A stretch of DNA of 64,000 bases, from positions 1,012,721-1,076,720 of the forward strand of contig CAVRCM010000003.1 in NCBI GenBank assembly GCA_963719585.1. The letters are read 5' to 3'. Each line of letters begins with the position of its first letter. The first letter of the stretch is position 1. Shown one piece after another: positions 1-64,000 of the stretch. The position numbers were made by a program, and so were the translations under genes. The DNA is from an uncultured Acidobacteriaceae bacterium. GTDB taxonomy: Bacteria; Acidobacteriota; Terriglobia; Terriglobales; Acidobacteriaceae. The notes beneath the pieces are model-generated. The model was given only the letters and a program-made list of their open reading frames with translations, had not been told where the DNA came from and did no database searches.

Positions 1-1122
1 GGCCATGCTCATCCGAGGTTAGTGAAGACTGTTTCCGATGCGATGGCGGAGGGCTCGCATTTCGCGGCGGCAACGTCCGCGGAGATCGAGGCCGCGGAAC
101 GGTTTCGCCGCATGGTGCCTTCGGCCGAGGTGGTGCGCTTCACGAATACGGGCAGCGAAGCCACCATGCTCGCCTTGCGACTGGCCCGCGCCCATACCGG
201 ACGCCACAAGTTTCTGAAATTCGAAGGTCACTATCATGGTTGGTACGATCCGTATCTGCTGAATGCGCACAGTCATCCGCCGGAGGAATTGGGTACGGTG
301 GAGAATCCGGCGCGCATTCCGGACTCCGAAGGAATTCCGCCGTCAACTTTTGACGACGTGGTGCTTGCGCCGTGGAATGACGAGGCCGCGCTCGAACGCA
401 TTCTGCAAAAGCAGGGACACGAACTGGCTGCCGTGATCACCGAGCCGATCATGGCCAACATGGGTTGCATTCTTCCTCGGGACGGATATCTGCAACGCGT
501 CCGCGAACTCACACACGAGTGCGGCGCGCTGTTAATTCTCGATGAAGTGGTCACCGGCTTTCGCTACGCGCCGGGCGGATGCCAGGAATATTACGGCGTC
601 GTCCCAGACATCAGCACCTTCGGCAAGGCGCTGGGCGCAGGATTTCCCGTGGGCGCTGTGGCTGGGCCACGCTCGATCCTCGAGCGCATGAAGTGGAGCG
701 ACAAGATGGTCCTGCACTATGGCACCTTCAACGGTCACCGGCTAACCATGAAAGTGATCGCGGCGAATCTAGACATGCTCTCCGCCGAAGCCACTTACCA
801 GAAGATGCATGCAGTCGGCAACGCGGCCATCGCCGGACTTCGCGAGGTCTTCCTCCGCCACAAACTCAAGGCGATTGTGCAGGGCTTCGGCCCCATGTTC
901 CAAATTTATTTCACGGATCGCGATGCCATCTCCGATTACCGCGACTACTGCAAGTATGTTGATACGAAGCTTTACTCACGATTCGTCCACCGGCTGCTTG
1001 ATCGCGGAATATATATGACGCCTTCTAACGGTCTGCACTGGATCATCTCGACAGCCCACACGGAAGCCGATGTGCAAACTTTAGTGGAGGCCGCAGACGA
1101 GGCATGCATGGGGCTCGTGTGA
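1..1122 (+). CDS. Class-III PLP-dependent aminotransferase, glutamate-1-semialdehyde 2,1-aminomutase family (5' end off-window)
   Basis: The frame is open from base 1 (GHAHPRLVKTV precedes the listed start at 22). Family blocks are present: TNTGSEATMLALRLARAHTG, ITEPIMANMG, LILDEVVTGFRY and DISTFGKALGAGFPVGA (PLP Lys in FGK). Stop TGA at 1120-1122. Confidence 0.85.
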   Translation, partial: GHAHPRLVKTVSDAMAEGSHFAAATSAEIEAAERFRRMVPSAEVVRFTNTGSEATMLALRLARAHTGRHKFLKFEGHYHGWYDPYLLNAHSHPPEELGTVENPARIPDSEGIPPSTFDDVVLAPWNDEAALERILQKQGHELAAVITEPIMANMGCILPRDGYLQRVRELTHECGALLILDEVVTGFRYAPGGCQEYYGVVPDISTFGKALGAGFPVGAVAGPRSILERMKWSDKMVLHYGTFNGHRLTMKVIAANLDMLSAEATYQKMHAVGNAAIAGLREVFLRHKLKAIVQGFGPMFQIYFTDRDAISDYRDYCKYVDTKLYSRFVHRLLDRGIYMTPSNGLHWIISTAHTEADVQTLVEAADEACMGLV

Positions 1123-1916
1123 AAGCCACAGTTTTCCTGGGCGGGGGACGCATCGCCAGCGCCTTGGTTGCGGGATTGCGGCTGGCGGGCTATCGCCAGC
1201 CGATCGTAGTTCACGACCGGAATTTAGAAAAACTGCAAGCGATCAGGCGCAAACATGGCGTAGTTGTCGAACCGGATTTGCGCCGCGCAGTCGAATCAGC
1301 TCTTGTCCTGATTGTTGCGGTCCGGCCGCAGTCCGTGCGCGAACTTTTGAAACAAATAGCCGCCTTCAAACTCAGTAGACCTTCGACAGCAGTGAGCCTG
1401 GCTGCAGGCATTCCCCTATCGATGTTACGTTCCGCACTCGGATCACCGGTGAAGTGGGCACGAGCCATGCCCAGCCCGGTTTGCCGCAGTGGCCAAGGCC
1501 TGACTGCACTGACTTTTGCACGCGACTATCCGGTCACGGCACGGGAGCGTGTACGCGAACTGTTTTCGCTTGTCGGTACGCTGATCGAAATTCCTGAAAA
1601 GCAGTTTGACGCTTTCACCGTTACTTACTCAAGCAGTCATGGATATCACGCGCTCGCAGCGTTGATTGCCGCCGCCGAAGGAATCGGGTTAGACCGCAGA
1701 ACCGCGCAACTGGCCGCCGCTCATGCGCTGGCGGATGGGATTGCCGCATGGCGCGCGGGCGACGCATCGCTGGAAGAACTGTCACAGGAGGCGGCTACCC
1801 CGGGAGGTATCGCCGCCGCTGTCATGAGTACCATTGACGGCTGTGGCTATCGACAATCAATCGTGAGCGGACTACGTGCGGGGATGAAACAGGCGCGAAG
1901 GAATTCGAGAGAATGA
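1119..1916 (+). CDS. proC: Pyrroline-5-carboxylate reductase
   Basis: Has a Rossmann N-terminus (VFLGGGRIASALVAGL) and the P5CR C-terminal block EAATPGGIAAAVMSTI. GTG 1119 overlaps the upstream stop (GTGA). ATG 1104 is an alternative start. Confidence 0.8.
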   Translation: MKATVFLGGGRIASALVAGLRLAGYRQPIVVHDRNLEKLQAIRRKHGVVVEPDLRRAVESALVLIVAVRPQSVRELLKQIAAFKLSRPSTAVSLAAGIPLSMLRSALGSPVKWARAMPSPVCRSGQGLTALTFARDYPVTARERVRELFSLVGTLIEIPEKQFDAFTVTYSSSHGYHALAALIAAAEGIGLDRRTAQLAAAHALADGIAAWRAGDASLEELSQEAATPGGIAAAVMSTIDGCGYRQSIVSGLRAGMKQARRNSRE

Positions 1917-2045
1917 GGGAGAAGCTGGAAGGTTTTGATAATGTCTCGATTCCAACGAAGCTTTGCGGCGCAGCCGAAAGCCGCGCCTTTCAAAGCACAA
2001 TTACTGATCCCACGTTGCAAACAAATTGCAGGTTGAGCTGACCTG

Positions 2046-2276
2046 CTAGGCCGCTTTCTTTCTCCGCGGAACCTTGGCGCCTTTTTTGCGGGCTTCGGAT
2101 AATCCGATCGCAATGGCTTGCTTGCGGCTCTTCACGGTGCCGCCCTTGCCGCCGCGGCCCGACTTGAGCGTGCCTTTCTTCTCACGGTGCATGGCGCTCT
2201 TCACGCTCTTGCTCGCCGCTTTCCCGTACTTGCGGCCGCCTGACTTTCTTCCCGAGCCCTTCTTTTTCGCTGCCAT
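2046..2276 (-). CDS. Small Lys/Arg-rich basic protein (conserved hypothetical, DUF6496-like by memory)
   Basis: ATG 2276 lies 7 nt after AGGAGGG. The 76-aa product MAAKKKGSGRKSGG...RKQAIAIGLSEARKKGAKVP carries the QAIAIGLS-x-AR-x-x-G motif I recall from small basic bacterial proteins. Confidence 0.6.
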   Translation of the reverse strand: MAAKKKGSGRKSGGRKYGKAASKSVKSAMHREKKGTLKSGRGGKGGTVKSRKQAIAIGLSEARKKGAKVPRRKKAA

Positions 2277-2586
2277 GTAGTTTCCCTCCTGGCACTTAGA
2301 CAAGGAATCGTCCCATCGGGTTGTCGCGATTCGGTCGGTTGCTTCGGCGGCTTTGTGAGGTCAGGATCGCCCGTCAGCTCCTCTCGAAATGGGCGGCAAC
2401 ATCTCGGTGATGCGCGATCATCTGATACACGAATCCGTGATTCGTATTGAAATAATCTTCATGACTCGTCTTGAGATAATTTTTGTAGCATGAAGTGAGA
2501 ACGTTCATAGAAACTGCGGCGCTACGTTGCTGTGGGCAGTAATCGCATTCATCGCGGCAAAATGATCGCGCCAGGAGAACGAACCT

Positions 2587-3573
2587 ATGAATCAGATTCC
2601 CTTACTCTCGTCGCCGGGAACAAGAAGCGGTGACATGCTCTACCGCACTCTCGGTCGCACCGGAGAGCGCGTTTCCGTCATCGGCATGGGAGGTTTTCAT
2701 ATCGCTCAGCACGGACTCACCGAAGATGAGAGCATCCGGCTGGTGCGCTCCGCCATCGATCGCGGCATCACTTTCATGGATAACAGCTGGGATTACAACG
2801 AAGGCCAGAGTGAATTGCGAATGGGTAAGGCGCTGAGGGACGGCTATCGTCAGAAAGTTTTTCTGATGACGAAGATTGATGGCCGAACTAAGGAACTCGC
2901 CACGAAGCAGATCGAAACCTCGCTGCAACGTTTGCAGACGGATCATATCGATCTGATTCAGCATCACGAGGTAATTCGGTTCGACGATCCCGACCGCATA
3001 TTCGCGGAAGGCGGAGCCAACGAGGCGATGCTCGAGGCAAAGAAAGCCGGCAAAATCCGCTACATCGGTTTTACCGGACATAAAGATCCGCAGATTCATC
3101 TGTACATGCTGAAAGTTGCCGCTGACCACGGCTTCCACTTCGATGCGGCACAGATGCCGCTCAACGTGATGGACGCTCACTTCCGAAGTTTTGCTCACCT
3201 GGTTGTGCCTGAACTGGTGCAACAGGAGATCGGAATCCTCGGTATGAAATCCATGGGTGATGGCGTGATCCTGAAGAGCAAGACTATATCGCCAACGGAA
3301 TGTCTACATTACGCGATGAGCCTTCCCACTTCGGTAGTGATTACCGGAATAGACCGGCCGGCAATTCTGGATCAGGCAATCGAAGCAGCAAAAACATTCA
3401 ACCCCATGAATCGTGAGCAAGTGACCAAACTGCTGGCAAAGACAAAAGAGGTTGCAATGGCCGGAAAGTACGAGTTATTCAAGACTTCGTCGCACTTCGA
3501 TTCCACGGCGAAAAATCCGGATTGGCTGGGCGGTGACACGCCTGCGGTGCAACAGCTCGCACCACCCGCCTAG
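2587..3573 (+). CDS. Aldo/keto reductase
   Basis: 328-aa ORF with AKR blocks: LGRTGERVSVIGMGGFH, FMDNSWDYNEGQSE, DHIDLIQHHEV, IRYIGFTGH. AGGAGAA precedes the ATG. Confidence 0.9.
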   Translation: MNQIPLLSSPGTRSGDMLYRTLGRTGERVSVIGMGGFHIAQHGLTEDESIRLVRSAIDRGITFMDNSWDYNEGQSELRMGKALRDGYRQKVFLMTKIDGRTKELATKQIETSLQRLQTDHIDLIQHHEVIRFDDPDRIFAEGGANEAMLEAKKAGKIRYIGFTGHKDPQIHLYMLKVAADHGFHFDAAQMPLNVMDAHFRSFAHLVVPELVQQEIGILGMKSMGDGVILKSKTISPTECLHYAMSLPTSVVITGIDRPAILDQAIEAAKTFNPMNREQVTKLLAKTKEVAMAGKYELFKTSSHFDSTAKNPDWLGGDTPAVQQLAPPA

Positions 3574-3718
3574 TCATGAACTGCCACGTTCGTCTATCCT
3601 CGCGATCTTGCGTGTTCCGGTCTCCCTGCACATGGAGGAGATCGATAATTTAGATTGGACTAGGGGTCCGGCGTCACCTAAAGTAGTTATTCGGCTGTAA
3701 TTAATCTACGTAAAGACA

Positions 3719-3757
3719 CGCACACTCGCTGCGCGAATAGCGGGTGTGTGCTTTGTC
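3719..3757 (+). terminator. Possible intrinsic terminator after the AKR gene
   Basis: 12-bp stem (2 G-U pairs), cgcacactcgct / agcgggtgtgtg, with an 8-nt loop, followed by cTTTgtcg. It lies about 145 nt after the stop codon. Confidence 0.35.
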
Positions 3758-3830
3758 GTATGCTTTAATACTTCATGCATCCACCGAATGTTGGAGAAAG
3801 GACGATTTGCATCCGCCCGGGTCGAATTGA

Positions 3831-6543
3831 ATGGAGCCAGAGAGTTTGGGATTGGAAGACAAACACAGCGAGGTTCAAGATTTGGATCTGACCGGAGGTC
3901 AGCGCGAGATTCCTGACGTTCTCACCTTGGATGAGATTGCCAACCTCGCCGCCGAGGAGGGTCAACCGGCCGAGACGCTGATGAACGTTGTCGCCTTGAT
4001 TGCCAAGCGTTTCGATACTGATGTTTGTTCAGCGTATCTGCTGGAGCCGGATCGAGCCAATCTGGTGCTGGCAGCGACGGTCGGCCTGCGGCGCGAGTGT
4101 ATCGGCCAGTTGCGCATGGCGATCCATGAAGGACTTGCCGGACTGGTGGCCGAGCAAGTGCGCCCCGTAGCTGTGGAGCAAGCTCACACGCATCCACGTT
4201 TCAAATATTTTTCGGAAGCCGGCGAAGATGAGTACCAATCGTTTCTCGGCGTTCCTCTGATCGACCGTGGAGTGTTGCAGGGCGTTCTCGTGGTGCAAAC
4301 CATGGAGCCCCGCCTCTTCCGCGAGAATGAAATTCACATGCTCACCGAGGCGGCGGCTCAGGTCGCGCCGGTGGTGAGCGAAGCGCGCACGCTGGATCGC
4401 TTCATCGCTCCCGCGCAGGAACGGCTGTGGACTCTGGCTCGCAATCTCTGGTGGAGTTGGGATCACGATACCGCAAGTCTGTTCCGCGACCTGGATCCGT
4501 TGCGATGGCAACAGCTGAATCAGAATCCAGTATCACTGCTGGCGGAGTTTCCCCTGGCAAGGCTCGAGAAGCGGGCTGCCGAACTGGTACTTCACAGCCG
4601 CATCAATTATGCCTATCGCCGGTTGCAGGAATATCTGCACGCGGACCGCACCTGGGGAACACGGCATGCGGGAGTTTTAAGGCCCCGTCCGGTCGCGTAT
4701 TTTTCAGCGGAGTTCGGCATCCACGAATCGCTGCCGGTTTATTCCGGCGGCCTTGGCGTGTCTGGCTGGAGACCACATCAAGAGCGCCTCCGATCTTGGG
4801 ATTCCATTGGTCGGCATCGGCTTGTTTTACGGCCAGGGATATTTTCGTCAGCGTCTGGATCGCAACGGATGGCAACAGGAAGAATATCTGGAGACGGATG
4901 TTACTCAACTGCCGCTGGAGGCCGCGATCGGCAAGAACGGCCGGCCTGTCGAGATCGAAATCGCTACTCGCAAAGGTTCGATCCACGCCAAAGTATGGCG
5001 AGTGGCCGTCGGGCGCTGCGATCTGTTCCTGCTTGATTCCGATGTAGAAGGCAATTCGGAAGACGATCGCCAGCTGACTTCCCGCCTCTATGGCGGAAAT
5101 GCACGCACTCGAATCCGGCAGGAGTTGCTGCTGGGAGTAGGGGGCTTCCGCGCTCTAAAAGCCATGGGCATCACACCCGGTGTTCTTCATCTGAATGAGG
5201 GACACAGCGGATTTGTCGTTCTGGAAGCGCTTCACACCCGCATGCAGGAAGAAGGCATTGCGTTCGATAGCGCCGTTTCTCGGGTTTCAAGGGAAGTGGT
5301 ATTCACCACCCACACCCCCGTGCCTGCGGGTCATGACCGCTTCGATGCCGAACTGATCGAAGAACATCTGGGACCGTTGCGCGAAAAAATGGGCTTGTCT
5401 CAAGAGAGCCTGATGGGTCTGGGACGCGAGAAACCGAGCAACCAGCAGGAGACTTTTTGCATGACTGTGCTGGGCCTCAGGCTGTCGCGGCGCGCCAATG
5501 CGGTTTCGGCATTGCACGGCGAAGTCTCCCGCGCCATGTGGACCGGGCTCTGTCCGGGCAAGCCGGAAGATGAAGTCCCCATCGGGCACATTACCAATGG
5601 CGTCCACGTTCCTTCGTGGCTTGCGCCGCAGATGTTCCGTTTATACGACCGCCATCTCGGCACGAACTGGCACGAGCACAGCAGCGAAGCGCGCATCTGG
5701 GAAGGCATTGAGGATGTGGATGACGGCGAACTCTGGGAGACACACCTCAGCCTGAAATCGCGGCTTCTCGATTTCGTTCGCCGCCGCGCCATCGAGCAAG
5801 CCAAGCGCCGCAATGAACCAGTTGAGTCTTTACAAAGACTAGCCAAGGTCCTCAGTCCAGACGCTCTCACGATTGGATTTGCCCGCCGCTTTGCCACCTA
5901 CAAACGAGCGAACCTGCTATTGAGGGACATCGAAAACCTGGCGTCGATGGTGAACGATCCCAAGCGCCCGGTGCAGTTCGTGTTTGCGGGCAAGGCGCAT
6001 CCCAACGATGAGCCCGGAAAATTAGTGCTGCAGCAGATCGCCGAACTCATGCGGAATCCCCGTTTCGCCGACAAGTTTGTCTTCGTCGAAGACTATGACA
6101 TTAACGTCGGACGTTATCTCGTGCAGGGAGTCGACGTATGGCTGAACAACCCGCGGCGTCCGTTTGAGGCGTCGGGCACGAGCGGTCAAAAAGTAGTTCT
6201 AAACGGCGGCCTTAATCTTTCTGTCCTCGACGGCTGGTGGGCCGAGGCTTACGACGGAAGGAACGGATTTGCGATTGGCACCGGAAGAACTCACGCTGAT
6301 ATGAGCGTTCATGATACCCGCGACGCGGAAGACTTGATGCGCGCACTGCGCGAAGAGGTGATTCCGTTGTACTACCAGCGCGATCGTGACGGTTTGCCGC
6401 GGGGCTGGATCAAGCGCATGAAGCGAACCATCCGCACTCTGGGATGGAGATTTAACGCCGATCGCATGGTGATGGATTACACGCAGAAAGGTTACGTTCC
6501 CGCAGCCGGCGGCACATCCAGCGACATGAGATCCTCATGGTGA
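3831..6543 (+). pseudogene. glgP: PtsP-type GAF domain fused to alpha-glucan (glycogen) phosphorylase; one-base frame break near 4760
   Basis: The N-terminal ~190 aa match the PtsP/EI-Ntr GAF pattern (DTDVCSAYLLE, HPRFKYF, FLGVPLIDRGVLQGVLVVQ). A DUF3417-like WWSWDHD block and the phosphorylase core follow. YSGGLGV (frame 1) continues as LAGDHIKSASDLGIPLVGIGLFY in the 4753 ORF, consistent with an extra base at ggcgtgTctggct. Confidence 0.85.
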
Positions 6544-6688
6544 TGGCGCTGGATCCTTTGGCTAACCCTGCGTTCGGTGCCGCGAACACACTGCCTATAG
6601 CGACTTTTGATTCTCCCGCATGGCCCTGGCAGTCGTAAATTGCATCCTAACTTCGGAAAAAATCTCAGGATGTGAGCGGGAGAACTGA

Positions 6689-6874
6689 ATGAGCTCCAAG
6701 CCTTCGGAACAGATGATGGATTTATTGCAGGAGCTCGCCTTGCTCAAGGAGTTGGATAAAGATGACAAAAAAGGCCTGGCATCGAACCTCCAGGCTGCGG
6801 ATTTTGATAGCCGGCAACGTCGGCGGCAAGAAATAGGCGATCAGATTAAGGCTCTCGGCGAATCGACCTCATAA
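6689..6874 (+). CDS. Small hypothetical protein (61 aa, charged helical)
   Basis: ORF with GGGAGAA 5 nt upstream of the ATG, lying in an otherwise unoccupied intergenic space. I recognise no family. Confidence 0.45.
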   Translation: MSSKPSEQMMDLLQELALLKELDKDDKKGLASNLQAADFDSRQRRRQEIGDQIKALGESTS

Positions 6875-6915
6875 TCGCGGGGAGGTTCGGAGGGGAAGCT
6901 AACAGTATGAAGTTT

Positions 6916-6990
6916 TGGCTGCCCCCCAGGGATTCGAACCCCGATAGCCTGCTCCAGAGGCAGGTGTCCTAGCCGTTGAACGAGGGGGCA
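6916..6990 (-). tRNA. tRNA-Gln (anticodon CUG)
   Basis: The reverse complement folds as a cloverleaf. Acceptor TGCCCCC/GGGGGCA, anticodon stem CCTGC/GCAGG with loop CTCTGGA, T-arm CGGGG-TTCGAAT-CCCTG, and an encoded CCA. Confidence 0.95.
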
Positions 6991-7116
6991 ATCTCAGAAC
7001 TGATTTGCCATCAGCTCATCCTGATTCTATGGTTTTCCTCCGAGCCCGGTCAACAATGTTGCTGTTCCTCCCTTCCGCCGGAATAGAATCACGATTGCCG
7101 TTCTACAGGAGGAGCC

Positions 7117-7729
7117 ATGTCAACGGTCTTTGAAAACGCCGCCACGCCGGCACGCGATTATTCCGAGGTGGCGCGACAATCGCTCGAAGCGGACCGATGC
7201 GCTCTAATCGTGGTGGATATCCAACAAAAACTCTTGCCTCCGATTTTCCAGAAAGAGCAGCTCGTCCGCAATGCTCAGCTGCTGATCCGCGCGGCTGGAA
7301 TTCTCAAGATTCCTGCCGATTGTGAGCACGCAATATGCGAAGGGTCTGGGCGGAACCGTTCCGGAGATCGCTTCCCTGCTTCCCGAAACCGAGGCGATCG
7401 ATAAGAATCTTTTCTCCTGCTTCGGCAGCGATGTTTTCTGCACGTTACTGAAACGCCTGCCGGGCAACCGCAACACTTTGCTCTTATGCGGCATGGAGAG
7501 CCATATCTGCGTGATGCAGACGGCGCTGGCAGCTCTGCGTGAAGGGTATCTCGTTCACGTCGCTTCCGACGCGGTGAGTTCGCGCACGGAGTGGAATTGG
7601 AAAATAGGTCTCGACCGAATGCGCGCCGCCGGAGCCGTGATTTCTTCTACCGAGATGATGATCTACGAGTTGATGCGATCCTCTTCGTCGCCAGCCTTCA
7701 AAGAACTGCTACCGCATCTCAAGGGATAG
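7117..7729 (+). pseudogene. Isochorismatase-family cysteine hydrolase; frame break near 7316-7322
   Basis: ALIVVDIQQKLLPPI...ILKIPA (ORF 7117) continues as VSTQYAKGLGGTVPEI...LLLCGMESHICVMQTA (ORF 7322). This is the usual contiguous isochorismatase motif order. Confidence 0.8.
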
Positions 7730-7753
7730 AGCGAGTTCCTGACAAAGCGTCGC

Positions 7754-8773
7754 CTAGCTTGCTTCCGACTCTTTCTTTTTTACCCGCACAACCGTGATCT
7801 TGGCGAAACCTTCCTCAAATGTCGGCGGCTTCAGCTTAGCTGCCATGCGACGCATTACGTCTTCGGGGACAACCCGGTCGCGGCGTTCATGACGCTCAAT
7901 GCAGACTTCCAGCGGTACATCGAAGAAGACGGCGTGCACTTCGTATTGATAATCCTTCGCCAGCTTGATCCAGTGTTGGCGCTCCTGCGGTGTAAGGTTA
8001 GTCGCGTCCACATAGTTTGTAGGACGCTTGGCGATGAGCCGCGCTTTGAGCATCGAGCGCAGATTGGAGAAAACGAGATCCTGAAATCGCTGTTCGCGGA
8101 CATCGTCGAATAGCAACGCGCGAACCATATCGCTCGAGAGCGGCACCACATTGTGCCGCTTGAACCATGAACTCTTTCCCGAGCCGGGCAATCCGATGGC
8201 CAACACAACCACGCCCTTTGGCGGACGTTGCGCCACTGCCGCAGGCGCGGGTGTCTTCGGCGCTCCCGCAGCAAGCGGCTGAGCTTCTGCTTCTTTTACC
8301 GTCGATGCGCCTTCTGCCTCCGGCATTTCTTCTTCCGCCGCCTCGATAGGGAGTGCTGGAATCGAACCTTTCACCGCTGCCGGAGTGAAAGCCTGAGCCA
8401 CGGCCTGTTCCCGTCCCCGACCTCCTCGGCCACGTCCCCCGCGCCGCCGCCGGCTTCGACCGCTTGGTTCGGAACTGCGCGGTACAGGCTGCGGTGCTAC
8501 CTGATCAGCTTCCTGGGGAACTTCTTCAGCACTGGCATCTGCCATGCGAACCGGCCGCTCTTCGGCTTGTCGACCTTGTTCAGGAGGTCGATCTTCTGCA
8601 GAAAACGGAGGCGGAGCAGAAATTTCTGATTCGATATTCTCTCTATCGTCCGCGCCGGACGCTTGTTCCGCGTCAAAATAAGCTGGCTGCAAGGGAGGTG
8701 GAGCAGACTTATCGGATGGTGCGGCGGGTGTCTTTTTGCGACGCTGCAAACGGTCGCGCATCCATTTACGCAT
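7754..8773 (-). CDS. P-loop polynucleotide-kinase-like protein (AAA_33/Pnkp kinase-module type) with a long disordered RGG-rich N-terminus
   Basis: C-terminal ~150 aa: Walker A GLPGSGKSS, then LSSDMVRALLFDD, YVDATNLTPQERQHWIKLAKDY, and FFDVPLEVCIERHERRDRVVPEDV. N-terminal ~190 aa are Pro/Ala/Glu-rich and include RSRRRRGGRGRGGRGRE. Confidence 0.8.
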   Translation of the reverse strand: MRKWMRDRLQRRKKTPAAPSDKSAPPPLQPAYFDAEQASGADDRENIESEISAPPPFSAEDRPPEQGRQAEERPVRMADASAEEVPQEADQVAPQPVPRSSEPSGRSRRRRGGRGRGGRGREQAVAQAFTPAAVKGSIPALPIEAAEEEMPEAEGASTVKEAEAQPLAAGAPKTPAPAAVAQRPPKGVVVLAIGLPGSGKSSWFKRHNVVPLSSDMVRALLFDDVREQRFQDLVFSNLRSMLKARLIAKRPTNYVDATNLTPQERQHWIKLAKDYQYEVHAVFFDVPLEVCIERHERRDRVVPEDVMRRMAAKLKPPTFEEGFAKITVVRVKKKESEAS

Positions 8774-8893
8774 GCAAGGCTTTTAACACAGAAGAGAGTG
8801 CCGGATCAATCGCCTGCCCGGACGGAGAACCATCCGCGACAGCGGCTCGAAATTTGACGCCATGCATCGCAACTTTGAGATCGGAGCTGCACC

Positions 8894-9265
8894 ATGCCAG
8901 ACACAGTAAAACCAATCCCGCCCACCATTCGCGGCCAGAGATACATCTCTCTGACAACGTTTCGGAAGAATGGCGTGGCGGTTGCCACTCCGGTATGGTT
9001 TGGAGAAGACACCGGCAAGTTGTACGTGATGACGCGCAGCGTCATGGGTAAGACAAAACGTATTCGAAATAATCCTCAGGTGCGGGTTGCGCCATGCACC
9101 ATTCGAGGAAAGGTCACCGGTCAAGAATTTGCAGCCTCGGCGCGCATGCTGCCGCTGGAGGAACAATCTCATGCGCGGCAGACAATCAACCGGAAGTACC
9201 TGTTGGCCAGACTGACATCGGTCTTTAGCCGGGCGGATGTGTTCCTGGAATTAACGTTTCCGTAA
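8894..9265 (+). CDS. Pyridoxamine 5'-phosphate oxidase family protein (PPOX class, F420-dependent-like)
   Basis: The 123-aa product contains YISLTTFRKNGVAVATPVWFGEDTGKLYVMTRSVMGKTKRIRNNPQVRVAPC, the typical small split-barrel pattern. Confidence 0.75.
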   Translation: MPDTVKPIPPTIRGQRYISLTTFRKNGVAVATPVWFGEDTGKLYVMTRSVMGKTKRIRNNPQVRVAPCTIRGKVTGQEFAASARMLPLEEQSHARQTINRKYLLARLTSVFSRADVFLELTFP

Positions 9266-9428
9266 TATTGTCAAGGATTGGGCGCACATCCTTCCGTGAT
9301 CAGGAATAGAACTTGTCTAATCCGGCTGGCGATCATTTACGCCGATTGCCGCTCCTGCTAACATCATTAGTTCCCATATAGGGCTGCGTGGAATCTGCTG
9401 TTGCACTCATAACTATTCTGGAGGAAGC

Positions 9429-10439
9429 ATGGCAATCAAAGTTGGCATCAACGGTTTCGGACGCATCGGCCGCAATGTTTTGCGGACTTCTCTCAACGAT
9501 CCCAACCTGGAATTTGTGGCAGTCAATGATCTCACCGATCCCAAGACGCTGGCGCATCTGCTGAAATACGATTCCATTCTCGGCAATCTGCCGAACAAAA
9601 TCAGCGCGACAGCTGACAGCATTACCATCGACAACAAAACCATCAAGGTGTTTAAGGAAAGAGATCCGGGTGCGTTGCCCTGGGAATCCGTGGGCGCGCA
9701 AGTGGTGATCGAATCGACCGGACACTTCACCGACGCCAACGACGCCAAGAAGCACATGCGCGGTTCGGTGAAAAAGGTAATCATTTCCGCTCCGGCGAAA
9801 AATGAAGACATCACACTCGTTCTCGGCGTGAACCAGGAAAAATATGATGGCGCCAAGCACCACATTATTTCGAACGCCTCCTGCACCACGAACTGCCTGG
9901 CGCCAATCGCCAAGGTGATCAACGACGCATTCAAAATCGTCAGCGGGACGATGACGACGATTCACTCTTACACCAACGATCAGGTCATCCTCGACTTTCC
10001 CCACAAAGACCTGCGGCGGGCGCGGGCGGCGGCGATCAATATGATTCCCACGTCTACGGGCGCGGCGAAGGCCTTGAAGCTGGTGCTGCCAGAGCTCGCC
10101 GGCAAGCTCGATGGATTCTCCATGCGCGTACCGACGCCGAACGTTTCGGTAGTCGATCTGGTGGTCTGGGTTGAAAAGAAGACGACCAAAGAAGAAGTGA
10201 ACGCGGCGCTGAAGAAGGCATCGGAGAGCGGGCCGCTAAAGGGGTATCTGGGCTACGAAGAGAACGAACTGGTATCGTCGGATTTCAAAGGCGATCCGCG
10301 TTCTTCGATCGTTGATGCGCCCACAACTCTGGTGGTCGGCGGCAATTGCGTCAAGGTAATCTCCTGGTATGACAATGAATGGGGATACTCGTCGCGCGTG
10401 CGAGACCTGATTCACTACATCGCCGACAAGGGCCTGTAA
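9429..10439 (+). CDS. gap: Type I glyceraldehyde-3-phosphate dehydrogenase
   Basis: [17 protein letters not shown], the active-site [12 protein letters not shown], and [17 protein letters not shown] precedes the ATG. Confidence 0.97.
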
Positions 10440-10450
10440 TAAAATTTGAA

Positions 10451-10478
10451 TTCCACCTCCGCGAAGGCGGAGGTGGAA
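10451..10478 (+). promoter_or_regulatory. Perfect 12-bp intercistronic stem-loop between gap and pgk
   Basis: ttccacctccgc-GAAG-gcggaggtggaa, with no U-tract after it. It lies 12 nt after the gap stop and 50 nt before the pgk ATG. Confidence 0.5.
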
Positions 10479-10528
10479 CCTGCTCGAACCTGTCTCTATA
10501 TCATCCGGCTAAAGGACGAACCAGCCAA

Positions 10529-11740
10529 ATGCCCAAGCTTTCCATCCGTGATCTACCCCTCAACGGCAACCGTATCTTCATGCGCGTCGACTTCAACGTT
10601 CCCCTCGAAGATGGACGCGTTATGGACGACACGCGCATCCGTGAGACCTTGCCCTCTATCGAATATGCGCTGCGGCACGGGGCGAGACTGATTCTCGCCT
10701 CGCACTTGGGACGTCCCAAGGGGAAGCCCAATCTGAAAATGAGTCTGAAGCCGGTGGCCGAGCGGCTGCGCATGGTGCTCGACAAGGAACTGGCGCGCGG
10801 CGAGAACGTCGGATTCTGCCCGGACTGCGTTGGTCCCGAAGCCGAAGAAGTTGCCACGCAACTGGAAAAAGGACAGACGCTGCTTCTGGAAAATTTGCGG
10901 TTTCACCCCGAAGAAGAAGCCAACGATGAAAAGTTTTCCCAGCAACTGGCAAGCTTGGCCGATTTCTATGTGAATGATGCGTTCGGTACCGCGCATCGCG
11001 CACATGCATCCACGGTAGGGATTACGAAGTTCGTGTCGAAATCAGCGGCTGGTTTACTGATGGAAAAAGAGCTGCAGTATCTGGGCAAGGCTCTGGAACA
11101 TCCTGAGCCGCCTTTCATAGCGATTCTCGGAGGCGCAAAAGTCAGCGACAAGATTGGCGTGATCCGCCATCTCATGGACAAGGTCGATTCACTGATCATC
11201 GGCGGCGGTATGGCTTATACCTTCCTCAAAGCCAAGGGACAAGAGATTGGAAAATCTCTGCTGGAGGCCGACAAAGTCGATCTCGCGCGGCAACTGCTGG
11301 AGGAGGCCAAGCAACGAAACGTGAACATTCTTCTTCCGATTGATCACGTGGTAGCCATGAAGCCTGAGGCCAACGCGGTGGTGCAGCAGATCGGCGAGGG
11401 CCAGCCAATTCCGGCCGACCGCATGGCGCTGGATATCGGTCCGAAGACGATCGAACTATTCTCGGAGGAAATTTCGCGGGCTCGCACAATTGTATGGAAC
11501 GGGCCGATGGGAGTGTTCGAAATTCCGGGATTTTCGCGCGGAACGTTCAAGGTCGCTCATGCGGTTGCGGAAAATGTGGGCGCAATCTCCATCGTTGGCG
11601 GCGGCGACACTGTGGCGGCGGTACATGCCGCCGAAGTCGCCGACAAGATCACTCACATTTCTACCGGCGGCGGGGCGTCGCTGGAATTTTTGGAAGGCAA
11701 GAAGCTGCCCGGGGTCGAGGCACTAACGGACAAAAAGTGA
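10529..11740 (+). CDS. pgk: Phosphoglycerate kinase
   Basis: [46 protein letters not shown] and [18 protein letters not shown]. The listed ORF start at 10379 is an upstream read-in. Confidence 0.95.
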
Positions 11741-12358
11741 TCGCTCAGGATACGGGCGTGCAGGATTTCAAAATTCGACTGGTCCTCGAGCGCGGCAGGA
11801 CGATCGAGTTCCACGGGCCAGCCGATATCACTGCCGAGACGACCGACGCAATCGTCAATGCGGCAAACTCATCTCTTTTGGGCGGAGGCGGCGTGGACGG
11901 AGCGATTCACCGCGCCGGCGGACCTGCGATCCTCGCCGAATGCCGGAAGATTGTAGGCGAGATTGGGAGCCTTCCTGCCGGCAAGGCCGTTCTCACAACC
12001 GGCGGAAATCTTCCCGCTAAGTATGTGATCCACACCGTGGGCCCGGTCTATCGCGGAGGAGACCACGGAGAAGCTGAAAATCTGGCAAGTTGTCATCGGG
12101 AATGCATTCGCCTGGCCGATGAACACCGCCTTCAGTCCTTGTCCTTTCCTGCCATTTCGACGGGAGCATTCGGATACCCGGTTTCCGAAGCTGCGCTGAT
12201 CGCAATTTCTTCTACGCTTGAGGCTTTGACCTTGGCAAATCACGTAAATCAGGGTTCGATTCATCCTCTTCGATCTCGCGACATTGAACGCCTACTCCCG
12301 CGCCGCGCAGCAACTAAAATCCACTTCGTCACACAGAATCGAGAAGAGACCTTCATGA
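11737..12358 (+). pseudogene. Macro domain protein (O-acetyl-ADP-ribose deacetylase/ADP-ribose-binding type); frame break near 12244-12251
   Basis: GTG 11737 overlaps the pgk stop (GTGA). It carries [36 protein letters not shown] and [15 protein letters not shown]. After LANHV the expected C-terminus [23 protein letters not shown] appears in the +1 frame and ends at TGA 12356-12358, overlapping the tpiA ATG. Confidence 0.8.
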
Positions 12359-13104
12359 GAAAGAAAGTAATCGCCGCCAATTGGAAGATGTACAAAACTC
12401 CGGATCAAACTCGCGAGTTCTTCCGCGATTTTTTACCACTGGTGAGCGGCCATGATCGCGACGAGATCGTGGTCTGCCCTCCTGATATTGATCTGGCGGC
12501 GGCGGTGGAGGCAACAAAGGCCTCGAACGTGGCCATTGGCGGACAGAATGTGCATTGGAAATCGGAGGGGGCGTTTACAGGAGAAACTTCCGCGGCCATG
12601 CTGCTGGCAATTGGAGTAACGCATGTCATCATCGGCCATTCCGAGCGGCGGCAGTATTTCTGCGAGACCGACGACACGGTGAACCTTCGCCTGAAGGCAG
12701 CGCTGGAAGCCGGTCTCAAGCCAATCTGCTGCGTCGGTGAAGTGCTGGAAGAACGTGAAGCGGGACTGACCGATGATGTGCTGCGCCGCCAGTGCGTGCG
12801 GGCATTCCATGCCATTTCCGCCAAGAAAGCGGCGAATATGGTGGTCGCCTACGAGCCGGTATGGGCGATTGGCACGGGTAAAACGGCCACGCCTGAATTG
12901 GCCGCGGAAGCGCACGCCGTAATCCGCCGCGAAGCCACGGAAATCTTTGGCGAGGAGTTCGCTGCGAAGCTCCGCATCCTCTACGGAGGCTCGGTCAAAC
13001 CCGACAATGCTTCGGCGCTTATGGCACAGGAAGAAATCGATGGCGCGCTGGTGGGCGGCGCATCACTCGATCCGAAATCATTCGCGGCGATTGTGAAGTA
13101 CTGA
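12355..13104 (+). CDS. tpiA: Triose-phosphate isomerase
   Basis: [38 protein letters not shown] and YGGSVKPDN. Its ATG sits in an ATGA overlap with the corrected macro-domain frame. Confidence 0.95.
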
Positions 13105-13409
13105 CCGGATTGCCGCGAGAAACTGCACTCCGACAAGGCTCGATGGAATTTCCTTCCCCGCGAACTCTACCATTTTCCACACAATCGCTACTCTTGTGGT
13201 TCCTTAGGGTTTACAGCTTAGGGAGGATCCTGCATCCAAACCTGCTAACGCAAAGGCTTTGCGAAACTGTGTTCATTCCGTGAATGCTCGGCAAAAGCGC
13301 TCCAAAACTCGGTAGAAATACTCTGATATTCTGGAACTGCGGGAGCTGCCTCGCTCATTTCGCGAAGGGACGCAAACGATACAACATAAACTACTTATGC
13401 CGCATCCCA

Positions 13410-14048
13410 ATGAGTGCGGCCGGAAAAGACTATTTGACCGACCCACGACAGAAATCCAGCACTGAACTCAGCGAGGCCGAAGCCATCGAGCGGGCCAAGC
13501 AGGGGGACGCGGAAGCGTTTCAGGTGCTCTATGACAGGCATAAGCGTCGTGTGTATTCACTCTGTCTTAGAATGACGGCGAATACGGCTGAGGCGGAAGA
13601 CTTGGCGCAGGAAGCGTTTCTGCAGCTCTACCGCAAGATTGGAACATTTCGCGGAGAGTCTGCTTTTTCCACCTGGCTGCATCGGCTGTCGGTGAATGTC
13701 GTGCTGATGCATCTAAGGAAGAAAAGCCTTCCGGTGGTTTCGCTGGAAGAAGCCACGCAGGGTAGCGAGGACGACTTACCCAAGAAGGATTTTGGGGCGG
13801 ATGACGTGGCGTTGGCCGGATCGATCGACCGGTTGCAGTTACAGAGGGCAGTGAACGACCTGCCTCCCGGCTACAGAACGATTTTTGTCCTTCACGATGT
13901 AGAAGGATACGAGCATAATGAAATCGCCGGACTGGTGGGATGCTCGATCGGTAATAGCAAGTCACAATTGCACAAGGCGCGCATGAAGTTGCGCGACCTG
14001 CTCAAGATGAATAGAGCCGAAAAGGCCGTCAAGTCTCGAGCAGGTTAG
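13410..14048 (+). CDS. ECF-type RNA polymerase sigma-70 factor
   Basis: Region 2 ([38 protein letters not shown]) and region 4 ([41 protein letters not shown]). I prefer ATG 13410 over the listed 13284. Confidence 0.9.
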
Positions 14049-14154
14049 TACGAGCAAAAAAGAAGAATAAGTAACGAGGAACATTGGTAACCTCGGCAGG
14101 GGCGTTTAAACTGCGGTAAAAGTTTGAATCGCAGTAGATTCGGGGAGAGGTCGT

Positions 14155-14772
14155 ATGAATTGCGTTGAGCTGCAGCAAAGCTTGGCGGAAGTGGAAGACG
14201 GAAGCACTCCGGAACAAAGCATTCATCTGCGAACGTGTCCAGCTTGTTCCGAGTTATTGGAAGAACTTAAGTCGATCGTCGCCACCGCGAGTGAATTGCA
14301 GGGCAGCGATGAACCCAGCCCGAGAGTTTGGAATTCCATTGAAATTGCGTTGCGGCAGGAAGGCCTGATCCGTCCACAACCTGCGGGCGGCCGATTCGAT
14401 CTGGCACCTTTTGTCGCCCGCTGGGGTTGGGCGCGGTGGCTGGTACCGGCGGCAGCGCTCCTGCTTCTTACCGTGGGAATCCGCGAACGGCGGCAATCCC
14501 TCCCCGAGCAGCCAAGTCAGCAAGCCACGCTGGTAGAGCCGGTCATGAACCAATCCGGGCTGAATGATGAGGACCTGCTGCAGGAAGTGTCCGACAATCC
14601 TCCCACCGTGCGAAGTCAATACGAAGAAAATTTACGGCGGGTGAATGATTCCATTCGCGATGACCAGATCGCGGTCAACGAAAGCCCGAATGATGAAGAC
14701 GCGCGGCGCGCACTAATGGACGCCTATGAGCAGAAATCCATGTTGTTCGAAATGGCGATGGACCGGCCTTAG
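14155..14772 (+). CDS. Anti-sigma factor (zf-HC2 type, single TM)
   Basis: N-terminal C-x26-H-x3-C-x2-C pattern (CVELQQ...HLRTCPAC) and a TM helix (WARWLVPAAALLLLTVG). It lies directly downstream of the ECF sigma gene. Confidence 0.75.
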   Translation: MNCVELQQSLAEVEDGSTPEQSIHLRTCPACSELLEELKSIVATASELQGSDEPSPRVWNSIEIALRQEGLIRPQPAGGRFDLAPFVARWGWARWLVPAAALLLLTVGIRERRQSLPEQPSQQATLVEPVMNQSGLNDEDLLQEVSDNPPTVRSQYEENLRRVNDSIRDDQIAVNESPNDEDARRALMDAYEQKSMLFEMAMDRP

Positions 14773-14802
14773 ACGCATCGGCCTTAGATGGATCGGCCTT
14801 GA
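14758..14802 (+). repeat. Three tandem 15-nt units, each ending in an in-frame stop
   Basis: ATGGACCGGCCTTAG / ACGCATCGGCCTTAG / ATGGATCGGCCTTGA. The first unit is the 3' end of the anti-sigma gene (..MDRP*). Confidence 0.8.
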
Positions 14803-14867
14803 TGGTGGAACTATTCGTGAAGCATTTACCGCAAAGTCAAAAGCACCTAGCGTGGGGGAAGTCACCT

Positions 14868-15731
14868 ATGTTGAGTAAACGCGCGGCAGGGCTGGCAACG
14901 GTCACCCTCATTCTGCTGGGGACGCTGGTGGCCGAAAGCAAGAAAGAGCTTCACTTCACGGTGGGACCGCGCGCCGGCGTATCCGTGATCAATCCTTATG
15001 GCTCGATTTCGGTGAAACCCTCTTTGGGGAACACGGTGATGGTAACCGCCATTCTGCACTCCGACAAAGTCGAAGTGGATAACAACCAGAGCGGTAATCG
15101 AGTGGATATTCAATCGCACCTGCTGCCTGGTGCAGACGCTAGCTCCGGACGCGTGGACTACGAAATCCTGGTCCCGGCCGATGCCAGCATCACTTTGCAT
15201 TCCAGCACCGGAACTCTGCATGCCGAGAAGCTGCACGGAGACGTCAATCTGGAAGGCCCCGGGGCAAATGTAGATGTTCGGGACATCTCCAACGCCCATG
15301 TGCATGTAAAGACCATGAACGGTGCGGTCAATCTGGACAACATCAAGAATGGGCACGTCGAGGTCGACTCGCTGAGTGGCGAAGTCACGCTGAATGGCGT
15401 GAACGGCTCGCTGGTGCAGGTGGTCTCGACCAGCGGCAGGATCAACTACATCGGCGATTTCGGCAACAGCGGCGAATACCGGTTGACCAGCCACAGCGGC
15501 GATATTGACGCCACCATTCCCGAATGGACCTCCGCCGACGTGAGCGCCCGTTCCGTCCGCGGCGAAGTACACGACGACATCCCTCTCCAGCCCAAAACAC
15601 ACACCTACTTTCCTCTCGACAAGGGACGTGCCTTCGCAGGTACGGTGGGCCGCGTGGCGGTCTCATCCACGGTGGTGTTACGCACCTTCAGTGGTAAAAT
15701 TCATCTCAGAAAACGCGCCGATAACCAATAA
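14868..15731 (+). CDS. DUF4097-family beta-strand repeat protein (putative adhesin-like, secreted)
   Basis: A signal-like N-terminus (MLSKRAAGLATVTLILLGTLVA) after GGGGGAAG. Repeated G-x-V/I-x-L/V strands follow (LHGDVNLEGPGANVDVRDI, MNGAVNLDNI, LSGEVTLNGVNGS). Confidence 0.8.
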   Translation: MLSKRAAGLATVTLILLGTLVAESKKELHFTVGPRAGVSVINPYGSISVKPSLGNTVMVTAILHSDKVEVDNNQSGNRVDIQSHLLPGADASSGRVDYEILVPADASITLHSSTGTLHAEKLHGDVNLEGPGANVDVRDISNAHVHVKTMNGAVNLDNIKNGHVEVDSLSGEVTLNGVNGSLVQVVSTSGRINYIGDFGNSGEYRLTSHSGDIDATIPEWTSADVSARSVRGEVHDDIPLQPKTHTYFPLDKGRAFAGTVGRVAVSSTVVLRTFSGKIHLRKRADNQ

Positions 15732-15806
15732 AAATTGAATAGCGAAAGCGGCGTCCCGGAGGTCGGCCAAATCGCAGGTATCGATTTATCTGGTCGCGGG
15801 CCCGAT

Positions 15807-16376
15807 ATGACCAGTCGCCATCCGGAGAAGCTGCACGCCATCATCCTGGTTGGATTCATGGGAGCCGGCAAAAGCACCGTCGGTCGCGCGCTCGCCGAGC
15901 GCCTGGGCTGGGCGTTTGAGGATCTCGACGACTGGATCGAACGGCGCGAAAAGCAAAAGATAACAGAAATCTTCGGTAATGCCGGGGAAGCCGAATTTCG
16001 TCGAGCAGAACACGAAGCTCTGAAAGAATTGCTGAAGGGGCTAAGCAGCGGTGCTGAGAAAGTAATAGCTTTTGGTGGCGGGGCTTTCGTTCAGCAATCC
16101 AATATCAGCTTGCTTGACGCGGCGAACCTTCCAACAATCTTTCTGGATGCGAGCGTCGAAGAACTTTTAGCGCGTTGTCAACGACAGTCGGAAACGCAAG
16201 CCATGGAGCGCCCGTTGCTGCGAACTCCGGACCACTTCCGGCAACTATACGAAAATCGGCGGCCCTACTATTTGCAAGCCAGATTCAGGCAAGAAACAGA
16301 TGGGAAAGAGGTTCAGGAGATCGTGACAAACGTGATTCAGGCTTTGGGTTTGCCCGACCGCAGGGGAACTCGGTAG
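15807..16376 (+). CDS. aroK: Shikimate kinase
   Basis: ILVGFMGAGKSTVGRALAERLGWAFEDLDDWIE and FRRAEHEALKELL. An internal ATG (15807) is preferred over the listed 15735. Confidence 0.85.
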   Translation: MTSRHPEKLHAIILVGFMGAGKSTVGRALAERLGWAFEDLDDWIERREKQKITEIFGNAGEAEFRRAEHEALKELLKGLSSGAEKVIAFGGGAFVQQSNISLLDAANLPTIFLDASVEELLARCQRQSETQAMERPLLRTPDHFRQLYENRRPYYLQARFRQETDGKEVQEIVTNVIQALGLPDRRGTR

Positions 16377-16400
16377 CGCTGAAGACGAGGAGAAAATGAA

Positions 16401-17147
16401 GTGACACGGATCGCGCACACACGGTGGGGAATACTAGCGATTTTGGCTTGCGCGGTTGTAGGTCACGCCGCCGACAAGAAAGTCAATGCGAAGCCGCCGG
16501 GTTCACAAACGGTCGATTCCGGTTCGTTTGGCATTTTTGTCAGAGGCCAGCGGGTAATGACCGAGACCTTCAGCGTGCAGCAGGATAACGGCGCGAGCAC
16601 GGTCAAGTCCCATCTGCAGGAAGCCGGCAATTCGAACGCGGGCCAAACCTCCGAACTCCAAATGACGGGGAGTGGAGAACTGATTCGTTATGACTGGAAT
16701 GATGGCAACAGTTCGCTGGTAGTCACGCCAAAGAACGAATTTCTCCTGGAAAAGATTTCAACTGGGGGGTCCTCCAAACCGGCTGAACAGCCGTTTCTGA
16801 TGCCAAATACCTCGGCGATTCTCGATAATAACTTCTTCGTTCAGCGTGAAGTGCTGGCCTGGCGTTACCTGGCAACCAACTGCCACACCGATAACGGTAC
16901 TCTAAAGTGCCAGCAAGGTCCGGTGGAGTTTGGCGTTCTGGTGCCGCAAGACCGCACGTCCATGCCGGTCCGCATGGAACTGGTAGGCAGGGAGAAGGTC
17001 ATGATTCGCGGGGCCGAGCATGAACTGCTGAGACTAAACCTGAAAGGCGAAGCCTTCAGCTGGAATCTTTGGGTAGATGATAAGGATCAGTTCAAACTTA
17101 TGCGAGTTCAGATCCTGGACGATAATACTGAGGTGGTGCGGGATTAA
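16401..17147 (+). CDS. Secreted hypothetical protein
   Basis: GTG start 8 nt after GAGGAG and a signal peptide (WGILAILACAVVGHAADK). I recognise no family. Confidence 0.6.
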   Translation: MTRIAHTRWGILAILACAVVGHAADKKVNAKPPGSQTVDSGSFGIFVRGQRVMTETFSVQQDNGASTVKSHLQEAGNSNAGQTSELQMTGSGELIRYDWNDGNSSLVVTPKNEFLLEKISTGGSSKPAEQPFLMPNTSAILDNNFFVQREVLAWRYLATNCHTDNGTLKCQQGPVEFGVLVPQDRTSMPVRMELVGREKVMIRGAEHELLRLNLKGEAFSWNLWVDDKDQFKLMRVQILDDNTEVVRD

Positions 17148-17199
17148 TGATGTCGCCATCACGCTCTGGGTTCGACTTGCGATGGATTGGAGAAACTAG

Positions 17200-18286
17200 T
17201 TGCCGCTGGCAGATGGACGCACGGCCCGGGTTATCATCACAGTGCTGCTTTTCGCGCTGGGTCTGGGGTTTCTCTACGCCGCCCGCCAGACCCTGATCGC
17301 GTTCCTGTTTGCGATTTTCTTCGCCTACCTGATGAGCCCCCTGGTTTCCCACCTGGAGAAACTGCTGCATGGCCGGGGCCGCGCCATCGCCGTAATCTAC
17401 GTGCTCTTGCTGGGACTGGTGGTCTTGTTCTTCGTCTACACGGGACCGCGGATTGGCCGCGAAAGCGCTCGCTTAGGTCAATCGCTACCCGCTCTTTCCC
17501 GGTTGAGTTCTGGACAGATCGCGCAACAATTAGGACAGGAACATGGCTGGAATACGCGCCTGGTGGAAGTCGCCCAGAACTATCTGGCCAGCCATAGTGA
17601 TGAGATCACGAAGCTCGCGCAGGCCGTGGGACTCTGGGTGGCGGATGTGGCAAAACAAGCGTGGCTGCTGGTGATAGTTCCCCTGTTGTCGATTTTCTTC
17701 CTGAAAGACGGCCGCTCTTTCAGCCAGGTTCTGCTCGATCTGGTACAGTCCAGGCCGCAGCGCGAACTTTTGCAGGGCGTGCTCAATGATCTGAACCAGA
17801 TGCTGGCGCATTTCATTCGCTCCCAACTCATTCTGGCTGGGCTTACGTTGGGCATGTATTCCGCCGTCTTAAGCATCATGGGGATGCCCTATGCCTTGGT
17901 ACTGGGAACATTAGGCGGATTGCTCGAATTCATTCCGGTGATTGGGCCGCTGGTGGCCGCGCTGCGTCATCGTCGGCGTATCCTTGTTGGTCGGCTTCCC
18001 TCACTGGCTCTGGCTGATAATTTTTCTGGGCGTATGGCGGCTGATTCAGGATTACGTTACCTCACCGCGCATCATGGGTCAGAGTGTGGAACTACATCCT
18101 TTGGCGGCAATTTTCGGAGTGATGGCGGGGGGCGAGGTTGCCGGGATCTTAGGAGTTTTTCTTTCCATTCCAGTGATGGCGAGCCTGCGCATTGTCTTCC
18201 GGCGCTGGCGGCTCTATGCCGAGAAGCGCAAGTTCGGCCCGCTTGATGAGTATGTGATCGACGGCCAGGTCAGAGCCAAAAAATAA
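17200..18286 (+). pseudogene. AI-2E (PerM/YhhT) family transporter; frame break near 17960-17968
   Basis: LLEFIPVIGPLVAA (ORF 17200) continues as VIVGVSLLVGFPHWLWLIIFLGVWRLIQDYVTSPRIMG...HPLAAIFGVMAGGEVAGILGVFLSIPV (ORF 17942). Confidence 0.8.
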
Positions 18287-18363
18287 GCCAGCCGGCGGCT
18301 CGCTGTGCCAGGCTGCCTTCCCTTCTGAATATTGAGAACGTCCGTATCTCCGGCCGGAGGTAC

Positions 18364-19386
18364 TTAACCCGCTGCTCCCACTGACTTATCGACACTCACA
18401 TTTCGAAGAAATTCCGCTGCCGCCTCAGGCAGCACGGTATTGATAAACATTCCTGAGCCCAGTTCGAATCCGGCGACGCGCGTGAGACGCGGAATCACAC
18501 TGACATACCAGTGAAAATGCCGCGCGCGAACGTAATCGGAAGGCCCACTCCGGATCGTAAAATTCAGGTCGGGATTCTCCAGCCCAACGTAAATCTTGGC
18601 CAGCAAGGTGCGCAAGACGTGGGCCAGGTCAGCGATTTCCGCGGAGGTTATTTCGCCGAAGCTCGCCATGTGGCGGAGCGGAAATATGTGAGTAGCGAAT
18701 GGAGTTGCGGAAGCGAACACCTCCATAGCCACAAACAGGTCGCTCTTGAGCACGATGCGCGACTGGTCTTCGATTTCGCTTTCCACCATATGGCAGAACA
18801 TGCATTCCCCGGCATCATCGAAATGGCGCAGAGCTTCGTGCAGTCGATGGCGCACCTGACTCGGGATTACGGGAGTGGCGATCAGCTGGGAATGCGGATG
18901 CTGCAGGCTGGCCCCGGCATCCGCGCCGTGGTTCTTGAAAATCGTCACGTGGTTGACCCGCTGGTCAGCACTGAGCGCATTGTACCGTTCCTTGTAGACT
19001 CCCAAAATCTTGCCCACGTGCTCATCCGGCAATAGAGCCATGCAACCGGAGTGGTCCGGCCCGTCAATAATCACTTCGTGAAAGCCAAAACCATCGATGC
19101 GGCGCCGCAAATGCTGCAGGCTGCGGGTCGGTTGCACTTCACTGGAAAGCGCGGCGAATTTATTGGGAATCACTCGCACCGCCCAGGGTTCCCCCTTATC
19201 TGCGGGAAAGCGCGTCACCTCCGGCGGAGTCTTACTTTCGTTTCCGGGACAAAACGGGCAAGTCTCCACAAAGTTCGGCATGTCTTGTTCCGCTCGATGC
19301 GTTGCCAACTCTTCCGGACGTTTGGCGCGCTCGGTGGCAATAATGACCCACTCTTTGGTGAAGAAATTCTGACGTAGCTCAGGCAT
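18364..19386 (-). CDS. galT: Galactose-1-phosphate uridylyltransferase (HIT superfamily)
   Basis: Zinc motif CPFCPGNE and active-site GASLQHPHSQLIA. 340 aa. Confidence 0.85.
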   Translation of the reverse strand: MPELRQNFFTKEWVIIATERAKRPEELATHRAEQDMPNFVETCPFCPGNESKTPPEVTRFPADKGEPWAVRVIPNKFAALSSEVQPTRSLQHLRRRIDGFGFHEVIIDGPDHSGCMALLPDEHVGKILGVYKERYNALSADQRVNHVTIFKNHGADAGASLQHPHSQLIATPVIPSQVRHRLHEALRHFDDAGECMFCHMVESEIEDQSRIVLKSDLFVAMEVFASATPFATHIFPLRHMASFGEITSAEIADLAHVLRTLLAKIYVGLENPDLNFTIRSGPSDYVRARHFHWYVSVIPRLTRVAGFELGSGMFINTVLPEAAAEFLRNVSVDKSVGAAG

Positions 19387-19549
19387 GTTGGTCCTCTGTC
19401 TTCCTATCGGCGTGTGAAGAAAAAACTGCAGCGACCGACAGCCTGCAACTTATATGGGCTGGTTAGAAGAGAACGCGGTTACTCTCGGCAAATCGATCCC
19501 AGCATCGCCTGATGTAGAATTCCAATATCGTTTTATGACCCCAAAACAT

Positions 19550-20611
19550 ATGAGCAGAAAGATTCCCATTGGAATTCTGGGCGCCACGGGCGTCGTCGGG
19601 CAAAGATTTATTCAGATGCTGGAAAACCATCCCTGGTTCGAAGTAGCTTGGCTGGCTGCCTCTGACCGCTCCGAAGGGAAGACTTATTCGGATGCCGCAC
19701 GCTGGCGCCTGAAAACTGCGATTCCAGCGAACGTGGCCGCAATGAAAGTTTCACCAGCCACTCCCGAGGGCGCTCCCAAGGTTATTTTTGCCGCTCTCGA
19801 TGCCGCCATCGCCGCCGAGATGGAACCTCGCTTCGCAGAGGCCGGGTGCGCGGTAGTTTCGAACTCCAGCGCACTGCGCATGCAATCCGACGTGCCGCTG
19901 GTCATTCCCGAAGTCAATGCCGGACACATCAAGCTGATCGATGTCCAGGCTTGGCGGAAGAAATCCGGCGGCTACGTGGTGACCAATCCCAACTGCTCGG
20001 CGATCGGCTTGGTTCTCGCTTTGGCCCCGCTGCAGCAGCGCTTCGGACTGGAAGCGGTCATGGCTGTCACTATGCAGGCCGTGAGCGGTGCGGGATATCC
20101 CGGCGTTGCTTCGCTCGACATTCTGGGCAACGTGATTCCCTACATCCGTAATGAAGAAGAAAAAATGGAAGAGGAAACTCTTAAACTTCTCGGACAAGTC
20201 AACGGGACAAGAATCATTTCCGCTGCATTTGCCATGAGTGCCCAGTGCAACCGCGTTGCCGTGGAAGACGGCCATACGGAATCAGTTTCGGTGCGTTTGA
20301 AAACCAAGGCCAGGCGCGAAGAGATCATCGCAGCATGGAACGACTATCGCAGCGAGCCCCAGCTATTGAAACTTCCCAGCGCACCCGAGCGCCCCGTAGT
20401 CTACATGGAAGCGGCGGATCGTCCGCAGCCACGATTCGATGTAGATCTGGGCGCCGGCATGACGACCGCCGTGGGGCGATTGCGCCCCTGCGGCGTGCTG
20501 GAATGGAAGTTCACCGTGCTTTCCCACAACACAATTCGCGGCGCGGCAGGCGCGGCCGTGCTGAACGCTGAACTGCTCAGGGCCAAAGGCTACCTCGCCG
20601 CTCCCGAATGA
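19550..20611 (+). CDS. asd: Aspartate-semialdehyde dehydrogenase
   Basis: IGILGATGVVGQRFIQML, NPNCSAIGLVLAL (active-site Cys) and SHNTIRGAAGAAVLNAE. The start is uncertain (ATG 19550 or 19535; the listed 19454 is unlikely). Confidence 0.88.
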   Translation: MSRKIPIGILGATGVVGQRFIQMLENHPWFEVAWLAASDRSEGKTYSDAARWRLKTAIPANVAAMKVSPATPEGAPKVIFAALDAAIAAEMEPRFAEAGCAVVSNSSALRMQSDVPLVIPEVNAGHIKLIDVQAWRKKSGGYVVTNPNCSAIGLVLALAPLQQRFGLEAVMAVTMQAVSGAGYPGVASLDILGNVIPYIRNEEEKMEEETLKLLGQVNGTRIISAAFAMSAQCNRVAVEDGHTESVSVRLKTKARREEIIAAWNDYRSEPQLLKLPSAPERPVVYMEAADRPQPRFDVDLGAGMTTAVGRLRPCGVLEWKFTVLSHNTIRGAAGAAVLNAELLRAKGYLAAPE

Positions 20612-20654
20612 AAATCGAGCTGCACTCCCATAATTTCGTCAGGAAGTTACGCCG

Positions 20655-22028
20655 ATGATCGTAATGAAATTCGGCGGCACTTCTGTGGAAGATGCCCGGG
20701 CTATCGAGCGTGTAGCTGCAATCGTCAAAGAGCGCCTGCCGCAGCACCCCGTGGTTGTGGTCAGCGCTATGGCCAGAGTCACTGACACGCTGCTTACTAT
20801 GGCTCGCGCCGCGGGAGCCGGCGAACGCAAAACCGCGCTGAAGCTCTGCCGTTCGCTGCAAGAGCGCCACTACAATACCGCCAGCGAACTGCTGGGCACG
20901 GCGCTCTTTACCGACTTCCATTCAGAACTGGGAAGCGATTTTGAATCGCTCGATGAATTGCTACGCGGCATTTCTGCGGTCGGCGAATTAACCCCGCGAA
21001 CTACCGATCATGTCGCGGCCTTCGGCGAGATCCTCTCCAGCAAGATTGTGGCGGCGGCATTTTCCGCGCAAGGCCTAAACAGCGAGTTTGTGGATGCGCG
21101 CGAAGTTCTCGTAACCGATAGTAGCTATATGCAAGCCGTTCCCCAGCAGGAAGAAACCAACGAACGGTTGCAGACCAAAGTAAAACCGTTACTCGATGCC
21201 GGGCAGGTTCCAGTGATGGGTGGGTTTGTGGGAGCAAGCCGCGCCGGAATCACGACGACCATCGGACGCGGCGGCTCGGATTTTTCCGCGGCCATTGTGG
21301 GCGCAGGATTGAGCGCGGAGCGCATTGAAATCTGGACGGACGTGGATGGAATTCTGACCACTGATCCGCGAATCTGCAAGGAAGCGCGCCGCATCAAAGT
21401 GATCAGTTTCGACGAGGCGGCCGAGCTGGCCTACTTCGGCGCCAAGGTCCTGCATCCGGCGACCGTATTGCCGGCGATCCAGAAGAATATTCCTGTTTAC
21501 GTTCTGAATTCGCTGAACCCGTCCTGCGAAGGGACGAAGATTACCACCCGGGCCCCGCAGGTGAAAAATATTTTTAAAGCCATTGCGGCGAAGAAACGCA
21601 TCACTATTGTGGACGTAGCTGCGCCCCGCATGCTTTTGGCTCACGGCTTTCTGCGTGCTATCTTCGAGGCCTTCGACCGGCACAAGGTTGCGGTCGACGT
21701 GGTCTCTACGTCAGAAGTCAGCGTTTCGCTCACGGTGGATTCGAATCAGGCGATCCCCGCGCTGGCCGCCGATTTGGCTAAACTGGCTGACGTAAAGTAC
21801 GAAGGCCGCAAAGCGATCGTCTGCCTGGTGGGCGAAAGCCTGCGCGATAAACCCGGCGTCGCTGCTCTGGTTTTTGGTGAGTTGGCGGATAAAAAGATTC
21901 GCATGATCTCACAAGGTGCCTCCGAAATTAATCTGACCTTCGTCATCGAGGAAGACGAAGTGCCCGATGTCATCCAGCGTCTGCACAAAACATTTTTTCA
22001 AGATTTGGATCCGCAAGTATTTGCGTAG
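20655..22028 (+). CDS. lysC: Aspartate kinase
   Basis: MIVMKFGGTSV, TTIGRGGSDFSAA, IWTDVDGILTTDPR, and C-terminal ACT repeats. Confidence 0.95.
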   Translation: MIVMKFGGTSVEDARAIERVAAIVKERLPQHPVVVVSAMARVTDTLLTMARAAGAGERKTALKLCRSLQERHYNTASELLGTALFTDFHSELGSDFESLDELLRGISAVGELTPRTTDHVAAFGEILSSKIVAAAFSAQGLNSEFVDAREVLVTDSSYMQAVPQQEETNERLQTKVKPLLDAGQVPVMGGFVGASRAGITTTIGRGGSDFSAAIVGAGLSAERIEIWTDVDGILTTDPRICKEARRIKVISFDEAAELAYFGAKVLHPATVLPAIQKNIPVYVLNSLNPSCEGTKITTRAPQVKNIFKAIAAKKRITIVDVAAPRMLLAHGFLRAIFEAFDRHKVAVDVVSTSEVSVSLTVDSNQAIPALAADLAKLADVKYEGRKAIVCLVGESLRDKPGVAALVFGELADKKIRMISQGASEINLTFVIEEDEVPDVIQRLHKTFFQDLDPQVFA

Positions 22029-22143
22029 GAGCTTTTATCGCAGAGACCCACTGAGAAAGGCCCGCTGAGAACGCAGGTGAGACAGCTGTTTTCTCCGTGA
22101 CCTCCGCGGCAGTTCCCTGCGATCTTCGTGCCAAGGATTTTTC

Positions 22144-22831
22144 ATGAACATCCTCTTACTGGGCCGTGGAAAAACCGGATTGCTGGTGGCGGAAGTCGCC
22201 AGCCGCCGCGCGACATCACATTGCTGTTGCCGGGGCCACAGAAAACGCCGGAGGAGCGGCCCTCTCAGCGGACAAACTGCGCGACATCGACGTAGTCATT
22301 GATTTCACCGCTCCGCATTGCGTCGTCTCGCATATCGAAGCCTCCGTTAAAGCGGGCAAGAGCATGGTGGTCGGCACCACGGGCTGGTACGCTGAGAAAG
22401 ATCGGATCAGGAATTTAGTTGAGAACAGCAATACCGGGTTGGTTTATGCAGCGAACTTTTCGCTGGGAGTGAATCTTTTCCTCGAGGTCGCGCGCACCTC
22501 AGCCGCCGCTTTACGTCACGACTATACCGGACAGATCTTCGAGCGGCACCACGCTACTAAAAAAGATGCGCCGTCAGGCACGGCCATCGCGATCCAACAC
22601 ACGATCCGCGAAGCCAGCGGCCGGGATGAAGATCTGGAAGTCATTTCCTTTCGCGAAGGCGAAGTCGTCGGTATGCACGAGATTGTGCTGGAATCCTCCG
22701 CCGATAGGATCTATCTCTGTCACGACGCTAAATCCCGTGAAGGCTTCGCCGAGGGTGCGGTGCGGGCCGCGGAGTGGATCGTCGGCAAAAAAGGGTTCTA
22801 CGATTTCAAAGATATATGGAAACAGCTCTAG
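22144..22831 (+). pseudogene. dapB: 4-hydroxy-tetrahydrodipicolinate reductase (short form); frame break near 22196-22206
   Basis: ATG 22144 gives MNILLLGRGKTGLLVAEVA. The protein then continues in the 22166 ORF frame (HHIAVAGATE...VIDFTAP, VVGTTGW, ERHHATKKDAPSGTA). Confidence 0.85.
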
Positions 22832-22878
22832 CGTAGCTCACCGTTCCCACACGAGCCCATTCGCGCTATCTTATTGTC

Positions 22879-24009
22879 ATGCAACTTCGTGGATGTGGTA
22901 CTGCGCTGGTCACTCCTTTTCATCAGGATGGCGCGATCGACGACACCGCTCTCCGCAACCTGGTGGCGTGGCAGGTGGAATCCGGCATAGATTTTCTGGT
23001 TCCCTGCGGAACCACCGGCGAGACCCCCACGCTGAACCATGACGAATGGCTACACGTGATTGATACCACGATCGAAGTAGTGGCGGGGCGCGTGCCGATC
23101 GTGGCGGGCGCGACCTCGAACTCCACGCACGAAGCTGTAGAAAAGGCAAAAGAAGTTGCTGCGCGGTCCGGAGTTGACGCCATCCTCACTGCTTCTCCCT
23201 ATTACAACAAGCCAACGCAGGAGGGCCAGTACCGGCATTTCAAAGCCATCGCGGAAGGCGTCAGCGACAAGCCAATCATTCTTTACAACGTCCCCGGCCG
23301 TACCGGATCGAACCTGGAACCCGCAACCCTGGCGCGCCTCGCCGAAATTCCGAACATCATCGGTGTGAAAGAAGCCTGCGGCAATATGACGCAGATTGCC
23401 GAAGCCATCAACTCTGTGCCCGAAACGTTTCTGGTTTTGTCGGGAGACGATGCCGTCACTTTACCGGTGATCGCGCTCGGCGGAGTCGGAGTCATCTCGG
23501 TCGCGTCAAATGAGATTCCGCACGAGATGGCAACCATGACGCGGGCCGCGCTCAACAACGACTGGGTTGCAGCACGCAGCATCCATCGCAAGTATCTTCC
23601 CTTGATGCAGGCAAATTTTATCGAGTCCAGTCCCCTTCCGGTCAAGGCGGTCCTGGCAATGATGGGGAGGATCGAGGAAAACTACCGCTTACCTTTATTA
23701 CCCATGCGCCGCGACACCCGATCTAAATTGCAAAGAGTCGCAACTGAAGTCGGGCTCATCGCCAAGCCGGCAACGCCGGGGCCGGAGGCGGCTGAATTTT
23801 ATATTTACGAAAATTGGGTGGCGGGCCCGCATAAGATCGTGCTGCATCGCGGATCCTGCGGACAATGCAACCAGGGCAAAGGCCGTCCCGCTGGCCACGA
23901 TGCCAACCACGCGCGCTGGCACGGACCGTATCCCTCGCTGCACCAGGGACGCGAAGTGGCGCATGCAATGACTGGGGTACTGATTCGTAGCGAGTGCAAG
24001 TGCGTATGA
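22879..24009 (+). CDS. dapA: 4-hydroxy-tetrahydrodipicolinate synthase with an ~75-aa Cys-rich C-terminal extension
   Basis: DapA blocks are present: ALVTPF, LVPCGTTGETPTL, YNKPTQEG, ILYNVPGRTG and the Schiff-base Lys in IIGVKEA. A normal DapA would end near EVGLI (~23760). The ORF runs on through YIYENWVAGPHKIVLHRGSCGQCNQGKG...WHGPY...SECKCV. Confidence 0.9.
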   Translation: MQLRGCGTALVTPFHQDGAIDDTALRNLVAWQVESGIDFLVPCGTTGETPTLNHDEWLHVIDTTIEVVAGRVPIVAGATSNSTHEAVEKAKEVAARSGVDAILTASPYYNKPTQEGQYRHFKAIAEGVSDKPIILYNVPGRTGSNLEPATLARLAEIPNIIGVKEACGNMTQIAEAINSVPETFLVLSGDDAVTLPVIALGGVGVISVASNEIPHEMATMTRAALNNDWVAARSIHRKYLPLMQANFIESSPLPVKAVLAMMGRIEENYRLPLLPMRRDTRSKLQRVATEVGLIAKPATPGPEAAEFYIYENWVAGPHKIVLHRGSCGQCNQGKGRPAGHDANHARWHGPYPSLHQGREVAHAMTGVLIRSECKCV

Positions 24010-24010
24010 A

Positions 24011-24098
24011 CAATTGCTGATTTTTGATTTCTGATTGTTGATTGAAACCTTCGACGAATCTTTTGAATCAACAATCAGCAATCAAAAATCAACAATTC
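24011..24098. repeat. AT-rich 36-nt inverted repeat built from 4 + 4 TGATT heptads
   Basis: Left arm 24011-24046 = caattgc(TGATTtt)(TGATTtc)(TGATTgt)(TGATTga)a. Right arm 24063-24098 is its reverse complement at 32 of 36 positions. The loop is 16 nt, and the structure ends 8 nt before the dapD ATG. Confidence 0.85.
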
Positions 24099-24106
24099 CC
24101 TAACTC

Positions 24107-24937
24107 ATGCAATCCCTGAAAGCTTCCATCGAGCGCCTGGCCGCGCTGGGCGAGGTCGAGCATAATCCCGAGGCGCGTCCGGCGTTTTTCGAATTCCGTG
24201 ACGCATTAACCCAAGGAAAGATCCGAGCCGCCGAGAAACTCGACGGCCGCTGGATCGTGAACACCTGGGTGAAACACGGCATCCTGCTGGGCTTTCGCCT
24301 TGGCGAACTTGCAGAGACAGCAGCAGGAACACTCACCTTCGTCGATAAAGACACCTTCCCTGCCCGGCACTTTTCCATCGCAGACCGCATACGCATCGTT
24401 CCCGGAGGCTCCTCGGTGCGGCTGGGCGCGTATGTAGCGCCGTCCGTTATCTGCATGCCGCCGATGTTCATCAATGTTGGGGCTTATGTGGACGAAGGCA
24501 CCATGATCGATTCCCACGCACTGGTTGGATCTTGCGCGCAAGTTGGTAAGCGCGTGCACGTCAGCGCTGCCGCACAAATTGGAGGCGTGCTCGAGCCGGT
24601 GAACGCCGCGCCTGTCATTATTGAAGACGACGTGCTGATCGGCGGCAACTGCGGAATCTATGAAGGCACGCTGATTCGTGCACGGGCGGTGCTCGGTGCG
24701 GGAACGATTTTGACGCGGTCCACTCCCTTGTATGATCTGGTGCGAGGCGAAGTGCACCGAGCCACGCCGGAAGCACCGCTGGAAGTTCCCGAAGGCGCTG
24801 TGGTGGTCCCGGGATCGCGCGCAGTGAAGAAAGGCGCGGCGGCCGAGTTAGGAATTTCGTTATACACGCCGGTGATTGTGAAGTACCGCGACGAGAAGAC
24901 GGATCGAGGAATTGAACTGGAAGACTGGCTGCGCTGA
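24107..24937 (+). CDS. dapD: 2,3,4,5-tetrahydropyridine-2,6-dicarboxylate N-succinyltransferase
   Basis: [12 protein letters not shown] plus the hexapeptide-repeat region ([40 protein letters not shown]...[16 protein letters not shown]). Confidence 0.9.
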
Positions 24938-24981
24938 TTTCGAAATGCTGTTTTCGAAATATCGAATCGGGCGGCAGCGTT

Positions 24982-25629
24982 CTATGCCACGGTAACTGCA
25001 AGTTCCCCAGCTACGTCGACACTAACCTGAATTTGCGCGAGCTTCCCTACCACCCAGTCAGCTTCACTCAGTGCAGCCGCAGGATAGGTGCTAGTCAAGC
25101 CGATCGCTTTCATCCCGCCCGCATGCGCCGCGCGGATTCCCGCAGGAGCGTCTTCAATCACTAAACACTCCGCAGGATTCACTCCCAACAACTCGGCACC
25201 CTTCAGATACGGCTCTGGGTGAGGCTTTCCATTGACCACGTCGTCCGCGGTAACCATCACTTTCGGAAGTGGAACTCCGGCAAGCTTCAGCCGCGCGCTA
25301 GCCAGGTGTCGAGCTCCCGAAGTCACCACGCCCCATTTGTTCTCCGGAATCGAGCGGATGAGATCGATTGCACCGGGCATCACAACAATGCCGCGGTCTG
25401 AGGCTTCGCGGTTCTCCAGCCTTCGAGCTTCGGCTTGCGCGTCAAGGTGGGGAGCGACCGCTCGAATCACTTCCACGGAACGGACGCCATGGGCTATGGC
25501 GATTACGCTATCTTCGTCAATTCCCTGCTCGCGCGCCCACGCCCGCCATTGCCGATCCACTGAGCCCGTGGAATCGACGAGAACTCCGTCAAGATCAAAC
25601 AGGATGGCGGCGCAGCGAAATTTGCTCAT
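24982..25629 (-). CDS. HAD-superfamily hydrolase (beta-phosphoglucomutase-like subfamily IA)
   Basis: Motif I (AILFDLDGVLVDS), motif II (WGVVTSG) and motif III/IV (GKPHPEPYLKGAE...CLVIEDAPAGIRAAHAAGM). Confidence 0.85.
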   Translation of the reverse strand: MSKFRCAAILFDLDGVLVDSTGSVDRQWRAWAREQGIDEDSVIAIAHGVRSVEVIRAVAPHLDAQAEARRLENREASDRGIVVMPGAIDLIRSIPENKWGVVTSGARHLASARLKLAGVPLPKVMVTADDVVNGKPHPEPYLKGAELLGVNPAECLVIEDAPAGIRAAHAGGMKAIGLTSTYPAAALSEADWVVGKLAQIQVSVDVAGELAVTVA

Positions 25630-25656
25630 TCTTGTTTTTGTACCACACCGCGACCC

Positions 25657-26358
25657 TCAGCGAATCGGCGCCGGCAGAATCCGTGGCTCTGCCGCTGACA
25701 AAATTTGCTGTTGATTTTGCTGACGGACGTGCAAATATCGCTGCCGGAAGTGGGCCTTGGCGCGCTCGCCCCAGGCCCTTACGAACCAATAATTCAGACC
25801 TGCGCCCAAGGCAGAGCTGACCAGCGGAATCATGCGTCCCGCCCATTTCTCCACAACCTCAGCGCTAGCCCGGGCAGCGATCCGCTGAATCACTCGCGGA
25901 ACAAACTTGTTGACGAATTCTTTCTCCACCAAATCACGGCTGATGTCGACTCCAGCCGCACTGGCTGCGGCGATCCACAACTCCGCAATTTCATTGTCGG
26001 TATTGAACTGGAATCCATACACCAGGCTGAGCTTCTGAATCGTGCGCATGGTAATAGCCGACAGGATGCCAAGATCAGGAATGATCGTGATAAACCCGCC
26101 CAGACCAAAACCGGCGCCCTCGGCAGCAGCCAGCTTCATTCCGCCGCGAATAATGTCCTCCGCCACCATGTCGATTTCGCCTACTTCAAGCGAATACACG
26201 CCATGATACCCGCTGACCGGAAGCCGGTAAGCCGTGCGCAGCTGCAGCAGAAATTTTTGCGGATCGACTTGGACTGTTGAATAAGCCCGCGTCAGCCCTT
26301 TTACAACGGCCTTCTCGGCACGCAGGCGCAACCACGATTTCGATTCCACCATCGCCAT
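25657..26358 (-). CDS. EcsC family protein
   Basis: The 233-aa product contains AAEGAGFGLGGFITIIPDLGILSAITMRTIQKLSLVYGF, which matches my memory of the EcsC family. No ecsAB genes are nearby. Confidence 0.7.
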   Translation of the reverse strand: MAMVESKSWLRLRAEKAVVKGLTRAYSTVQVDPQKFLLQLRTAYRLPVSGYHGVYSLEVGEIDMVAEDIIRGGMKLAAAEGAGFGLGGFITIIPDLGILSAITMRTIQKLSLVYGFQFNTDNEIAELWIAAASAAGVDISRDLVEKEFVNKFVPRVIQRIAARASAEVVEKWAGRMIPLVSSALGAGLNYWFVRAWGERAKAHFRQRYLHVRQQNQQQILSAAEPRILPAPIR

Positions 26359-26467
26359 CGATCTACCTTAGCTCAGAAAGCAATCGAATTCCATCCGCCA
26401 TCGGGTAGGAACGGCAGAATCGCTCTGTACGCTACCTGACACACTCTGCTAGCATCAAGACTACTCC

Positions 26468-28131
26468 ATGCCAACTGGAAAACTGCAAGTCGTCCCCTTG
26501 GGGGGCCTCGGCGAGTTCGGTATGAACTGCATGGCCGTCCGTTGGGGCGACGATATTATTGTGATCGATGCCGGACTGATGTTCCCCGAAGCCGAATTAC
26601 TCGGCGTGGACATCGTTGTTCCCGACATTTCTTACCTCATCGAGAATCGGCAGCGGGTGCGCGGCATCATTCTCACCCACGGCCATGAAGATCACATTGG
26701 CGCGCTGCCCTGGATTCTCTCTGAACTCAACGTGCCCGTCTGGGGCACAGAATTCACATTGGCCTACGTGGAGGACAAACTCGATGAGCATGGACTGCTC
26801 GAGGACGCTGACCTCCGCGAGATGCGGGCCGGCGAGCGCTTCAAGGCCGGGGCGTTTACAGTTCATCCCATCCGCGTAACCCACAGCCTGGTGGATTGTG
26901 TTGCGCTCGCGATTCACACGCCGCTCGGCGTAATTATCCATACGGGCGATTTCAAAGTCGATCCCACGCCCACGGATAATCATCTCTTCGATCTGCACTC
27001 GTTCGCGGAGTATGGGAAACAAGGCGTACTTGCGCTGTTTCAGGATTCGACCAATGTCGAGCGCAAGGGATACACCCCCAGCGAGCGCGCCGTCCGCCGC
27101 AAATTTGACGAAGTATTTGCGCACACTCAGCGCGGCTCTTCATTTCATGTTTTTCTTCTTCCATTCACCGCATCCGGTTGGCGGTCGAGTTAGCTCACCA
27201 GCATGGACGCAAAGTCGCCTTCATCGGCCGTTCGATGAACAATTCCGCCGAAATCGCAGAAGATCTCGGCTACCTGGAAATTCCCGACGGGCTCGTTATT
27301 AATCCCGGCGAGATGAAGAATTTTCCGCCGGAAAAAGTTTGCGTGATGATCAGCGGCACTCAGGGCGAGCCCATGTCCGCCCTATCTCGCGCCGCCGTCG
27401 ACAATCACAAACACGCCAAAATTGAAAAGGGCGACACGGTGGTGCTCTCCTCGCGCATCATTCCCGGTAACGAGAAGACGATCTATCGCATGATCGATCA
27501 CTTGTTCCGCCGCGAAGCCCACGTCATCTACGAAGACGGTAGTTCGCCACCGATTCACGTCAGCGGACACGCCAGTCAGGAAGAACTAAAGCTGATCATC
27601 AATCTGGTGAAGCCGAAATATTTTATTCCCGTCCACGGCGAGTACCGGCAATTGAAGCTGCACGCCGAGATGGCCGGCGCGATGCAGAGCTCGGTGGGCA
27701 AGGTCATGTTGATCGAGAGCGGCGACGTTCTCGAATTCGACGAACACAGCGCCCGCAAAGCTGGCAAGGTGAATGTGGGCCGCGTCTGCATCGACTCCGG
27801 CTCGCGCACCGATGTGGTTGAGGATCTAATTATTAAAGACCGGCGGCATTTGAGTGAAGACGGTATCGTGCTGCCCATCATCGCCATCAACAAGCTGACA
27901 GGGCGAGTAGAGACCGCGCCCGAGATCGTAACCCGAGGCTTCAATCCCGGCGATAACGGCTTGATGGATGGAGCCCGGCGCATCGTTGAAGACACATTGG
28001 CGCATTCCAGCGAAGAAGAAAAAGCCGACTACGGTGTGATCAAGGAAAAAATCCGCGCCGACCTGAAACGTTACATCTCCAAGCAGACGCAGAAGCGGCC
28101 GCTGATTATGCCGGTGATATTGGAGATTTAA
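26468..28131 (+). pseudogene. rnj: Ribonuclease J; frame break near 27125-27135
   Basis: Metallo-beta-lactamase motif ILTHGHEDHIGALPW and beta-CASP. ...FDEVFAHTQR (ORF 26468) continues as RLFISCFSSSIHRIRLAVELAHQHGRKVAFIGRSM in the 27178 ORF frame. HVSGHASQEEL follows later. Confidence 0.9.
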
Positions 28132-28195
28132 AATTACGGATTCCACAGTTTTGACTGCTCGTCTCATCCAGGACCAAACCAACGCCACCAATTGT

Positions 28196-29169
28196 ATGAT
28201 TTCCACTGTCACCCTCGACGACATCCGCACAGCTCAATCTCGCCTGCAAGGCGTCGCCGCCCGCACCCACCTCATCGAATTCGATCATCCGGAATCCGAC
28301 ACTCGCCGGCTTTTTCTCAAGCCGGAAAACCAGCAGCCCATCGGCGCTTTCAAACTGCGCGGAGCCTATAACAAAATCGCTTCCCTCTCGCCCGAAGATC
28401 GCAAGCGCGGAGTAATTTCTTACTCCAGCGGCAATCACGCGCAAGGCGTGGCCTATGCGGCGCGCGCTCTGGGAGTAAAGGCTATAATCGTGATGCCGGA
28501 CAATGCTCCGCCGATCAAGCGAGAGGCAACGGCCGCGCTGGGCGCGGAAATCGTCATCGTCGGCCCCGGCAGCGCCGAGCGCCAAACTAAAGCGGAAGAA
28601 CTGGCGGCGCAATACGGCTACGTGATCGTGCCTCCGTACAACGATGAGCAGATCATCGCCGGGCAGGGCACGATGGGATTGGAGATTCTCGAAGACTTGC
28701 CGGAGGTGGAAACGGTTTTTGCCCCGGTGGGCGGCGGAGGGATGATCAGCGGCGTCGCCGCTGCTATCAAGCTGAGTCAAGCCCTCGATAAAAGTAATTG
28801 GCGTGGAGCCGGAACTTGCCGGCGATGCCCAGGCAAGTTTACGCGCGGGAAAGATTGTTCACTTTCATGCCGAGGAAGTTTCGCGCACCATCGCCGATGG
28901 ACTGCGCACGCAAAGCATCGGCCCGATCAACTTCGAGCATATCCGCCGCTACGTGGATGACATCGTCACCGTAAGCGAAGAGGAAATTCGCCGCGCAGTC
29001 CGCTTGCTGGCGTCAAATCCCGCAACCATGGCCGAGCCCAGCGGGGCCGTGGCCGTCGCCGGCTTTCTGTTCCGTAGCGATCAATTCTCGAAAGCGAAGA
29101 TTCAACGTTGCCATCATCAGCGGTGGCAATATCGATTCCCAGATGCTGGAAGAAATTCGCCGAGAATAA
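28196..29169 (+). pseudogene. Threonine ammonia-lyase / threonine dehydratase (PLP fold type II); two frame breaks (~28781 and ~29100)
   Basis: FLKPENQQPIGAFKLRGAYN (PLP Lys), SSGNHAQGVAYAA, VGGGGMISG. KLSQ then PSIKVIGVEPELAGDA appears in the next frame. SDQFSKAK then NVAIISGGNIDSQMLEEIRRE* appears in a third frame, with stop at 29167-29169. Confidence 0.85.
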
Positions 29170-29197
29170 ATCCGCGCGCAATGCGGACGCGGGCATT

Positions 29198-29452
29198 TCA
29201 ATTTGAGGGCCCCGCAACCGCCCAGCGCCGTATGGCAACCGCCGACCAAATTGCCTCCACCAGCCCGAAAGGCCAGGCCCCTTGCAAAAACCCGTAGATG
29301 GACCCCAGCACACACGCTCCGGCAAAAGCAAGAATGAACCAACGGCTCCGCGCTTCTAAGGCATAAAAGACAAGCATCGCCGTCACTGCAAACAGCCCGA
29401 AGATTGTTAAAGGAGTCACGTCTGAGTGGACGATTTTACTCTTATGCTGCAC
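29198..29452 (-). CDS. Small integral membrane protein (2-3 TM), hypothetical
   Basis: 84-aa ORF with hydrophobic helices (LTIFGLFAVTAMLVFYAL, WFILAFAGACVLGSIYGFL, LVEAIWSAVAI). Confidence 0.55.
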   Translation of the reverse strand: MQHKSKIVHSDVTPLTIFGLFAVTAMLVFYALEARSRWFILAFAGACVLGSIYGFLQGAWPFGLVEAIWSAVAIRRWAVAGPSN

Positions 29453-29666
29453 CGGCCGCGATGTACGGCCCTTTCGACAAACCGGAAGGGATCGGACAAC
29501 CTATGCATAAATATGTTATCCAACAACAGGGCTACGAGTCGGTAACGACCGGTAGTTACTTGCGACAGTGGAATTTCCTATGGTACAAACGACCAGTCGC
29601 AAAAGTTACGCAAGATGCCATCGCTAAACCATCTTATAACTCAACAGCGCAAAATTCTGGAGTGCA

Positions 29667-29966
29667 GTGGTTGTTGTAATTGCTGTGGCCGCGCTGACGA
29701 TGAGCGTGGCGACTCGCTATTATTCCCTTCAGGATACTTCCTCTCGTCCTGTCAGCACCGTCCAAAAACAAGCTGTTCCGGATGCGAGACCGCAGCGCCT
29801 TACCAAAAACGCCGCCATCTGGAGTCCTCCAGTATTTTCTTTTGCAGTTTCGCAGGTCCCCAGTTTTCATCCTCGCATTGATTCCGCCCGGCCCCTGCGG
29901 CGAAGTCTGGTCCGTGATACAAGCCTCTACAATCGGCCTCCTCCCGCTTCTAATTCCTTCTCATAG
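29667..29966 (+). CDS. Small TM-anchored protein ending YNRPPPASNSFS* (paralogue of 40605-40937); candidate leader/arrest peptide
   Basis: GTG start with GGAG 5 nt upstream, an N-terminal helix (VVVIAVAALTMSVA) and a Pro/Ser-rich linker. Its C-terminal motif is shared with the second ORF in this window. Confidence 0.4.
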   Translation: MVVVIAVAALTMSVATRYYSLQDTSSRPVSTVQKQAVPDARPQRLTKNAAIWSPPVFSFAVSQVPSFHPRIDSARPLRRSLVRDTSLYNRPPPASNSFS

Positions 29967-30163
29967 GTTCCTAATCGATCCGGTCATCGTCACTGAGTTG
30001 TTGCTCGCAGTTTAGCGCTGAGACTTGGTAACCTAAATCCCAGGAACCGCATCCATGCAGCTTCTTGCGCGTGGATTGGCAGGCGAGGTCGGGCGAGGAT
30101 TGGATTGGCCGGGCCGATAGAAACCGATTAGGTAGACATTTCAGTTCCGAGAAAGGAAATGCT

Positions 30164-30898
30164 ATGCAGGCTGCGCCTTCGTTGACGGGAGATGAGCTCG
30201 ACGCTCTACGCCAATTCGATACCTGCACGGTGGCGAATGCGATCGAGTCGTTTAATGTCAGGCTCCGTAACACGGGCTTTACCGACGCTCGCATCCGTTG
30301 CATGTTCGAGGACGCACCATCCACCGTCGGTTACGCGGCAACCGCCCATTTGCGCAGCGGAGAGCCGCCAATCGGCGGCGGCACATTCCATGACCGCGCC
30401 GATTTCTGGAATAGCATTCTCGAAATTCCCGCCCCACGCATTCTGGTCCTGGAGGATATGGACACTCATCCCGGACGAGGCGCTTTTGTGGGAGACATGC
30501 ATGCTGCCATCTTGCAGGCTCTGGGTTGCGTCGCCTACGTCACGAATGGCGCCGTGCGCGAATTGCCTTCCGTCCGCAAAATGGGATTTCAGCTGTTCGC
30601 CGGGAGCGTAGCCGTTTCTCACGCCTACGCCCATATCTTTGAGATTGGGACGCGAGTCACCGTGGCGGGGATGGACGTGCGGCCGGGGGATTTATTGCAC
30701 GGCGACCGGCACGGAATTCTTACCGTACCGCCTGAAATTGCGCCGTGCATTCCCGCCGCGGCAGATCGAATGCAACAGGCGGAGCAGGAAATAATCCGTT
30801 TTTGCCAATCCGAGGATTTTTCCGTCGCGAAATTAGGCGAGATCATGAACAGACGCTTGAGGAAGCGAAACGCGAATGAGGCGAGGACAATTCGATGA
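30164..30898 (+). CDS. RraA family protein (RNase E regulator A / HMG-aldolase-like fold)
   Basis: LRQFDTCTVANAIE, RILVLEDMDTHPGRGAFVGDMHAAILQALG, and GDLLHGDRHGILTVP. ATG 30164 follows GAAAGGAA. Its stop overlaps the next ATG (ATGA). Confidence 0.75.
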   Translation: MQAAPSLTGDELDALRQFDTCTVANAIESFNVRLRNTGFTDARIRCMFEDAPSTVGYAATAHLRSGEPPIGGGTFHDRADFWNSILEIPAPRILVLEDMDTHPGRGAFVGDMHAAILQALGCVAYVTNGAVRELPSVRKMGFQLFAGSVAVSHAYAHIFEIGTRVTVAGMDVRPGDLLHGDRHGILTVPPEIAPCIPAAADRMQQAEQEIIRFCQSEDFSVAKLGEIMNRRLRKRNANEARTIR

Positions 30899-32170
30899 TG
30901 GAAGCCTGCATTCGATTCGTTAAGCGGCCGCTCCGCCCTTCGATGCCGTTGCTTTCCTGCCTCCTTGCCAGCATGGTGGCCGCAACGGCGGTGTTGTCAT
31001 CCTGCTCAGGCAGCCGCGATGAGCGGGTGCAGGCGAGCACGGAGGTGCCTACAGTCGGAGTGACAAACGTAGTGAAAAAATCTCTCAGCCAGCGACTTAC
31101 CTTATCTTCCGAACTGGTGCCCTTCCAGGAAATCGATGTCTACGCTAAGGAATCAGGCTTCGTACAAAAACTGAATGTCGATTACGGAACTCACGTGAAG
31201 ACCGGCCAGGTGATGGCAGTTCTTGAAATTCCGGAGCTGCAGGCGCAACTCCAGGAAGATGAGGCGGAGATCAAAAATGCAGCAAACCAAGTGACCCGGG
31301 CGCGGAACGAACTATCTCGTTACGAAGCACAGTATAAAGCACTGCACCTGGAATACACGCGTTTGAATGGAGTCTTTCAAAGCCAGCCCGGAATTGTGGC
31401 GCAGCAAGAAGTGGACGACGCTCAGGGCAAGGATCTCGCGGCGTCGTCTCAAGTAGACGCCGGCCAGGCAGCCCTGGAAGCGGCGCAGAGCCAGATGGGC
31501 GCGACTAAGGCGAAGTTGGTTCACGACCAAAGTCTGTTCGATTATTCGAAAATCACAGCGCCGTTTGCCGGAGTGGTAACCGAGCGTTATGCGAACCTCG
31601 GCACACTGGTGCAAGCGGGAACCGGTTCGAGTACTCAGGCCATGCCCATCGTCCGCCTGTCCGAAGACGATCTATTCCGGCTGGTGATTCCAGTGCCGGA
31701 GTCCTATGTTCGATATATCAAAGTGGGCGATCCCGTGGACGTTCATGTGCCTTCACTGGATCGCACTTTTCCCGGCAAGGTAGCGCGCTTTTCCGTAGAT
31801 GTGCGGGAAGACACTCGCACCATGCACACCGAGGTGGATGTTTCCAATCCGCAACGCATCTTGCTGCCCGGCCTCTATGCGGAAGCAAAGTTAAATCTTG
31901 AACAAGAACACGATGTTCCCACCGTGCCGATCCAGGCTTTAAACCACGAAGGCGAGAGAATCACCGTTCTCGTGGTTGACGGGAACGGCGCCTTGGAAGA
32001 GCGGACTGTGCAGGTAGGTCTCCAGACCGCAAGCGATGCCGAAATTCTCTCGGGATTGAACCGCGGGTGAGCAGGTCGTTGTCAGTGATCGCAGTGGGCT
32101 AAAGCCGGGAGAAAAAGTTCAGGCGCGGGAAGTGGCCATGATGCAGTACCACGAGGACAATACGCAGTAA
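30895..32170 (+). pseudogene. Efflux RND periplasmic adaptor (MFP/HlyD family) lipoprotein; frame break near 32058-32068
   Basis: Lipobox VLSSCSG, then coiled-coil and barrel-sandwich motifs (ITAPFAGVVTERYANLGTLV). After ILSGLN the natural C-terminus GEQVVVSDRSGLKPGEKVQAREV...NTQ* is in the next frame (stop 32168-32170). Confidence 0.85.
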
Positions 32171-32217
32171 TCCGCAGACCGCTCTAGCCAGCTCTGCGGC
32201 GCAACTGGACAAACATT

Positions 32218-35200
32218 ATGCCAGGGTTTTCGATTCGCAATCCGTACTTCATCGTCGTGATCTGCCTGACACTTCTGGTCATCGGCGTGACCAGCCTGGC
32301 GCGGATGCCGGTGGATTTGTTCCCTCCGATCAATCTGCCCGAAGTCGTAGTGGCCACCTTCTACACGGGAATGCCGCCCGAGGATATTGAAACCGACATC
32401 ACTGATCCTCTGGAACGCTTCTTTACTCTGGCATCCGGCGTCGACCACATGGAATCGCGCTCCATGTTAGGCGTCAGCATTATCCGCGTTTACTTCCAAC
32501 CGGGAACCAGCGCAGATGCCGACGTAAGCCAGCTGTCGAACCTGGCGCTCGCCGACTTGAAGCGTTTGCCCCCGGGGACTCTGCCTCCCGTGGTCCTCAA
32601 GTTCGACGCTTCCAGTCTTCCCGTGGCGCTGGTTACCGTGAAAGGCGAAGGACTCAGCGAAACTCAACTTCACGATTACGCTCAGTTTCAGATTCGCAAC
32701 CAGATCGCAGTCGTTCCCGGCGCGGAAATTCCAGGCGTATTCGGTGGAATCTACCGCCAGGTCATGGTCTACGTCGACCCCTACAAACTGGAGTCCCGTC
32801 AACTTAGCGTGATGGACGTGGTCAGTGCGGTCAATGATGCCAATCTGATTCTGCCCGCTGGCGACGTAAAAATGGGGCCCTACGATTACTTCGTTTACTC
32901 CAACAGCCTGGTCGACAACATGAAGCAACTGGGAGAGGTTCCGATCAAGGTAAAGGGCCACTCCTGGGTAACGGTCAATGACGTTGGAAAAGCGGAAGAT
33001 GCTCACGGAATTCAAACCAACATTGTGCGGATCGATGGCCAGCGATCTGCCTATATTCCGATTATGAAGCAGGGCGGCGATACCAACACCATCGCCGTCG
33101 TCGATGGCGTCCGCCAACTTATCAAGCACTTATACGATATTCCCCAGCAGATGAAGACCAGCGTTGTTTTTGACCAGTCAGTGTTTGTGAAGGAGGCAAT
33201 TCGCACGGTATTGCATGAAGGCGCGTTGGGTTTGATTCTTACCAGCTTGATGATTCTCATTTTTCTGGGAAGTTTTCGCGCGACGACGGCGGTATTGCTG
33301 TCCATTCCTTTGTCCGCGCTGGCCGCATTTGTGGTGCTGGCCTTAATGGGCGGGACGATCAATACAATGATCCTGGGCGGAATGGCACTGGCATTCTCCC
33401 GCGTAATCGATAATTCTGTCATTTCGCTGGAGAACATTTACCGCCATCTGGAGATGGGCGCCGCGCCCATGATTGCCGCGGAGGTCGGCGGCCAGGAGGT
33501 AAACCTGGCGGTGTTGGCCGCCACTCTGGTCGATGTGGTCGATTTCTTCCCCGTCGTTTTTCTTTATGGCGTGGCCAAGTTTCTCTTTTCCGCATTGGCG
33601 CTGGCATTTTGCTTGTCTCTGCTGGCTTCGTTTGTCGTAGCGATGACAGTGATCCCCTTATTTTGCTCGCGCTTCTTGAAGGCCGTACATCACGTCCCGG
33701 AGCATACAAAAAAGGACGATGAGTATGAAGTCGAACCAACCGCCCCGCAGAGTCAATCCTGGATGGACCGGTTCAACGCCCGCTTCAACCGCATGTTCAA
33801 CAAACTCCTCGATTACTACGAACACTGGGTGAGACGAGCGTTGGTGCGTCCGGGACTTACTGTCGCGATTTTAAGCTGCGTGTTTCTGGCAAGCTTGGCA
33901 ATTTATCCATTGTTAGGCTTGGCATTTTTCCCCAAGACGGACGCTGGTCAGTTCACCATCAACATGAAAGTTCCCACCGGCACCCGGATTGAGATGGCCA
34001 ACCAATACGTGGCCAAGGTGGAAGATCTGATTCGCCACGAAGTTGAACCAAAAGATTTCAAACGCATTGTGTCCAACATCGGCGTAGTTCCTGATTTTTC
34101 CTCGCTCTACACCACCAACTCTGGCCCTTACACCGCAACCGTCCAGGTAGCTTTGAATGAACCGCACCGGCTCAGCAGCTTCGAATATATGGATCGGGTG
34201 CAGAAGGCGATGGCCAGCCAGTTCCCCGATGTTCGCACATTTTTTTCCAGTGGTTCGATGGTCGATGCCATTTTGAATTCTGGCGCGCCGGCTCCCATCG
34301 ATGTGCAGGTCAGCAGCCCTGATCTGGATCAGATCTACGGCATCGCGCAGCATTTGGCTGCTCGCATTCGAGAGGTGCATGGCGTCGGCCAGGTCTTCAT
34401 CCCGCAGGATATGAATTATCCGGCTCTGCGGCTCGACGTAGACCGCGTGCACGCCGGTGAGTTAGGACTGACGCAAAAAGACGTGGTCGATAACGTGATC
34501 ACTGCGCTCAATTCCAATTACATGATCGCCCCCAATTATTGGGTGGATCGCAAAAGCGGAAACGACTATTACCTCACTGTCCAATATTTCGAACATGGTG
34601 ATGCGGCCATTCATAACATGGCCGACTTGGGACAGATTCCGCTACGCGATCCGGGAAGCGGAGCGGGAATGACCTGCGGTCCCAGTCGGCCCGCCCCAGC
34701 CCGGTACCGGCCACTCTTCATGGGCGTGTCTTGGGCCGGGCAGGCCGACGACGGTGCTCAAGAATGTCGTCGACGTAAAGCAGATTTTGACTCCGACTGA
34801 AGTGGATCACTATCAGATCCAGCGAGCCGTCGACATCTTTGTTACTCCCAACGGAGAAGACCTTGGACGCGTGACCAGCGCCATTCGAGACATTCTTGCC
34901 AAAGAAAAGTCGATCCCCTCCAACGTGCGCGTACATCTCCGCGGGATGGTGCAGGGCATGGAGGCCTCATTCAAGAGCTTTGCCTTCGGCTTCCTGATTT
35001 CTTTTCTCCTGCTGTTCCTCATCCTGACCGCGCAGTTCAAGTCATTCATCGATCCTTTTCTGATCATGCTCGCAATCCCGATGGGTTTTGTCGGTGTGCT
35101 GATCATACTGCCGCTCACTCACGCCACATTGAATGTCATGTCTTTGATGGGGGTGCTGATGCTGGTTGGTATTGCCGACTCGAACAGCATTCTGATCGTT

Positions 35201-35503
35201 GACTTCGCTCACAACCTTGAGCGCCAGGGACTAGCTCCGGCAGACGCAGTGATCACCGCCTGCCGGGTGCGTCTGCGACCGATTCTAATGACCTCTCTGG
35301 CAACCATTATCGGAATGATTCCAATGGCGCTGAAACTGGGTACTGGCGCGGAACAGTATGCCCCCATGGCGAAGGCCATCATCGGAGGGTTGACCTCTTC
35401 CGTGGTGCTGACCATCTTCATCGTGCCCGCGGCTTATTTGCTGGTATACGGCAAAAAGAATCCGCAAACCGCGGCAACTCCGCAGACGGAGCCAGCGAAA
35501 TAA
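32218..35503 (+). pseudogene. RND efflux permease (AcrB/HAE family); one or two frame breaks between ~34640 and 34760
   Basis: MPGFSIRNPYFIVVICLTLLVIGV and 12-TM RND organisation. ORF 32218 decays into non-homologous sequence after LGQIPLRD. ORF 34754 resumes with TEVDHYQIQRAVDIFV...MSLMGVLMLVGIADSNSILIVDF. Confidence 0.9.
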
Positions 35504-35581
35504 TGAGAAACGAGAACGTCACGATCGCTTGAACCGCTCAGGGACTCCGGCGCCACTTCCATCAGAAGATCGAGAGGCGCG

Positions 35582-37109
35582 ATGCCAGGAGCTCGATAAC
35601 CAGGAGCAATAATTTCATCCCTTGTGCGCTGGTAGCGTTATGGGTGATTATGCCGCACAGTAGCCTCGCGCAGACGCCTGACCCGCCGCGCCCAGTCGAA
35701 AATCTACCCTCCGCTCCGCAACCGCAGTCGGCACACCAAACGCAGCCTATTGCCGTGCCTCCCGGAGCGCAGGCAACGCTGATAGTCAGCTTTCCTCGCG
35801 GTCCGCTGGATTGCAAACGGGTATCTTCCGCCGATCCACAAGCGGCGCAGGCCGTTCGCGACGCCCGCTGGCCCATTCGTTTAACCCGCACCGAGGCCGA
35901 GCAGATAGCCCTGAAGAACAATCCTCGAATCAGCGTCGGGAAAATTGCTCGCGCTGGCACAACACCAGGTCTATCGCGAGACCAGGGCAGCCGAACTCCC
36001 TAACTTTAACGGCGCGGTTACCGCAGTCGATGCCAACGAAGGCAGCCGCATCGGCGCTGGGTCCCTCACTGCTTCGCGCGTGCTTGAGCATGCTGGCGCC
36101 GGGGTCATTCTCAGCCAGCTGATCACGGATTTTGGCAGGACCATGAATCTCGTGTCCTCGGCAAAGCTTCAGGAAAAGGCCCAGAACGCCAACGCGCTCG
36201 CCACAACCGAAGACATCGTTTTGGCAACCGACCAGGCCTTCTACAATGCGCTGAGGCCCAGGCTCTGCTCAAAGTTGCGCAACAAACCGTGACCACTCGA
36301 GGGTCGGTTCAACATCAAATCGATGAACTTACGAAGAAGTAAGCTGAAATCCACTCTGGACTTATCATTTGCCGAAGTGAACTTGTCGCAGGCCAAACTG
36401 CTGCAACTCGATGCGCGAAAATAATGTCGATTCCACCATCGCCGCCCTCACGGCGATTCTCGGATTCGATAAGCAGAGTCTAGATATGAATTGACCGAAG
36501 AAGAAACACAGCTTCCGTCGCCGCCCCCTGATCTCGACGTGCTCATCAATACTGCATTGCAGCAACGTCCCGACTTGCAGGCTCTCACTTATAATCAACA
36601 GGCGGCGGAAAAATTTCATCGCGCCCAGCGCGATCAGCTCTTGCCTACTATCAGCGCTCTCGGCATAGCCGGAGTCACTCCCGTCCGTCCTGACTGCTTC
36701 GGTGGTTGTTTGCTCTTCCAACTATTTCATTTCCAGCTGGTATGGCGCCATCGGCGTAAACATGAACGTCCCTATCTTTAACGGTTTTCTTTTCACTGCG
36801 GAAGCTTCAGAGGCAAAATACAGGGCGAAAGCGGCAACCGAAAATACCCGAGATTTGCGGGACCGGGTGGTGCGTGATGTTCGCACCGCGTGGCTATCGG
36901 CGAATACGGCTTTTCAGCGCGTCGGCGTGGAAGCCGAACTCGCCAAGGAAGCTGATCTGGGATTGAGTCTCGCCCACGGTCGTTATCAGTTGGGGTTAGG
37001 TTCTATCGTCGAACTCAGCCAGGCCCAACTGAACCAAACCGATGCGGCGATTGGTTATGTCAACGCTCAGTATCAGTACCGGCTCGTCTCTCTCAACATT
37101 AAACTTTGA
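35582..37109 (+). pseudogene. TolC-family outer-membrane efflux protein, at least 5 disruptions
   Basis: TolC-like pieces are scattered over three frames. They include LTRTEAEQIALKNNPRI, ARAQHQVYRETRAAELPNFNG, LITDFGRTMNLV, LKSTLDLSFAEVNLSQAKLLQLDAR, ALQQRPDLQAL, YGAIGVNMNVPIFNGF and AQYQYRLVSLNIKL*. The start is uncertain. Confidence 0.8.
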
Positions 37110-37414
37110 AATGGGAGTTAAGCCGTAAGACTGCGCTGGGATTGACGCAGGACAATCCAGGCCTAGGCTGTTTCAAATATGCTTCCCTTTTGCCTTTATT
37201 TCGTCGCCAGCGTGATCACCGGCTTTCACGTCTACCCTTGCTCGCTCTGACTTTATATGGTGCGCCCTTTAATCCTCTGGAGCTTGTTTCTTTGTTCGGT
37301 TCTTTTCTTCTTCTGATTGCCGCTTGCATCAGCCTGTTTCGTCCCTATGCCGCCGCTAGAGTTGCACTGATCGGCTGCTTGTTGATTTGGTCTTTTATGC
37401 GCCCGCGACCGTAA
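37106..37414 (+). CDS. Hypothetical small membrane protein (possibly frame-broken)
   Basis: The C-terminal half is hydrophobic (LVSLFGSFLLLIAACISLF, VALIGCLLIW). An alternative ATG at 37179 in another frame also encodes a TM segment. Weak call. Confidence 0.25.
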   Translation: MKWELSRKTALGLTQDNPGLGCFKYASLLPLFRRQRDHRLSRLPLLALTLYGAPFNPLELVSLFGSFLLLIAACISLFRPYAAARVALIGCLLIWSFMRPRP

Positions 37415-37665
37415 CCTGGTGCGGCATGGGTTTCATAGGCACAAGGTCGTCTCCTGCAACCATCAAATCGGATGGGACGCGACTCCTCGATTAATCGCTG
37501 ATGATACTGCCATTCGTAGCTCTCGCTTTCTCGCGTTCGTTACCGTATATTCCGCAATCGTAAGTTCAGAAAAACCGAAGGCGTTGCGCCCAGTTGGATT
37601 TTCCCAAACGTCGCGAAACGGTCGGCACAAATCGTAGTCGGAATTCTCGCTTCTCGCTCTTTTGA

Positions 37666-38072
37666 TTGCGTTCCCAATCTGGCTCGGCTTTGGCGTTCGG
37701 TCATGAAAGCCTTCGCTCTTCGCGATTTTTGATTCCCGAAAACTACACAGGTTGGGTCCGCGTCGAATTCGACGTGCAAGGCGCTCCTCCATTGCCCATG
37801 GATCACGGCGAATACACCATTGAAATTCCTTCAGGCGGAATATTGCGAACTTCTTCGGCTGAACAATATGGATGGGCGCACGATCGATACTATTACTACT
37901 CTGGCCAGACGATGCACTCGCTTTCAGATTCCGGGGAAGGCCGCGATGATCTGGGGAAAACTCAACGGAGAAGCTGCCGGCAAATCAGGTAAACAAAAGT
38001 ATGAGGAGTTTTTCGTCGGAACCGCTCGAGCAGTTCAAGGATCAAGGCAAAGAAAAACATCCTTCTCCATAA
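37666..38072 (+). pseudogene. Conserved hypothetical (FLIPENYTGWVRVEF...GAPPLP family, DUF6843-like by memory); at least 2 frame breaks
   Basis: RFLIPENYTGWVRVEFDVQGAPPLPMDHGEYTIEIPSGGILRTSSAEQYGWAHDRYYYYSG, then MIWGKLNGEA...EEFFVGT in a second frame and EQFKDQGKEKHPSP* in a third. A TM helix sits upstream in yet another frame. Confidence 0.4.
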
Positions 38073-38107
38073 CGCGGGACCGCGAAGCCGCTATCGCCCA
38101 TCACGCA

Positions 38108-38957
38108 TCAGAAAAGCAAGCGTGAAGTCAGCACGAGCCCATGATTGTAAGTGTGGAATTGCGAAGTCGCAATCTGCATGCCACCGCCAAAGATCAACCC
38201 GAGCCGGTTACGGGGGTCGCGCTGCAGTTTGAAGTTGCTCAGCATCAATCCCGGTGTCACAAAATTCTGCACGTGGCCGTCATTCGTTCCGCCGTGATAG
38301 AAAGTTGCATTGCTCTCGATCTCCGGCCAGAGGAATTTGATGAGGTGATACTGCGCCACCGTATTCCAGGCCACTACACGACCTAGTTTTGCCGAGTAAC
38401 CTGCGGGCAGACCACGCCAATACTCGATTGCACATCAAACCTTCGAAAACCTTTGCCCCCACAAACAATCGGAGTAACGGTCGAGGCCAGGCTTCCGTTC
38501 TTATAGCTGCCGGTGGGCAATGTGCCTGTCAGAGAAACACTCAACGAATAATTACCGCCCTCTTCATTGGCTGCAACCACGCGGTACTTCAGCAGCATGG
38601 AAAAGTCACCAAAGCCATCCACCGCTTTCGAATTGTGCTGGATATATGGCGGAGCCAGCGCATCGAATTCCAGGTTGTACCAGGGCACCAGACTAACGCC
38701 CTTCCCGTTGTCATAGTTCCAGGTGTCGGTACCCGCCGGCGCAATCTGCCGGACAACATCCGTCCGCGCCACCTGCAACAATCCCGACGACGCCGTCACC
38801 AGAGGAATTGGCCAGGAAGGCTGCTGCGCCAGCGTGCTGCGCACACGATCTTCCCAGTTTGTGAAGAAACTCGAGCGACTGGCTCTGCCCTGCGCACAGC
38901 GAACTTCCACCCAACCGCGCTACAGCGCACACACAACACCAGCAGTCTCTTGAAGAT
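38108..38957 (-). pseudogene. Outer-membrane beta-barrel protein (MetA-pathway/phenol-degradation-like transporter family); at least 2 frame breaks (~38425, ~38900)
   Basis: Signal peptide VIFKRLLVLCV in one frame. A second frame carries PSWPIPLVTASSGLLQ...DGFGDFSMLLKYRV...GGKGFRRFDVQSS. A third carries YWRGLPAGYSAKLGRVVAWNTVAQYH...GGGMQIATSQFHTYNHGLVLTSRLLF* (terminal Phe). Confidence 0.6.
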
Positions 38958-39570
38958 CACAGCGCCTCCCGACTGATACTCAAGCGATAAAGCTTGACCT
39001 TTATTTTTGTTGGAACCCCGTGCAACCCCACACGAAAGAGTTCCAACTTTTTAACGGTTGTGTCGGGAAGTGTCGATAATCGGAATCAACTAGAGCCGGG
39101 AATACCAATCCAGTTTATTTCTGGCTATCTGCGCTCTAAATGTTTGATCGACAAGCAGGCTCGCGCAATGCGACCAGCGGTTATAAACCATGCATGCGAT
39201 TTGCAGTAGGCAGAAATGTCGCGCCAGTTACCATCCGGCGGGGCGATCGGAGGCCCTTCGAATGAACGGATTTCCGCACTCAGCACTTTAATCTGAAGTG
39301 GCGACTCCTTCGACGGGGCACTCGCGGCCGCTACTAATAAAAGAGTGAGGACACAAGATTTGGCGCGGAACAGAATCCTCCTCGGCCCCGACTATGGAGA
39401 TGTTGCGAACGCGGCTGTGGTTGGCTATGCGATTCGAAACACCACGTCCCATTTGTCGCTCATGGATTAAAGAAAACCTCAAACCACCTCCCGCCCGCAT
39501 CTAATTATGAAAGCCTTGCAAGAAACATGGGCCGCACGACCAGCGCACAGGCTTTGTCGGGAGAACAGCC

Positions 39571-40512
39571 ATGTACAAACTTTCTTTTCTATCGTGTATC
39601 GCAGTCGCTATGAGCGTTTTCTTGCCCACCCTCCTTCCAGCCCAAGAAGCGAACGCGCCGTCGGCGTCAGCCCGTTTGCTGGTGACGGTCGAAGCGCTTC
39701 ACGGCAAGGATGTACCCGAAGTCACGCGTCCGGATGTGATCGTGTTCGAAGGCCGGGACCGTGACGAAGTTAGCAATTGGGTGCCTGCGCAAGGAGACAA
39801 CGCAGCGCTCGAACTTTTCATTCTTCTTGATGATGGATCCACCGCGAGTCTCGGGTCTCAACTGAACGAGCTTCGCCAATTTATCAACTCTCAGCCGGAA
39901 TCGACCAAGGTCGGAGTTGCCTACATGCAGAACGGGATCGCGAAAGTGCAACAGGGTTTAACTGCCGATCATAATGCGGCAGCGCAATCTCTCAGGCTGC
40001 CCTTGGGTGAGCGCGGAATTAACGGCAGCCCTTATTTTTCTCTCACCGATCTGATCAAGCATTGGCCGCAAACCTCGGCCCGGCGAGAGGTTCTCATGAT
40101 TACGGACGGAATCGATCCCTACTATGGCGGTTGGGATCCACAGGATCCTTATCTCAGTGCCGCCATCGAGGACGCCCAGCGCGCAGGCGTAGTGGTCTTT
40201 GCTATTTACACCCCAGGAGTCGGTCATTTCGATCATAGTTATGGGCGCACCTATTGGGGCCAGATGTATCTTTCGCGGCTCGCCGATGAGACCGGCGGCG
40301 AATCCTATTACATCGGATTCAATGGCCCACCCGTAAGCTTCGACCCTTACCTCGACGATATGGCTGCTCATCTCGCTCATCAGTATTTCTTGACGTTCAT
40401 TCCCAAGCCGCAAAAAACGAGCGGCTGGCGCTCCATAAGATTGAAGACTGAAGTTCCCAACGCAGATTTAGTCTCAGCGGATAAAGTTTACGTCGTCGGC
40501 ATAAATCCCTAG
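39571..40512 (+). CDS. VWA-like secreted protein (acidobacterial VWFA-related domain, TIGR03436-like)
   Basis: A signal peptide, then LELFILLDDGST, REVLMITDGIDPY, AGVVVFAIYTPG, and LADETGGESYY. Confidence 0.75.
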   Translation: MYKLSFLSCIAVAMSVFLPTLLPAQEANAPSASARLLVTVEALHGKDVPEVTRPDVIVFEGRDRDEVSNWVPAQGDNAALELFILLDDGSTASLGSQLNELRQFINSQPESTKVGVAYMQNGIAKVQQGLTADHNAAAQSLRLPLGERGINGSPYFSLTDLIKHWPQTSARREVLMITDGIDPYYGGWDPQDPYLSAAIEDAQRAGVVVFAIYTPGVGHFDHSYGRTYWGQMYLSRLADETGGESYYIGFNGPPVSFDPYLDDMAAHLAHQYFLTFIPKPQKTSGWRSIRLKTEVPNADLVSADKVYVVGINP

Positions 40513-40604
40513 TACGTCTATGCAGAGAGAATGGCGGATTCCGATAGATCAAAGTAAGTAACCAAAATTGTTGCGCGATCATCCTATAGACCAGGGTAAA
40601 GCCG

Positions 40605-40937
40605 ATGTCGCAGGAGCGGCATTTTCGGAGACACAGCCACGCACTCATGTTTCGAGCCGGGCTTGCGTCCGTTGTGCTCTTCGCCCTGCTGAATGCGCGC
40701 GATATCCCTTCGCATTTCCGGCCCACATCGAAAACTCACTCCACCATAACTTCCGATTCTCAGCACGATCAGAGGCCTCGGTTTGACCATCACACTTTGG
40801 ATTGGAACGTTGCAGCACCCACTATCCTGCCGTTTCCTACGTTCGACAAATCGGCGCATCCGACCCCAGCGCCGCAATTATTCTCTACTCTTCAAACCAA
40901 GGGATTTCACTTCAACCGCCCGCCTCCGTTCAGCTGA
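40605..40937 (+). CDS. Small TM-anchored protein ending HFNRPPPFS* (paralogue of 29667-29966); candidate leader/arrest peptide
   Basis: ATG start, TM helix (AGLASVVLFALL) and a Pro/Thr/His-rich linker. It shares landmarks with the 29667 ORF (D-x-RP, W, P-[ST]-F, [YF]NRPPP near the stop). Confidence 0.4.
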   Translation: MSQERHFRRHSHALMFRAGLASVVLFALLNARDIPSHFRPTSKTHSTITSDSQHDQRPRFDHHTLDWNVAAPTILPFPTFDKSAHPTPAPQLFSTLQTKGFHFNRPPPFS

Positions 40938-41049
40938 TCGCCTGGTATTTGAGCCTCAGTCAATCCAACCGTAGCGATTGGCTGACCCTGTCACTTCAGC
41001 AGATACCAACGTGAAGTGGAGCAAATCGAAGACCCTGGGGAGGGACACA

Positions 41050-41395
41050 ATGAGCGGAATGACAATTCTGTGCATCGAGGATCAGTTCGACAATATGGCA
41101 ACTCTCACCTGCATGCTGGAAGGGATTGGTTACGAAGTCATCGCGGCAACGCAATGCGAAACAGGCGATTGATCTTTTTGCAGACCAACCCGTCGACGGA
41201 GTGCTGTTGAAATATAACCTGCCCGACGCAGTTGGCACCAGCCTGCGTGCCGAGCTCAAAGCCATACGGCCTAATGTTCCCGTGTTGTTGTTCGATGGAA
41301 TCGGCAGCCAAACTCCGGTCATGCTGCGCTTTTTCGATGCATATCTCAGGAACATGGAACGCCTTGCAAGCGATTTAGGAGACTTGGAAGCATGA
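41050..41395 (+). pseudogene. Stand-alone receiver-like domain lacking the phospho-acceptor Asp; frame break near 41150
   Basis: TILCIEDQFDNMATLTCMLEGIGYEVIAAT continues in the next frame as NAKQAIDLFADQPVDGVLLKYNLPDAVG...VPVLLFDG...FDAYLRN. Lys occupies the usual Asp position (LLKYNLP versus LLDxxMP). The conserved Thr/Ser and Lys also appear replaced. Confidence 0.7.
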
Positions 41396-41824
41396 AAACA
41401 CAGCAAAAGACGATAAGAATGAATCACCTCAGAAATTCAGCGCTTCAAGCACATTCTCAAAGTTCGCCTGGAGCAGACGATAAGATCACTCGATCGATTG
41501 CACGACGAAACCCGAAGCATCGATTCTGACTCACCTTCTGACTCCGCCGATCAGTGCGTGCTCAGTCTCTCTCGGGAAGCGCTCTTCCACCAGAGTGGGG
41601 AACGACGCGTCATGGTTCGACGAATTGAAGCCGCTCTCAGCCGAATCAAGAAAAATAGTTTCGGAATTTGTATTGGCTGCGGCGACAGTATCAATTCCCG
41701 TCGGCTTGAGGCTCTCCCTTGGACGCAGTACTGTCTTGACTGCCAGGAGGATTTGGAGCGCAACCAGACATTAAGCCAAACCAGCCGGCCTCATCGCGAA
41801 GTTGCGTTAAGAAAAACGGGTTGA
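41392..41824 (+). pseudogene. DksA/TraR-family C4 zinc-finger protein; probable frame break near 41423-41432 (or non-canonical start)
   Basis: C4 finger CIGCGDSINSRRLEALPWTQYCLDCQ. The helical N-terminal region EIQRFKHILKVRLEQTIRSL lies upstream of the listed TTG 41498 and just after an in-frame TGA. ATG 41392 overlaps the receiver stop (ATGA) but is in another frame. Confidence 0.7.
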
Positions 41825-41869
41825 GTCAGCCGTCCGTCGAAAGATGAAGGATCAGGAAGGAGAAATATT

Positions 41870-42670
41870 ATGAACTCGATTCGTACCTTGCGAGTTCTTT
41901 CTTGCGCACTGGTCGCGACAATCTACGCGACAGTGTTTTCCACAATGTTCGCAACTCCATTGTTGGCTCAGACCGCAATCGACGCAGGTACAATCCTGCC
42001 GGTTCGTTTAAATTCTGAGCTCAATTCGCGCAAGGCCAGACCTGGACAGGTCATCAATGCGCGGCTCATGCAGGACATTCATCTCCCGTCAGGATCAACA
42101 CTTCACCCCGGCGCCAAAGTGATTGGCCACGTGATAAATGTTGAACGCGCCAAAGCTGCAAATGCCGCACAATTGTCCATCCGCTTCGATGCGCTGATTG
42201 TGTCCGGCCGGAGAATCCCCATCACCACGAATGTAAGAGCAATCGCATCGATGATGGATGTGGAGGACGCGCAAATTCCAGAATTTGGTCCTGACCGCGG
42301 CACACCGGAAAATGCCTGGACGACAGACCAGATCGGCGGCGAAGTGGTTTACCGCGGAGGCGGACCGGTTGCCAACGGCTGGCGCGCTGTCGGTCAGCCA
42401 ACCCCCAATGGCGTCCTGGCACAGGTCTCTGCCAAGCCTGGGACGAACTGCCGCGCTGACGTCGAAGGCAACGATCGGCCGCAAGCGCTTTGGTTGTTTT
42501 CCTCCGATGCCTGCGGAACCTACGGGTTCTCCGATTTAACAATCGTGCACGCGGGTCGAACCCATCCAGTTGGTCAGATCACATTCGCATCAGAGCGCGG
42601 CGACGTAAATATTAGGGCGGGCAGCGGAATTCTGCTGCGAGTAATCAGTACGACGCCTGATAACAGATGA
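41870..42670 (+). CDS. Secreted hypothetical protein
   Basis: GGAAGGAG precedes the ATG. Signal peptide LSCALVATIYATVFSTMFATPLLAQT. I recognise no family. Confidence 0.6.
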   Translation: MNSIRTLRVLSCALVATIYATVFSTMFATPLLAQTAIDAGTILPVRLNSELNSRKARPGQVINARLMQDIHLPSGSTLHPGAKVIGHVINVERAKAANAAQLSIRFDALIVSGRRIPITTNVRAIASMMDVEDAQIPEFGPDRGTPENAWTTDQIGGEVVYRGGGPVANGWRAVGQPTPNGVLAQVSAKPGTNCRADVEGNDRPQALWLFSSDACGTYGFSDLTIVHAGRTHPVGQITFASERGDVNIRAGSGILLRVISTTPDNR

Positions 42671-42812
42671 GGTCTGCCAACCATATCGGAGGTGGGCGCG
42701 GTAAGAACGGGCGAACATTGCTCAAACCGCCCGTCCTTCGCCGCGCGGTGTATAAAAGCTAGACCCACACATCGTGGAGGATTTCGTCAGATCGCTATAA
42801 TGAACGCAGCTC

Positions 42813-44402
42813 ATGCCCCGGCTTGCTTCCGCAACCCGCTGGCTGTTTGACGCGGAGCAAGGCCCTCGCGACCGCATGGCTCCGCGATGGCTTTTTCTGC
42901 GCGCCTTGGGCGGCATTTATTTTTCCGCATTTTTCTCTCTGGTATTTCAGATCCGTGGGCTCATCGGCCCGGATGGAATTCTCCCGGCAAACGAATATCT
43001 TCGAGCCGTAGTTCATTCGCTTGGTTACGGTCGCGGCTTATGGTTTGCTCCAACCCTTCTTTGGCTTTCGAGCGGCCCGCATATGCTCACCGCCTTGTGC
43101 TGGGTGGGCATGATTGCGTCATTACTGCTGATCGTGAATGTATGGCCGCGCGGAATGCTGGCGATCTGTTTCGTCTGCTTCCTTTCTTTTGTGAGCGCCG
43201 CGCAGGATTTCTCCAATTACCAGTCGGACGGAATGCTGCTCGAAGCGGGATTCATCGCCCTCTTCTTTGCTCCGCGCGGATTCCGCCCTGGCTTGGGTCT
43301 GACGTCACCGCCATCGCGCGCCAGTCTATTTCTGCTGCAATGGGAATGGTTCCGCATTTACTTCGAATCCGGTGTGGCAAAGATTATCGGAGGAGATCCC
43401 GAATGGCGCCACTTCACCGCCATGGATGAGTACTATCAAAATGGTCCGCTGCCTACGTGGATCGGTTGGTACGTGCAACACCTGCCGCACTGGTTTCACG
43501 CCGCGTCTGTCTTTGCCACTCTTGCGCTCGAGTTAGTCTTGGTTTGGATGTTATTTCTTCCGCGCCGCTGGCGCATCGTCTGTTTTTTGATTGTCACTCC
43601 CTGGGAACTGGGAATTATTCTTACTGCCAACTACACGTTTCTAAATTACCTCGTTCTGTCTTTAGGATTTCTTTTGCTGGATGATCGCTTTCTGCAGCGC
43701 TTCTTGCCGCAAAGGTGGGAGAAATATCTTCCCTTGGATTCAACACCCGAGCAAAGCCAAGCGCAAAGTTCAGGAAGCTTTATTCACTTCTTCAAATCGG
43801 TGCAACTATCTCTGACCGGCATTTTTCTAACTTGGATTTTCTACGCCACAACCGCGCAATTGATCTGGATGTTCTCCCCCGTGCCCCTGCCGATGTCGCC
43901 AGTAGCGGCGCTGGAGCCCTTGCGCATCGCCAACCGTTACGGGCTTTTCGGAATCATGACCCGAGGCCGCTACGAGATAGAGTTCCAGGGTTCCCAGGAT
44001 GGACAAAACTGGATCGCATATCCCTTCCGCTATAAGCCGCAGGATCCGGCGAAGCCGCCTGGCATCTACGCGCCTTATCAGCCGCGCTTCGATTGGAATC
44101 TGTGGTTTGCTTCGTTGGGCTCGTGGCAAGATTATCCCATCGTGCCCAGAACCGAAGTGCGTCTGCTTTCGAATGACAAAGACGTTCTCGCTCTGTTCGC
44201 GGACAATCCCTTTCCGAAAGAGCCGCCGCGGGAGATACGCGCGGTGCTGTGGCAATATTGGTTTACGTCGATGTCGGAAAAACGCAGTACGGGACTTTGG
44301 TGGCGGCGTCAATACCTGGGACTTTACGCTCCGGCGCTCACGCGCGAACCAGGAGGTCAAATTCGCGCCGTCGAATGGCCCACCGTGGCTCCTCGCGAGT
44401 GA
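42813..44402 (+). CDS. Lipase maturation factor (LMF1-like) family membrane protein
   Basis: The 529-aa polytopic N-terminal half (GIYFSAFFSLVFQIRGLIGPDGILPA, LLQWEWFRIYFESGVAKI, DEYYQNGPLPTW) and the soluble C-terminal half (YEIEFQGSQDGQNWIAYPFRYKPQDP...YQPRFDWNLWFA) match my memory of the LMF family. Confidence 0.75.
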   Translation: MPRLASATRWLFDAEQGPRDRMAPRWLFLRALGGIYFSAFFSLVFQIRGLIGPDGILPANEYLRAVVHSLGYGRGLWFAPTLLWLSSGPHMLTALCWVGMIASLLLIVNVWPRGMLAICFVCFLSFVSAAQDFSNYQSDGMLLEAGFIALFFAPRGFRPGLGLTSPPSRASLFLLQWEWFRIYFESGVAKIIGGDPEWRHFTAMDEYYQNGPLPTWIGWYVQHLPHWFHAASVFATLALELVLVWMLFLPRRWRIVCFLIVTPWELGIILTANYTFLNYLVLSLGFLLLDDRFLQRFLPQRWEKYLPLDSTPEQSQAQSSGSFIHFFKSVQLSLTGIFLTWIFYATTAQLIWMFSPVPLPMSPVAALEPLRIANRYGLFGIMTRGRYEIEFQGSQDGQNWIAYPFRYKPQDPAKPPGIYAPYQPRFDWNLWFASLGSWQDYPIVPRTEVRLLSNDKDVLALFADNPFPKEPPREIRAVLWQYWFTSMSEKRSTGLWWRRQYLGLYAPALTREPGGQIRAVEWPTVAPRE

Positions 44403-44482
44403 ACGCTCGCAGTGATTTTGTTTGAGTTGGTGTACGCGTCGAGCGAGCAAAGTCGTCGAGCATGCCGACCGGCTCATTTTTC

Positions 44483-45930
44483 CTAATGGGAGATCGGGAC
44501 AGCAGTGACCGTAAAAGGATCTTGACCATCTTCAACATCACTTGCAATCGATAATGCTCCGCTGGACGTGTCTATACTCATGGCCACAAGTTTGCCAGGA
44601 CTTGTACAAGGTGGAGAACCAACGCAATAGGAGTGTATGGCGAGCAAGAAATGGCCCGTCGGGTCCAGCGTAGCCCCCACAAGGTAATACTCTCCCGTCA
44701 GGAAGGGTGACCCCGTCACTTCGGTGAGATCACCGGAGGAAGGATCGATCCGAAAGACACGGATGCGGGGTGATTCGGCCGCATCGGACACCGGGGCGAA
44801 AAGCAGAGACCCATCGTTACTGACGATAAGCTGCACAAAACCATCCTGCAATGGCTTTCCGTTAGAGAGAACTTTCGTAACATAGGATCCGTTTCCGCCC
44901 ATGGCATATCTGAAGACACGGTTGCTGGCGAGATCCAATGCATAGACGAAGCTGCCGTCGGGCGTGGGTGCGAAGATGCCGGTACTAACCGTGTCGCCTG
45001 CGAAGTACTGCTCGCTGGTCAATTGCCCCACTGATCGAACGAAGCTGCTTAATTCATACGATGGGCTCGACTGCCCGGTTGAGGTCTGTAACAGAAACGC
45101 GCTTGTGTTGGCTAGCTGTAACACTTCACTGTTGCGGCATTCATCCGCACTCTCTTGGGCTGCGGTGCACGGGGCCGGAGGAGGTATCGTCTGCTCGATT
45201 GGCGGCAACGGGCTCAAGCCGCTGCTTTCGTCCACGAATCCAAATAAACCCAAATCTGTCGCGGCATAGACGAAGGTCTGATCACTGACCAGATTCACGG
45301 ACTGATTCATCGCGACGCTCACGGGAAGCCCTCTCTGTCTTAACGATCCATTCTCCCTTACGGCATAGGACTGCAGAGTCGACGTGGGCTCTCCACCGGC
45401 CCCAGGCAAGTCCATAACCAGACCGTGAGCGGTTCCGGTCATTAGGAGCGGCGGGAAAGTGCGGCCTGTCGCTTGTAATTGTCCGTCGGCAAGTAGGGCG
45501 AACTCAAAGGATTTCAAGGCGAACATATCGGCTGTGAAAACGTATGCCACCACATTCGTTCCATTGCCCGCCGGGGTGAAGATCGCGGTGACATTCTCTT
45601 TCGAAACCACGTTAAGGTCGCAGGTGTCATCCCTGAACAACTTCCCCTCCAGCCGCCAAAGAAATAACTGTCCCCCGGGGTTGCGCTTAACTCGACCTGT
45701 GTGTTCTGCGCGAAGTTGGCGCTGCACGTGGGTGGACATTGATGCCTGCCGGACTGCTGGTAACAATTCCCGCCCCCGCGGCGGGCCCGGCTACGGTCAC
45801 CCCAATCAGACGCAGCTGTCGTTTGCGACTGCGACATTGAAGCTGATCCCCCTCCGCAACTAGTCAGAAGAACGGCGGAGAGCGTGGACAGCGCGGCAAA
45901 AAATAAGAGCGCGACCTCAGCGGAATACAC
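44483..45930 (-). pseudogene. Lipoprotein with a Cys-containing bacterial repeat domain plus beta-propeller (lactonase-like); 3 frame breaks (~45800, ~45735, ~45630)
   Basis: Lipobox LLTSCGGG in one frame and VTVAGPAAGAGIVTSSPAGIN in a second. TCSANFAQNTQVELSATPGDSYFFGGWRGSCSG is back in the first frame, and DDTCDLNVVSKENVTAIFTP plus a 400-aa repeat body are in a third. Confidence 0.7.
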
Positions 45931-46174
45931 ATACCACCTTATGACAACCTACCGAAATCGATCGTTAGATGCCGTCTGCATTGCAGAGGTAGCTCATAAA
46001 AGCGAGCGGTTCAGCGCATCCGCCAGCCGTTCATCCCGTAAAACTAACGCTACTTGCCTTGCACCGCAACTACTTTCACGGCCACTTGAACGATCGAGGT
46101 AGCCTGAGGCGACAACCCTTTCACAAGACTTCTGCGTCACGATGGTGGGTTAAGCAGACTTTCTTTCGCGAGTT

Positions 46175-47591
46175 CTAACCGACACCCAACTTCGACAATG
46201 CCATCTTCGCCGCGTTATATCCGCACATGCCGTGCACTCCACCGCCCGGCGGAGTGGATGCCGAACACATGTAAATATTCCGAGCCGAGGTAGCATAGTG
46301 CCGCCATGTCGGTCGAAACAGAAACTGGCGACTGTCCATGACGCCACCTGCGATATCGCCTCCCACCAGGTTGGCATCCATGCTCTCAAGATCGGCTGGA
46401 GAAAACACACGGCGCGCCAAAATGCATTCACGAAAGCCGGGAGCGAAACGTTCAATCTGATTTTCCAGCCTCTCCAGCATGTTTACTTTGGATCCATTCG
46501 GCACGTGACAATAAGCCCACGCGGTATGTTTGCCGGCCGGAGCGCGTGAGCTATCGAATAAGCTGGGCTGGGCCAGCAGAACAAACGGATGCTCTGCATG
46601 CTGTCCGTTTCGAACCGCATCCTCCGAAGCGGCAATCTCCTCGAAGCTTCCGCCCAGATGCACGCTGGCTGCCCGCAGGCAATCAGCAGCCTTCCACGGG
46701 AATGGGTGCATTCAACGCGTAATCCACTTTGAAGGCGCCTGGGCCATAGCGAAATTTTTCCAAGCGCCGCCGGTAATCATCAGATAATTTCTCGCCACCA
46801 ACCGCGATGAGTTGACGTGGGGTCAAGTCACAAAGAATCAGGTCGTAGTCTTCCAACGCTGAAAGACTCTGCACCGGCGATAAAGTCTTCAGCGTGCCCC
46901 CCAGACCAGAGAGAATGCCGCACAGGGCCTGAGTAATTGCCTGCGCTCCACCTCGAGGAATCGGCCAACCCACGGCATGTGCTGGCACCGCCATCAGGAT
47001 TGCGAATGCTGCGCTCAATGGCTCGTCCAGACTAAGAAAAGAATGCGCCGCCAACCCCGCGAATAAAGCCCGCGTTCGTTCACTGCGAAACCGCCGGGCA
47101 ACAGCTCTCGCCGACCGCAACCCAACCATGCCAAAGCGCGCCATCAGCCACGGATGCCTCGGCATCAATGAAACCGGCCGCAAAATTTCCGGAGCAAATT
47201 CACTCCAATGCTCCACGAACGGACGCATGAGCTTGTCCCACGCCGCTCCGTCCACCCCAAACGACTTGATTGCTTCATCCAGGTCGCGTTCCAACATCAC
47301 CGCCGTTCCATCATCGAGCGGATGTGCCAAGGCAGCCGGGGAATGAATCCACTCCAATCCGTAGTCACTCAAACGCAGCGACGAGAAGAATGGTGAGCCT
47401 GCTCCGAGCGGATAAATTGCCGAACCGAAGTCATGACGAAATCCCGGCAAAGTCAGTTCGAGGGTTCGCACACCTCCGCCCAGCGTAGACTCCGCTTCCA
47501 GCACCTCCACTCGCACACCAGCCTGCGCCAGAACAATAGCGGCAGCCAGCCCATTAGGACCAGCGCCGACTACGCAGGCACTCCGGCTCAT
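46175..47591 (-). pseudogene. NAD(P)/FAD-dependent oxidoreductase, phytoene-desaturase (CrtI-like) family; frame break near 46695-46705
   Basis: Dinucleotide fold (VVGAGPNGLAAAIVLAQAGVRVEVLEA). ...FKVDYALNAPIP continues as WKAADCLRAASVHLGG...LAQPSLFDSSRAPAGKHTAWAYCHVP...STPPGGGVHGMCG. Confidence 0.85.
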
Positions 47592-47634
47592 TGAGATTCG
47601 CCTGGGAAACGTGATCGCAAAACATCACCCCTTC

Positions 47635-47895
47635 CTACATATTAGTCTTCAGGCCAGGAGGCGGTTCCGATAGCCAGCTTTTATACACTCGAGGCTTGAC
47701 TAAAAAGAAGGTACAGAACCCAGACCCTGGGAAAGAAAATACAAGATGGAAAACGTTCACGTGTGAATCCGAGCGGGCCAGACACCACGGTGCCGCCAGC
47801 CTATTTGCAGATACGCCGAGATAGCGCATCAACGCAATGAATGCCGCCATCAGCAGCGGCATCGCGACAGGCAGCGGAATCAGCGTGGTGATCAT
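47635..47895 (-). pseudogene. Probable 5' remnant of an Mrp/Mnh subunit D (or NuoL/N-like) gene
   Basis: Only the first ~25 codons (MITTLIPLPVAMPLLMAAFIAL) resemble the N-terminus of the gene that normally follows mnhC. The rest is non-homologous, and the next gene starts about 40 nt later. Confidence 0.3.
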
Positions 47896-47919
47896 CAGGG
47901 AACGGTTCGGTTGTTCAGT

Positions 47920-48267
47920 TTAGCCAGTCAGAATTTTCAAGTCTTCAGGATCGACAGTACCCGCCAGTTCATTGGCCTTGACGACCATGGAGAGTAACAA
48001 CGCCATCGCCGTAGCTTCGACCACAATGTCGGTCAGCATAAGGGCCTGCACGAGGGGATCCACGACGGCGGTGCCTACGGGGGTGTCGGCGAAAACCGGT
48101 GCCGTGCCGCCTGTCTTGTATCCAATGGCCAGCAATAGTACATCAGTCGATGTTTGAAGAACTGCCAGACACACGACCTGATTTACCAGGTTCTTGCTTG
48201 TTACTATGCCGTACAGGCCCCACAGAAAAATCCAGGCTGCTACCACATAAGGCAGATAGTTGAGCAT
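47920..48267 (-). CDS. Cation:proton antiporter subunit C (MnhC/MrpC, NuoK-like)
   Basis: ATG 48267 follows GAGGGGGAA. The 115-aa product has LFLWGLYGIVTSKNLVNQVVCLAVL and the diagnostic DPLVQALMLTDIVVEATAMALLL block. The listed 204-aa ORF is an upstream read-in. Confidence 0.8.
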   Translation of the reverse strand: MLNYLPYVVAAWIFLWGLYGIVTSKNLVNQVVCLAVLQTSTDVLLLAIGYKTGGTAPVFADTPVGTAVVDPLVQALMLTDIVVEATAMALLLSMVVKANELAGTVDPEDLKILTG

Positions 48268-48272
48268 AGCGA

Positions 48273-48404
48273 TTATTTCCCCCTCTGCTCTTCGATCACT
48301 TCTCGCAGGTAGCTCTGCATCAGCAAGACAAATCCGCCCGCAACCTCCCTCCCAACTGAAAGGCTGATGATGGCGATCGTTCCCGCGGCAACGCGGGTTA
48401 GGAG
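48273..48404 (-). pseudogene. Possible 3' remnant of the preceding Mrp subunit (MnhB-like)
   Basis: A 43-codon open stretch with no start codon (..AAGTIAIISLSVGREVAGGFVLLMQSYLREVIEEQRGK*) ends 5 nt before the mnhC ATG and is bounded upstream by TAG. Confidence 0.25.
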
Positions 48405-48527
48405 AGCTATCCGATTTTCCTTGACACGGTTTATTCAATCGGTGTAAAAGCGTTGGGTTCAAATAGAGCGAGCGCTCGTTTTGTAGAACCATTTTTGCGC
48501 TCGGAACCTTTTGCGCTCGGGACATAA

Positions 48528-49148
48528 ATGCCAAAGCTGCTTAGCGGAACCATAGAGAGGAACAAGCTCAAGATCGAGCGGGCCGCTCTGCAACTGTTTA
48601 CACGAAAAGGTTTTCATGGGACTACCGTCCGCGAAATTGCAAAGAAAGCGGGCGTGTCGATGGGCAAGCTCTATATCTACTACGACACGAAAGAAGACAT
48701 ATTCATCGACCTGGTTCATCATCTCGCCCGCAAGATGGAGGCCATTCGGCAGAAGGAGCTCATTCCCCTGATGGCATCGCTGGACCCCGATTCACTAAGA
48801 AAGCTGGCGAAAGCGATCGGACGCGTGGTCTCAGAAAATCTGGATTACTGGCGCCTGATGTATATCGATGTGGTTGAATTTCGCCACAAGCATTTCATCC
48901 ATAGCTTCCGCGAAATTGCTGGAGGCCTTCGGACTTACGCGAATGCCATGATTCGTGAATCGAAGGTCAAATTCCCTGCCGGAGTGGATCCCTCTCTCGC
49001 GTATACCGCCATCTATTTGCAGTTTTTCACTTACTTTCTGGCCGAGGAACTTTTCGGAGCTAAGCGGCACTTGGGCATGAGCAACGAAGAGGCCATCGAA
49101 CAACTCGTTCTTCTCTACACGGGAGGACGCGTGACCCGGGGTCAATGA
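48528..49148 (+). CDS. TetR/AcrR family transcriptional regulator
   Basis: N-terminal HTH (IERAALQLFTRKGFHGTTVREIAKKAGVSMGKLYIYY). 206 aa. Confidence 0.85.
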   Translation: MPKLLSGTIERNKLKIERAALQLFTRKGFHGTTVREIAKKAGVSMGKLYIYYDTKEDIFIDLVHHLARKMEAIRQKELIPLMASLDPDSLRKLAKAIGRVVSENLDYWRLMYIDVVEFRHKHFIHSFREIAGGLRTYANAMIRESKVKFPAGVDPSLAYTAIYLQFFTYFLAEELFGAKRHLGMSNEEAIEQLVLLYTGGRVTRGQ

Positions 49149-49178
49149 ATTTGCGGGAGAGCATAAAGGAGGACGATT

Positions 49179-52100
49179 ATGCAACTACGGCGCGCTGTTT
49201 CGTTTTTCACCTTGACGGTATTTTTCTTGGTTGCCAGTCTGATGCCGGCGCAATCTCCGACGACCGGCCAGATCGCCGGTGTGGTCAAAGATCCAAGCGG
49301 CGCCGTCATCAGTAGCGCCAACGTCACGCTAACCAGTACCGCTGGCGTACAGCGCGCGACCCTCAGCGATGCGGCTGGGCATTATGCCTTTTCGCTCGTC
49401 CCTCCTGGGACTTACAGTCTTGAAGCGGAAAAGGCCGGATTCGGCAAGGAGACGGTGGAAGGCGTCGTGGTGCGCATCACGGAAATCACAAGTCTCGACA
49501 TTCATCTCCACGTGGCTTCGCAAAAGGCAGTAGTGGAAGTAATGGTTCAGCCGGACATGGTTCAGACCGAAAGCCCGGCTCAGGGCACTGTCATCGAGCA
49601 GCAGGAAATCCGTCAGCTACCGCTGCCCACGAGAAATTTTCAACAGTTGCTGACGTTAACTCCCGGCACTTCGGGTCCAATTCAAAACTCCTCTGAACTG
49701 GGGCGTGGCGCCGCGCCAATCTATGTCGACGGAAACCGGGCGACCTCGAACTCCGTCGTCATCAATGGCGCAGACGCAAATTCCATTGGCACAGGCTCGA
49801 CGCCGAATCTAGCGGTGCCTGCAACCGATAGTTTGCAGGAGTTCATTGTCCAGACGAGCCAATATGACGCCTCGCAGGGTCGCGTTGCCGGCGGGGTTGT
49901 GGCGGCAGTTACGAAATCAGGAACCAACGATCTTCATGGTAATGCCTACGAATTTTTCCGCAATACCGCCCTCAATGCCAATAACTACTTTCTGAACGCC
50001 GCTCACGTTCCCCGCCCTCCGTATCAGCGCAATCAATTCGGCGGCACACTTGGTGGACCGATCGTTAAAGATCGCCTGTGGTTTTTTGTCTCCTACCAGG
50101 GAAGCCGCGAGCGCAACGGAACTTCTCTTCTGAATTCTATTGGAACTGTATTCGTCCCCGGTAATCTCTCGAATGATCGATCCACCGCGGGCATCGACGC
50201 CATGGCGGCGTCCTTCGCTACTCCCACCAGCCCAACCACGCTATGCCTGCCTGCATGCTTAAGCCCCACGGCTCAGTTTCTGCTGCAGGCGAAATTGCCC
50301 AACGGATCATATGTGATTCCGTCAGCCCCGAATCCGGGTACGTCCAACACTCCGGTTGCGGTGCCGGTAGTTGCCGTATCGAAATTCCGGGAAGACCAGT
50401 TCAATACGAATTTGGATTTTCAACTCACCACGAAGAACCGGCTTTCCGGTAAATTTTTTGATGCGAACAATCCCGCCCTGCAAGGACTGTTTGACTTGTT
50501 TGGACTGGCCAATGCCCTGCCTGTTCCCGGTTTTGGTGGCACCGCAAATCTGAATCAAAGAGTGCTGGCGATCGAGGACACGGATGTTCTCACGTCTCGT
50601 CTGGTGAATGACGCAAGATTTGGCTATAGCGTAATCACCACGGGCTCCCAGCCGCAGGAGCCATTCACCTCAGCCCAGATAGGAGTTTCGTCGCCGCTCA
50701 GCAATCTTTTCGCGGGTATGCCGGAAATCTCAGTCGCGAACTATCTGGACTTAGGTGCCAATCCGTTCTCCGACAACGCTGGAGTCGAGAAAACTTATAG
50801 CGCCGGCGACACATTGAGCTGGCAAAAGGGCCGCCACAGCCTGAAGTTTGGAGCGGAGTACAAGCATCACAGTCTGGACGAAACCTTCAATCTCTATACC
50901 AGAGGTCAGATCTTCTTCCTTGGGTTTTCCGGCAATCCATTTGCCGATTTTCTTGGAGGCTTCGCAGATACCGCCGGGCTGACGATCATGGGCTCCGGCG
51001 TGAACAATCGAGATGTGCTGGCCCACGACTGGAACGGATTTGCCAACGACGATTGGCGTGTGACAGATCGATTCACGCTCACGCTGGGCGTCCGCTACGA
51101 TTTCTTTGGTCCCTTCACCGAAGACCAAGGACGTTTCGTCGGATTCGATCCGGCCCGCATCACGACCGTTCCCATCCCCGCTCTATTTGGTGGCGGAGTA
51201 GCGATTACGGGTGGATTTGTGCAAGCATCGAACGCCAAGAATCCATTGCCGGGAATTCCAGAAGTCCAACCATCACTGGTTCCTGCCGACAAGAACAACA
51301 TCGCTCCGCGCATTGGCTTTGCCTGGCAACCGCGTCCTAACTCGAACCGCTTGGTAGTGCGCGGCGGCTACGGTGTTTACTATGATCGAGCAAATTCACG
51401 ATTGCTCAACAACCAAATTCTGGACTTTCCTTATTACACGTTGGCGCAGGCATTCCTGACGCCGATCGCGAATCCATTCGTCCAAGTCCCGCAGCCGAGC
51501 GCCTTTCCATTGGAATTCAGCAACCCCGCGCTGTTTCCATTTGCTGGTCCGCCGGCCGTGCTACCGCGGGCGCCAAGCCTGCTCGATCCTGCAACTGCCG
51601 CATTGGTTTCGGCCAATGGCATCTACCCGGACCTTCACGACTTCAGGACACCTTACGTCCAGCAATATAGCTTTGGAGTACAAAATGAATTCGCCAACAA
51701 CTGGATGTTGAACCTGAGTTACGTCGGCTCGGAGGGGCGTAAGGAATACCGGTTGGTCGATCAGAACCAGGGAGTCATCCAAACCGCAGTGGGTCCCGCA
51801 GGCCCCTTCTATCCGGGATTGTCCAGTCTGGCGGTGCAAGGCTTCGGCGTCCACACCATGCAGAGTTCATCGAATTCGGATTACAACTCTCTGCAGGCCA
51901 GCGTTACCAAGCGATATTCGAACGGGCTCACGTTGCTCGCCTCTTATACCTGGAGCCATTCCCTCGACGATTATTCCGGCGACCCAACGGGAACCAGCGA
52001 CGTTACAGTCGTCCCGGGAAATCAGGCGCTCGGGTCCCTGAATAACTACGCGAGCTCCGACTTCGACCGCCGCCATCGATTTGTACTCAGCGGCATTTAT

Positions 52101-52601
52101 GACCTGCCAAAGTTCTACAAGGGGGCTTCAGGTTTTGCCCGCCAAGCCGTGAACGGATGGGAACTGGCCAGCATCCTGACCTTGCAGAGCGGTACGCCGT
52201 TTTCGGTTTTGACCAACGACACGGCTTTTGTGCAGGCGCGGGCCGACTTTGTTCCGGGATGTAATCCGGTTCTAGGCGGCAGCGTGCAGTCCCGGCTGTC
52301 CAAGTACTTCAATACCGCTTGTTTTGCGCCGGCGCCAGCTACCGCTGCCGACGGCTTTGGCGATACAGGACGCAACATCCTGCGCGGGCCCAATCAGGAG
52401 AACGTGGACATTTCGATTATCAAGTACTTCCCTTTCACGGAGCGCACGCAACTTGAATTCCGGAGTGAGTTCTTTAACGCGTTTAACCTGGTCAGCTTTC
52501 AGAATCCGATCAATGTTCTGGCAGCACCCGACGTGGGGCAGATCGTGGAAACCAGCACTGGCCCACGTGTGATTCAGTTTGCATTAAAGGTAAATTTTTA
52601 G
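49179..52601 (+). CDS. TonB-dependent receptor with N-terminal carboxypeptidase-regulatory-like domain
   Basis: Signal peptide, then the CarboxypepD_reg block (GVVKDPSGAVISSANVTLTS...GHYAFSLVPPGTYSLEAEKAGF). Plug-like VDGNRATSNSVVINGAD follows, then a long beta-barrel ending ..FALKVNF. Intact at 1140 aa. Confidence 0.9.
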   Translation: MQLRRAVSFFTLTVFFLVASLMPAQSPTTGQIAGVVKDPSGAVISSANVTLTSTAGVQRATLSDAAGHYAFSLVPPGTYSLEAEKAGFGKETVEGVVVRITEITSLDIHLHVASQKAVVEVMVQPDMVQTESPAQGTVIEQQEIRQLPLPTRNFQQLLTLTPGTSGPIQNSSELGRGAAPIYVDGNRATSNSVVINGADANSIGTGSTPNLAVPATDSLQEFIVQTSQYDASQGRVAGGVVAAVTKSGTNDLHGNAYEFFRNTALNANNYFLNAAHVPRPPYQRNQFGGTLGGPIVKDRLWFFVSYQGSRERNGTSLLNSIGTVFVPGNLSNDRSTAGIDAMAASFATPTSPTTLCLPACLSPTAQFLLQAKLPNGSYVIPSAPNPGTSNTPVAVPVVAVSKFREDQFNTNLDFQLTTKNRLSGKFFDANNPALQGLFDLFGLANALPVPGFGGTANLNQRVLAIEDTDVLTSRLVNDARFGYSVITTGSQPQEPFTSAQIGVSSPLSNLFAGMPEISVANYLDLGANPFSDNAGVEKTYSAGDTLSWQKGRHSLKFGAEYKHHSLDETFNLYTRGQIFFLGFSGNPFADFLGGFADTAGLTIMGSGVNNRDVLAHDWNGFANDDWRVTDRFTLTLGVRYDFFGPFTEDQGRFVGFDPARITTVPIPALFGGGVAITGGFVQASNAKNPLPGIPEVQPSLVPADKNNIAPRIGFAWQPRPNSNRLVVRGGYGVYYDRANSRLLNNQILDFPYYTLAQAFLTPIANPFVQVPQPSAFPLEFSNPALFPFAGPPAVLPRAPSLLDPATAALVSANGIYPDLHDFRTPYVQQYSFGVQNEFANNWMLNLSYVGSEGRKEYRLVDQNQGVIQTAVGPAGPFYPGLSSLAVQGFGVHTMQSSSNSDYNSLQASVTKRYSNGLTLLASYTWSHSLDDYSGDPTGTSDVTVVPGNQALGSLNNYASSDFDRRHRFVLSGIYDLPKFYKGASGFARQAVNGWELASILTLQSGTPFSVLTNDTAFVQARADFVPGCNPVLGGSVQSRLSKYFNTACFAPAPATAADGFGDTGRNILRGPNQENVDISIIKYFPFTERTQLEFRSEFFNAFNLVSFQNPINVLAAPDVGQIVETSTGPRVIQFALKVNF

Positions 52602-52608
52602 GAGAAGC

Positions 52609-53391
52609 ATGCCTGTGCGCGGCTTGAACGGCAAAGTAGTAATTGTTACGGGCGCAGCCGCCGGCATAGGCCGTGCAACCGCGCGCCGTTTCGCGCAAGA
52701 AGGATGCAAGGTCGCAGCCTGGGATGTGAATGATAAAGGTCAAAGTGAAATCAACCGTGAACTACGGCAGGAAGAAAACAAAGGGCTCTTTCGGAAATTG
52801 AACGTAGCGCAAGCCGCGGATGTGGAGGCCGCAGTTTCCGAGGTAGTCGATCGATGGGGGCGCATCGATGTGCTCGTCAATAATGCGGGCATTGTTCGCG
52901 ACGATCAACTCGTGAAATGGAAGGACGGCGAGGCTGTCAAAGTAATGAGTGACGACGCCTTCGAAGAAGTGATCTCCATCAATCTGAAAGGAGTGTTCCA
53001 TTGCTCACGCGCGGTCGTTCCGCACATGATCCGCGGCGGAGGCGGAACAATTCTGAATGCTTCTTCAATCGTAGGATTGTATGGGAATTTTGGGCAGACG
53101 AATTACGCGGCAGCGAAAGCGGGAGTGATCGCCTTTACGCGAACCTGGTCCCGCGAACTCGGAAAATACAACATTCGGGTCAACGCCGTGGCACCGGGTT
53201 TTATTGCCACGGAAATGGTTCGTAGCATGCCGGAAAAGATCATCCAGAACATGGTGTCGCACACACCACTGGGAAGGATGGGCTCACCGGAAGATGTGGC
53301 CGAAGCCTATATTTGGCTGGCTTCGGAGGCCTCGTCATTCATTACAGGGGCGGTGCTTTCCGTTGACGGGGGGTTAGTTCCGGGTACTTAA
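52609..53391 (+). CDS. SDR-family oxidoreductase (3-oxoacyl-ACP reductase FabG-like)
   Basis: TGAAAGIGRA, NNAGI, the catalytic YAAAKAG, and PGFIATEM. Confidence 0.9.
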   Translation: MPVRGLNGKVVIVTGAAAGIGRATARRFAQEGCKVAAWDVNDKGQSEINRELRQEENKGLFRKLNVAQAADVEAAVSEVVDRWGRIDVLVNNAGIVRDDQLVKWKDGEAVKVMSDDAFEEVISINLKGVFHCSRAVVPHMIRGGGGTILNASSIVGLYGNFGQTNYAAAKAGVIAFTRTWSRELGKYNIRVNAVAPGFIATEMVRSMPEKIIQNMVSHTPLGRMGSPEDVAEAYIWLASEASSFITGAVLSVDGGLVPGT

Positions 53392-53460
53392 TTGAGTCGA
53401 ACCAGATTACCTTGCGAGCCGAGATATGATTCACATAACTCGCTGGCCGGAAGAAATACG

Positions 53461-54378
53461 ATGACTGTCACCAAAAACGGACTCAGGGTTACGCGTTGGG
53501 CGCAAGGCCGTGTGCCGGGGGACGGCGTGGAACTTGCTTTCGGTTACTGGCCGGGCCGAGGTGCACCTGTAGTCGCCCTGCATGGCCTGACCGCGTCGCA
53601 CGTCAACTTTATTGGAATTGCGGAACGATTAGCAGGACGATGCGCACTTTTCGGGCTCGACCTCAGAGGTCGCGGCGATTCCGAGAAACCCGAAGGCCCT
53701 TACGGCTTGCTGCAGCACGCGCGCGATGTGGCTGCTGCCATGCGTGCCATGGGGCTCGGACCAAGCATTGTCGTCGGGCATTCGATGGGAGCTTACGTGG
53801 CGACTGCGTTGGCTGCCGAGGAGCCAGGCCTTGTCTCCGCTCTTGTCCTGATCGATGGAGGGTATGCGCTTGAAGCGCCGGCTACGAATTCTCCGGCGGC
53901 GGGGGCAAATGCCGCGCTCGCACTACGAATTATGCAGTTGCGCCAAACTTATCCGTCGCGCGAAGCTTATCGCGAATTCTGGCGGACTCAGCCTCATTTT
54001 CCTGCTGAAGAATGGAGTCCCTGGGTGGAAGCTTTTCTCGACTATGAAGTGGGCGGCGATTCCCCGGTACAACCGAAAGCAGCGGAGCGAGGCGTAATTG
54101 CCGATTTGGGCGAAGCTTTTCAGCGCGACGCGATCAACCAGCGGCTGGATTCCATTCGAGTTCCAACCTTGTGGTTGCGGGCGGAAAGTGGGTTCATACC
54201 GGGGCAAGCTCCATTGTTTTCCGATGCGCTTGTATCCGAGTTCCGCGCTCACGTCCCCCACGTGGAGGACCATAAGTTTCCCGGCACCACCCACTACACG
54301 CTTGCCCTGGGTGAACATGGAGCAGCACGAATCGCCGATCTGATCGCCGACTTGGCCAGCCGACCTCCTGCGGAGTGA
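53461..54378 (+). CDS. Alpha/beta hydrolase
   Basis: VVALHGLTASHVNF and the nucleophile elbow VGHSMGAYVA. ATG 53461 is preferred over the listed TTG 53392. Confidence 0.85.
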   Translation: MTVTKNGLRVTRWAQGRVPGDGVELAFGYWPGRGAPVVALHGLTASHVNFIGIAERLAGRCALFGLDLRGRGDSEKPEGPYGLLQHARDVAAAMRAMGLGPSIVVGHSMGAYVATALAAEEPGLVSALVLIDGGYALEAPATNSPAAGANAALALRIMQLRQTYPSREAYREFWRTQPHFPAEEWSPWVEAFLDYEVGGDSPVQPKAAERGVIADLGEAFQRDAINQRLDSIRVPTLWLRAESGFIPGQAPLFSDALVSEFRAHVPHVEDHKFPGTTHYTLALGEHGAARIADLIADLASRPPAE

Positions 54379-54417
54379 ACGAAGCTCCCAAGCTCGACAT
54401 ATTGAGTGAGACACATC

Positions 54418-55956
54418 ATGAACATTGGCGCACTTCTTCCCGGCCACGCCCGTTATCGCCCGAACCACACCGCCGTAGTATTTGAAAATTGTCGTTTAAG
54501 CTTTCGAGAATTCAATGCCCGGGTGAACCGGCTTGCCAATGCGCTTTTAAGTCTTGGGGTCAAGAAAGGAGACAAGCTCGCAACCATTCTTCCCAATTGT
54601 CTCGATCTGATCGAGACCTACTGGGCTGCCGCCAAAATCGGTTTGGTCGTTGTGCCGCTCAGTCCCCTGCTGCGTGGAAAAGCCTTAGTTACACTCCTTC
54701 AGGATTCCGACACTGGCACGATCATTGCAGGTCCCGATTTCGCCGATATCCTTACATCCAACAGAGCGGAACTGAGAAATATCCCAGAGAAACGCTTTAT
54801 CCTCGCAGGCCCGTCACGGGTCGCTGGATTTGAAAGCTATGATGAGCTAACGCGCGAGGCTAGCGAAGCCGCCCCACCGCACATTGAACTGCTGGATAGC
54901 GATCCCTATAACATTATTTACAGCAGCGGTACCACAGGCTCCCCGAAGGGAATCGTCCTCACGCACGGTATCCGGGCTCTCTACTGCATGCTCTTTGCGT
55001 CGACATTTCGTATGACCCCCGAGAGTGTGGTGCTCCACTCGGGCTCGATTGTTTTCAACGGCTCTTTTCTCACTCTCATGCCGGCAATGTATTTGGGCGC
55101 AACTTATATTTTGCATAAGAGTTTCGATCCGCGAACTTTTGTGGAAACTGTGGAACGCGAAAAAGTGACCCACGTCATGATGGTCCCTTCGCAAATTGTG
55201 GCTCTTCTGGGTTCGCCGCACTTTTCACAGGACGCTCTTCTATCGCTCGAAATGCTTGGCACCGTCGGCGCTCCGCTGCACCTGGAGCATAAGGAGAAGC
55301 TGAATCGCTGGCTGCCGGGCAGGTTCTACGAACTTTACGGGCTCACGGAAGGATTCATGACCGTTCTCGACAAGAATCACTACGCGTCAAAGCCAACGTC
55401 AGTCGGCCCGCCGCAGCCTTTTTTTGAGATGCGAATCGTCAGTGAGCAAGGAAAAGAAGCAGCACCCGGAGAGATTGGGGAGATTGTAGGCCGTGGTCCG
55501 GCCTTAATGCCGGGCTATTACAAACGACCTGATCTGACTGCCCTGGCGATTGTCGATGGCTGGCTGCACACGGGGGACTTGGGATACGTCGATGAAGATG
55601 GATTTCTCTACCTCGTGGACAGAAAAAAAGACATGATGATCAGCGGCGGCATCAATGTGTTCCCTAAGGACATCGAGGAAGTCATAGTGCAGCACGCGGC
55701 GGTTCGTGAAGCCGCGGTATTCGGCATTCCCAGCGACAAGTGGGGTGAGACACCATTGGCTGCGGTGATTCTGCACCAACCCGGTGCCGTGACCGCGGAG
55801 GAACTATGTGACTGGATCAATGAGCGCGTGGATGCCAGGAACCAACGTGTCTGCGAGGTCAGGATCATGGAGGATTTTCCGCGCAGTGCCGCGGGAAAAA
55901 CCCTCAAACGCATCCTCCGCGAGCCCTACTGGGCCGGGCGCGACGAGAAAATGTAG
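54418..55956 (+). CDS. AMP-dependent acyl-CoA synthetase/ligase
   Basis: AMP-binding motif IIYSSGTTGSPKG, YGLTEG, GDLGYVDEDGFLYLVDRKKDMMISGG, and GKTLKR. Confidence 0.9.
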   Translation: MNIGALLPGHARYRPNHTAVVFENCRLSFREFNARVNRLANALLSLGVKKGDKLATILPNCLDLIETYWAAAKIGLVVVPLSPLLRGKALVTLLQDSDTGTIIAGPDFADILTSNRAELRNIPEKRFILAGPSRVAGFESYDELTREASEAAPPHIELLDSDPYNIIYSSGTTGSPKGIVLTHGIRALYCMLFASTFRMTPESVVLHSGSIVFNGSFLTLMPAMYLGATYILHKSFDPRTFVETVEREKVTHVMMVPSQIVALLGSPHFSQDALLSLEMLGTVGAPLHLEHKEKLNRWLPGRFYELYGLTEGFMTVLDKNHYASKPTSVGPPQPFFEMRIVSEQGKEAAPGEIGEIVGRGPALMPGYYKRPDLTALAIVDGWLHTGDLGYVDEDGFLYLVDRKKDMMISGGINVFPKDIEEVIVQHAAVREAAVFGIPSDKWGETPLAAVILHQPGAVTAEELCDWINERVDARNQRVCEVRIMEDFPRSAAGKTLKRILREPYWAGRDEKM

Positions 55957-56102
55957 CACTCCTTAGGATTGGTGCATCTCCCTCGGCGGAATAACCCATC
56001 GACCGGAAACACCCTTTCGTGGTTGGCGAAACGTCGAAGTTAGACTCGCCGACCCGTGAGAGGTCTTGAGCACTGTCGCTCTTAACAGCAGTTTGCTTTT
56101 CG

Positions 56103-57149
56103 CTATGGTTGGCCCAACTGTGCCTGTTTGGCTGTTGGCAAGCCCTGCTTGGTCCCTTCCAGCTTCTGAAATCCATCTTTGAGCACAGTCTGTTTCGCAT
56201 TTTCCTGAGTGACGCAGATCGGCGTCAGCAGCATCGCTTTTGTGGTCAGCGCGCCATTCGGCACCTCCACCGAACTCTGCACGTCTTCGTGGAGCGCGAG
56301 CCTCATCGCGGCTTCAGCCGCGGTCCGCGCCTCATTTCCGACCGGCTTATAGACGGTCATCAGTTGAGAGCCATCGAAGATTCGCTCGATAGCGGCGAGA
56401 TCCGCATCCTGACCCGAGACCAGCACTCGGCCAGACCATCCCTTGTCTTGGAGCGCCTGGATTGCACCGCCGGCTATCGCGTCATTCGAGGCAACAATCG
56501 CCGTGGGAGCGGCCTTGAGGTTCTTCAGTTCTTTCGTGACCATGATGTAGGCCTCGGTGGCGCCCCACTCCGGTACCCAGACATCAGCGAGGACATGGAT
56601 GTCGCTGCGATCGATGAAGGGCTGCAAAACTTTCATTTGTCCCGCGCGAACAACTTTCGAGTTGGCGTCTAGCCGTGAGCCTCCCAACAATAGGTAGTCG
56701 CCTTTTGGCGCGCGATCCACCAAGCTTTGGGCCTGCTCCATTCCGACTGAGAAGAGGTCGAATCCGACGTAAAGATCCACCGGCGCATTGGCCAGGCGGT
56801 CATAGCTGATCACCGGAACGTGTTTTGCGTGCGCGGCTTCCACGATGCGCGCTGCCTTGCTGGTATCGTGCGGCAGAAACACCAGGACATCGATGCCACC
56901 CTTGAGCAGCTCGTTGATCTGGCGAAACTGCAGGTCATCGTCGCCATCGGCGGAACGGGTGACGACGGTACCTCCGAGTTCGCGGGCGCGCTGCTGAAAT
57001 TCTTCGAGGTCGGTCTGCCAGCGCTCGCCTTTCATGTTTTCGATGGAAAATCCAATCTTGATTTCCTTATTCTGGGCCTGCACAACATCCAGCGTCAGGA
57101 CGATGAGAGTGAAAAAAATTCCGGCGAAAAAACGAGGTGAACCCCGCAT
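56103..57149 (-). CDS. Sugar ABC-transporter periplasmic binding protein (XylF/RbsB-like), orphan
   Basis: ATG 57149 gives a classical signal peptide (MRGSPRFFAGIFFTLIVLTLDVVQAQ). Then KIGFSIENMKGERWQTD, IDVLVFLPHD, PVISYDRL. No permease or ATPase gene is adjacent. Confidence 0.85.
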   Translation of the reverse strand: MRGSPRFFAGIFFTLIVLTLDVVQAQNKEIKIGFSIENMKGERWQTDLEEFQQRARELGGTVVTRSADGDDDLQFRQINELLKGGIDVLVFLPHDTSKAARIVEAAHAKHVPVISYDRLANAPVDLYVGFDLFSVGMEQAQSLVDRAPKGDYLLLGGSRLDANSKVVRAGQMKVLQPFIDRSDIHVLADVWVPEWGATEAYIMVTKELKNLKAAPTAIVASNDAIAGGAIQALQDKGWSGRVLVSGQDADLAAIERIFDGSQLMTVYKPVGNEARTAAEAAMRLALHEDVQSSVEVPNGALTTKAMLLTPICVTQENAKQTVLKDGFQKLEGTKQGLPTAKQAQLGQP

Positions 57150-57453
57150 GAAAATAACCCCTAAGGTGCCAGTTCCCGGCACGGCCGAGATCACGAGCCC
57201 GAAGCACGTTGAGGCGATGATGGCAGCGGCGGTAATGAGGGTCAATTTACCTTGGTAACGAGGATCTCGCTGCACGATTGCGCTTCTGAGGCTCTTCACG
57301 CAACGGTTCAAAACCCTCCAGCTTTTCAAGCTTGTCCAGAAACACAGGAATCTCCTCGTTCCAGATTCTCCCGTCGTGCCCGCGGGGAGAGATTGCGCGG
57401 ATTCATAAGGTATGCGGCACTTGGCCAGGACCTACAGGAAAGCATGGGCCTGA

Positions 57454-57627
57454 ATCGACGCCTTCATCCTGTCCGCCGCCAACGTACAAGCCCACCTACG
57501 TCATAGCGACGTCGGAACTACGCTCAACGAATACACTCAGGCGATCCCGGAGAGTGTGCGTGAATTGTTCAACGCCGTCGCTGATGATGTGATGACTAGC
57601 AAACCGGCAACGGAGCGACTCCAATGA
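57454..57627 (+). pseudogene. C-terminal remnant of a tyrosine recombinase/phage-type integrase
   Basis: A 57-codon open stretch with no start: ..NVQAHLRHSDVGTTLNEYTQAIPESVRELFNAVADDV..*. This is the LRHS-x-x-x-TT-x-x-x-Y box of integrases. More degenerate similarity (GFIRYAALGQ) lies upstream in another frame. It ends 70 nt from the 3' end of tRNA-Gly. Confidence 0.55.
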
Positions 57628-57697
57628 GACGGTCAAACCTATTGAACACAATACTGAACACAACTCTTTCGGAGCCCCCGCTAACTGATTGAAAAGA

Positions 57698-57772
57698 TGG
57701 AGCGGGAGACCGGGATCGAACCGGCGACATCCAGCTTGGGAAGCTGGCGTTCTACCGCTGAACTACTCCCGC
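57698..57772 (-). tRNA. tRNA-Gly (anticodon CCC)
   Basis: The reverse complement GCGGGAGTAGTTCAGCGGTAGAACGCCAGCTTCCCAAGCTGGATGTCGCCGGTTCGATCCCGGTCTCCCGCTCCA folds as a cloverleaf with anticodon loop TTCCCAA. Confidence 0.95.
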
Positions 57773-57911
57773 TCGAATGAGGACGAGGTCTTGATTTCCT
57801 CTTTTATCAACCCGAGTCTAGCATTCGCGGGCCCGAGAAACAATCGGCCGCCCGCAACGAGATAGCCAATTCGTTAGACTGCTGGAGTAGCATAAACACA
57901 GAGCTTAAATT

Positions 57912-58703
57912 ATGAGTACTTCGTCCACGCGAAATCACGGCGGCACTGCCACAGCAAGCAATCAGCCATCGCCTGCAGAACCTTCGTTTTCGGAGCGGGC
58001 GCGTACCTTGGTATATATAGCGCGCATCGGAAGCCTTTCCACGCTTTCGCGCAAGCAGCCCGGGTTTCCCTTTGGATCCGTAATGCCTTACGGGTTGGAC
58101 GCACAGGGGCGCCCTATATTTCTCATCAGCACGATGGCGATGCACACTCAGAATCTGCAGGCCGATCCTCGCGCCAGCCTGCTGGTTACGCAGGGTGATG
58201 GAGAAGGCGATCCGCTGGGCGCATCCCGTGTCACATTGATCGGGAATGTTCAGACCATTCCTCAACCTGAAATCGCCGACGCCCGCAAGCTCTATCTGGA
58301 GCGTTACGCCAACAGCAAATACTGGGTAGACTTCGAGGATTTCTCCTTTTACCGGATGGATGTAGTCGACGTCTATTACGTCGGAGGCTTCGGCGTGATG
58401 GGCTGGGTTAAAGCGTCAGATTATGATCAGGCACAACCCGATCCACTGGCCGACGTTGCCGCCGGGATTATCGAGCACATGAACGCCGACCACAAAGACG
58501 CACTTGTTCTGCTAGCCCGCAAGAACGCCGGGATTGATTCGCTGGAGGCCGCAATGACTGCGGTGGACCGGCTTGGTTTTCAGGTGCGGCTTAAAACCGC
58601 GGATGGGGTGCGCGGAGCGCGCATTGCTTTCCTGCGCGAGGTACGGAACGCGGACGATGCTCGAAAAGTTCTGATCGAGATGGTGCAGCAAGCGCGCCAG
58701 TAG
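57912..58703 (+). CDS. HugZ-family protein (PPOX-like split barrel + DUF2470; haem-utilisation/haem-oxygenase-like)
   Basis: GSLSTLSRKQPGFPFGSVMPYGLDAQGRPIFLISTMAMHTQNLQADPRASLLV, and C-terminal IIEHMNADHKDALVLLAR...MTAVDRLGFQVRL. Confidence 0.8.
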   Translation: MSTSSTRNHGGTATASNQPSPAEPSFSERARTLVYIARIGSLSTLSRKQPGFPFGSVMPYGLDAQGRPIFLISTMAMHTQNLQADPRASLLVTQGDGEGDPLGASRVTLIGNVQTIPQPEIADARKLYLERYANSKYWVDFEDFSFYRMDVVDVYYVGGFGVMGWVKASDYDQAQPDPLADVAAGIIEHMNADHKDALVLLARKNAGIDSLEAAMTAVDRLGFQVRLKTADGVRGARIAFLREVRNADDARKVLIEMVQQARQ

Positions 58704-58737
58704 CCCTAACCGGTAAGCCAGCCGAAGCTTCACAAAC

Positions 58738-58777
58738 AAAAATGCCCGCAATCCTTTCGGATCGCGGGCATTTTGTT
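58738..58777. terminator. Bidirectional intrinsic terminator between the HugZ-like gene and csp
   Basis: AAAAATGCCCGCaATCC-tttc-GGATcGCGGGCATTTTT. A GC-rich stem with one mismatch, flanked by an A-run and a T-run. Confidence 0.75.
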
Positions 58778-58799
58778 ATCGCTTAGAAAGCGGTGTCAC

Positions 58800-59003
58800 T
58801 TAGACAGCCTGAACGTTCTCCGCCTGCCAGCCCTTGGGGCCTTTAGTCACGTCGAACTGCACGGTTTGGCCTTCTTGCAGGCTGCGGAAGCCACCTGCTT
58901 GAATAGCGGAAAAATGCACGAAGACGTCCTCGCCATTTTGACGGCTGATGAAACCATAGCCCTTGGCGTCGTTAAACCACTTTACTGTTCCTTGTTCTGC
59001 CAT
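58800..59003 (-). CDS. Cold-shock protein (CspA family)
   Basis: [34 protein letters not shown], carrying the RNP1 and RNP2 motifs. Confidence 0.97.
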
Positions 59004-59127
59004 TGATAGTCCTATTCTTTTCTTGTTTCTTGAATTGTGCTGAGAAGATTCGCTGCTAGTGACGGGGGTGACGCTGGTTGGCGATACCGACCTTCAATTG
59101 CTTGTGAGTCAAACTTAGCTGACCTCC

Positions 59128-59133
59128 ATTATA
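59128..59133 (-). promoter_or_regulatory. Candidate -10 box (TATAAT) for csp, implying a ~120-nt 5' leader
   Basis: A perfect TATAAT on the minus strand within an AT-rich patch. There is no convincing -35 at 17 nt, so this is weak. Confidence 0.3.
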
Positions 59134-59368
59134 TACACATCCAATAAAAAATGCACACAAAATATTGCACCGCGCCGGACGCGATTTCGAGCCCCTTCCC
59201 TTTATGTCCGTCGTCTTCGTTCTCTCCCGTCTGGCCTTTAACGGGAAAGCCTCGCGAAATCGAATGATCCCTGATAGACACATCTATGTCATTAGTCGTA
59301 CAGTCTTCTTGTCCCTCCCTCGCTCCTCCAAATCTGATCTGAGCGATCGCGGTTCACCGGAGTCCACC

Positions 59369-59722
59369 ATGGATCGCGAAACGCCACGAGCAGAAGTGCT
59401 GCGCCTGCTTAAAGAGCTGCGTAAAACTCGACAAGATGAAATCTTTGGCGGCTTGTCTTTATCGGAACGAGCCGACTACGACAAAAAAGCGAATCGTATC
59501 AGCGAGCTGGAACTTCTGCTAAAGTCGACCTCTCTATCGCTGTTCAGCGAGCCCACCCCCGATAACAGTGGCGCCTGGGACAAAATGTCCGAAACCGACA
59601 CACCTCAGTCTCTTGCTCGACAGCCCTACCGCGACCGGGAAAAAGATTCGCGCGATTCGCAAGCGGAGAGCGAAAGTCCGGAGAACCCAGCCACTAAGAG
59701 AGCGAACACAGACGACGAATAA
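59369..59722 (+). CDS. Hypothetical acidic/charged protein
   Basis: ATG 59369. The 117-aa product has a helical N-terminus (EVLRLLKELRKTRQDEIFGGLSLSERADYDKKANRISELELLL) and a disordered acidic tail. The listed start 59165 is unlikely. Confidence 0.5.
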   Translation: MDRETPRAEVLRLLKELRKTRQDEIFGGLSLSERADYDKKANRISELELLLKSTSLSLFSEPTPDNSGAWDKMSETDTPQSLARQPYRDREKDSRDSQAESESPENPATKRANTDDE

Positions 59723-59875
59723 CGATGGTTACCCGGCTTGATTTTTCCCTGCCGAGCATTCGTTTCCCTGCAGCGCCCTGCTAAACCGAAACCTTCGGAT
59801 GCGATGCAGCCCTCCATCACGTCCGAGTCAATTACTATGTTCCCTGCGATTTCAAGAGCTTGACTTGATAAGGGG

Positions 59876-61557
59876 ATGGATCGAGCTATGTCCGTAAAGA
59901 AAAGCAATCGCGGGTTTTCTGCCGGCCGCCGCAAATTCTTCAAAACTACAGTAGTCGGCAGCGCCACGTTGGCTCTGGCCCCGGTCCGTCCCGCACTGGC
60001 CGCAGCGCGGGAGCTTATACCTGACTCCTCATCTGCGCGTATCGAGCCCTTCGAATTAGATGAACTAACTATCTCAGACCTTCAGGATGGAATGAAGTCT
60101 GGCAGGTTCACGGCCCGCTCCCTGGTGGAAAAATACTCCCAGCCGCATCGACGAAATCGATAAACACGGTCCCGCGATCAACAGCGTGATCGAACTCAAT
60201 CCCGACGCCCTCGCCATAGCCGAAGGTCTCGATCAGGAGCGCAAAATAAAAGGCCCGCGTGGACCGTTGCACGGCATCCCGATCCTTATCAAAGACAATA
60301 TCGACACTGCCGACAGAATGATGACCACAGCCGGCTCGCTCGCGTTACTCGGCTCCAAGCCTGCGAAAGATTCCTTCGTCGCCGAAAAATTGCGGGCCGC
60401 CGGCGCGGTTATTTTAGGCAAGACAAATCTCAGCGAGTGGGCCAATATTCGCTCCAGCCACTCCACCAGCGGATGGAGCGGGCGCGGCGGGCTCACCAAA
60501 AATCCCTACGCTCTTGACCGCAATCCCTGCGGCTCAAGTTCCGGTTCAGGCGCGGGAGTATCGGCAAACCTATGTGCCGCCGCAATCGGCACCGAGACCG
60601 ATGGCTCCATCGTCTGTCCATCGTCGTCCAACGGGATCGCCGGCATTAAGCCGACCGTAGGGCTGGTAAGCCGCGCCGGTATCATTCCTATCTCCCACAG
60701 TCAGGATGGCGCGGGTCCGATGTGCCGCACCGTGCGCGACGCTGCGATTATGCTGGGCGCGCTTACGGGAGTCGATCCGCGAGACTCTGCAACAGCAAAT
60801 AGCCAAGGCAAATCTTCAACGGATTATGCCCAATTCTGCGATCCCGCCGGTTTAAAAGGCGCCCGCATCGGAGTCGCCAGAAAATACTTCGGATTCAACG
60901 ACGCCGTCGATGCTCTGATGGAGCAATCTCTTGATGTTATGAAGCAGCAGGGCGCCACGGTGATTGACCCCGCAGATATCGAAACTCTGGGTAAGTTCGA
61001 TAAGAGCGAACTGCTGGTTTTCCTGTATGAACTTAAAGCCGATCTGAATAGCTATCTTGCGGCCTTGGGGCCCAATGCCCCCGTGAAGACGTTAAAAGAC
61101 ATCATTGACTTCAACGAGCGCAACCGGCAAAAAGAAATGCCTTACTTCGGCCAGGATTTATTCTTGAAAGCCGAGGCTAAGGGTCCACTCACGGAAAAGC
61201 CATATCTTGACGCACTCGAGAACAATCATCAACTAGCCCGCACCGAAGGCATCGACGCAACCATGGATAAGTACCATCTCGATGCTATTGTCGCGCCCAC
61301 CGGCGGCCCGGCATGGCTTACCGACCTGGTCAACGGCGACCACGTCGGCCGGTGGAAGCTCGAATGCCGCCGCCGTCGCAGGCTACCCTAACATTAACGT
61401 CACTGCGGGCTTTATTTCCGGTCTGCCAATTGGAATCTCTTTCTTCGGACGTGCCTGGAGTGAACCTACGCTAATCCGCATCGCTTACGCTTTCGAACAA
61501 GCCACTAAGGCACGTCAGGCGCCGCGCTTCTTACCTACAATCGGAACCGGCCAGTAA
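59876..61557 (+). pseudogene. Amidase-signature family amidase with Tat-like signal; two frame breaks (~60140, ~61348)
   Basis: Tat-like GRRKFFKTTVVGSA. LVEKY then RIDEIDKHGPAINSVIELNP appears in the next frame. GIPILIKDNIDT and GGSSSGSGAGV follow. GDHVG then GGSSNAAAVAGYPNINVTAGF...GISFFGRAWSE appears in a third frame. Confidence 0.85.
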
Positions 61558-61683
61558 CTGGAAGCGTATATTCAAGCGATGTCGCAACTTGATCTTCTCG
61601 GCAGGCTTTCTCTAATTGAAAATTACTCTAATATATTTTGCGCTGTGTATTGTCGTGTTAGCCTTACCTGCAAGGGGGTGTAA

Positions 61684-61911
61684 ATGATGATGAACAAGGT
61701 AGTAGCTTCCCTGCAGAAAGAGTACTCCCGTCTTGAAAAAGAGATGGGACAAGTAGGGAAAGCGCTGGACGCCCTCGGCCATTCGAAAGGGACAAAGCTC
61801 AAGTTGACTGGCCGTACCTTGAGCAAGGATGCTCGTCGCCGAATTGCCGAAGCACAAAGGCTACGCTGGGCCAAGGTCCGAAAGGCCGCCGCTAAGGTAG
61901 CGAAGTCATAA
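61684..61911 (+). CDS. Small basic hypothetical protein
   Basis: The 75-aa product has a coiled N-terminus and a C-terminal LSKDARRRIAEAQRLRWAKVRKAAAK motif, which recurs in small bacterial proteins of unknown function. Confidence 0.5.
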   Translation: MMMNKVVASLQKEYSRLEKEMGQVGKALDALGHSKGTKLKLTGRTLSKDARRRIAEAQRLRWAKVRKAAAKVAKS

Positions 61912-61942
61912 GTAAAGAAATGCTTTCGCAAGCACCGCAGCC

Positions 61943-61974
61943 GGCCTCGTTCGTAACCCATCACGAGCGAGGCC
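61943..61974. terminator. Stem-loop in a convergent intergenic region (terminator-like, no U-tract)
   Basis: ggcctcgttcgt-aacccatc-acgagcgaggcc, 12 bp including one G-U pair. A second imperfect hairpin (cttcggaaag...ctttaccgaag) follows. Confidence 0.3.
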
Positions 61975-62028
61975 CAAGCTTCGGAAAGTAACTTGAGAAA
62001 CCTTTACCGAAGTTTCTGCTAACTTCGA

Positions 62029-63144
62029 CTAAGTCCAGCGGAACCATCTCAATGCCAGAGCGAAAGAAACTGCGCCCCAAACAATCATGATGAGCAGGCG
62101 CGGCCACTGATGGATCAGCGGAGTACCCTCCAGTATGCTGGCGCGTAACGCATCGTTCAGCGCGGTTAGCGGAAGCGCCTTGATCAACGGCTGAATCACG
62201 GCGGGAAACCGTTCGTAGGAAAAGAAAACTCCGGAAAAAATCCACATCGGCATCATGACAAGATTCATGAGGCCGCTTACGCTCTCGATTTTCTGCGCCC
62301 GGCTCGCCGTCAGCAACCCCACTCCGCCGAACGTCAAAGCTCCCACTGCGCCGACGAATGCGATTGCGAAAATCGATCCCATCACTTTCATGTGAAAAAC
62401 CAGAACGCCAAGGGTCAGCAGCAATCCGATTTCGATGACCATCAGCACCAGACGGCTCGACATCAGCGCCAGCAAAAAATCTCCGCGCCGCATCGGCGTG
62501 CCCACAAAGCGCTTGAGCAATTTGCGCTGGCGCATATCGACCAACGCAAATCCGACCCCCCACATGCCGGAGTTCATCAGATTCATTCCCAGTAATCCGG
62601 GAATCAGGAAATCGATATAGCGTGATCCCGGCTCGGACGAAGTCACCACAGTTGTTGCCACCACATCCTTCCGGCCCGCGGCCGTTTGCAAAGCGTTATC
62701 CGCTTCCGTTTTGGCCAGTACACTCTCTGGACGCGCCGGATCGTAACGATATCGCAACCCGCCATTGCCGTCAGGCTCAATTACCAGGTCGTATTTCCCC
62801 AGCCGAAATCCTTTTCTGGCAGCCTTTTCATCCTGCACCTCGACCTTGAATGACGCGTGTTGCGGCGAGTCTTCTAACAATGTCCGCACTTGGTCCGCGC
62901 CTGCTCCCGACACAATCGCGACCGACGAGGCATCCGCTGGTTTGTTACGAAAGGCAATTCCAAGGCCCAGCGCCAGCAACAATGGAAATACGAATACCCA
63001 GAACACGACCTCGGGTTCGCGCTTCAACTCCAACATGCGCGCGCCCAGAAGGTGCAGGTATCCCGCCCAGCGTCCGTTACGCTTTGGAAGTCTGCGGTGC
63101 GCCGCTGGCTGGTTTGCTTTCGGGATTTCTTGTGCTGTAGCCAT
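62029..63144 (-). CDS. ABC-2 type transporter permease
   Basis: A 371-aa product with an N-terminal TM, a large extracytoplasmic loop and a C-terminal 5-TM bundle (FLIPGLLGMNLMNSGMWGVGFALV). It sits immediately downstream of the ATPase gene. Confidence 0.85.
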   Translation of the reverse strand: MATAQEIPKANQPAAHRRLPKRNGRWAGYLHLLGARMLELKREPEVVFWVFVFPLLLALGLGIAFRNKPADASSVAIVSGAGADQVRTLLEDSPQHASFKVEVQDEKAARKGFRLGKYDLVIEPDGNGGLRYRYDPARPESVLAKTEADNALQTAAGRKDVVATTVVTSSEPGSRYIDFLIPGLLGMNLMNSGMWGVGFALVDMRQRKLLKRFVGTPMRRGDFLLALMSSRLVLMVIEIGLLLTLGVLVFHMKVMGSIFAIAFVGAVGALTFGGVGLLTASRAQKIESVSGLMNLVMMPMWIFSGVFFSYERFPAVIQPLIKALPLTALNDALRASILEGTPLIHQWPRLLIMIVWGAVSFALALRWFRWT

Positions 63145-63162
63145 TGAACCGATCCCCTAGTA

Positions 63163-64000
63163 CTACTCTTCTCGCAAATGCCGCCCCGTCAGCCGGACGA
63201 ACACATCTTCCAAACTGGCCTGCCGCGTGGTGAGATGTTGCAATTCACTGCTTCGTCTTCCGATCGCATCCAACAGAGCCGGAATCGCCAGATGAGGTTC
63301 CTTCACGCTGAGAGCCACCATCCCGTCATCCTCGCGGACGGATTCCACGCTGGGCAGAGCGCGCCAGATGTCGAGAACAGTTGCATCCGAATTTCCACCC
63401 ACCGCGAATTCCACCACATGATGGCCACCCAGGCGTTCGATCAAACTTGCGGGCGAGCCCTCCGCGATAATCTCGCCGTGATCAACGATGGCCAGCCGGT
63501 CGCACAGCCGCTCCGCCTCATCCATATAATGCGTGGTCAACAAAACGGTTCCGCCGTTGCGTTGAAATTCGCGAATAATATCCCAGAGTTGGCGCCGGCT
63601 CTGCGGATCGAGACCCGTAGTCGGCTCGTCTAAAAAAAGAATTTTCGGATTGCACACCAGCGCCGTCGCCACTGCCAGCCGCTGTCTCTGGCCGCCGGAA
63701 AGCTTTCCTACCCACGCGTCCGCCTTCTCCGTCAGCTGCAATTGCTCAAGCACTTCATCGGACGAACGCGGTTCGCGATAAAAGCTGGCAAATAATTCCA
63801 CCGTTTCGCGCACGGATAGTTTCTCCGATAATCGCGTCTCCTGCAGCGAGATGCCCAGCCACTCCCGCATTTCGCGCGCGTCCTCGCGCCAGGTATGGCC
63901 GAAAATCGATACTTCGCCGGAAGTCGGCTCGAGCAGTCCCTCGAGGATTTCAATGGTGGTGGTCTTTCCCGCTCCATTCGGACCGAGCAGTCCAAAGCAT
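63163..64000 (-). CDS. ABC transporter ATP-binding protein (5' end off-window)
   Basis: Walker A (GLLGPNGAGKTTT) at 63950-63990 is in the same frame as the listed ORF. Signature LSGGQRQRL and Walker B ILFLDEPTTGLD are present. The frame is open to the window edge. Confidence 0.9.
   Translation of the reverse strand, partial: CFGLLGPNGAGKTTTIEILEGLLEPTSGEVSIFGHTWREDAREMREWLGISLQETRLSEKLSVRETVELFASFYREPRSSDEVLEQLQLTEKADAWVGKLSGGQRQRLAVATALVCNPKILFLDEPTTGLDPQSRRQLWDIIREFQRNGGTVLLTTHYMDEAERLCDRLAIVDHGEIIAEGSPASLIERLGGHHVVEFAVGGNSDATVLDIWRALPSVESVREDDGMVALSVKEPHLAIPALLDAIGRRSSELQHLTTRQASLEDVFVRLTGRHLREE

Follow-up and report, generated by a model that had tools for sequence, protein, structure and literature searches.

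A Terriglobia family of small proteins ending in [YF]NRPPP, with a candidate translation-arrest leader ahead of an RND efflux operon

Results

Organization of the locus

The window analyzed here is a stretch of 64,000 nt from an uncultured Acidobacteriaceae bacterium (contig CAVRCM010000003.1); all features described below lie on its forward strand. A small ORF (ORF1) is located at 29667–29966, where it was read with a GTG start and 99 codons plus stop. Its translation begins with VVVVIAVAALTMSVATRYY and ends with DTSLYNRPPPASNSFS. ORF1 is followed by an untranslated spacer of 197 nt (29967–30163), which is poorly conserved beyond close relatives, and then by an RraA-like gene of the aldolase/RraA family (30164–30898), assigned by a Pfam match (PF03737, E = 6e-21) and by synteny. 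RND efflux genes come next (30895–35503), namely those encoding an MFP adaptor (30895–32070) and an RND permease, the latter split in the window by indels into 32218–34800 and 34754–35503. In relatives, an OEP gene follows the permease. A second small ORF (ORF2, 110 aa) was found at 40605–40937. It precedes a spacer of 113 nt, a receiver-only response regulator and a DksA/TraR-type gene (together 40938–41824); an extra C at 41150 breaks the response regulator, which reads from an ATG at 41051, and the DksA/TraR-type gene ends at 41824. Each of the two ORFs thus stands ahead of genes on the same strand, as the initial annotation had stated.

ORF1 comprises (i) an h-region, VVVIAVAALTMSVA, followed by TRYY (29670–29711), which is likely a Sec signal peptide with a cleavage-type site (S-V-A followed by T) or a signal anchor; (ii) a mid module with D39-A-R-P-Q-R44-L, W52, and P54 (29781–29828), which is separated from RPPP, further downstream, by a constant ~45 residues without gaps and is a candidate sensor or ruler element; (iii) the candidate arrest motif Y88-N-R-P-P-P93 (TAC AAT CGG CCT CCT CCC; 29928–29945); and (iv) a tail of six residues, ASNSFS, with the TAG stop (29946–29966). 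The corresponding landmarks of ORF2 are HDQRPRFD, W67, and the C-terminus LQTKGFHFNRPPPFS (...GFHFNRPPPFS), with FNRPPP encoded at 40911–40928.

The annotated 5′ end of ORF1 deserved scrutiny. A GGAG does precede the GTG, at 29659–29662. However, when the window was aligned with four related genomes (L001, L020, L021, and L024), the relatives were found to begin at an in-frame ATG equivalent to window position 29615, which gives a protein of 116 aa (MPLLNHLITQQRKIWSAVVVV...). The window differs from them by one inserted base, a single extra C at 29657, which puts the 29615 start out of frame with the ORF1 body. The GTG at 29667 was therefore rejected as the native start, and ORF1 is probably a 116-aa protein starting at the ATG at 29615. 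Judged by the alignment with relatives, the ancestral 5′ end (29615–29666, MPSLNHLITQQRKI...) encodes the positively charged n-region of the putative signal peptide. The N-terminal segment had initially been described as a transmembrane helix. A hydrophobic stretch is indeed present, but it spans 14–17 residues and is followed by S-V-A before T or by L-A-A before R, so that it resembles a cleavable Sec signal peptide more closely than a membrane anchor.

A conserved C-terminal motif at fixed spacing

Database searches recovered 19 homologues of ORF1 (51–97% identity) and 40 of ORF2 (43–93% identity), and by their sequences the two ORFs are paralogues in one large family, in which ORF1 belongs to subfamily A and ORF2 to subfamily B. 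Homologues with a conserved [YF]NRPPP C-terminus and a conserved position at the head of operons, which the initial annotation had named as a check, were thus found. ORF1 is a conserved coding gene, and no feature of the family is better conserved than its C-terminal [YF]NRPPP. At 50% identity and E <= 1e-3, this NRPPP family comprises 544 clusters, in which nearly all matches reach the protein C-terminus; every family locus with a named organism comes from Terriglobia. Several paralogues occur per genome, often as neighbors.

In 198 of 205 family proteins, RPPP falls among the final 14 residues; two residues follow it in 127 proteins and six in 43. When 184 sequences were stacked on RPPP without gaps, Y or F occupied position −2 in 95% and N position −1 in 88%. 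Further upstream, R is found at −48 (85%) and at −46 (77%), W at −38 (88%), and P at −35 (85%). The hydrophobic segment is in register with RPPP in the same stack, and the hydrophobicity profile of the family peaks at −88 to −75. Accordingly, family members share a layout that runs from a signal-peptide-like N-terminus over R-x-R-[FL], W, and P to [YF]-N-R-P-P-P and two or six final residues. The distance from the mid motif to RPPP is constant and gapless across the family, and subfamilies A and B align without indels. R44 is invariant and W52 near-invariant in alignment A4, while W52 and P54 are invariant in alignment A1. The tails are specific to subfamilies (e.g. PPPSC or PPPIS directly before the stop).

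The alignment of the two window ORFs needs no gap between the hydrophobic segment and NRPPP, and in a six-frame translation of the window NRPPP occurs at two sites only, namely in ORF1 and ORF2. Resampling with Markov-1 dinucleotide frequencies gave a chance expectation of 0.165 NRPPP per window and, for RPPP no more than seven residues from the end of ORFs with 80 aa or more, of 0.06. The common layout and terminal motif noted at the outset are hence borne out, with chance values of 0.06–0.17. A third mini-ORF with PPP near its end (39394–39504, ...KPPPARI before the stop), located upstream of a VWA gene, was taken as a chance occurrence because its frame is not kept in a relative of 96% identity (L054).

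AlphaFold2, run with a 36-sequence alignment, placed a helix at residues 2–19 only; elsewhere pLDDT was about 50–63, and pTM was 0.21. Outside the N-terminal helix, family proteins are therefore predicted to be intrinsically unstructured. Neither window ORF had a match in Pfam or NCBIfam, no relatives were found in the PDB, and NRPPP did not appear in a relevant context in the literature searched.

Codon choice within the proline triplet

Ribosome stalls at PPP are normally resolved by EF-P. Among 56 distinct family sequences, the middle Pro codon of the motif was CCT in 49 (88%), as compared with 15% in background genes, whereas the Pro codons on either side of it vary freely. CCU and CCC are slow codons for Pro-Pro synthesis and are usually avoided (PMC8129111), and in a tested uA_LPPP peptide it was the second Pro that occupied the P site (PMC10987492). 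Since the would-be P-site Pro is almost fixed as a slow, rare CCT, the codon pattern suggests that selection favors pausing at PPP. Another reading of the bias, in which CCUCC within the Pro codons serves as anti-SD for a downstream GGAGG, is plausible at some subfamily-B loci. It does not hold in general: subfamily A, whose SD is of the AAGGA type, shares this CCT bias.

Downstream genes and intergenic RNA

The position of ORF1-type genes ahead of the RraA-like/MFP/RND operon is kept down to 51% identity. This synteny survives a change of the upstream gene as well as the absence of the RraA-like gene; in L006, the MFP gene lies directly downstream. A receiver-only response regulator likewise always follows the paralogue ORF2, and other family members head Pyr_redox (oxidoreductase), TauE, or DUF3300 genes. 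Thus, secA, secDF, and yidC were not the genes found downstream. As a more distant context, a VWA gene was observed about 890 nt downstream of the small ORF in L045. The untranslated spacer between small ORF and next gene measures about 108–340 nt. Genes inside the downstream operons, in contrast, abut or overlap.

The initial annotation had offered a specific mechanism for the ORF1 spacer: a ribosome paused on RPPP (29934–29945) would occlude an anti-SD, TTCCTTCTC (29954–29962), and thereby free the SD of the RraA-like gene, GAGAAAGGAA (30149–30158). Both sequences exist at these positions, with 9 bp complementarity and one bulge, and in four homologous loci (L004, L031, L023, and L038) no other part of the leader pairs better with the SD region than the ORF tail does. 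Nevertheless, pairing proved to be at chance level. The duplex energy in the window was −10.4 kcal/mol as compared with −9.9 ± 2.3 kcal/mol for shuffles (z = −0.22), the mean z over 15 loci was −0.45, and 16 of 26 intergenic tiles bound the SD region at least as well. Only 0.04 of the pairing probability of the SD region goes to the 3′ end of ORF1, and neither the MFE nor the centroid fold of the window leader contains the pairing. It is not conserved in homologues either, and the tail sequence itself is not conserved across subfamily A. Prediction of RNA pairing in the leader thus gave neither pairing above chance nor conserved pairing, and we regard this mechanism as very improbable.

The SD (AAGGA) of the RraA-like gene forms part of a UUCC-GAGAAA-GGAA mini-hairpin or palindrome at 30143–30158, seen in folds and in the alignment. 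The GAAAGGAAA block is kept in subfamily-A loci, and the 5′ arm of the mini-hairpin is not universal. No conserved RNA structure was detected in the spacer of ten close subfamily-A loci (RNAalifold −19.8 kcal/mol, with a covariation term of −0.57); more distant spacers yielded no alignment. Folds of single leader sequences had z = +0.93 and −0.16, and neither window spacer contains an intrinsic terminator.

A C-rich, G-poor stretch covers the 3′ two-thirds of ORF1 to ~25 nt past its stop (29730–29990; C 0.32–0.37, G 0.14–0.24) and is a candidate rut-like Rho-loading region. In each of the small ORFs examined, C exceeds G over the final ~200 nt, with a family mean for C minus G of +0.14 as compared with −0.04 in the intergenic region. 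This bias is fully accounted for by amino acid composition and background codon usage (observed 0.142, expected 0.141). We therefore dropped it as separate evidence for a rut signal and kept it as a permissive feature only.

Resemblance to known arrest peptides

The closest parallels are CutF (Rhodobacter capsulatus cutFOG) and CruR (Bordetella pertussis bp2923), which belong to PF11162 (DUF2946). Like the NRPPP family, they are small exported proteins with an N-terminal Sec signal, are predicted to be unstructured, and carry a Pro-rich arrest motif (PPP in CutF, RAPP in CruR) a few residues before the stop. They, too, head an envelope or transport operon and are separated from it by a long intergenic region (162 bp for CruR), and regulation by CutF, which has PPP at its C-terminus, depends on EF-P. 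In CruR, a CXXC lies 45 residues before RAPP, with a spacing conserved to within 1–2 residues; in the NRPPP family, the R at −46 is likewise 45 residues before the R of RPPP. By sequence, the family accordingly combines a putative Sec signal, a C-terminal Pro repeat a few residues before the stop, and a fixed spacing of the sensor-like motif.

The two groups differ in several respects. Membership of the NRPPP family in DUF2946 was rejected, as hmmscan of all 21 and 32 members of alignments A1 and A2 gave no PF11162 match at E <= 10. No conserved Cys column that would point to a Cys/His metal motif was seen in A1, A2, A4, or the 184-sequence stack. Instead of the CXXC/CXXXC of DUF2946, the sensor-like motif here is R-x-R-[FL]...W..P, with HH-D in subfamily B only. 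No stem-loop shielding the SD was found. Moreover, copper genes lie downstream of CutF and CruR, and RND efflux genes, a response regulator with DksA, and others downstream of NRPPP family members; DUF2946 occurs mostly in Proteobacteria, and the NRPPP family in Acidobacteriota.

RAPP-like peptides (ApdA, ApdP, the RQH family, the RAPP/RGPP uORFs of Streptomyces lividans, and uA_LPPP of Planctomycetota) share with the NRPPP family an N-terminal localization signal, R-x-P-P or x-P-P-P in the last ~15 residues, and a uORF position. A localization signal at the N-terminus combined with x-P-P-P in the last ~15 residues, as known from monitors of Sec and YidC, was thus found here. RAPP/RGPP-type motifs also occur upstream of genes well beyond sec and yidC. 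The RAPP-like families were defined by RAPP/RGPP or by their place upstream of secA, secDF, or yidC, and their survey does not include RPPP families. The NRPPP family differs from them in that much of the sequence beyond the motif is conserved as well and a genome carries many paralogues.

SecM, VemP, and MifM resemble the family in having an export signal, a C-terminal arrest sequence near the stop, and a nascent chain that regulates the next gene. There is no sequence similarity, however, and the genes downstream of the NRPPP family are not Sec or YidC components. Whereas SecM, VemP, and MifM unmask an SD in a short, structured spacer, no such element was found here. Finally, TnaC is a cytoplasmic, tryptophan-dependent leader peptide of 24 aa that stalls at termination. 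At tnaCAB, Rho-dependent attenuation is relieved by a stalled ribosome. In a similar way, a ribosome stalled beside the leader stop, ahead of a spacer of ~200 nt, would keep Rho out, and the C-rich 3′ end of the leader could here serve as rut. The original view that ORF1 is not of a described family thus applies to the sequence family, which is undescribed, but not to the class, since CutF, CruR, uA_LPPP, and the RAPP/RGPP uORFs are already known. The NRPPP family fits this kind of leader.

Discussion

The conservation, architecture, synteny, and codon bias of the NRPPP family are established here from genome sequences. Because the architecture matches that of CutF/CruR and of uORFs encoding RAPP or LPPP arrest peptides, we consider it plausible, and on balance somewhat probable, that ORF1 acts as an arrest leader. 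ORF1 would then belong to a lineage-specific group of Sec-targeted, unstructured leaders in which the nascent chain rather than the finished protein does the job. The signal peptide would bring the nascent chain to the translocon. As suggested by tested RxPP and xPPP peptides, the ribosome would then pause or arrest at Y-N-R-P-P-P, 2–6 codons before the stop, its P site holding the second Pro (CCU) and its A site the third. In ApdA and ApdP contexts, arrest by RxPP with Pro as x is partly retained (PMC12992588), and RPPP ranks among the strong pausers (PMC8129111).

More speculatively, the length of the pause may depend on the fate of the exported part, in which the R-x-R-[FL]...W..P module (for subfamily B, HHDQRPRFD) is conserved at a fixed ~45 residues from the arrest site. 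Candidate inputs include the pulling force of translocation, binding of a ligand or partner, and EF-P capacity. A ribosome paused near the stop might in turn raise expression of the downstream operon (RraA-like/MFP/RND/OEP) across a spacer of 110–340 nt. The most likely route would be that the ribosome keeps Rho from the C-rich, G-poor 3′ portion of the small ORF, as for CruR and TnaC; alternatively, the spacer RNA could be remodeled, as for CutF and SecM. Such coupling assumes that ORF1 and the downstream genes are co-transcribed, and a promoter in the spacer is a possible alternative. Chance-level SD masking, the lack of spacer RNA structure or covariation, and the fact that EF-P as a rule resolves PPP stalls count against the arrest-leader reading.

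Protein-level constraint over the whole periplasmic part would also be expected of an exported peptide acting in trans, which counts against a view of ORF1 as a leader only. The ORFs could, in that case, encode exported or membrane-tethered mini-proteins that serve as adaptors, inhibitors, or signaling peptides for envelope systems such as the RND pump or for response-regulator input, with NRPPP and the tail as a docking or processing motif and pausing as incidental. Conservation of R-x-R-[FL], W, P, and the subfamily tails along the exported part, the tight linkage to particular partner operons, and the lack of an RNA element coupling ORF and downstream gene are in keeping with such a role. 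On the other hand, no fold is predicted, and gapless conservation of length is unusual for a disordered region. The same module heads unrelated operons, including those of a purely cytoplasmic response regulator and DksA, and the long spacers are unlike those of normal operon partners. A synonymous bias to the slow CCT at the P-site Pro would also not be expected of a mere binding motif, and we consider a trans-acting mini-protein rather unlikely.

Still less probable, in our view, is that the ORF senses EF-P or proline-tRNA capacity, the PPP pause reporting polyproline translation or the charge of Pro-tRNA irrespective of export. The CCT bias at the second Pro codon and the EF-P dependence of CutF regulation agree with such a sensor. 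So does the precedent that PPP is used to set the copy number of CadC, whose levels depend on CCU codon choice through its effect on pausing, RPPP being a strong, EF-P-dependent pauser (PMC8129111). It would, however, leave the invariant signal peptide, the exported module, and its fixed distance from PPP unexplained, and the many paralogues of a genome would all report one signal.

Returning to the arrest-leader reading, a more far-reaching version of it is offered tentatively, as a possibility that we think doubtful. Terriglobia may use a multi-copy, modular "exported ruler", consisting of a signal peptide, R-x-R-[FL]/W/P, exactly 45 residues, and YNRPPP, which would wire one extracytoplasmic or translocation cue to an RND pump, a response regulator with DksA, and other operons by EF-P-resistant arrest. 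The regulon would be one of paralogous arrest peptides rather than of a transcription factor, with a sensor module not related to the Cys/His metal sites of DUF2946.

Acidobacteriota abound in soils and are difficult to grow. Should the stall prove real, the principle of CutF, CruR, and the RAPP peptides, namely control of an operon by an exported nascent chain that responds to extracytoplasmic conditions, would reach into this phylum as well. It would also gain a new motif, YNRPPP, and, as new targets, an RND efflux pump together with response regulator/DksA-type global regulators. Its 544 clusters, a spacing free of gaps, and the several paralogues carried by a genome would then make the family a clean natural data set for learning how polyproline arrest is tuned against EF-P by tether length and by tunnel residues upstream. 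For annotation, hundreds of "hypothetical proteins" receive a name and a testable role. Family ORFs are often missed by gene callers or given a wrong start.

Small ORFs with a terminal NRPPP motif

ORF1 (29667-29966, GTG start, 99 codons) translates as VVVVIAVAALTMSVATRYY...RDTSLYNRPPPASNSFS, and its paralogue ORF2 (40605-40937) ends in ...LQTKGFHFNRPPPFS. In a six-frame translation of the window, NRPPP was found in these two ORFs only. Markov-1 resamplings of the window (dinucleotide frequencies preserved) gave 0.165 chance occurrences of NRPPP per window; RPPP at most seven residues from the C-terminus of ORFs of 80 aa or longer was expected 0.06 times and observed twice. Translation, scan and resampling bear out the ORFs and the motif as described in the initial annotation. 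The anti-SD and SD sequences it quoted are also present where it had placed them, and its descriptive part is therefore correct. Its gene start, TM-helix reading and anti-SD pairing needed correction.

Four related genomes start ORF1 not at the GTG at 29667 but at the ATG equivalent to window position 29615, yielding a product of 116 aa (MPLLNHLITQQRKIWSAVVVV...). In the window, an extra C at 29657 splits this start from the ORF1 body. It is one of several isolated 1-nt insertions (28781, 29657, 32063, 41150, 41427, and 42720, with 34680-34686 also listed) called against the 92-96%-identical relatives L001 and L054. These insertions disrupt the conserved PALP, the small ORF N-terminus, the MFP end, the RND permease, the response regulator, and the DksA-like gene, and look like assembly or sequencing errors rather than pseudogenisation or biology.

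The native N-terminus comprises an n-region with positive charge, an h-region of 14-17 residues, and a cleavage-type site (S-V-A|T in subfamily A, that of ORF1; L-A-A|R in subfamily B, that of ORF2). Judged by these features, it appears to resemble a Sec signal peptide more than a full membrane anchor, which corrects the earlier TM-helix reading.

A 36-codon ORF at 39394-39504, ending ...KPPPARI* (CCA CCT CCC), lies 66 nt upstream of a VWA gene. It was rejected as a third leader and is probably a chance ORF, since L054 lacks its reading frame.

Conservation and spacing

ORF1 has 19 homologues (51-97% identity; the sole source name given is Candidatus Sulfotelmatobacter) and ORF2 has 40 (43-93%). 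Conserved blocks are TRYY, PDA+xQRLTKNAAxWxPP, and SLYNRPPPA in subfamily A, and HHDQRPRFD, W, and LFSTLQTKGFH[FY]NRPPP plus two residues in subfamily B. The two subfamilies align with zero indels from the hydrophobic segment to NRPPP, with R44, N89, R90, and P91-93 invariant. When searched against 1.84 billion representative proteins, the A+B profile matched 544 clusters at E <= 1e-3 (250 at E <= 1e-10), and nearly all matches ran to the protein C-terminus. RPPP falls within the last 14 residues in 198 of 205 family proteins, and is followed by two residues in 127 of the 205 and by six in 43. ORF1 is thus a conserved gene with a conserved [YF]NRPPP end. All 34 loci from GTDB species genomes belong to Acidobacteriota/Terriglobia MAGs (Sulfotelmatobacter, Acidiferrales, and Terriglobales).

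In an ungapped stack of 184 sequences anchored on RPPP (negative positions are counted upstream of it), the following are in register: the hydrophobic segment (-88 to -75), R at -48 (85%) and -46 (77%), F/L at -45, W at -38 (88%), P at -35 (85%), Y/F at -2 (95%), and N at -1 (88%). AF2 with the family alignment predicted the N-terminal helix alone (pLDDT 50-63 elsewhere, pTM 0.21). In hundreds of clusters this disordered region has neither gained nor lost a residue, which is ruler-like behaviour.

Genomic context

Members of subfamily A are always followed, after a gap of 140-340 nt, by RraA-like, MFP, RND, and OEP genes. This order is kept in locus L005 despite a different upstream neighbour; in L006, the RraA-like gene is absent and the MFP gene follows directly. 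The position ahead of the RraA-like/RND operon, as first claimed, is thus kept across subfamily A loci, even where the RraA-like gene is absent. For subfamily B, the downstream gene is in every case a receiver-only response regulator, and a DksA/TraR gene usually comes after it. Subfamily C (RQHLDRDA..W...SLYNRPPPSC*) is followed by genes for a pyridine-nucleotide oxidoreductase, TauE/SafE, DUF3300, or MFP, or by unannotated genes; operons for oxidoreductase, TauE, and DUF3300 begin with members of this third subfamily (...LYNRPPPSC*). At least 13 genomes carry A and B next to each other, in divergent or tandem arrangement, and ORF1 and ORF2 flank one 12-kb cluster in the window.

Several members are absent from the gene callers' output. 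Across L001-L053, we counted 63 NRPPP-type ORFs, many without a gene call in the source annotations, e.g. L015 4767-5237 (-) and L016 4857-5225 (-); ORFs of the subfamily A-like and B types usually lie side by side in divergent orientation. A divergent member in L045 (...HYTRPPPLG*) lies upstream of VWA genes, the nearest ~890 nt downstream. In the window, the gene upstream of ORF2 (39571-40512) matches TIGR03436 (acidobact_VWFA; E = 5e-15, under the curated cutoff). Between the DUF6843-like and VWA genes, a ~1.4-kb segment (38040-39446) holding a 175-aa ORF (38383-38910, -) has no counterpart in L054 (~60 nt there).

Proline codons and relation to known arrest peptides

Of 56 distinct sequences, 49 encode the middle proline with CCT, where the background in long ORFs from these loci is 15%; at the first and third prolines, all four synonyms occur. 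The CCT bias may reflect selection for pausing. CCU and CCC are slow Pro-Pro codons, normally avoided in first position, and RPPP is a 'strong pauser' reference motif (PMC8129111). In the experimentally tested arrest peptide uA_LPPP, the P site holds the second proline (PMC10987492), the same proline that is CCT-biased here. RxPP with x = Pro partly keeps arrest in ApdA/ApdP contexts (PMC12992588).

The NRPPP family shares its architecture with CutF/CruR (DUF2946) and with the small secretory RAPP/RGPP/LPPP uORFs known ahead of diverse genes. In CruR, 45 residues separate CXXC from RAPP, constant to within 1-2 (PMC9426467); in the NRPPP family, the arginine at -46 likewise stands 45 residues before the R of RPPP. 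DUF2946 membership was rejected (neither profile match nor Cys motif), as was membership of the Sec/YidC monitoring substrates on the downstream genes; the proteins therefore form a separate sequence family of a kind already described. It differs from the known systems in sensor-like module, phylum, target operons, and the presence of several paralogues per genome. Pfam, NCBIfam, and PDB gave no family match, and our literature search found no mention of the NRPPP motif in a leader context.

Taken together, these features make it plausible, at somewhat better than even chances, that the NRPPP ORFs encode arrest leaders. The main rival, an exported mini-protein acting in trans, seems rather unlikely. 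The NRPPP proteins represent a well-defined new family open to testing, not a new principle.

Possible coupling of a putative stall to the downstream operon

The initial annotation had proposed that pairing of TTCCTTCTC with GAGAAAGGAA masks the SD of the RraA-like gene. This anti-SD mechanism is not supported: the duplex is at chance level (dG -10.4 kcal/mol; shuffles, -9.9 +/- 2.3 kcal/mol), the SD region is bound at least as well by 16 of 26 spacer tiles, and the SD region's pairing probability going to the ORF1 3' end is 0.04. The pairing is absent from the MFE fold and not kept in homologous loci. Spacers folded no better than shuffles (z = +0.93 and -0.16), RNAalifold on ten close loci gave a covariation term of only -0.57 at -19.8 kcal/mol, and a search for intrinsic terminators found none.

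The last ~200 nt of every small ORF are C-rich and G-poor (mean C-G +0.14 vs -0.04 in the spacer), resembling the C>G bubble to which the rut region of cruR was mapped. This skew is fully explained by amino-acid composition together with background codon usage (0.142 observed, 0.141 expected); the stretch permits a Rho model without arguing for one. For arrest leaders, a CruR/TnaC-like Rho mechanism is only weakly favoured over SD unmasking.

A UUCC-(G)AAA-GGAA palindrome or mini-hairpin (30143-30158) covers the SD of the RraA-like gene, with equivalents in L001, L004, L008, and L035, and the GAAAGGAAA block is conserved across subfamily A loci. The element may act as a protein operator or as a small hairpin that masks the SD. 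In subfamily B, TCC or TCG directly follows the stop codon in most loci (window 40938-40940; equivalents in L015, L016, L031, L034, and L035), and the start context of the response regulator, ATGAGCGGAATGA, is nearly invariant at the nucleotide level.

What the first reader, a model, noticed from the sequence alone, without database searches (positions are those of the whole stretch)
40605..41052. Second member of the TM + (F/Y)NRPPP small-ORF family, heading the receiver/DksA-like operon
The 110-codon ORF encodes MSQERHFRRHSHALMFRAGLASVVLFALL (TM), a His/Thr/Pro-rich linker, and ..DQRPRFDHHTLDWNVAAPTILPFPTFDKS..KGFHFNRPPPFS*. RPPP lies at 40917-40928, only two codons before the stop and 112 nt upstream of the next ATG. 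The spacer holds a 7-8 bp hairpin (40991-40998 with 41012-41019). The Pro codons (CCTCC, 40923-40927) are complementary to the core of the downstream SD (GGAGG within 41037-41044), though this 5-bp match is weak on its own. Its value lies in the paralogy with 29667-29966. Two independent copies keep the same architecture and terminal motif, which argues that these ORFs are real and that the C-terminus is functional.
Basis: partly seen in the sequence, partly recalled or inferred. Interest (0 to 1): 0.62.

Follow-up and report, generated by a model that had tools for sequence, protein, structure and literature searches.

The report
Exported RPPP ribosome-stalling leader peptide
This is a real, conserved gene for a small exported, unstructured protein of peat and soil Acidobacteria that ends in an invariant Arg-Pro-Pro-Pro two codons before its stop, and it most likely acts as a ribosome-stalling leader that controls the signalling genes behind it, like the known CruR and CutF leaders, although stalling itself has not been tested.

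Summary
The ORF at 40605-40937 exists as described. It belongs to a large, unnamed family with no Pfam or NCBIfam match. The family has about 250 proteins at 90% clustering and 409 clusters at 50%, all from Ca. Sulfotelmatobacter-like Acidobacteria.

Family features:
- a Sec-type signal peptide with a 14-residue h-region;
- an unstructured chain;
- a conserved HDQRPRFD motif placed 45 residues (44 in a few) before an invariant RPPP;
- usually two more residues, then the stop.

The 29667 ORF is a true distant paralogue (hhalign 96.5%, E 9e-10). A closer paralogue lies elsewhere in the genome.

The gene always heads the same module: an optional HisKA-only membrane protein, an Asp-less receiver, a DksA-like protein and a secreted protein. 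The sister family heads RraA/RND-efflux operons instead.

This anatomy matches the CruR and CutF (DUF2946) sensory arrest leaders and the RAPP/LPPP arrest peptides. RPPP is arrest-competent when placed in ApdP. However, DUF2946 membership fails the HMM test and the CXXC test.

The proposed CCUCC-to-SD pairing is not supported by folding tests. Even so, the middle Pro codon is CCT in 62 of 77 loci, which is unexplained.

Verdict: a new variant of a known kind. Stalling has not been tested.

The parts
40605..40937 (+). Small ORF of 110 codons: the exported RPPP leader peptide
   Evidence: Metatranscriptome contigs from relatives cover 40609-40928.
40605..40697 (+). Signal-peptide-like N-terminus (residues 1-31). 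It has a positive n-region, an uncharged h-region of about 14 residues and an L-N-A|R end.
   Evidence: AF2 predicts a helix at residues 5-32 and nothing else.
40764..40787 (+). Conserved HDQRPRFD motif (H54-D61), the candidate sensing or force-generating element
   Evidence: F60 is invariant and D55, R57 and D61 are nearly invariant. F lies exactly 45 residues before the R of RPPP in 112 of 118 relatives, and in 105 of 134 further relatives.
40902..40928 (+). Candidate arrest motif G-F-H-F-N-R-P-P-P (G100-P108)
   Evidence: N104, R105 and P106-108 are invariant, and G100 and H102 are nearly invariant. RPPP is arrest-competent in ApdP and ApdA (PMC12992588).
40923..40925 (+). Middle Pro codon CCT, the inferred P-site codon of the stalled ribosome
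   Evidence: It is CCT in 62 of 77 loci, against 16-23% expected. The P-site assignment is by analogy with RAPP and LPPP toeprints.
40929..40937 (+). Two-residue tail (Phe-Ser) and the TGA stop
   Evidence: The tail is exactly 2 residues in 112 of 119 and 111 of 134 relatives. Its pattern is [IVLA][SAGC].
40938..41049 (+). 112-nt spacer. It holds the 3' arm (40974-40985) of the stem whose 5' arm (40930-40941) lies in the ORF tail and stop, plus the hairpin 40992-40998 / 41012-41018. No known RNA family, promoter or intrinsic terminator was found.
   Evidence: The fold is no more stable than shuffled sequence (z -0.25) and shows no covariation.
41037..41052 (+). SD (GGGGAGGG) and ATG of the downstream receiver gene
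   Evidence: The same arrangement, with an intact receiver, occurs in close relatives.
41050..41395 (+). Asp-less receiver domain gene. It is broken in the window by one extra base near 41150.
41392..41824 (+). DksA-family zinc-finger protein, 143 aa in relatives. It is broken in the window by one extra base near 41429.
41870..42670 (+). Secreted 266-aa protein without a family match, the last conserved member of the module
29667..29966 (+). Distant paralogue (LYNRPPP family). It heads the RraA-like / RND-efflux operon that runs up to the 40605 gene on the same strand.

Best explanation
The ORF encodes a co-translationally exported, intrinsically unstructured leader peptide. I propose it works in cis as a regulated translation-arrest element of the CruR/CutF type.

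**Shown**
- It is a conserved protein-coding gene with a signal-peptide-like N-terminus.
- It carries an internal HDQRPRFD motif at a fixed 45-residue distance from an invariant RPPP.
- The stop follows RPPP after two codons in most members.
- A 50-215-nt spacer follows.
- The gene sits at the head of a fixed module: an optional HisKA-only membrane protein, an Asp-less receiver, a DksA-like protein and a secreted protein.

**Inferred**
- The ribosome pauses with R-P-P on the P-site tRNA (codon CCU) and Pro-tRNA in the A site.
- At that moment the HDQRPRFD motif has just left the exit tunnel, or sits in the translocon.
- What happens to it there sets how long the ribosome stays. Candidate events are the pulling force of export, binding of a ligand, or binding of a partner.
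- The dwell time then decides whether the downstream genes are expressed.
- The coupling could work in two ways. The ribosome may shield a C-rich, G-poor tract around the stop codon from Rho, as with CruR. Or it may keep the CCUCC / UCCUU tracts from pairing with the downstream ribosome-binding site, as with CutF.
- I rate the Rho route slightly more likely, because equilibrium folding does not support SD unmasking.
- The signal that is sensed is unknown.
For: **Coding and family**
- Open frames with 29-49% identity occur across the genus. There are 248 and 409 database relatives, all unnamed. Arg and Pro codons vary synonymously.

**Arrest-peptide hallmarks**
- RPPP, including the Arg, is invariant in 253 of 261 relatives. 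Of the other eight, most end before the motif and two end at ...NRPP.
- The tail is exactly 2 residues in about 88%.
- The HDQRPRFD-to-RPPP spacing is fixed at 45. The linker after the signal peptide carries the indels.
- AF2 with 64 sequences gives only the N-terminal helix. The rest is coil with pLDDT 55-67.

**Literature**
- In ApdP, RAPP changed to RPPP keeps near wild-type arrest, and ApdA keeps partial arrest. Arg is irreplaceable. Stalling occurs with codons 3 and 4 of the motif in the P and A sites (PMC12992588).
- uA_LPPP stalls with the second Pro codon in the P site (PMC10987492).
- CruR has CXXC and RAPP motifs 45 residues apart, RAPP three residues from the end, a 162-nt spacer, a Rho mechanism and a poorly structured protein (PMC9426467).
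- CutF has a signal peptide, a C-terminal PPP and EF-P dependence.

**Cis-regulatory behaviour**
- The superfamily heads different operons: HisKA-like/receiver/DksA, receiver directly, RraA plus RND efflux, and RND efflux directly.
- A third, unrelated small ORF of the same genome has the same design. It carries a signal peptide, CXXC, 43 residues, R-P-P(CCT)-P, two residues and a stop. A 119-nt spacer follows, then a TonB-dependent receptor.

**Other support**
- The middle Pro codon is CCT in 62 of 77 loci, against 16-23% expected.
- C exceeds G in the last 90 nt of the ORF and the first 40 nt after the stop (C 0.38/0.33, G 0.21). A pyrimidine tract follows the stop.
- EF-P and Rho are both encoded in the genome.
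- Relatives' transcripts cover the ORF, the receiver gene and the DksA gene.
Against: - There is no direct evidence of stalling. No ribosome profiling, toeprint or reporter data exist.
- PPP stalls are normally relieved by EF-P, which is present.
- Masking the RPPP-to-post-stop region does not raise the predicted accessibility of the downstream initiation region: 0.372 against 0.376 over 39 loci, p 0.4-0.7, no better than a control mask.
- The RPPP window is only at the median 93rd percentile as a pairing partner of the SD.
- The spacer fold is not more stable than shuffles, and close relatives show no compensatory changes.
- The rut-like composition is only suggestive, and part of it follows from Pro/Ser/Thr/His codons.
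- Conserved residues far from the arrest site (F38, HDQRPRFD, W67, P78) and a semi-conserved tail would also fit a protein that acts in trans.
- The downstream genes are not export or metal genes, unlike in all validated cases. The adjacent RND pump scores as multidrug type rather than CzcA/CusA type, so the sensed signal is unknown.
Confidence: 0.6

Rival explanations
1. It is an ordinary exported or membrane-tethered small protein that acts in trans. It could be an accessory or inhibitor of the HisKA-only membrane protein and Asp-less receiver, in the manner of small modulators of sensor kinases. HDQRPRFD and the C-terminal NRPPPxx would then be binding or processing motifs. The polyproline would be a protein-interaction (PPII) element, not a stalling element.
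For: - Several conserved positions lie outside any arrest window: F38, H54-D61, W67 and P78.
- The tail is semi-conserved as [IVLA][SAGC].
- There is tight synteny with a membrane HisKA-like protein that has only a ~10-residue outer loop.
- An HtrA-type protease with PDZ domains is encoded divergently next to the paralogous locus.
- There is no RNA-level support for SD unmasking.
Against: - No fold is predicted beyond the signal helix.
- The same leader type heads unrelated operons, including loci without the HisKA-like gene and RND-efflux operons.
- Strict invariance of Arg plus three Pro at a fixed distance from the stop, and a synonymous constraint on one Pro codon, are not expected for a PPII ligand.
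- The last residue is small and polar, unlike typical PDZ ligands.
Confidence: 0.25
2. It is the precursor of a secreted signalling peptide (pheromone-like). The conserved C-terminal part would be released outside the cell and sensed by the HisKA-like membrane protein encoded next to it, as in peptide quorum-sensing cassettes (peptide gene, kinase gene, regulator gene).
For: The gene order is small exported peptide, then HisKA-like membrane protein, then receiver. The C-terminal dozen residues are the best conserved part.
Against: - The kinase-like protein has no ATPase domain, and the receiver has Glu or Lys instead of the phospho-acceptor Asp in 28 of 28 copies.
- Many loci, including the window, lack the HisKA-like gene.
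- The sister family heads efflux operons.
- Pheromones usually diversify between species, whereas this motif is invariant.
- No processing or export genes lie nearby.
Confidence: 0.08
3. It is a chance ORF or a non-coding regulatory RNA. The apparent peptide conservation would then be a by-product of conserved DNA.
For: The ORF is small, has no database name and is rich in C.
Against: - Relatives at 30-50% amino-acid identity keep the frame open over its full length.
- The invariant residues are encoded by varying synonymous codons.
- Gene callers found it independently in hundreds of assemblies.
Confidence: 0.02

Closest known systems
CruR (Bordetella pertussis Bp2923), DUF2946 / PF11162 (PMC9426467)
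   Same: - It is a small exported, poorly structured uORF product.
- An internal sensing motif lies about 45 residues before a C-terminal R-x-P-P arrest motif, with the spacing conserved across the family.
- The arrest motif lies 2-3 residues before the stop.
- A long spacer (162 nt, against 50-215 nt here) separates it from the regulated genes.
- There is a C>G region around the end of the ORF.
   Different: - There is no PF11162 match and no CXXC. The motif here is HDQRPRFD, and the arrest motif is RPPP instead of RAPP.
- It is acidobacterial rather than proteobacteria-dominated.
- Downstream lies a degenerate two-component/DksA module, not a TonB-dependent copper transporter.
- The ligand and Rho dependence are untested.
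CutF (Rhodobacter capsulatus cutFOG), DUF2946 (PMC9973294; bioRxiv 10.1101/2025.02.05.636593)
   Same: It has a Sec signal peptide, a sensing motif in the exported part and a C-terminal PPP stall motif with nearby positive charge. It is the first gene of the operon, and the product is expected to be short-lived.
   Different: - CutF unmasks the cutO SD from a defined stem-loop. No such conserved stem-loop or accessibility gain is found here.
- There is no CxxxC motif.
- There is no metal-detoxification gene downstream.
RAPP-type arrest peptides ApdA / ApdP and the RQH family; uA_LPPP of Planctomycetota (PMC7897499, PMC10987492, PMC10951233, PMC12992588)
   Same: - There is an N-terminal localisation signal and a C-terminal R-x-P-P or x-P-P-P motif within the last 15 residues.
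- The Arg is irreplaceable.
- RPPP was shown to support arrest in ApdP and partly in ApdA.
- Distribution is lineage-restricted and patchy.
   Different: Those peptides sit upstream of secA, secDF or yidC and monitor export capacity. This family was outside their search because its downstream genes are not Sec/YidC. It also has an additional conserved motif at a fixed distance.
SecM, VemP and MifM monitoring substrates
   Same: They are exported nascent chains whose arrest is thought to be released by translocation force, with downstream gene control in cis.
   Different: The arrest sequences are unrelated, the targets differ, and those leaders have no fixed internal motif at 45 residues.

Membership tests
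DUF2946 / PF11162 (CruR, CutF) | Significant match to the PF11162 profile | tested here: not met
   - No hit for the window protein at E up to 0.1, nor for 15 family members at E up to 10.
- A six-frame search of the whole genome with PF11162 found nothing over the cut-off.
- hhalign of the family profile against two acidobacterial DUF2946 proteins gave 27% and 0.2% probability.
DUF2946 / PF11162 (CruR, CutF) | Conserved CXXC / CxxxC metal-binding motif | tested here: not met
   No conserved Cys pair is present. The conserved internal motif is HDQRPRFD, or HDHRQCFDHED in one subfamily.
DUF2946 / PF11162 (CruR, CutF) | C-terminal RAPP-like or proline-repeat motif a few residues before the stop | tested here: met
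   RPPP is invariant and lies 2 residues before the stop in about 88% of members.
DUF2946 / PF11162 (CruR, CutF) | Conserved spacing of about 45 residues between the sensing motif and the arrest motif | tested here: met
   F of RFD to R of RPPP is 45 residues in 112 of 118 relatives, and F occupies position -45 in 105 of 134 more. The CruR value is from PMC9426467.
DUF2946 / PF11162 (CruR, CutF) | N-terminal Sec signal peptide | tested here: met
   The n-region has net charge +3, the uncharged h-region has a median of 14 residues, and the end is L-[AV]-A|R. AF2 predicts a helix at 5-32. This is a prediction only; no signal-peptide predictor was available.
Regulatory translation-arrest peptides (RAPP-like class) | The ribosome stalls at the motif (peptidyl-tRNA accumulation or toeprint) | not testable with these tools
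   There is only indirect support. RPPP substitutes for RAPP in ApdP, and partly in ApdA.
Regulatory translation-arrest peptides (RAPP-like class) | Expression of the downstream gene depends in cis on translation of the leader and on the arrest motif | not testable with these tools
   Conserved head-of-operon position and transcripts over both the leader and the downstream genes are consistent, but they are not a test.
Regulatory translation-arrest peptides (RAPP-like class) | An mRNA element near the stall site gates downstream expression (SD-sequestering helix or rut site) | tested here: inconclusive
   - The SD-masking tests were negative and there is no covariation.
- There is a C>G, pyrimidine-rich tract around the stop, and a Rho gene is present.
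- No rut predictor was available.
Sec/YidC monitoring substrates (SecM, VemP, MifM, ApdA/P) | Encoded immediately upstream of a secA, secDF or yidC gene | tested here: not met
   The downstream genes are a HisKA-like protein, a receiver, a DksA-like protein and a secreted protein, or RraA/RND efflux for the sister family.

The most novel reading that the evidence does not exclude
Acidobacteria of this lineage would use a portable arrest cassette as a general exported sensor. The cassette is a signal peptide, a sensing motif, 45 residues, R-P-P(CCU)-P, two codons and a stop. It would switch on different operons. In this case the operon is a phosphorylation-independent circuit: a HisKA-only membrane protein, an Asp-less receiver and a DksA-like RNA-polymerase binder. 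The strict CCU at the inferred P-site codon would mean that stalling strength depends on a particular tRNA-Pro or wobble geometry. That would be a codon-level requirement not described for RAPP or PPP arrest peptides.
Probability: 0.2. Interest if true: 0.8.

Novelty: new variant of a known kind. Interest (0 to 1): 0.6.

Why it matters
**Reach of the known mechanism.** Validated sensory arrest leaders are few. They are tied to protein-export genes (SecM, VemP, MifM, Apd) or to copper genes (CruR, CutF), and come mostly from Proteobacteria and Firmicutes. This family would extend the same design to an abundant, hardly cultivated soil and peat phylum. The new target would be a signalling and transcription module rather than a transporter or a translocase, and the sensing motif is new and has no cysteines.

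**Testable handles.** The strict 45-residue spacing, the fixed two-codon tail and the CCU codon bias can each be changed to dissect how a nascent chain outside the tunnel controls the peptidyl-transferase centre.

**Annotation.** The result gives a working annotation for several hundred 'hypothetical protein' clusters. It also flags the 50-215-nt spacers behind them as regulatory regions.

Tried and rejected
- **CCUCC-to-SD masking as the coupling device.** Three tests gave no family-wide effect. They were ensemble accessibility with a stalled-ribosome constraint in 22 loci, duplex ranking in 38 loci, and a wider mask including the post-stop tract in 39 loci. MFE folds do close an RPPP:SD helix in roughly 12-14 of 22 loci, but a CCUCC near any SD would do that.
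- **Conserved spacer structure.** RNAalifold on six close relatives found 0 compensatory pairs. The single-sequence fold is no better than shuffles.
- **Known RNA families, promoters and intrinsic terminators.** None were found.
- **DUF2946 membership.** Rejected by HMM and profile comparison. DUF2946 is also rare in the phylum, at 2 of 301 genomes.
- **Metal sensing inferred from context.** The neighbouring RND pump scores best as multidrug type (368 bits) rather than CusA/CzcA (212 bits). The P-type ATPase behind the paralogue has the Cation_ATPase_N architecture, not a heavy-metal type. A metal ligand is therefore not supported.
- **Earlier scan notes by sequence.** Nothing was found.
Full report
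**Observation**

- RPPP is CGC CCG CCT CCG at 40917-40928. Phe-Ser and TGA follow.
- The next ATG, at 41050, lies 112 nt after the stop and is preceded by GGGGAGGG (41037-41044).
- The spacer forms the reported hairpin (40992-40998 / 41012-41018). It also forms a 12-bp stem across the stop codon (40930-40941 / 40974-40985).
- The fold as a whole is no more stable than shuffled sequence (z = -0.25).
- No Rfam family, sigma-70-like promoter or intrinsic terminator is found there.

**The ORF is a real gene of a real family**

- A six-frame search of the window's own genome found a closer paralogue than the 29667 ORF. It lies at C3:596002-596358 and ends in ...WHYNRPPPLN (E 6e-11).
- In related genomes, 42 of 61 have a match. 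About twenty are full-length open frames at 29-49% identity.
- Across the class only the same family of genomes has it, 7 of 301.
- Named records are Candidatus Sulfotelmatobacter / Acidobacteriaceae MAGs from soil and peat.
- A profile search of 5.8 billion proteins gave 248 relatives. All are 'hypothetical' and none has a Pfam domain.
- An exhaustive HMM search of 1.84 billion representatives gave 409 clusters at E <= 0.001, and 177 at E <= 1e-10.
- Pfam and NCBIfam give no hit.
- Arg and Pro codons of the invariant motif vary synonymously between loci, so selection acts on the peptide.
- Contigs of a rhizosphere metatranscriptome from relatives cover 40609-40928, the receiver gene and the DksA gene. 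This is weak but positive evidence of transcription.

**Anatomy of the family**

- *N-terminus.* The n-region has net charge about +3. The uncharged h-region is exactly 14 residues in 157 of 243 members and ends in L-[AV]-A|R-[NSD]. This is a Sec signal peptide rather than a stable membrane helix.
- *Structure.* AlphaFold2 with a 64-sequence alignment predicts one helix (residues 5-32) and no further secondary structure. pLDDT is 55-67 and pTM 0.25.
- *Conserved positions.* They are F38, H54-D61 (HDQRPRFD, with F60 invariant), W67, P78, G100, H102 and N104, plus the invariant R105-P108.
- *RPPP.* Among 261 fetched relatives, 253 carry RPPP. It is never RAPP, RGPP or RSPP. Of the eight without it, most end before the motif and two end at ...NRPP.
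- *Tail.* The tail after RPPP is exactly two residues in 112 of 119 and 111 of 134 members. Its pattern is [IVLA][SAGC].
- *Spacing.* The F of RFD lies exactly 45 residues before the R of RPPP in 112 of 118, and 44 residues in the other six. F is at -45 in 105 of 134 further representatives. The stretch in between is poorly conserved. Indels are confined to the linker after the signal peptide.

**Paralogy with 29667-29966**

- Pairwise BLASTP is marginal (E 0.016).
- The 29667 ORF has its own orthologues in 23 of 41 related genomes.
- Its profile aligns to the 40605 profile over 83 columns with 96.5% probability (E 8.8e-10).
- Shared features are the signal segment, R-x-[QR]-[RF]..W-x-[AP]-P-V, and Y-N-R-P-P-P. 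The W-to-R spacing is 38 residues against 39.
- In several genomes the two types are encoded divergently next to each other.

**Context**

In every locus the gene is followed on the same strand, after 50-215 nt, by the same module:
- an optional 60-aa protein;
- an optional 176-178-aa two-TM protein with a HisKA-like H-box (MNHHIRNAL) and no ATPase domain;
- a 114-aa receiver whose phospho-acceptor position is Glu (23 copies) or Lys (5 copies, including the window), and never Asp;
- a 143-aa DksA-family protein;
- a secreted 266-aa protein.

The window belongs to the type without the HisKA-like gene.

The sister family heads RraA-like plus RND-efflux operons, or RND operons directly. In the window, this means that the 29667 leader, the efflux operon, the 40605 leader and the signalling module all lie on one strand. 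A leader type that heads different operons argues for action in cis rather than for a dedicated protein partner.

**Comparison with known systems**

- *CruR and CutF.* The design matches the DUF2946 sensory arrest leaders. CruR has CXXC and RAPP motifs 45 residues apart with conserved spacing. Its RAPP lies three residues before the end, a 162-nt spacer follows, and it works through Rho with a C>G region. The protein is poorly structured (PMC9426467). CutF has a Sec signal peptide, a CxxxC motif and a C-terminal PPP. It unmasks an SD from a stem-loop and depends on EF-P.
- *RAPP and LPPP peptides.* The design also matches the RAPP/LPPP arrest peptides upstream of sec/yidC genes.
- *Experimental support for RPPP.* ApdP with RAPP changed to RPPP keeps near wild-type arrest, and ApdA keeps partial arrest. 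Arg cannot be replaced. [quoted passage not shown]
- *Membership of DUF2946.* It is not supported. There is no PF11162 match in 15 members or in the genome, no CXXC, and only 27% hhalign probability to one acidobacterial DUF2946 protein. DUF2946 is rare in the phylum, at 2 of 301 genomes.
- *Conclusion.* This is 'works like', not 'is a member of'.

**How arrest would be coupled to the downstream genes**

- *SD unmasking.* Constraining a stalled-ribosome footprint, or the whole RPPP-to-post-stop tract, does not raise the predicted accessibility of the downstream initiation region (0.37 against 0.38-0.40, not significant). The RPPP window ranks only at the median 93rd percentile as a pairing partner. 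Close relatives show no covariation.
- *Rho route.* The last 90 nt of the ORF and the first 40 nt after the stop are C-rich and G-poor (C 0.38/0.33, G 0.21). The trend reverses further on. A pyrimidine tract of the form UCCUUYYC follows the stop directly. This is rut-like, and Rho is encoded. I therefore rate a CruR-like shielding of Rho slightly above SD unmasking, but both are inference.
- EF-P is also encoded.

**An unexplained signal**

- The middle Pro codon is CCT in 62 of 77 distinct loci of both families. The Arg, first Pro and third Pro codons vary freely.
- The genome uses CCT for 16% of Pro codons, and for 23% of middle codons of PPP.
- By analogy with the toeprints cited above, this is the P-site codon of the stalled ribosome.
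- A third small ORF elsewhere in the genome (C3:1323623-1323901) shows the same pattern. It carries a signal peptide, HHH..CQVC, 43 residues, R-P-P(CCT)-P, Val-Val and a stop. A 119-nt spacer follows, then a TonB-dependent receptor.
- That ORF is CruR-like in design. It matches neither PF11162 nor the YNRPPP profiles beyond the C-terminal motif.
- The recurrence suggests that R-P-P(CCU)-P plus two codons plus a stop is a reusable arrest cassette in this lineage.

**Rivals**

- A trans-acting exported accessory protein (about 25%) would explain the conserved residues far from the C-terminus. It fits poorly with the lack of predicted structure, the variety of operons, the fixed distance to the stop and the codon bias.
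- A pheromone precursor (about 8%) fits the gene order. It does not fit the degenerate kinase and receiver, the loci without the kinase-like gene, or the invariance of the motif.
- A non-coding reading is excluded.

**Side results**

- The receiver and DksA genes are each broken in the window by one extra base, near 41150 and 41429. Close relatives and contigs from three other samples lack these bases.
- An earlier follow-up on the 29667 finding reached the same general reading. I arrived at it independently and tested its main points here.

**Verdict**

The best explanation is a CruR/CutF-like exported sensory arrest leader of a new, non-DUF2946 family (confidence about 0.6). The coupling route and the sensed signal are open. 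It is a new variant of a known kind, of moderate to high interest because it is directly testable.

Noticed in passing
window 41150 and 41429 (also 41832): The window carries single extra bases that break the receiver gene (41050-41395) and the DksA-like gene (41392-41824). Relatives with 93% identical leaders have intact 114-aa and 143-aa genes. Contigs of three other samples lack these bases. They are probably long-read assembly errors.
   Followed up: yes
own genome G000:C3:1323623-1323901 (L084:2124-2402), outside the window: A third small exported ORF has a CruR-like design. It carries a signal peptide, HHH..CQVC, 43 residues and LYIRPPPVV before the stop, with the middle Pro codon again CCT. 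A 119-nt spacer follows, then GGAGG and a CarboxypepD_reg/Plug TonB-dependent receptor. It has no PF11162 match and resembles the YNRPPP families only in its C-terminal motif.
   Followed up: partly
own genome G000:C3:596002-596358 (L002): This is a closer paralogue of the 40605 ORF (34% identity, ending in WHYNRPPPLN) with the motif DHDHRPCFDHED. It heads a 60-aa protein, a HisKA-only membrane protein and a receiver. In relatives of this subfamily an HtrA-type protease lies divergently upstream, and a P-type ATPase with the Cation_ATPase_N architecture lies downstream.
   Followed up: partly
window 41050-41395 and homologous loci: The receiver has Lys (window lineage, 5 copies) or Glu (23 copies) at the phospho-acceptor position, and never Asp. 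Its usual partner is a two-TM protein with a HisKA-like H-box (MNHHIRNAL) but no ATPase domain. Together they form a phosphorylation-independent pseudo two-component pair, coupled to a DksA-family protein.
   Followed up: partly
loci L005, L007, L022, L023 (spacer between the leader and the HisKA-like gene): The long spacers (165-195 nt) share a conserved element: GGAGGCCGCYCATGGTTCA..GCGGCAGGAGGATTTCGACCAGCAG. It begins with an SD and an ATG or GTG. It could be a second mini-ORF or an RNA element, but the reading frames are not consistently conserved.
   Followed up: no
first 8 nt after the leader's stop codon, 40 loci (in the window, TCGCCTGG at 40938-40945 is a weak example): A pyrimidine tract of the form UCCUUYYC, with almost no G, follows the stop codon directly in most loci. 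It resembles both an anti-SD sequence and a rut site.
   Followed up: partly
locus L039 (a MAG with a 90% identical leader): The receiver gene is missing, and the leader is followed directly by the DksA-like gene. The spacer is conserved up to about 90 nt after the stop and then diverges.
   Followed up: no
window 29667-44402, + strand: The two RPPP leaders bracket one long same-strand cluster. In order it holds the leader, RraA-like, MFP, RND pump (multidrug type by NCBIfam), TolC-like, DUF6843 and an acidobacterial VWA protein. The second leader follows, then the receiver, DksA-like, a secreted protein and an LMF1-like membrane protein.
   Followed up: partly
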